Program-made: the position numbers and the translations under genes | The notes under the pieces: generated by a model | Told to the model about the DNA's origin: nothing | What the model saw: only the letters and a program-made list of their open reading frames with translations | Databases searched by the model: none | Assembly: GCA_020697515.1 (NCBI GenBank) | Contig: JAIXNB010000052.1 | Coordinates: forward strand, 1 to 6,590 | Source of the DNA: Nanobdellota archaeon | Lineage (GTDB): Archaea; Nanobdellota; Nanobdellia; Nanobdellales; Nanobdellaceae | Length of the DNA stretch: 6,590 nucleotides | Direction of reading: 5' to 3' | Part shown: piece by piece, positions 1 through 6,590 of the stretch | How positions within the stretch are numbered: the first letter of the stretch is position 1 | Layout of the letters: each line of letters opens with the position of its first letter

Positions 1-1
1 T

Positions 2-217
2 AATATAGACGTAGCGCGTTTCAGTACCTCATTAAATAATATAATAACAGCTCTCGAGGGTGTGAAAAATGAGATAGATAAGATAAAGAAGATGGAAATA
101 CAAGAGGATAATATAGCAAATGCATTAAATACAATTTTGAATGAAGAAAGGGAAATAATAAAAAAGATAGAGAAGGAATTAGAAAGGATTGTAAATGTCT
201 ATCACGCACACCCCTAA
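2..217 (+). CDS. 3' end of a coiled-coil protein (partial; start lies upstream of the window)
   Basis: Not in the supplied ORF track because it has no start in the window. Frame 2 is open from the window edge for 71 codons and ends at TAA 215-217. The translation NIDVARFSTSLNNIITALEGVKNEIDKIKKMEIQEDNIANALNTILNEEREIIKKIEKELERIVNVYHAHP is K/E/I/N-rich and heptad-like, matching the other proteins here. The 66-aa minus ORF 21..221 (L/S/F/P-rich) looks like its antisense shadow. Confidence 0.55.
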   Translation, partial: NIDVARFSTSLNNIITALEGVKNEIDKIKKMEIQEDNIANALNTILNEEREIIKKIEKELERIVNVYHAHP

Positions 218-1374
218 CCAATTTTATTTTTTATTCCCAAACTTTCAGCATAATCATCCGGATCTAAAGTAATTATATATCCTTCAGATGTTTCTTCTAA
301 TCTATGTTTGGATCTACCAACCCTTTGTACTAATCTAGAAACTTGTCTAGGAGATGTATATTGTATTACCACGTCGACATGCCCTATATCTATCCCCAAC
401 TCTAAAGAGGATGTTGCAATTATTGCTTTAAGCTTTCCTTCCTTTAACAATTTCTCATTCCTCTCCCTAACTTCCCTAGACAAAGAACTATGATGTATTT
501 CTACAGGGAGATCGGGATATAATTTTTTAAATCTAGAAGTTAACAGCTCCGCCATTTCTCTAGTATTAACAAAAACTATTGCACTTCTAACAGAATTTAA
601 TATTTCTTTCATTTTTCTTAAAGACCAAACAATCTTTGGATGCCATCCTAATTGCTTAGCAAGTTTTTCATCATCTTTATTTATATCATGAGGATAAATA
701 ACCTCAATTTTATACTTTTTCTTTTCATACCATTTGATTACACTATACTCCCTATTGCCAAAAATGAATTTAGCGGCTAAATCCACATCACCAATTGTAG
801 CAGAAAGCGCTATTCTTTGAAACTCTCCAGCAAAGTTAACAAGCCTTTCCAGGCCTAAAGACAGTTGCACACCTCGCTTATCATCCAACAATTCATGCAG
901 TTCGTCTATTATAACAAATCTTACAGCTTTTAGATGTTCTTTTATTCTTTTTCCCATAAACAGAACTTGGAGGGTCTCTGGAGTAGTTATCAGAAACTCT
1001 GGTGGTATTTTACTTTGTTTGATCCTTTCAGATTTAGGAGTATCCCCATGCCTTACTGCGATTGATATATTTAAATTTTCACACCACCAATATAATCTAC
1101 TCAAAAGATCTCTATTTAGTGCCCTTAGGGGGGTGATATAAAGAGTAAGAATTCCTTTAGAGTCTGTATTTTCCTTTATTTCAAGTATTCTATTAAGTAC
1201 TGGAATCACTGCGCTTTCTGTTTTTCCAGCCCCTGTAGGAGCTACAATCAAAGTATTTTTACCTTTTACAATCTCTGGAATAGTTAATCTTTGTAATTCA
1301 TTAAAACTCCTAAATTTAGAATAGAATAATTTCAGAATTTCTGTTCGTAACAACATACACATTTCTTTATTCAT
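214..1374 (-). CDS. lhr: Lhr-type (COG1201-like) DEXH-box ATP-dependent helicase, RecA1+RecA2 core only (386 aa)
   Basis: Superfamily 2 (SF2) helicase motifs in order: I APTGAGKT, Ia TPLRALNRD, Ib TTPE, II DELH, III SAT, V ATSSLELGIDIG, VI QRVGRSKH. HHSSLSREVR and ATSSLELGID are Lhr-typical strings. The ORF ends at TAG 214-216, about 30 aa after motif VI, so the winged-helix domain and domain 4 of Lhr-core are absent. Confidence 0.85.
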   Translation of the reverse strand: MNKEMCMLLRTEILKLFYSKFRSFNELQRLTIPEIVKGKNTLIVAPTGAGKTESAVIPVLNRILEIKENTDSKGILTLYITPLRALNRDLLSRLYWWCENLNISIAVRHGDTPKSERIKQSKIPPEFLITTPETLQVLFMGKRIKEHLKAVRFVIIDELHELLDDKRGVQLSLGLERLVNFAGEFQRIALSATIGDVDLAAKFIFGNREYSVIKWYEKKKYKIEVIYPHDINKDDEKLAKQLGWHPKIVWSLRKMKEILNSVRSAIVFVNTREMAELLTSRFKKLYPDLPVEIHHSSLSREVRERNEKLLKEGKLKAIIATSSLELGIDIGHVDVVIQYTSPRQVSRLVQRVGRSKHRLEETSEGYIITLDPDDYAESLGIKNKIG

Positions 1375-1398
1375 TATAAAAAATCTTTTGATTCGGTG

Positions 1399-1405
1399 TT
1401 AAAAA
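1399..1405. promoter_or_regulatory. Candidate shared TATA-like A/T box (TTAAAAA / TTTTTAA)
   Basis: Centre at about 1402. That is about 28 nt from the helicase ATG (1374, minus strand) and about 28 nt from the C box start of the candidate sRNA (1430, plus strand). This spacing fits an archaeal TATA box for leaderless or 5'-end-defined transcripts in both directions. Confidence 0.35.
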
Positions 1406-1429
1406 CCTTGAGAGTCAAATAATCCTTAT

Positions 1430-1481
1430 ATGATGAACGTTTCCTGGACTGGAATTAATGATGAATGATCGGCGTCGCTGA
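1430..1481 (+). ncRNA. Candidate archaeal C/D box sRNA (2'-O-methylation guide)
   Basis: C box ATGATGA 1430-1436; 12-nt spacer ACGTTTCCTGGA 1437-1448; degenerate D' CTGG 1449-1452; loop AATTA 1453-1457; C' ATGATGA 1458-1464; 13-nt spacer ATGATCGGCGTCG 1465-1477; D box CTGA 1478-1481. Total 52 nt, the canonical archaeal architecture. It lies in a 304-nt non-coding gap with locally raised GC. Weak points: D' is not CTGA, one spacer is 13 nt rather than 12, and the terminal stem is only about 2 bp. Confidence 0.5.
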
Positions 1482-1678
1482 TACGCTAGAGCTAATTAAA
1501 TTTAGTGAAGATCCTGTCTTCCTCTGCCCTAAAGGGAAGGAGTTCCAAATAGAGTGGAGAAATTTATAGCTATATTCTTTTCGTTCGATCCAGGATAAGT
1601 TTCTGATCTATCAATCATAATCTAGTATATATTAACTTTATAACAAATCTATATTCCGTTATTTCTTAAAATTCCAAA

Positions 1679-2332
1679 TTAAAGAAGTAGTGTCCCATCT
1701 AATGCTAATACATTATAGGAATCTATATCTTTTGTTAATGGTCCATGGAATTTGCCAACCTCCCAGAAACCAACAAGGTTTGAAAATGCTGGTAGGATAA
1801 GAAAATCGTACTCTCCAGTTTCCCCATATACAAATACCTTCTCATAGAAACTCTCTCCAATAGAAGATTTTATATTTATAGCAAAATGATGATGTCCTAA
1901 TATATATAACTTTCCTTTAAGTCTCGGGCGGGTGTGTCCATGAAGAAAAACTACTTTACCTACTCTAAACTCTCTAACTATTATTATATTTGGATTATCA
2001 TTTAGTTTCTCTAAAGATCCATCATGATTTCCCTTTGTAATTACTATTTTTTTAAATATGTTAGAGAGTTTCTGCAATAGCATGGGGACCTCCTTTAACT
2101 CAATATAGCTAACTCTTGGTACATTATGCTTAAAATCTCCAGTGATTATCAATTTACTAACATTATATCTCGCTTTTAGTTGCTTTATTCTGCTATATAT
2201 GCTCTGTGTCTGCGCTGGGATATTAATCCCTTTTTGTAGAAGCTCTTTTTCTATTCCAATATGCAAATCTGAAATAACTAGATATTGTTTTTTAAATATG
2301 ATTGCTTCAGTATTTGTAAAATCTATAAACAA
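1679..2332 (-). CDS. Calcineurin-like metallophosphoesterase, COG1407 / ligase-associated PdeM-like (217 aa)
   Basis: Full metallophosphoesterase (MPE) motif set: DLHIG (DxH), GDFKH (GD), GNHD (GNH[DE]), LHGH, GHHH. The size, about 220 aa, is typical of the small MPE genes linked to Lhr helicases. There is no in-frame ATG before the DxH motif. The only plausible start is TTG 2330-2332, directly abutting the upstream TAG stop. Confidence 0.85.
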   Translation of the reverse strand: MFIDFTNTEAIIFKKQYLVISDLHIGIEKELLQKGINIPAQTQSIYSRIKQLKARYNVSKLIITGDFKHNVPRVSYIELKEVPMLLQKLSNIFKKIVITKGNHDGSLEKLNDNPNIIIVREFRVGKVVFLHGHTRPRLKGKLYILGHHHFAINIKSSIGESFYEKVFVYGETGEYDFLILPAFSNLVGFWEVGKFHGPLTKDIDSYNVLALDGTLLL

Positions 2333-2692
2333 CTAAGAAGATCTGAAAAATTCAAAAAGAAACTTACGGATTTGGTTTATATCTTTGGCAGATTTTATTT
2401 TTTCTTGTAATTCCTTTAACTGCTCAAAGTCTTCTACTAAGAATACAGCATCTCCTATAATTTGTCCAGGTAACCCTTTTCTAAAAACAACTCTAACATT
2501 TCCATTACTCCCATGAGGTGTTGCAACTCTACCAATAAAGAATTTTTTCTTACCAGGGCTAACCCACAAAACCTTTTTACCTATCAGTTTGCTAGCTTCC
2601 CCTCGAGAACTTATATTTTCGAAATGAACAATGATTTGATTATTCCTAATAATGTGTCTACCTCTTCTATAGTTAACTACAACACCAATCAT
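2333..2692 (-). CDS. rpl35ae: Ribosomal protein L35Ae (eL33) with a 33-aa C-terminal extension
   Basis: VVNYRRG..., EASKLIGKKVLW, HGSNGNVRVVFRKGLPGQIIGD closely follow the archaeal L35Ae pattern (YRR, EA.KLIG, HG..G.VRA.F.KGLPGQ.LGD). Archaeal homologues, as I recall them, end about 9 aa after GLPGQ. This ORF continues for another 33 aa (E87-S119). Confidence 0.9.
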   Translation of the reverse strand: MIGVVVNYRRGRHIIRNNQIIVHFENISSRGEASKLIGKKVLWVSPGKKKFFIGRVATPHGSNGNVRVVFRKGLPGQIIGDAVFLVEDFEQLKELQEKIKSAKDINQIRKFLFEFFRSS

Positions 2693-2710
2693 AATTTTGT
2701 TGTTTAGAAA

Positions 2711-2722
2711 TAAATTTAAAAA
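2711..2722 (-). promoter_or_regulatory. Candidate TATA box for rpl35ae (TTTTTAAATTTA on minus strand)
   Basis: Lies at -19 to -30 relative to the ATG at 2692, consistent with a leaderless transcript. Confidence 0.4.
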
Positions 2723-3014
2723 TCAAATGTTATTATTGGATCTTTTGATGTAGATGTTTTCCTAGATGCCCTTTTTAAATTACTAAACTACTGTTCATTC
2801 CGGTTTTTAGCTTTTGTATTATCCTCTCTATTATTCTTTGTTAGGGTTTACAACTGAAAGCCTCGTCCTTTAGAGCAGGTATAAAAAAGATCTAAGTATC
2901 TTAGTGAGTTAGGGGTAACAATTAGAGTATTTCTGACAAATCCGATGTTGTTAACCGAGCCGATAAAATATTTAGGTCAGAGAAGAGGTCATCTAAAAAT
3001 AAATGTATAATAAG

Positions 3015-4745
3015 CTATTTAATTATTTGGAAATCTCCGAATATTCTCTCTAATGCATTTATTAACTTTTTATCAATAATATTTTTACCTTTATGATTAA
3101 TCTCTTTTAAAATTATTTCCTCAAATTTATCTCTGGGGAAACTATCTAACTTTTCACCAAGGTAATTATATTTATCTATTTTCTCCCCAATTACAAATAT
3201 ATAATCCTCCGTAGGATACACATCGTATTTCTTACCAGCGCTTACTATCTCTATGCTGTATTTAGAAACTAACTCAGACTTTTTACCTTCAACTAAGTAT
3301 CTTAAGAACCGATTCATGTTAATTATATTATTTTTCAGTCTATTCACATCTACTACATCCAATTTTTGGTCTCTATACAGTTTTATATCATTTATTAGTT
3401 TGTTCAATAACTGCAATTCTGTAGGAAACTTTTTTCTGAATATATCTTCTATAGAGCTTCCATAAAGGTCCTCTAGCTGTGCTTTAAGACTATAAAATTC
3501 TTGGATATAATATGATATTTCTTCTTTTTCCTTCTCAGCATCAATCTGTGTTTTTAATCTTTTCATCCTGCTAATAAATTCCTTTGCTATATTTAACCAC
3601 TCCTCAACTTCTTTTCCAGTTACTGTTTCCTTTCTTTTATGCTCTATATCCTTTCTAATTTTCACGATTTCTTCCAATTTTTTAGCATACTTTTCTTCTA
3701 GCAGTTTTTTATTTTCAACAAATATTTTCTTTAGCAATACTGAGGTTTCTTTTGGATCAGGAGGAAGCAATCCATAATCCATTAATGCAGCTTGTGCTGC
3801 AGTTACCATAGATAGGGCGACATCCTCCATTAATATTGTTCTTAATTTATTTTCTGCTTCCCTTATAGTATTCTCGGCCATATTCAAGTATATTTCAGCA
3901 GCTTCTCTCGACGGTTTTATAATACCTTTGATTAAAAGTTGTTTCCATGCTATAAATGTCCCTCTATCATATAAAGCTAATCCGTCTCTCAGGAAAGTGA
4001 TTATTACTGGATTTGCTTCAGACATTGCCAGCCAAAACTCCGTTAGTGTATAAACCTGAGGATGCAATATTTTTTTAGACTGGGTTATCATCATTGCTTT
4101 CATGGCTTCTTGAGTTACTATAGAGTATAATTTTTGCTTAAGTTCTACAAAAGTATGTAATTTTACATCAGTGTCATCTATAACAACGTATACATCCACA
4201 TCCGAGCTCTCAGTAGCCTTACCTTTTATATAAGATCCTGCTAATACATAAGCAACTACATATTTTTGGAATATTTCTAGTACTAAACCTTTATGTACTA
4301 GAGCCAACTTGAATATTTCATATAAACCTTTATCATGGTGTACCTTCGCTTTTAAAAAGATATCGAATAACTCAAACTTAGAGTCCATCGATATTTGTTT
4401 TATGTCATCTAAAAGCAAAATATGTAACCATATATCTCGATTTTTTTGTTTTATGATTTCGAGCAACTCTTGATAAGCTGTTGCTTTTAGTTTTAATTTA
4501 TCCTGAGGTTTCTCAAGATCGAAATCAGATAAGACAATTACATAATGTCGATAATTCTCTAATTTTTCCTTAAATTGTTGCTTTAGTTCCTCTAGATTGA
4601 TTTCTGGTAAAGTCGAATATGTTAATAATGCATCTACGACTGATGCAAAGTCTTTATCGAGCTTAGGTGGTTGGAACTCTATGATGAATTGTACTTTGTT
4701 TTTAATTTTACTATTTAAAACCTCTTCCACAAAAGTTTCCCCCAT
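3015..4745 (-). CDS. 576-aa multidomain protein: unknown N-terminal region + Pol-beta-type minimal NTase + HEPN-like helical domain (Rx4H) + coiled coil + unknown C-terminal domain
   Basis: Long uninterrupted ORF with composition like its neighbours. NTase signature GSYIKGKATESSDVD (aa 170-184). Helical domain at aa ~278-398 with RKDIEH (aa 364-369). No motif recognised in aa 1-140 or aa 400-576. Confidence 0.8.
   Translation of the reverse strand: MGETFVEEVLNSKIKNKVQFIIEFQPPKLDKDFASVVDALLTYSTLPEINLEELKQQFKEKLENYRHYVIVLSDFDLEKPQDKLKLKATAYQELLEIIKQKNRDIWLHILLLDDIKQISMDSKFELFDIFLKAKVHHDKGLYEIFKLALVHKGLVLEIFQKYVVAYVLAGSYIKGKATESSDVDVYVVIDDTDVKLHTFVELKQKLYSIVTQEAMKAMMITQSKKILHPQVYTLTEFWLAMSEANPVIITFLRDGLALYDRGTFIAWKQLLIKGIIKPSREAAEIYLNMAENTIREAENKLRTILMEDVALSMVTAAQAALMDYGLLPPDPKETSVLLKKIFVENKKLLEEKYAKKLEEIVKIRKDIEHKRKETVTGKEVEEWLNIAKEFISRMKRLKTQIDAEKEKEEISYYIQEFYSLKAQLEDLYGSSIEDIFRKKFPTELQLLNKLINDIKLYRDQKLDVVDVNRLKNNIINMNRFLRYLVEGKKSELVSKYSIEIVSAGKKYDVYPTEDYIFVIGEKIDKYNYLGEKLDSFPRDKFEEIILKEINHKGKNIIDKKLINALERIFGDFQIIK
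3552..3914 (-). other. HEPN-like four-helix domain of the 576-aa protein, aa ~278-398
   Basis: All-helical segments: REAAEIYLNMAENTIREAENKL / DVALSMVTAAQAALMDYG / LLKKIFVENKKLLEEKYAKKLEEIVKIRKDIEH / GKEVEEWLNIAKEFISRMKRL. R364-x4-H369 (nt 3639-3656, verified) matches the HEPN Rx4-6H signature. Placement directly after an NTase domain is the usual NTase/HEPN pairing. Confidence 0.5.
3921..4313 (-). other. Minimal nucleotidyltransferase (Pol-beta superfamily) domain of the 576-aa protein, aa ~145-275
   Basis: hG[GS]-x10-D-x-D motif: G170 S171 ... D182 V D184 (nt 4194-4238, verified by back-translation). It is followed by VYVVIDD and a later acidic strand (TLTEF). Domain boundaries are approximate. 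Confidence 0.7.
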
Positions 4746-4762
4746 TTATTTGTTTGAAACAA

Positions 4763-4775
4763 TAATATTTATATT
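4763..4775 (-). promoter_or_regulatory. Possible internal TATA-like box (AATATAAATATTA on minus strand) for the 576-aa gene
   Basis: Lies at -18 to -30 relative to the ATG at 4745 and overlaps the HIT stop codon (4769-4771). No Shine-Dalgarno-like purine run is visible in the 23-nt gap. The gene may therefore have its own leaderless promoter, or be co-transcribed with HIT. Confidence 0.3.
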
Positions 4776-5335
4776 TTCCTAAGAAACCATATGAGCATTT
4801 TGCTATAGTCCTTCTCTTTATCTTTATGATTCCTGTTTGTTTTTTTATCTTTAGAAAAGACTTCTGTTTTTGTAGGGTCCTTATTAATATGAATATTCTC
4901 TGTATAATTCCTATTAGTATTATATTTATTTAGGGCTGATACTATTGCGTTTTGGATTTGCTGAAACACCTGCGGATTTAATTGCTTTCTTGACCATTCA
5001 AAGTGTATACTATCTTCTTTATATCTTGGAATAATATGGAGTACTATGTGCGGGGTTTTCTGCCCTGCATATTTTCCAGATGCTAAATACAGATTAATAC
5101 CGTCAGCATTCAAAGTACTTGTAAGGACTGAAGATATATATTTTGCTAGGACAAACATTTTGCCAATAATGTTATCCGGAATATCCTCAAATCTTGAAAA
5201 ATGATTTTTTGGGAAAACCAATATATGTCCAGGGTTTGCTGGGTAGAGGTCTAAAACAGCAATAATATCATTATCTTCAAATATTATAAAAGAGGCTAAT
5301 TGTTTGCTAGCAATTTTGCAAAATACGCACTCCAT
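4769..5335 (-). CDS. HIT (histidine triad) superfamily protein, Hint-like, with atypical triad and a Lys-rich C-terminal tail (188 aa)
   Basis: N-terminal CVFCKI (CxxC zinc motif of Hint-type HITs), DLYPANPGHILVFPK (compare D..P.ap.H.LviPK), and GQKTPHIVLHIIPR at the position of GQ.V.H.H.H.IPR. The core is about 135 aa, followed by a roughly 50-aa N/K/D-rich tail. Confidence 0.85.
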   Translation of the reverse strand: MECVFCKIASKQLASFIIFEDNDIIAVLDLYPANPGHILVFPKNHFSRFEDIPDNIIGKMFVLAKYISSVLTSTLNADGINLYLASGKYAGQKTPHIVLHIIPRYKEDSIHFEWSRKQLNPQVFQQIQNAIVSALNKYNTNRNYTENIHINKDPTKTEVFSKDKKTNRNHKDKEKDYSKMLIWFLRKI

Positions 5336-5370
5336 AATATTTATAATAATGATTTATTAATAAAACAAGT
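5336..5370. promoter_or_regulatory. 35-bp divergent promoter region with two back-to-back TATA-like boxes
   Basis: TTTATAATAA (5340-5349) lies at -22 to -31 from the plus-strand ATG at 5371. TTTTATTAATAAA on the minus strand (5353-5365) lies at -18 to -30 from the minus-strand ATG at 5335. The gap leaves no room for 5' UTRs. Confidence 0.45.
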
Positions 5371-6306
5371 ATGTTAGATCTCATTGTTCTAATCGCAATT
5401 AGCGTGTTATTGATGATTGTAAGTTCAGATATTCTAGTAAAATCCATAATAGAATTTTCAAAAAAGATAGATTTTCCCCCTTATTTAATAACCTTTTTTT
5501 CTATATCTTTGGGATCCTCTCTGCCAGAAATATTAAATGCTATAATATTCTCCGTGAACAGACACCCTCAAATAGGATTATTTACAATCCTAAATAATTT
5601 GGTTATAGATTTTACATTGGTATTTGGATTAAGCATTCTCCTTTCAAGATCTCTTAAAGATCTTTATTTAAACAAACAGTATGTAATCGCAATGATTCTC
5701 GTTTATATATTATTTTTATTCTCTGTTTTAGATGGATATTTATCTATGACTGAAGGTATGATGTTATTTATATCTTATGGGATAACATTCACTTCTTTCA
5801 TAATAAAAAATATAGATAATTTGAAAGTTAAGAAATCCCTAGATATACCATTGAAGGATGGGTTGAAGTATTCCTTTATGATCGCAGCATCCATTTTTGT
5901 TCTGATAGTTAATGCAAACTTAATATATGTACTATCTATAATACTTATGAAACATTTTAGGATACCCTATTTCATAATTGGATATATATTGGGGTTTCTA
6001 ACAGTTATGCCGGAGTTTCTAGTAACACTAATATCTTATTTCTCCTTAAAAAGGGAAGATATTGCAATATTTAATCTATTTGGATCATTTATTACAGACT
6101 TAACTTTCGGCATTGGTATCTCTGCGGCGATTATTCCATTTTCCATAAAGATGCATATATTTTTATTGTATATTACCATGTTAGTGCTTTATATATCTAT
6201 GGTGTTATCAGATCTTGTTATAATTGGTAAAAAAATACCAAAAGAAGTAGGATTGTTATTAATCGGAGGCTACCTGATATACTCTTTTATATATCTATCT
6301 TGGTGA
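5371..6306 (+). CDS. CaCA-family cation/Ca2+ exchanger (YrbG / NCX_Mj-like), about 10 transmembrane (TM) segments, 311 aa
   Basis: Hydrophobic throughout, with a central polar loop (aa ~145-165) splitting two halves. Alpha-1 repeat GSSLPE (aa 48-53, nt 5512-5529, verified). Alpha-2 repeat LTVMPE (aa 210-215). GSFITD in the second half corresponds to GS.I.D of alpha-2. Size and layout match archaeal NCX-type exchangers. Confidence 0.7.
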   Translation: MLDLIVLIAISVLLMIVSSDILVKSIIEFSKKIDFPPYLITFFSISLGSSLPEILNAIIFSVNRHPQIGLFTILNNLVIDFTLVFGLSILLSRSLKDLYLNKQYVIAMILVYILFLFSVLDGYLSMTEGMMLFISYGITFTSFIIKNIDNLKVKKSLDIPLKDGLKYSFMIAASIFVLIVNANLIYVLSIILMKHFRIPYFIIGYILGFLTVMPEFLVTLISYFSLKREDIAIFNLFGSFITDLTFGIGISAAIIPFSIKMHIFLLYITMLVLYISMVLSDLVIIGKKIPKEVGLLLIGGYLIYSFIYLSW

Positions 6307-6530
6307 AAATAAGTTTTAGTCTAAACCTAATAATATAACTAATTATTATTGTATTATATTAGAGTGTCAGAATGTAGGGAGTTATATTTAGAACGCTCCC
6401 TGATGAAGTCTATATATTATGGAATGAGAGACCCCTTCATTATTGGGTATTTAGGATTAGCAGGAACAAAAACGTATAACGTGTTCTTTTGCATCATTTA
6501 ATTACTTCTGTAGTGTTTTGTTAGATAGCA

Positions 6531-6590
6531 ATGAAGCTCCCCTCAAAAACTCTTTACTCCGAAAGCCAGACAATAAAGTCAGAGGATGGA
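6531..6590 (+). CDS. Possible 5' end of a protein-coding gene running off the window (MKLPSKTLYSESQTIKSEDG...)
   Basis: ATG 6531 is preceded by an in-frame TAG at 6522-6524, and 20 codons remain open to the window edge. An A/T box CATTTAATTA lies at -27 to -36. A second frame is also open here, so this is weak. Confidence 0.25.
   Translation, partial: MKLPSKTLYSESQTIKSEDG

Follow-up and report, generated by a model that had tools for sequence, protein, structure and literature searches.

A conserved MNT–HEPN fusion protein of Nanoarchaeota with tandem NTase copies and a variable HEPN motif

Organization of the locus

We analyzed a window of 6,590 nucleotides from a Nanobdellota archaeon (GCA_020697515.1, contig JAIXNB010000052.1). 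The window encodes a 576-aa protein on the minus strand, together with a HIT-fold protein and the ribosomal protein L35Ae, and contains the following features.

3015..4745, minus strand: the 576-aa gene, encoding an apparently dead MNT, an active-looking MNT, a HEPN-T domain and a helical/beta C-terminal domain, in this order (ORF list, Pfam, AF2)
4296..4745, minus strand: degenerate NTase (MNT) duplicate, aa 1–150 (hhalign, consensus and invariant columns)
3912..4295, minus strand: active-looking Pol-beta/MNT NTase domain, aa 151–278 (PF18765 and PF01909 exceed their cut-offs)
4194..4238, minus strand: GSYIKGKATESSDVD, the hG[GS]-x10-D-x-D catalytic signature, aa 170–184
3546..3911, minus strand: HEPN-T (PF05168/UPF0332-like) four-helix domain, aa 279–400 (Pfam, profile match to 2HSB, AF2)
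3639..3656, minus strand: RKDIEH, aa 364–369, where HEPN helix 3 ends
3018..3545, minus strand: C-terminal domain, aa 401–576, a helical bundle, a five-strand beta meander and two helices (AF2 sub-model)
4769..5335, minus strand: HIT-fold gene, 188 aa (PF01230, 77 bits)
2333..2692: ribosomal protein L35Ae gene, separating the 576-aa gene from the MPE gene

The DNA belongs to Candidatus Nanopusillus. The 576-aa protein shares 100% identity with an entry from Candidatus Nanopusillus sp. that GenBank names 'hypothetical protein', and its homologues are single chains of 570–680 aa. An AF2 model of the full chain (pLDDT 88) contains long helices up to ~aa 496 and a beta-rich end thereafter; its pTM of 0.54 and the pLDDT of 62–63 at aa 281–300 make the inter-domain geometry uncertain. 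Searching the PDB with the single 576-aa sequence returned no matches. The fusion of MNT and HEPN domains in this ORF is real: Pfam, profile comparison and the AF2 model agree on an NTase followed in cis by a HEPN-family domain, with additional N- and C-terminal regions, as an earlier note on this DNA had described. That note's coordinates and residues for the NTase signature and RKDIEH are correct when checked against the ORF and its translation, and the model also contains the helices and beta-rich end that it had placed in the C-terminal part.

Tandem NTase domains

The second NTase domain is a member of the Pol-beta minimal NTases, with the catalytic signature at the residues first proposed (aa 170–184) and two HMM matches above the gathering score. 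PF18765 (Pfam Polbeta) aligns to aa 157–226 (E = 5.7e-7, 30.0 bits versus a cut-off of 26.9), and PF01909 (Pfam NTP_transf_2) reaches 26.1 bits versus a cut-off of 21. The domain terminates in the MNT-typical sequence FLRDGxxxYDRG. We counted residue conservation over 145 family representatives clustered at 50% identity, with the number of countable rows varying by position. The GS motif (G170 in 114/114, S171 in 107/114) and the DxD carboxylates (D182 in 110/113, D184 in 109/113) are near-invariant, being kept in 94–100% of representatives, and are followed by D190 (100/113) and D191 (111/113). When the 576-aa protein is shuffled, the pattern G[GS]x9-13Dx[DE] arises by chance in 5.6% of cases. 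The essential invariance of the catalytic residues implies a selected enzymatic activity, and the domain looks active from its sequence.

The N-terminal ~140 aa, in which no motif had been recognized before, contain a duplicate of this domain. Aligned with hhalign, aa 59–147 match aa 176–269 with a probability of 97.9% (E = 3.2e-13). This copy has PP in place of GS and has lost the DxD carboxylates, while D74, the counterpart of D191, is invariant. The duplicate is a new feature of the protein and, judged by these substitutions, appears to be catalytically dead.

A HEPN-T domain with a variable motif

The helical region that follows is a HEPN-T domain, a four-helix bundle homologous to PF05168 with a sequence score 1 bit under the cut-off. 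The PF05168 (Pfam HEPN) match spans aa 284–396 and positions 2–116 of the 117 in the profile (E = 4e-4, 21.0 bits versus 22), and comparing a family profile with the HEPN structure 2HSB (AF0298, UPF0332) gives a match at E = 6.9e-5 with the motifs in register. The model places HEPN helices at residues 280–324, 331–345, 351–368 and 377–428, with RKDIEH where the third one ends, so that the position originally assigned to the Rx4H motif is confirmed by both the model and the 2HSB alignment. This homologous position alone makes the motif meaningful, since Rx4-6H is common by chance: it arises in 58% of shuffles of the 576-aa protein, which has another copy at aa 103.

The family consensus of the motif is [R/Y/aromatic]-K-x-x-E-[H/Y]. 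K365 (111/124) and E368 (109/123) are its conserved residues, in ~90% of representatives. Position 364 is Arg in 70/124 and Tyr in 31/124, and Tyr, Phe, Trp or His replaces R364 in about one-third of the representatives with an intact GS...DxD. H369 occurs in 92/124. Conservation of R364 and H369 among orthologues, which the earlier note had named as a check on its RNase assignment, largely fails at the family level, where both are present in only 51/123 representatives at 50% identity (41%). In the window's own clade and among close relatives, 106/119 proteins (89%) keep R-x4-H complete, so RNase activity may persist there. In HepT/MntA systems, AMPylation takes place on a Tyr at H+2 (Rx4HxY). 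The corresponding position 371 is Arg in the window, and the motif sequences from the representatives never show a conserved Tyr there. The aromatic swaps at position 364, combined with the conservation of K365 and E368, are easier to reconcile with binding or stacking than with acid–base RNase chemistry, and across the family the motif does not look catalytic. This conservation pattern comes nearest to the alternative that had been offered alongside the RNase reading, namely a non-catalytic, KNTase_C-like substrate-binding domain. A covariation analysis of position 364 gave a high score to position 174 in the GS loop, where Arg174 pairs with both Arg and Tyr at 364; we rejected this as phylogenetic signal.

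The C-terminal domain and TPR-bearing relatives

Modeled separately, the C-terminal domain (aa 401–576) reaches a pLDDT of 93 and a pTM of 0.81. A Foldseek comparison of this model with the PDB found no solved fold that matched (best E = 0.12), and a Pfam scan of the domain gave no match. It is a second new element of the protein, a confidently modeled domain without a match among solved folds. We also considered whether the C-terminal helices are a second, degenerate HEPN that would yield a single-chain MNT2:HEPN2 arrangement. The hhalign test gave the expected register (RKDxEH versus KKDYD) at only E = 0.02 and 2.4% probability, structure comparison with the separate C-terminal model found no HEPN match, and the idea was dropped. 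A third new observation is that some relatives of the 576-aa protein bear ~700 aa of TPR repeats, which suggests macromolecular partners.

Neighboring genes

The HIT gene lies directly upstream of the 576-aa gene on the same strand, separated by 23 nt. Its H-I-V-L-H-I-I segment aligns to the HxHxH of 2EO4, 3O0M and 3IMI, but within PHIVLHIIPR a Val replaces the central His, and the protein has a Lys-rich C-terminal tail. The canonical histidine triad (H-φ-H-φ-H-φ-φ, with its central nucleophile) is therefore incomplete. The same His is lost in all eight syntenic HITs with a readable motif (H-x-[VFTI]-x-[HQ]), whereas HITs elsewhere, unlinked to the fusion gene, retain HxHxH. Without its central His, the adjacent HIT is unlikely to carry out canonical AMP-adduct hydrolysis, and the eraser role once proposed for it is not supported.

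The adjacency itself is confined to one clade. It occurs in 9/9 Nanopusillaceae/Nanobdella-type loci with upstream DNA, always on the same strand and with a spacing of 23–25 nt, and in 0/~74 other loci, only four of which have any HIT within 6 kb. The immediate linkage noted earlier is thus correct, but it does not recur outside a syntenic block of antiporter, HIT, 576-aa gene, L35Ae, MPE and Lhr that characterizes the Nanopusillaceae/Nanobdella clade. The MPE and Lhr genes had likewise been placed correctly downstream, with the intervening L35Ae gene overlooked. A gene for a CBS pair and a Zn-ribbon is the immediate downstream same-strand neighbor in 25/61 non-Nanopusillaceae loci. Adenine nucleotide binding is a property of both the HIT and the CBS fold. 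Scanning the window for Rfam families and tRNAs found nothing associated with the 576-aa gene. The last part of the HIT gene overlaps with an AT-rich, TATA-like stretch, which is uninformative at 30% G+C.

Distribution and earlier descriptions

Relatives of the 576-aa protein are encoded in at least 583 species-level genomes and form 925 representatives at 50% identity. Nearly all named loci are labeled Nanoarchaeota or Woesearchaeota; the exceptions are one Aenigmatarchaeota and some metagenome bins labeled Methanosarcinales or plain 'archaeon'. Members from Nanopusillus and Woesearchaeota share 33–47% identity. Neighbors across the family include the ribosomal proteins L35Ae, S13, S4, S3Ae and S15 and a RIO kinase. 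In these tiny symbiotic archaea the family is conserved as a housekeeping gene, and its context is usually housekeeping. This broad, non-patchy distribution and context, along with the missing H+2 Tyr, speak against the toxin–antitoxin type of module that the locus was initially thought to encode.

Nor is the architecture undescribed, as had been supposed. Anantharaman et al. 2013 (PMC3710099, Table 1) tabulated MNT–HEPN-T fusions and stated that HEPN domains joined to an MNT belong to domesticated TA modules, where they are typically inactive and serve in substrate binding or regulation. Makarova, Wolf & Koonin 2019 (PMC6393860) reported a conserved, DPANN-specific 'MNT fused to HEPN' cluster in housekeeping context, cls.004259/NEQ050. 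They considered it 'most probably' a TA module that fulfils an important function of some kind, and placed it among the top-priority targets of archaeal 'dark matter'. JGI names for homologues read 'UPF0332 family/predicted nucleotidyltransferase'. Like cls.004259/NEQ050, the 576-aa family is a DPANN-restricted fusion found only with profile methods, unusually conserved for a TA-like architecture and set in a housekeeping context. The two are very probably the same family, matched by description rather than by the NEQ050 sequence: cluster look-ups for ten family representatives gave no Nanoarchaeum equitans name, and ranking representatives by composition and similarity did not single out an NEQ050 candidate. 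The account of cls.004259 in PMC6393860 omits the degenerate MNT copy, the C-terminal domain, the R/Y variability and the TPR fusions. The 576-aa gene does not represent a new system of the toxin–antitoxin or HIT-linked kind, and the literature has probably flagged its family already.

Comparison with characterized systems

The protein shares with HepT/MntA type VII TA modules (7AE9, 7BXO, 5YEP) a GS...DxD MNT that precedes a HEPN whose third helix has R-x4-H at its end. MntA chains are among its fold matches, and MntA_antitoxin (NF047752) is its best NCBIfam match, at E = 3.9e-7 and 29.9 bits under a cut-off of 60. Unlike HepT/MntA, which consists of two small proteins, it is encoded by one ORF with single-chain homologues and so departs from the two-gene layout of type VII systems; it adds a degenerate MNT copy and a ~175-aa C-terminal domain, its HEPN is of the HEPN-T/UPF0332 type and not DUF86, it lacks the H+2 Tyr, and its distribution is conserved rather than patchy.

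The best structural matches found with Foldseek are two-lobed enzymes, AAD(9), AadA, ANT(4'), KNTase and GlnE, in addition to MntA; the ANT-type enzymes match weakly (E = 5e-4 to 1e-2, TM ~0.2–0.4, large rmsd). ANT(4')/KNTase (1KNY) and AadA/AAD(9) (6XZ0, 5LPA) carry in one chain a Pol-beta lobe and, after it, a helical lobe that belongs to the KNTase_C/HEPN clan, and the same layout occurs in the GlnE/DrrA protein adenylyltransferases (1V4A, 3K7D, 3NKU). DrrA gives a weak local match to the GS...DxD...DDTD segment. GlnE also has two NTase modules per chain; of the two copies in the 576-aa protein, one appears dead. The helical lobe of ANT/AadA/GlnE-type enzymes serves substrate binding and lacks the Rx4H-like motif that the helical domain of the 576-aa protein keeps. 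The ANT(4')-II model (NF028535) scores 16.5 bits versus a cut-off of 350, which places the protein outside that family, and Pfam KNTase_C has no match in it, leaving a resemblance at the fold level only. The lineages also differ, with archaeal housekeeping here and antibiotic resistance or nitrogen regulation in the ANT/GlnE-type enzymes.

At the sequence level, the best relative of the helical domain is AF0298 (UPF0332, 2HSB), which aligns over the full domain length. It is a stand-alone protein of 126 aa whose gene lies beside an MNT gene. RKDIEH aligns to REESDY of AF0298, which has D/Y where the fusion family has E/H, and the alternative conserved His of AF0298 aligns to P331 of the 576-aa protein.

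Discussion

We favor, with about even confidence, the view that the 576-aa gene encodes a domesticated MNT–HEPN fusion, a housekeeping nucleotidyltransferase kept across Nanoarchaeota in which HEPN is a substrate-binding domain. The second MNT would bind NTP and Mg2+ through GS...DxD and move an NMP, probably AMP, onto an acceptor hydroxyl. The HEPN-derived four-helix domain may act in cis as an acceptor- or nucleotide-binding lobe through K365, E368 and the Arg or aromatic residue at 364; in this it would resemble the C-terminal helical domains found in ANT(4')/KNTase, AadA and GlnE. The degenerate N-terminal copy could serve as a structural pseudo-dimer partner, and the C-terminal domain, with the TPR arrays of some relatives, may recruit the target, which most likely belongs to the core cellular machinery, be it a protein or an RNA.

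An unlikely alternative is a single-chain, self-regulated RNase, in which a HEPN dimer would form a composite Rx4H site and the MNT would switch it off or on by AMPylation in cis or trans, so that a type VII module was put to use in processing RNA or in cleaving it under stress. The canonical placement of R-x4-H, its integrity in the window and most close relatives, the MntA and AMPylated-HepT structures among the fold matches and the MntA_antitoxin match all agree with it, and the long C-terminal helices of the model could support dimerization. Against these stand the family-wide loss of the R/H pair beside an invariant NTase, the missing Tyr, an MntA score far under the cut-off, a broad housekeeping distribution unlike that of TA modules, and the typical inactivity of fused HEPN domains (PMC3710099). 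We regard as quite unlikely a related scheme, in which a former MNT–HEPN TA, fused into one chain with a degenerate MNT copy and a new C-terminal fold, became an essential, phylum-wide Nanoarchaeota housekeeping enzyme whose NTase and active HEPN RNase act together on a core RNA, for instance the ends of tRNA or rRNA, or on a protein associated with the ribosome, with the degenerate HIT as a nucleotide-binding partner in Nanopusillaceae.

Synthesis of an oligo- or dinucleotide signal, as by HalB or CD-NTases, with HEPN, a CBS pair or a HIT-like protein as receptor or effector, would be consistent with the Hailong HalB among the fold matches, weak PADLOC matches to the candidate systems PDC-S09 and PDC-M05A, and the adenine nucleotide-binding folds encoded nearby. 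The PADLOC matches, however, span only the generic MNT core (~55 aa), the CBS linkage is limited to ~40% of one related-locus set and may be mere synteny, and the conserved, vertical-looking distribution lacks a defence-island context, making this reading very improbable. The chance is slimmer still that the locus is the system proposed in the earlier note, with the NTase as writer, HEPN as effector and HIT as eraser or sensor of AMP adducts. The constant HIT spacing in nine of nine loci and the nucleotide-binding HIT fold fit such a system, but the adjacency belongs to a wholly syntenic block, the HIT has lost its nucleophile, and close spacing weakly indicates a functional link in compact genomes of ~0.6 Mb.

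Because DPANN genomes are extremely reduced, retention of a ~600-aa protein in so many of them makes an important role likely. The domesticated nucleotidyltransferase, if this reading is true, would be a further case of a selfish TA module turned core enzyme, an origin also proposed for GlnE and KNTase. Its anatomy guides the choice of constructs and mutants, in particular the MNT tandem, the K365/E368 core, the C-terminal domain, the TPR-fused relatives and the degenerate HIT. The acceptor, in turn, could indicate how RNA or protein is maintained by a step particular to this lineage.

Domain organization of the 576-aa protein

The 576-aa protein is identical (100%) to a GenBank 'hypothetical protein' from Candidatus Nanopusillus sp., a DPANN nanoarchaeon. 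The window has a G+C content of ~30%, and all genes around the 576-aa ORF lie on its minus strand, with the antiporter gene diverging from them.

Genes of the window (from the ORF list)
214–1374, minus: Lhr-type helicase core
1679–2332, minus: SbcD/PdeM-like metallophosphoesterase (MPE)
2333–2692, minus: ribosomal protein L35Ae
3015–4745, minus: 576-aa ORF
4769–5335, minus: HIT-fold ORF, 188 aa
5371–6306, divergent from the minus-strand genes: Na+/Ca2+ antiporter

The two signatures that first drew attention to the protein, GSYIKGKATESSDVD at aa 170–184 and RKDIEH at aa 364–369, were read correctly in the earlier note, down to the nucleotide. The order it proposed, NTase then HEPN in one chain, is borne out. 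Two Pfam families clear their thresholds, NTP_transf_2 and Polbeta (PF18765, with 30 bits where 26.9 are needed); HEPN (PF05168) covers the helical domain from end to end and, with 21.0 bits, falls one bit short of its cut-off. In a search with a profile built from 29 family sequences, the HEPN structure 2HSB (AF0298, UPF0332) is hit with an E-value of 6.9e-5, and RKDIEH lies opposite REESDY in the alignment. The AlphaFold2 model, run on the 29-sequence family alignment (pLDDT 88, pTM 0.54), contains helices 280–324, 331–345, 351–368 and 377–428. RKDIEH falls at the end of the third, in agreement with the position of the HEPN Rx4-6H motif described by Anantharaman et al. 2013 (PMC3710099). Taken by itself the Rx4-6H pattern carries no information: 58% of shuffles of the protein contain it, and another copy lies at aa 103. 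The corresponding figure for the NTase signature is 5.6% of shuffles.

The flanking regions had been thought to lack any recognizable motif. This description stands for the C-terminal region but not for the N-terminus. Residues 59–147 align with the NTase domain (aa 176–269) with an hhalign probability of 97.9% and an E-value of 3.2e-13. In this register, which was followed through sequences and consensus, PP replaces GS and the DxD carboxylates are gone, while D74, the counterpart of D191, is invariant in the family consensus. The N-terminus is thus a dead copy of the MNT domain, giving the order dead MNT, live MNT and HEPN. Modelled alone, aa 396–576 form a helical bundle followed by a five-strand meander (pLDDT 93, pTM 0.81), for which a PDB search returned nothing significant (best E 0.12). 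A second degenerate HEPN in the C-terminal region was considered and found unsupported.

Conservation and distribution of the family

A word-index search yielded 1047 homologues, and an exhaustive profile search gave 925 representatives at 50% identity, of which 280 have E ≤ 1e-30. Relatives are encoded in at least 583 species-level genomes, nearly all labelled Nanoarchaeota, Woesearchaeota, Nanopusillaceae or Nanobdellota; the exceptions are one Aenigmatarchaeota and some metagenome bins labelled Methanosarcinales or plain 'archaeon'. Members are usually 570–680 aa long, and those of Nanopusillus and Woesearchaeota share 33–47% identity. Short members (~370–430 aa) lack the N-terminal domain, and about ten representatives carry ~700 aa of N-terminal TPR repeats.

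In the metagenomic family proteins P0172, P0176, P0181, P0191, P0198, P0215 and P0260 (1.1–1.3 kaa), the N-terminal part is the TPR array and the C-terminal half is the family module. Three TPR-fused members have Ile for R364, in the motif L-I-x-x-x-K-H. Three full-length proteins (P0161, P0162 and P0203) replace GS by GD/GA/GE and DxD by ExN/PxK/ExE, and lose the HEPN motif too; these paralogues or orthologues have apparently lost all activity.

Residue conservation in 145 representatives at 50% identity (denominators vary by column)
G170: 114/114
S171: 107/114
D182: 110/113
D184: 109/113
D190: 100/113
D191: 111/113
R364: 70/124; otherwise Tyr 31, His 5, Phe 5, Trp 4
K365: 111/124
E368: 109/123
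H369: 92/124; Tyr 15

The two catalytic signatures fare differently: G170, S171, D182 and D184 are kept, but R364 and H369 occur jointly in just 51 of 123 representatives, as against 106 of 119 close relatives listed by the first search. R364 is missing in 36 representatives with GS...DxD intact. From the column counts, the family motif is [R/aromatic]-K-x-x-E-[H/Y]. The representatives also lack a Tyr two residues past the motif His, the position of the AMPylated Tyr of HepT in HepT/MntA systems.

Gene neighbourhood and the HIT-fold protein

Nanopusillaceae/Nanobdella-type loci, including the one in cultured Nanobdella aerobiophila (its protein shares 50% identity with the 576-aa protein), keep a block of antiporter, HIT, 576-aa gene, L35Ae, MPE and Lhr wherever flanking DNA suffices. 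The Lhr and MPE genes do lie downstream on the same strand, as had been noted, but the intervening L35Ae gene was overlooked.

The window helicase (386 aa) comprises two RecA-like domains and matches positions 13–405 of an 877-aa model. Its Nanobdella counterpart (family locus L001:8784-9938) shares this form at 384 aa, so the gene is a conserved short or split version and not a truncation artefact. Within the 304-nt gap from helicase to MPE, positions 1426–1483 (plus strand) score below threshold against five archaeal C/D-box sRNA families (among them sR5, with 23 bits where the gathering score is 40, E 0.037). A C/D-box guide RNA missing from the annotation may lie here, on the strand opposite to these genes. 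The 322-nt non-coding gap between the 576-aa gene and L35Ae (2693–3014), with no ORF ≥25 aa and no Rfam match, measures 3–31 nt in relatives (L001, L007-L009, L011); in L005, L35Ae starts ~45 nt past the stop codon. Its 5' part faintly resembles the L35Ae start, so the gap may stem from a duplication or insertion that has since decayed.

The HIT gene, 23 nt upstream in the window, lies 23–25 nt upstream in all nine Nanopusillaceae/Nanobdella-type loci with upstream DNA. The linkage does not recur beyond them: HIT is adjacent in none of ~74 other loci and 2.7–4.7 kb off in four. It reflects synteny within one lineage and is no general property of the family.

Outside Nanopusillaceae, the commonest neighbour is a ~180-aa CBS-pair and Zn-ribbon protein (e.g., L003:8442-9005, L070:7780-8331), whose gene directly follows the family gene, in the same orientation, in 25/61 loci and is present anywhere in the locus in 37/74. 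Its zinc ribbon is C-terminal (CxxC...CxxC); in Nanopusillaceae-type loci a CBS gene lies ~5.5 kb off on the other strand. Outside Nanopusillaceae-type loci, ribosomal proteins S13 and S4 are neighbours too, as is a PIN/AbrB-like pair. This classical VapBC-type TA pair, a small PIN-domain gene with an AbrB/SpoVT-like gene, sits just upstream of the family gene on the opposite strand in several Woesearchaeota loci (L037:4972-5581 and 4–7 more). A short-form member adjoins S3Ae, S15 and RIO kinase.

The central HIT histidine is the nucleophile in Hint and Fhit. The window motif, PHIVLHIIPR, pairs position by position with HLHVH, HIHLH and HFHLH in HIT proteins of solved structure and has Val in place of this histidine. 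Syntenic HITs read H-I-V-I-Q, H-F-V-I-H, H-I-F-I-Q, H-I-T-I-Q and H-I-I-I-Q, and unlinked HITs of Woesearchaeota loci retain HSHVH or HTHFH. The gene looks like a conserved pseudo-HIT of Nanopusillaceae/Nanobdella. Because the central nucleophilic His is lost, an eraser using the canonical covalent HIT mechanism is unlikely; a nucleotide-binding role is possible. The linked HITs of relatives follow H-x-[VFTI]-x-[HQ] (L001:5457-5978, L006-L011), and the window protein has a Lys-rich C-terminal tail of ~70 aa.

Functional interpretation

Foldseek searches of the PDB (matches with E 5e-4 to 5e-2) relate the 576-aa protein to two-lobed NTases whose second domain is helical (AAD(9), AadA, ANT(4')/KNTase, LinB, GlnE), to MntA antitoxins, some complexed with AMPylated HEPN, and to Hailong HalB; no PDB structure matches the whole chain. 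Scores against the NCBIfam models for MntA (29.9 versus 60) and ANT(4')-II (16.5 versus 350) fall far under membership.

The invariance of the transferase residues, together with the dispensability of the 'RNase' residues, argues that nucleotidyl transfer is the conserved function and the HEPN helix a binding element. We give roughly an even chance to a domesticated MNT–HEPN housekeeping nucleotidyltransferase, in which the MNT domain would transfer nucleotidyl groups and the HEPN-derived lobe would hold a putative acceptor. Anantharaman et al. 2013 (PMC3710099) describe MNT-fused HEPN domains as typically without catalytic residues and as domesticated substrate-binding or regulatory domains, citing GlnE and KNTase. 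A self-regulated HEPN RNase would account for the R/H pair in most close relatives, in which RNase activity is possible, but is improbable given the absence of the pair from most representatives while the NTase residues are invariant. HalB among the structural matches would suit a nucleotide-signal or defence enzyme, which we regard as a very slim prospect. Slimmer still is a HIT-coupled system: the tight linkage in one lineage speaks for it, but adjacency is confined to Nanopusillaceae/Nanobdella-type loci and the linked HIT lacks its nucleophile. The writer/effector/eraser arrangement of the earlier note is accordingly weak.

Nor is the fusion an undescribed kind of system, as had been suggested. 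Anantharaman et al. 2013 (PMC3710099) report HEPN-T (PF05168) as 'standalone and [in] fusions to MNT', and Makarova et al. 2019 (PMC6393860) remarked on the unusual conservation of cls.004259/NEQ050, a DPANN-specific cluster of MNT fused to HEPN; every published descriptor of this cluster fits the 576-aa family, a match by description and not by sequence. JGI names several homologues 'UPF0332 family/predicted nucleotidyltransferase', and our literature search found no experimental study of the family. The feature is nevertheless real and biologically interesting. New here are the dead MNT duplicate, a C-terminal domain with no counterpart among solved structures, fusions to TPR repeats, the CBS gene as a neighbour and the degenerate HIT, together with the K/E core of the HEPN motif and the R/Y interchange at position 364.

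Follow-up and report, generated by a model that had tools for sequence, protein, structure and literature searches.

HIT proteins are obligate dimers, joined through the central β-sheet, whose domains recognize NMP conjugates, and the middle His of their H-x-H-x-H triad forms the covalent nucleotidyl-enzyme intermediate (His112 in Hint1, His96 in Fhit). In aprataxin, a HIT-type 5′-AMP DNA deadenylase with a full, catalytic H-x-H-x-H triad and a C-terminal zinc finger, a HIT domain of DNA repair recognizes an adenylylated nucleic-acid end. The zinc-binding Hint or 'HIT family protein' branch includes Sulfolobus tokodaii ST2152 (2EO4), M. smegmatis 3O0M, B. subtilis Hit (1Y23), and Candida albicans HINT (6IQ1); in the CaHINT structure, Cys7, Cys10, His49, and His104 are the zinc ligands, and the first triad His is not catalytic (PMC6354057). 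HIT domains lacking only the nucleophile are represented by Fhit H96N and Hint1 H112N (2FHI, 5IPC, 5KM6), laboratory point mutants whose crystals contain intact substrate or analogue, according to the PDB titles, and model a state that binds but does not cleave. Drn1/CWF19L1 contains another HIT-clan domain, CwfJ_C_1 (PF04677), with conserved CxxC and His residues, and Drn1 enhances the metallophosphoesterase Dbr1 without acting as an enzyme itself (PMC4105757).

We compared these systems with a HIT gene in a window of 6,590 nucleotides, which is the whole stretch of Nanobdellota archaeon DNA analyzed (contig JAIXNB010000052.1). The gene, its protein product P0001, and the residues discussed below are located as follows.

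4769–5335 (stop codon included), minus strand: long HIT gene, ATG at 5335, encoding the 188-residue P0001, a nucleophile-less zinc-type HIT domain followed by a tail.
5318–5329, minus strand: zinc motif C3-V-F-C6, which with H45 and H96 would supply four zinc ligands.
5201–5203 and 5048–5050, minus strand: codons of the putative zinc ligands H45 and H96, respectively.
5036–5050, minus strand: degenerate histidine triad H96-I-V98-L-H100 (codons cac ata gta ctc cat, read from 5050 to 5036).
5081–5083, minus strand: A85, at the conserved-Asn position of canonical HITs (Hint1 Asn99); the Asn is lost together with the nucleophile.

A preliminary description, made from the sequence alone, had called this reading frame a HIT protein with intact fold markers (the CVFC motif and GHILVFPK), and both points were borne out. 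Residues 11–106 match Pfam HIT (PF01230) at 77.2 bits (cut-off 21.5), a comparison with the PDB returned 46 HIT chains at E<1e-3, and the AF2 model (pLDDT 80.7) superimposes on the zinc-bound HIT protein 3O0M with a TM score of 0.84–0.89 and a Foldseek probability of 1.00, with 2EO4 also a fold match. By profile match and fold, P0001 thus belongs to the HIT superfamily, and both the sequence and the model indicate a well-folded, predicted zinc-binding member. By sequence it is closest to the zinc Hint branch (E 3e-20 to 1e-16), and like that branch P0001 has a site consisting of CxxC, a His, and the first triad His, together with the IPR motif ending. Unlike that branch, it has Val for the middle His and Ala for the conserved Asn, continues past the core into a long helix, a charged linker that is disordered, and a conserved end peptide, and is encoded in a genome that specifies the canonical enzyme separately (L001:1471–1872). 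The PDB sequence comparison revealed no specific relationship between P0001 and aprataxin.

Val98 occupies the nucleophile position of H-x-H-x-H in every profile- or structure-based alignment, as the preliminary description had proposed from the codons at 5036–5050, which were also read correctly. In phmmer alignments to 2EO4, 3O0M, 3IMI, and 1Y23, V98 is opposite the middle His ('phivlhiip' versus 'fhlhvhiip'), the Pfam alignment and the 3O0M superposition agree, and alignment with human Hint1 (P0001 residues 3–102 to Hint1 residues 17–116, an offset of 14) equates V98 with His112, H96 with His110, and H100 with His114; none of these comparisons places a His at the nucleophile position. With V98, P0001 lacks the catalytic HIT signature, H-x-H-x-[HQ] with a nucleophilic middle His. 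A sequencing error or point mutation as the source of V98 was rejected: changing GTA to CAY takes three base changes, the identical protein was called on 4 contigs, and all orthologues share the trait.

The two flanking histidines, H96 and H100, are present, as had been noted. Ligand roles in CaHINT (PMC6354057), however, make H96 a putative zinc ligand with C3, C6, and H45 and not a catalytic remnant. These four residues are invariant in alignments A2, A3, and A4, and P0001 carries all elements of the zinc-type CxxC subgroup (the CxxC Cys pair, the PK.H-motif His, and the first triad His). When the Hint1 pocket and nucleophile residues (bioRxiv 10.1101/2024.07.15.603568) are mapped onto P0001 with the +14 offset, the nucleoside-pocket residues F5, I8, and L28-D29-L30 are largely retained, as is the Gln of the GQ motif; Hint1 Phe41 is Val in P0001, and D29 is N, E, or S in some orthologues.

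Comparison of the long-HIT orthologues with the canonical paralogues separated residues by group. Conserved in both are C3, C6, H45, H96, YED, L28/I30/P32, G36, PK, and P103; N85, H98, H100, and F27 are conserved in the canonical group only, and S15, G79, and D108 in the long group only. N85, H98, and H100, the predicted catalytic and phosphate-contacting residues, are thus specifically lost in the long group. Position 85 is N in 81% of canonical paralogues and S, N, Y, or A in the long group, and the third triad His, present in P0001 as H100, is His in just 34% of the long group; neither P0001 nor the long group has the Hint-branch combination of a phosphate-contacting Asn and a conserved third His. 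The middle site is always His in the canonical paralogues compared and never in the long-HIT orthologue group, all members examined having V, I, L, M, S, A, F, Y, or T there. The same class of substitution in every orthologue examined is, on this residue evidence, far beyond chance.

The H-x3-H pattern of P0001 is shared or surpassed among orthologues, many of which have also lost His37 and the third His. This observation bears on the two options left by the preliminary description, a non-hydrolytic protein or one with a different catalytic arrangement, and favors the former. An enzyme of non-canonical mechanism might, for example, use H100 or H37 to activate attack by water or phosphate without a covalent His-NMP; P0001 does contain H96, H100, and H37, retains the nucleoside-pocket residues and the GQ Gln, and belongs to a family whose strong purifying selection would be compatible with catalysis. 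We consider such an enzyme unlikely, however, because H37 is replaced by S, T, or Q and H100 by Q, N, S, E, or Y in close orthologues under equally strong selection, the conserved phosphate-contacting Asn is also gone, and the site shows no conserved polar residue that might substitute, the only residues specific to the long group being S15, G79, and D108.

The long form is widespread. Its profile found a match in every one of the 121 genomes sampled from this archaeal class (Nanoarchaeia/Woesearchaeota-type DPANN), and the 41 related genomes checked by sequence all encode one or more long HITs that lack the middle His, nearly all of these genomes with one short canonical HIT as well. An exhaustive profile search returned 907 cluster representatives at E<1e-30, and in the best 150 of these 907 the middle site is mostly L, M, I, V, S, or A. 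A single-protein locus scan recovered mostly canonical HITs from many phyla and one nucleophile-less Woesearchaeota copy. The reading frame is intact in all orthologues, and dN/dS has a median of ~0.12 over 36 orthologue pairs, tail included, with a range of 0.08–0.28 among close orthologues. A decaying pseudogene, which the preliminary description had already doubted, was rejected on the basis of these dN/dS values, the intact frames, the invariant zinc ligands, and the presence of the long form in all 121 class genomes. In a FastTree phylogeny on ~130 columns, the tailed HIT family forms one clade (support 88); its basal members combine the tail with an intact H-x-H-x-H, and nearly all members of an inner clade of 180 (support 92) lack the nucleophile. 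Judged from these sequences, nucleophile loss is a family trait common to hundreds of DPANN relatives, which would make the long HIT a conserved, selected non-enzyme; unlike the loss engineered in Fhit H96N and Hint1 H112N, it arose naturally and long ago, and further phosphate-contacting residues were lost with it. The literature searched contained no description of a nucleophile-less or DPANN HIT family.

Coexistence with a canonical HIT raises the alternative that P0001 is a regulatory partner, tethering or modulating the active paralogue within a heterodimer, as yeast Dcs2 does with Dcs1. One canonical short HIT beside the long form in nearly all of the 41 genomes, the obligate dimerization of HIT proteins, and the core residues conserved in both groups would all suit this arrangement. 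It is nonetheless improbable: in this genome the canonical gene is unlinked to that of P0001, on contig C55, and in other lineages pseudo-HITs occur as adjacent or fused pairs partnered with each other and not with the canonical copy. The two-domain fused relatives are consistent with dimeric function, and a Pfam search of the longer relatives detected no fused partner domains.

Beyond the HIT core, P0001 has a C-terminal extension with three parts.

4889–4975, minus strand: long C-terminal helix, residues 121–149 (DSSP on the AF2 model, pLDDT 76–91).
4811–4888, minus strand: disordered Lys/Asn/Asp-rich linker, residues 150–175 (pLDDT 40–60).
4772–4810, minus strand: C-terminal motif D-Y-S-K-M-L-I-W-F-L-R-K-I, residues 176–188, conserved after variable linkers.

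The Lys/Asn/Asp-rich tail is thus present as first described. The suggestion that it binds nucleic acid did not survive comparison with relatives, in which tail net charge ranges from −70 to +10 across 112 family members, half of them net acidic, and what is conserved instead is the short C-terminal motif. The linker is unalignable among orthologues and varies in length, and the tail is under purifying selection. The end motif has pLDDT values of 41–55 in two AF2 runs, neither of which showed the tail folding back onto the HIT domain in the monomer model. Family-wide, proteins end in R-[IV]-P, often followed by x-Y-W, and the W-F-x-R-K-I end of P0001 is the form that the pattern W-[FL]-x-[KR]-[KR]-I(-P) / R-[IV]-P-x-Y-W takes in this GTDB family (f1). 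Y-S-K-M-L-I-W-F matches the C-terminal PIP-box pattern of PCNA clients, Q-x-x-[ILM]-x-x-[FYW]-[FYWL], in spacing, and Fen1-like and PolB-like ORFs of this genome end in comparable motifs; the tails of orthologues outside f1, however, close with R-I-P(-x-Y-W) and do not resemble a PIP box, and by sequence the f1 W-F-x-K-R-I end reads as a variant of W-L-P-K-R-I-P. A docking motif common to several clients was rejected: in 5 genomes, the HIT gene was the sole site of a DNA pattern for R-I-P-x-Y-W-stop, and of the ORFs of this genome just one has a W-F-x-K-R-I-like end. Mimicry of the ribosomal stalk by P0001 was rejected as well: the stalk tails of this genome end in L-E-G-L-G-[ST]-L-F-G-F, unlike P0001, and only one other subgroup of the family, ending in L-D-D-I-x-K-L-F-G-G, resembles them.

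Three further genes in the window are relevant to possible partners.

3015–4745, minus strand: NTase-HEPN gene, 576 aa (Polbeta/NTP_transf_2/HEPN), directly downstream of the HIT gene.
1679–2332, minus strand: MPE-type metallophosphoesterase gene (Metallophos), the most widely conserved neighbor of the long HIT.
214–1374, minus strand: Lhr-type SF2 helicase core, 386 aa (DEAD, Helicase_C), the partner gene of MPE.

The preliminary description had paired the HIT gene with NTase-HEPN, and this pairing holds inside f1 only; elsewhere, an MPE gene or, in family f18, aEF1-beta adjoins the long HIT. P0001 could in principle be a non-hydrolytic reader of a nucleotidylated product of the NTase-HEPN protein, given that 23 nt separate the two co-oriented genes, that they stay adjacent in all f1 loci examined, and that HIT domains recognize NMP conjugates. 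Such a role is very unlikely, however, as the adjacency was seen in none of the loci outside f1, the NTase-HEPN homologues of genome G028 lie beside L35Ae and ~6 kb from the HIT gene, and in the tree the nucleophile loss long predates the arrangement.

The MPE association is broader. Among 85 non-f1 genomes with an MPE match, 32, from 13 families, have less than 1.6 kb between the HIT gene and MPE, which in most cases are arranged head to head, and the distance in f1 is ~2–3 kb; the nucleophile is missing from all 20 HIT copies checked that lie no farther than 1 kb from MPE. The only PDB match of the MPE protein is P. putida Nuclease MPE (6NVO, E 1.8e-7), and the helicase core is homologous to the 854–921-aa Lhr genes that adjoin MPE/HIT in other families, the full-length homologue having WHD_Lhr and DEAD_assoc domains; Lhr–MPE gene clusters have been described (PMC7826289, PMC8301817). 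A partnership with MPE, if any, is not obligatory, because the long HIT is retained in the 24 of 121 genomes in which no MPE was found, 15 of them at least 90% complete. Inherited gene order may also be partly responsible for the conservation of neighborhoods among relatives; loci L041 and L043 share a Peptidase_A24 neighbor.

A parallel can be drawn with Drn1 and Dbr1, in that the long HIT gene is the conserved neighbor of a metallophosphoesterase gene, a relationship known here from gene order, and weak PF04677 matches occur in long-HIT family members, with Pfam HIT scores far higher than those of CwfJ_C_1. Unlike Drn1, the long HIT has no CwfJ_C_2 domain and no MPE fusion, and the MPE here is of the Lhr-associated ssDNA nuclease type, not Dbr1.

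In f18, 19 of 25 genera have aEF1-beta followed by a co-oriented long HIT within 1 kb, an order also seen at loci L041 and L042; L043 has RNA-modification and translation genes as neighbors. These arrangements, together with the resemblance of some members' L-D-D-I-x-K-L-F-G-G end to the stalk end L-E-G-L-G-S-L-F-G-F, would fit a role for P0001 in translation, with its tail peptide docking to a translation factor or the ribosome. For P0001 this is quite unlikely: aEF1-beta is on a separate contig (C4) in this genome, the P0001 end differs from the stalk tail, the f18 proteins are highly divergent and fall outside the main clade, and the MPE association covers more families.

Taken together, the residue losses and family conservation lead us to favor, with a probability of roughly 60%, a P0001 that is a non-hydrolytic, probably nucleotide-binding adaptor. 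Judging from residue identity, hydrolysis of nucleotide conjugates would have been lost, and what is left would be a stable binding module of the HIT fold, probably a dimer. With most of its nucleoside-pocket residues kept, this module may remain able to accommodate a nucleotide or nucleotidylated end, in the manner of the Hint1 H112N and Fhit H96N substrate traps, and the flexible charged linker (~40 aa) would present the conserved C-terminal peptide, most likely for docking to another protein. As the pathway served by this adaptor, we tentatively propose the Lhr helicase/MPE nuclease pair of nucleic-acid repair, by analogy with the assistance that the HIT-like CwfJ domain of eukaryotic Drn1 gives to the metallophosphoesterase Dbr1. 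A still more specific proposal, rather unlikely as a whole, is that the long HIT is a non-catalytic reader of nucleotidylated (e.g., 5′-adenylylated) nucleic-acid ends or of a nucleotide signal and a third component of Lhr–MPE repair, tethered by its R-I-P-type C-terminal peptide; it would then correspond in archaea to the fused metallophosphoesterase and HIT-like pairing of eukaryotic Drn1/CWF19 proteins, to which it might be related by descent.

HIT proteins usually count as nucleotide hydrolases or transferases, and the whole nucleophile-less clade appears in public sources under the bare label 'HIT family protein', an annotation error that is flagged here across hundreds of genomes. DPANN genomes of ~0.5–1 Mb keep the nucleophile-less copy universally and under strong selection beside a canonical one, which suggests a non-enzymatic HIT function important enough to survive extreme genome reduction. 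The long HIT offers a natural 'substrate-trap' HIT for study and is a candidate accessory factor for the poorly understood Lhr–MPE repair pair or, alternatively, for aEF1-beta.

The long (tailed) HIT protein, P0001, and its triad codons read as follows.

4769-5335, minus strand: long HIT open reading frame, 188 aa, N-terminus M-E-C-V-F-C-K-I
5050-5036, minus strand: triad codons cac ata gta ctc cat, reading H96-I-V98-L-H100 and then I-I-P-R

Residues 11-106 match Pfam HIT (PF01230) at 77.2 bits, and P0001 matched 46 HIT chains in a phmmer search of PDB sequences, with V98 facing the central His of the H-x-H-x-H motif in the printed alignments to 2EO4, 3O0M, 3IMI, and 1Y23. Human Hint1 17-116 aligned to P0001 3-102 at a constant offset of 14, which makes V98, H96, and H100 equivalent to His112, His110, and His114, and A85, D29, and H37 equivalent to Asn99, Asp43, and His51. 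These three comparisons agree on the placement of V98 at the nucleophilic position, as the preliminary description had claimed. Gene calls on four contigs gave an identical protein, and GTA (Val) is three substitutions from CAY (His); the nucleophile-less triad of P0001 is a real observation. The predicted fold (AlphaFold2, input 21 orthologues; mean pLDDT 80.7, core blocks 87-96) compares with Zn-bound HIT structures at TM 0.84-0.89.

The host assembly (469 kb, 76% complete, 32% GC; closest named relatives Candidatus Woesearchaeota/Nanoarchaeia) also encodes an unlinked, 133-aa HIT protein with the canonical triad H-V-H-F-H (L001:1471-1872). We found long-form matches in 41/41 related genomes and in 121/121 sampled genomes of the class, and the majority of the 41 have one short canonical HIT and at least one long HIT. 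In every long orthologue read, the middle triad residue was V, I, L, M, S, T, A, F, or Y. Genus g2 is more degenerate, with Ser/Thr for His37 and Gln/Asn/Ser for the third His; orthologues share the H-x3-H pattern or are degenerate beyond it. Searched exhaustively with a profile, 1.84 billion cluster representatives gave 907 proteins at E<1e-30; in domain alignments of the best 150 of these plus earlier matches, the nucleophile column contained L 39, M 36, I 22, S 22, and V 19 versus H 25. ESM Atlas clusters around P0001 were 100% archaeal (Woesearchaeota/Nanobdellota), the sole name being 'HIT family protein'. Absence of the nucleophile is a trait of the family and no accident.

In a comparison of the two kinds of paralogue within shared genomes (26 canonical, 41 long), both groups conserved C3, C6, I8, Y/F19-E-D, L28, I30, P32, G36, P42-K43, H45, Q92, H96, and P103, whereas N85, H98, H100, F27, and E12 were conserved in the canonical group only. 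C3, C6, H45, and H96, present without exception in all three long-HIT alignments, are the exact counterparts of the four zinc ligands of the Candida HINT structure (Cys7, Cys10, His49, His104; PMC6354057). We therefore rejected H-x3-H as a partial active site; H96 is probably retained as a structural zinc ligand. The nucleoside pocket of Hint1 consists of Ile18, Phe19, Ile22, Phe41, and Ile44, and the hydroxyls of the ribose are bound by Asp43 (bioRxiv 10.1101/2024.07.15.603568); these residues map to V4, F5, I8, V27, L30, and D29 in P0001. Because the pocket is mostly kept, nucleoside binding is plausible. P0001 is a zinc-type HIT fold from which the nucleophile and further residues that contact phosphate are missing, and we put the probability that it performs no covalent HIT catalysis at about 0.8. 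A less likely rival reading, catalysis by a non-canonical mechanism, could likewise use the kept pocket and would have to proceed without the middle His and the conserved Asn (A85 in P0001).

Among 36 orthologue pairs from genus g2, the most degenerate form, dN/dS was 0.08-0.28 (median near 0.12), and the tail was likewise constrained. With the long form present in every sampled genome, these values bear out the earlier view that the gene is not a decayed pseudogene: it is kept universally next to a canonical paralogue, is under purifying selection, and has a conserved end motif on a tether. In a quick FastTree tree of 233 HIT domains (~130 columns, triad columns removed, canonical paralogues as root), one clade holds every tailed protein (190 rows, support 88). 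The branches at its base (P0071, P0126, P0076, P0165, P0086, P0125, and L070) retain H-x-H-x-H, although their long tails, with the ending R-[IL]-P, are already in place. P0001 belongs to an inner clade (180 rows, support 92) that is nearly all nucleophile-less. At least 8 state changes are required on the tree. Most simply, the tail would have been gained first and the nucleophile then lost early, essentially once. The L070 protein is encoded at L070:424-1131, and L174:2226-2783 encodes a further basal, full-triad tailed member with the R-[IL]-P end; such proteins are natural catalytic counterparts for comparison.

AlphaFold2 predicts a helix (121-149), disorder (150-177), and a short terminal helix for the P0001 tail. 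Among 112 single-domain family members, tails have a median length of 43.5 aa, are 45% charged, and range in net charge from -70 to +10, half being net acidic; nucleic-acid binding, which the preliminary description had suggested for the tail of P0001 (net charge +6), therefore does not characterise the family. Tails end in [DE]-[YF]-x-x-[MLYV]-x-x-W-F-x-[KR]-[KR]-I in f1 (the GTDB family of the window), in R-[IV]-P-x-Y-W in many families, and otherwise in W-L-P-x-R-I-P or a terminal [KR]-[IML]-P, with L-D-D-I-x-K-L-F-G-G in one subgroup. We read the f1 end as a probable variant of W-L-P-K-R-I-P. The R-I-P-x-Y-W-stop pattern is confined to the long HIT gene in five genomes, and docking of the end motif on the HIT domain was not found in either AlphaFold2 monomer model (pLDDT 41-55). 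In its behaviour the tail end resembles a short linear docking motif carried by a flexible linker. Separately, the host stalk proteins aP0 and aP1 (C17:7148-8143, C45:7317-7637) end in L-E-G-L-G-[ST]-L-F-G-F, similar to the L-D-D-I-x-K-L-F-G-G end of the nucleophile-less subgroup, which occurs in other lineages.

Gene order in f1 is fixed: Lhr-type helicase (386 aa), metallophosphoesterase nuclease (MPE), L35Ae, NTase-HEPN (576 aa), and long HIT, followed by a divergent Na/Ca exchanger. A functional pairing of the long HIT with NTase-HEPN, as first proposed, fits this order but is unlikely: outside f1, NTase-HEPN does not adjoin the HIT gene, and in G028 its homologues flank L35Ae, ~6 kb away. 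There, L35Ae is directly preceded by two shorter homologues of 286 and 364 aa (L028, G028:C42, 12197-14506), suggesting that NTase-HEPN/L35Ae is the older linkage and was inserted between HIT and MPE in f1. The L35Ae stop codon (2333-2335) abuts the TTG start of MPE (2330-2332), and its ORF, matched by Pfam as far as about residue 84, continues into a C-terminal helical extension of ~33 aa. MPE and helicase are separated by a 304-nt gap, in which 1427-1482 (plus strand) matches the archaeal C/D-box sRNAs sR5 (Rfam, 23.2 bits, E 0.037) and sR28 (20.1 bits), below gathering score but compatible with a C/D sRNA. The helicase (214-1374, minus strand) has two RecA domains; all f1 orthologues are 381-387 aa versus 854-921 aa, with WHD_Lhr and DEAD_assoc, for the homologue beside MPE/HIT in other families, and its truncation is therefore fixed at the level of the family and does not stem from assembly.

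Outside f1, the long HIT lies <1.6 kb from MPE, usually head to head, in 32/85 genomes that have an MPE match, representing 13 GTDB families (f5, f7, f11, f12, f14, f15, f17, f19, f21, f22, f25, f30, and f33). The nucleophile was absent in 20/20 copies read within 1 kb of MPE; the G079 long HIT, 1.5 kb away, keeps H-x-H-x-H and ends in R-L-P. The sole PDB match of the window's MPE is P. putida Nuclease MPE (6NVO), and Lhr-core/MPE two-gene clusters are known in bacteria and archaea, DPANN included (PMC7826289, PMC8301817). An obligatory MPE partnership is argued against by the 24/121 genomes with a long HIT and no MPE match, by linkage to aEF1-beta in f18, and by paired pseudo-HITs.

In f18, the long HIT is downstream of aEF1-beta (same strand, <1 kb) in 19/25 genera, and likewise at L041 and L042; a role linked to translation is a less likely alternative that this context brings in, beside the MPE proximity seen in 13 families. 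These f18 proteins (L066, L175-L181), in an apparent operon with aEF1-beta, are very divergent, with triad H-x-[ILV]-x-N/E, an N-terminal helical extension of ~50 aa, and the end W-L-P-x-R-I-P. In other lineages, pseudo-HITs occur as adjacent or fused pairs. The fused two-domain HITs (~290-400 aa; P0019-P0025, P0028, P0030, and others) keep CxxC and H-x-[LMV]-x-H in domain 1, have a more degenerate domain 2 without CxxC, end in [DN]-Y-x-x-x-x-L-x-R-I-P, and look like covalent pseudo-dimers. A further, also less likely alternative casts the long HIT as a heterodimeric regulator of the canonical HIT, its companion in most related genomes; the fused proteins join pseudo-HIT domains to each other. 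In two contexts that differ in other respects (L041:4611-5477, L043:7484-8299), the next gene downstream of the long HIT is a convergent Peptidase_A24 (prepilin peptidase) gene, a hint that inheritance of gene order accounts for part of the synteny.

Crystals of Fhit H96N and Hint1 H112N hold a substrate-type ligand uncleaved, according to their PDB titles, and serve as a model for P0001, which would plausibly bind, but not cleave, a nucleotide or a nucleotidylated ligand. A functional precedent for a long HIT beside MPE is the CwfJ domain of eukaryotic Drn1, which is HIT-like with CxxC and His residues and enhances Dbr1, a metallophosphoesterase (PMC4105757). The HIT fold and family are already known, and we found no description of a nucleophile-less, tailed DPANN HIT clade in the searchable literature. 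What this analysis adds is an account of the kept His residues as zinc ligands, the site-by-site divergence from the canonical paralogue of the same genome, a phylogeny with tail gain before nucleophile loss, a C-terminal motif shared across the family, and the MPE and aEF1-beta neighbourhoods. The end motif would couple ligand binding to another protein; of the candidate contexts the Lhr-MPE repair pair has the best support, but it is still a tentative and rather doubtful one.
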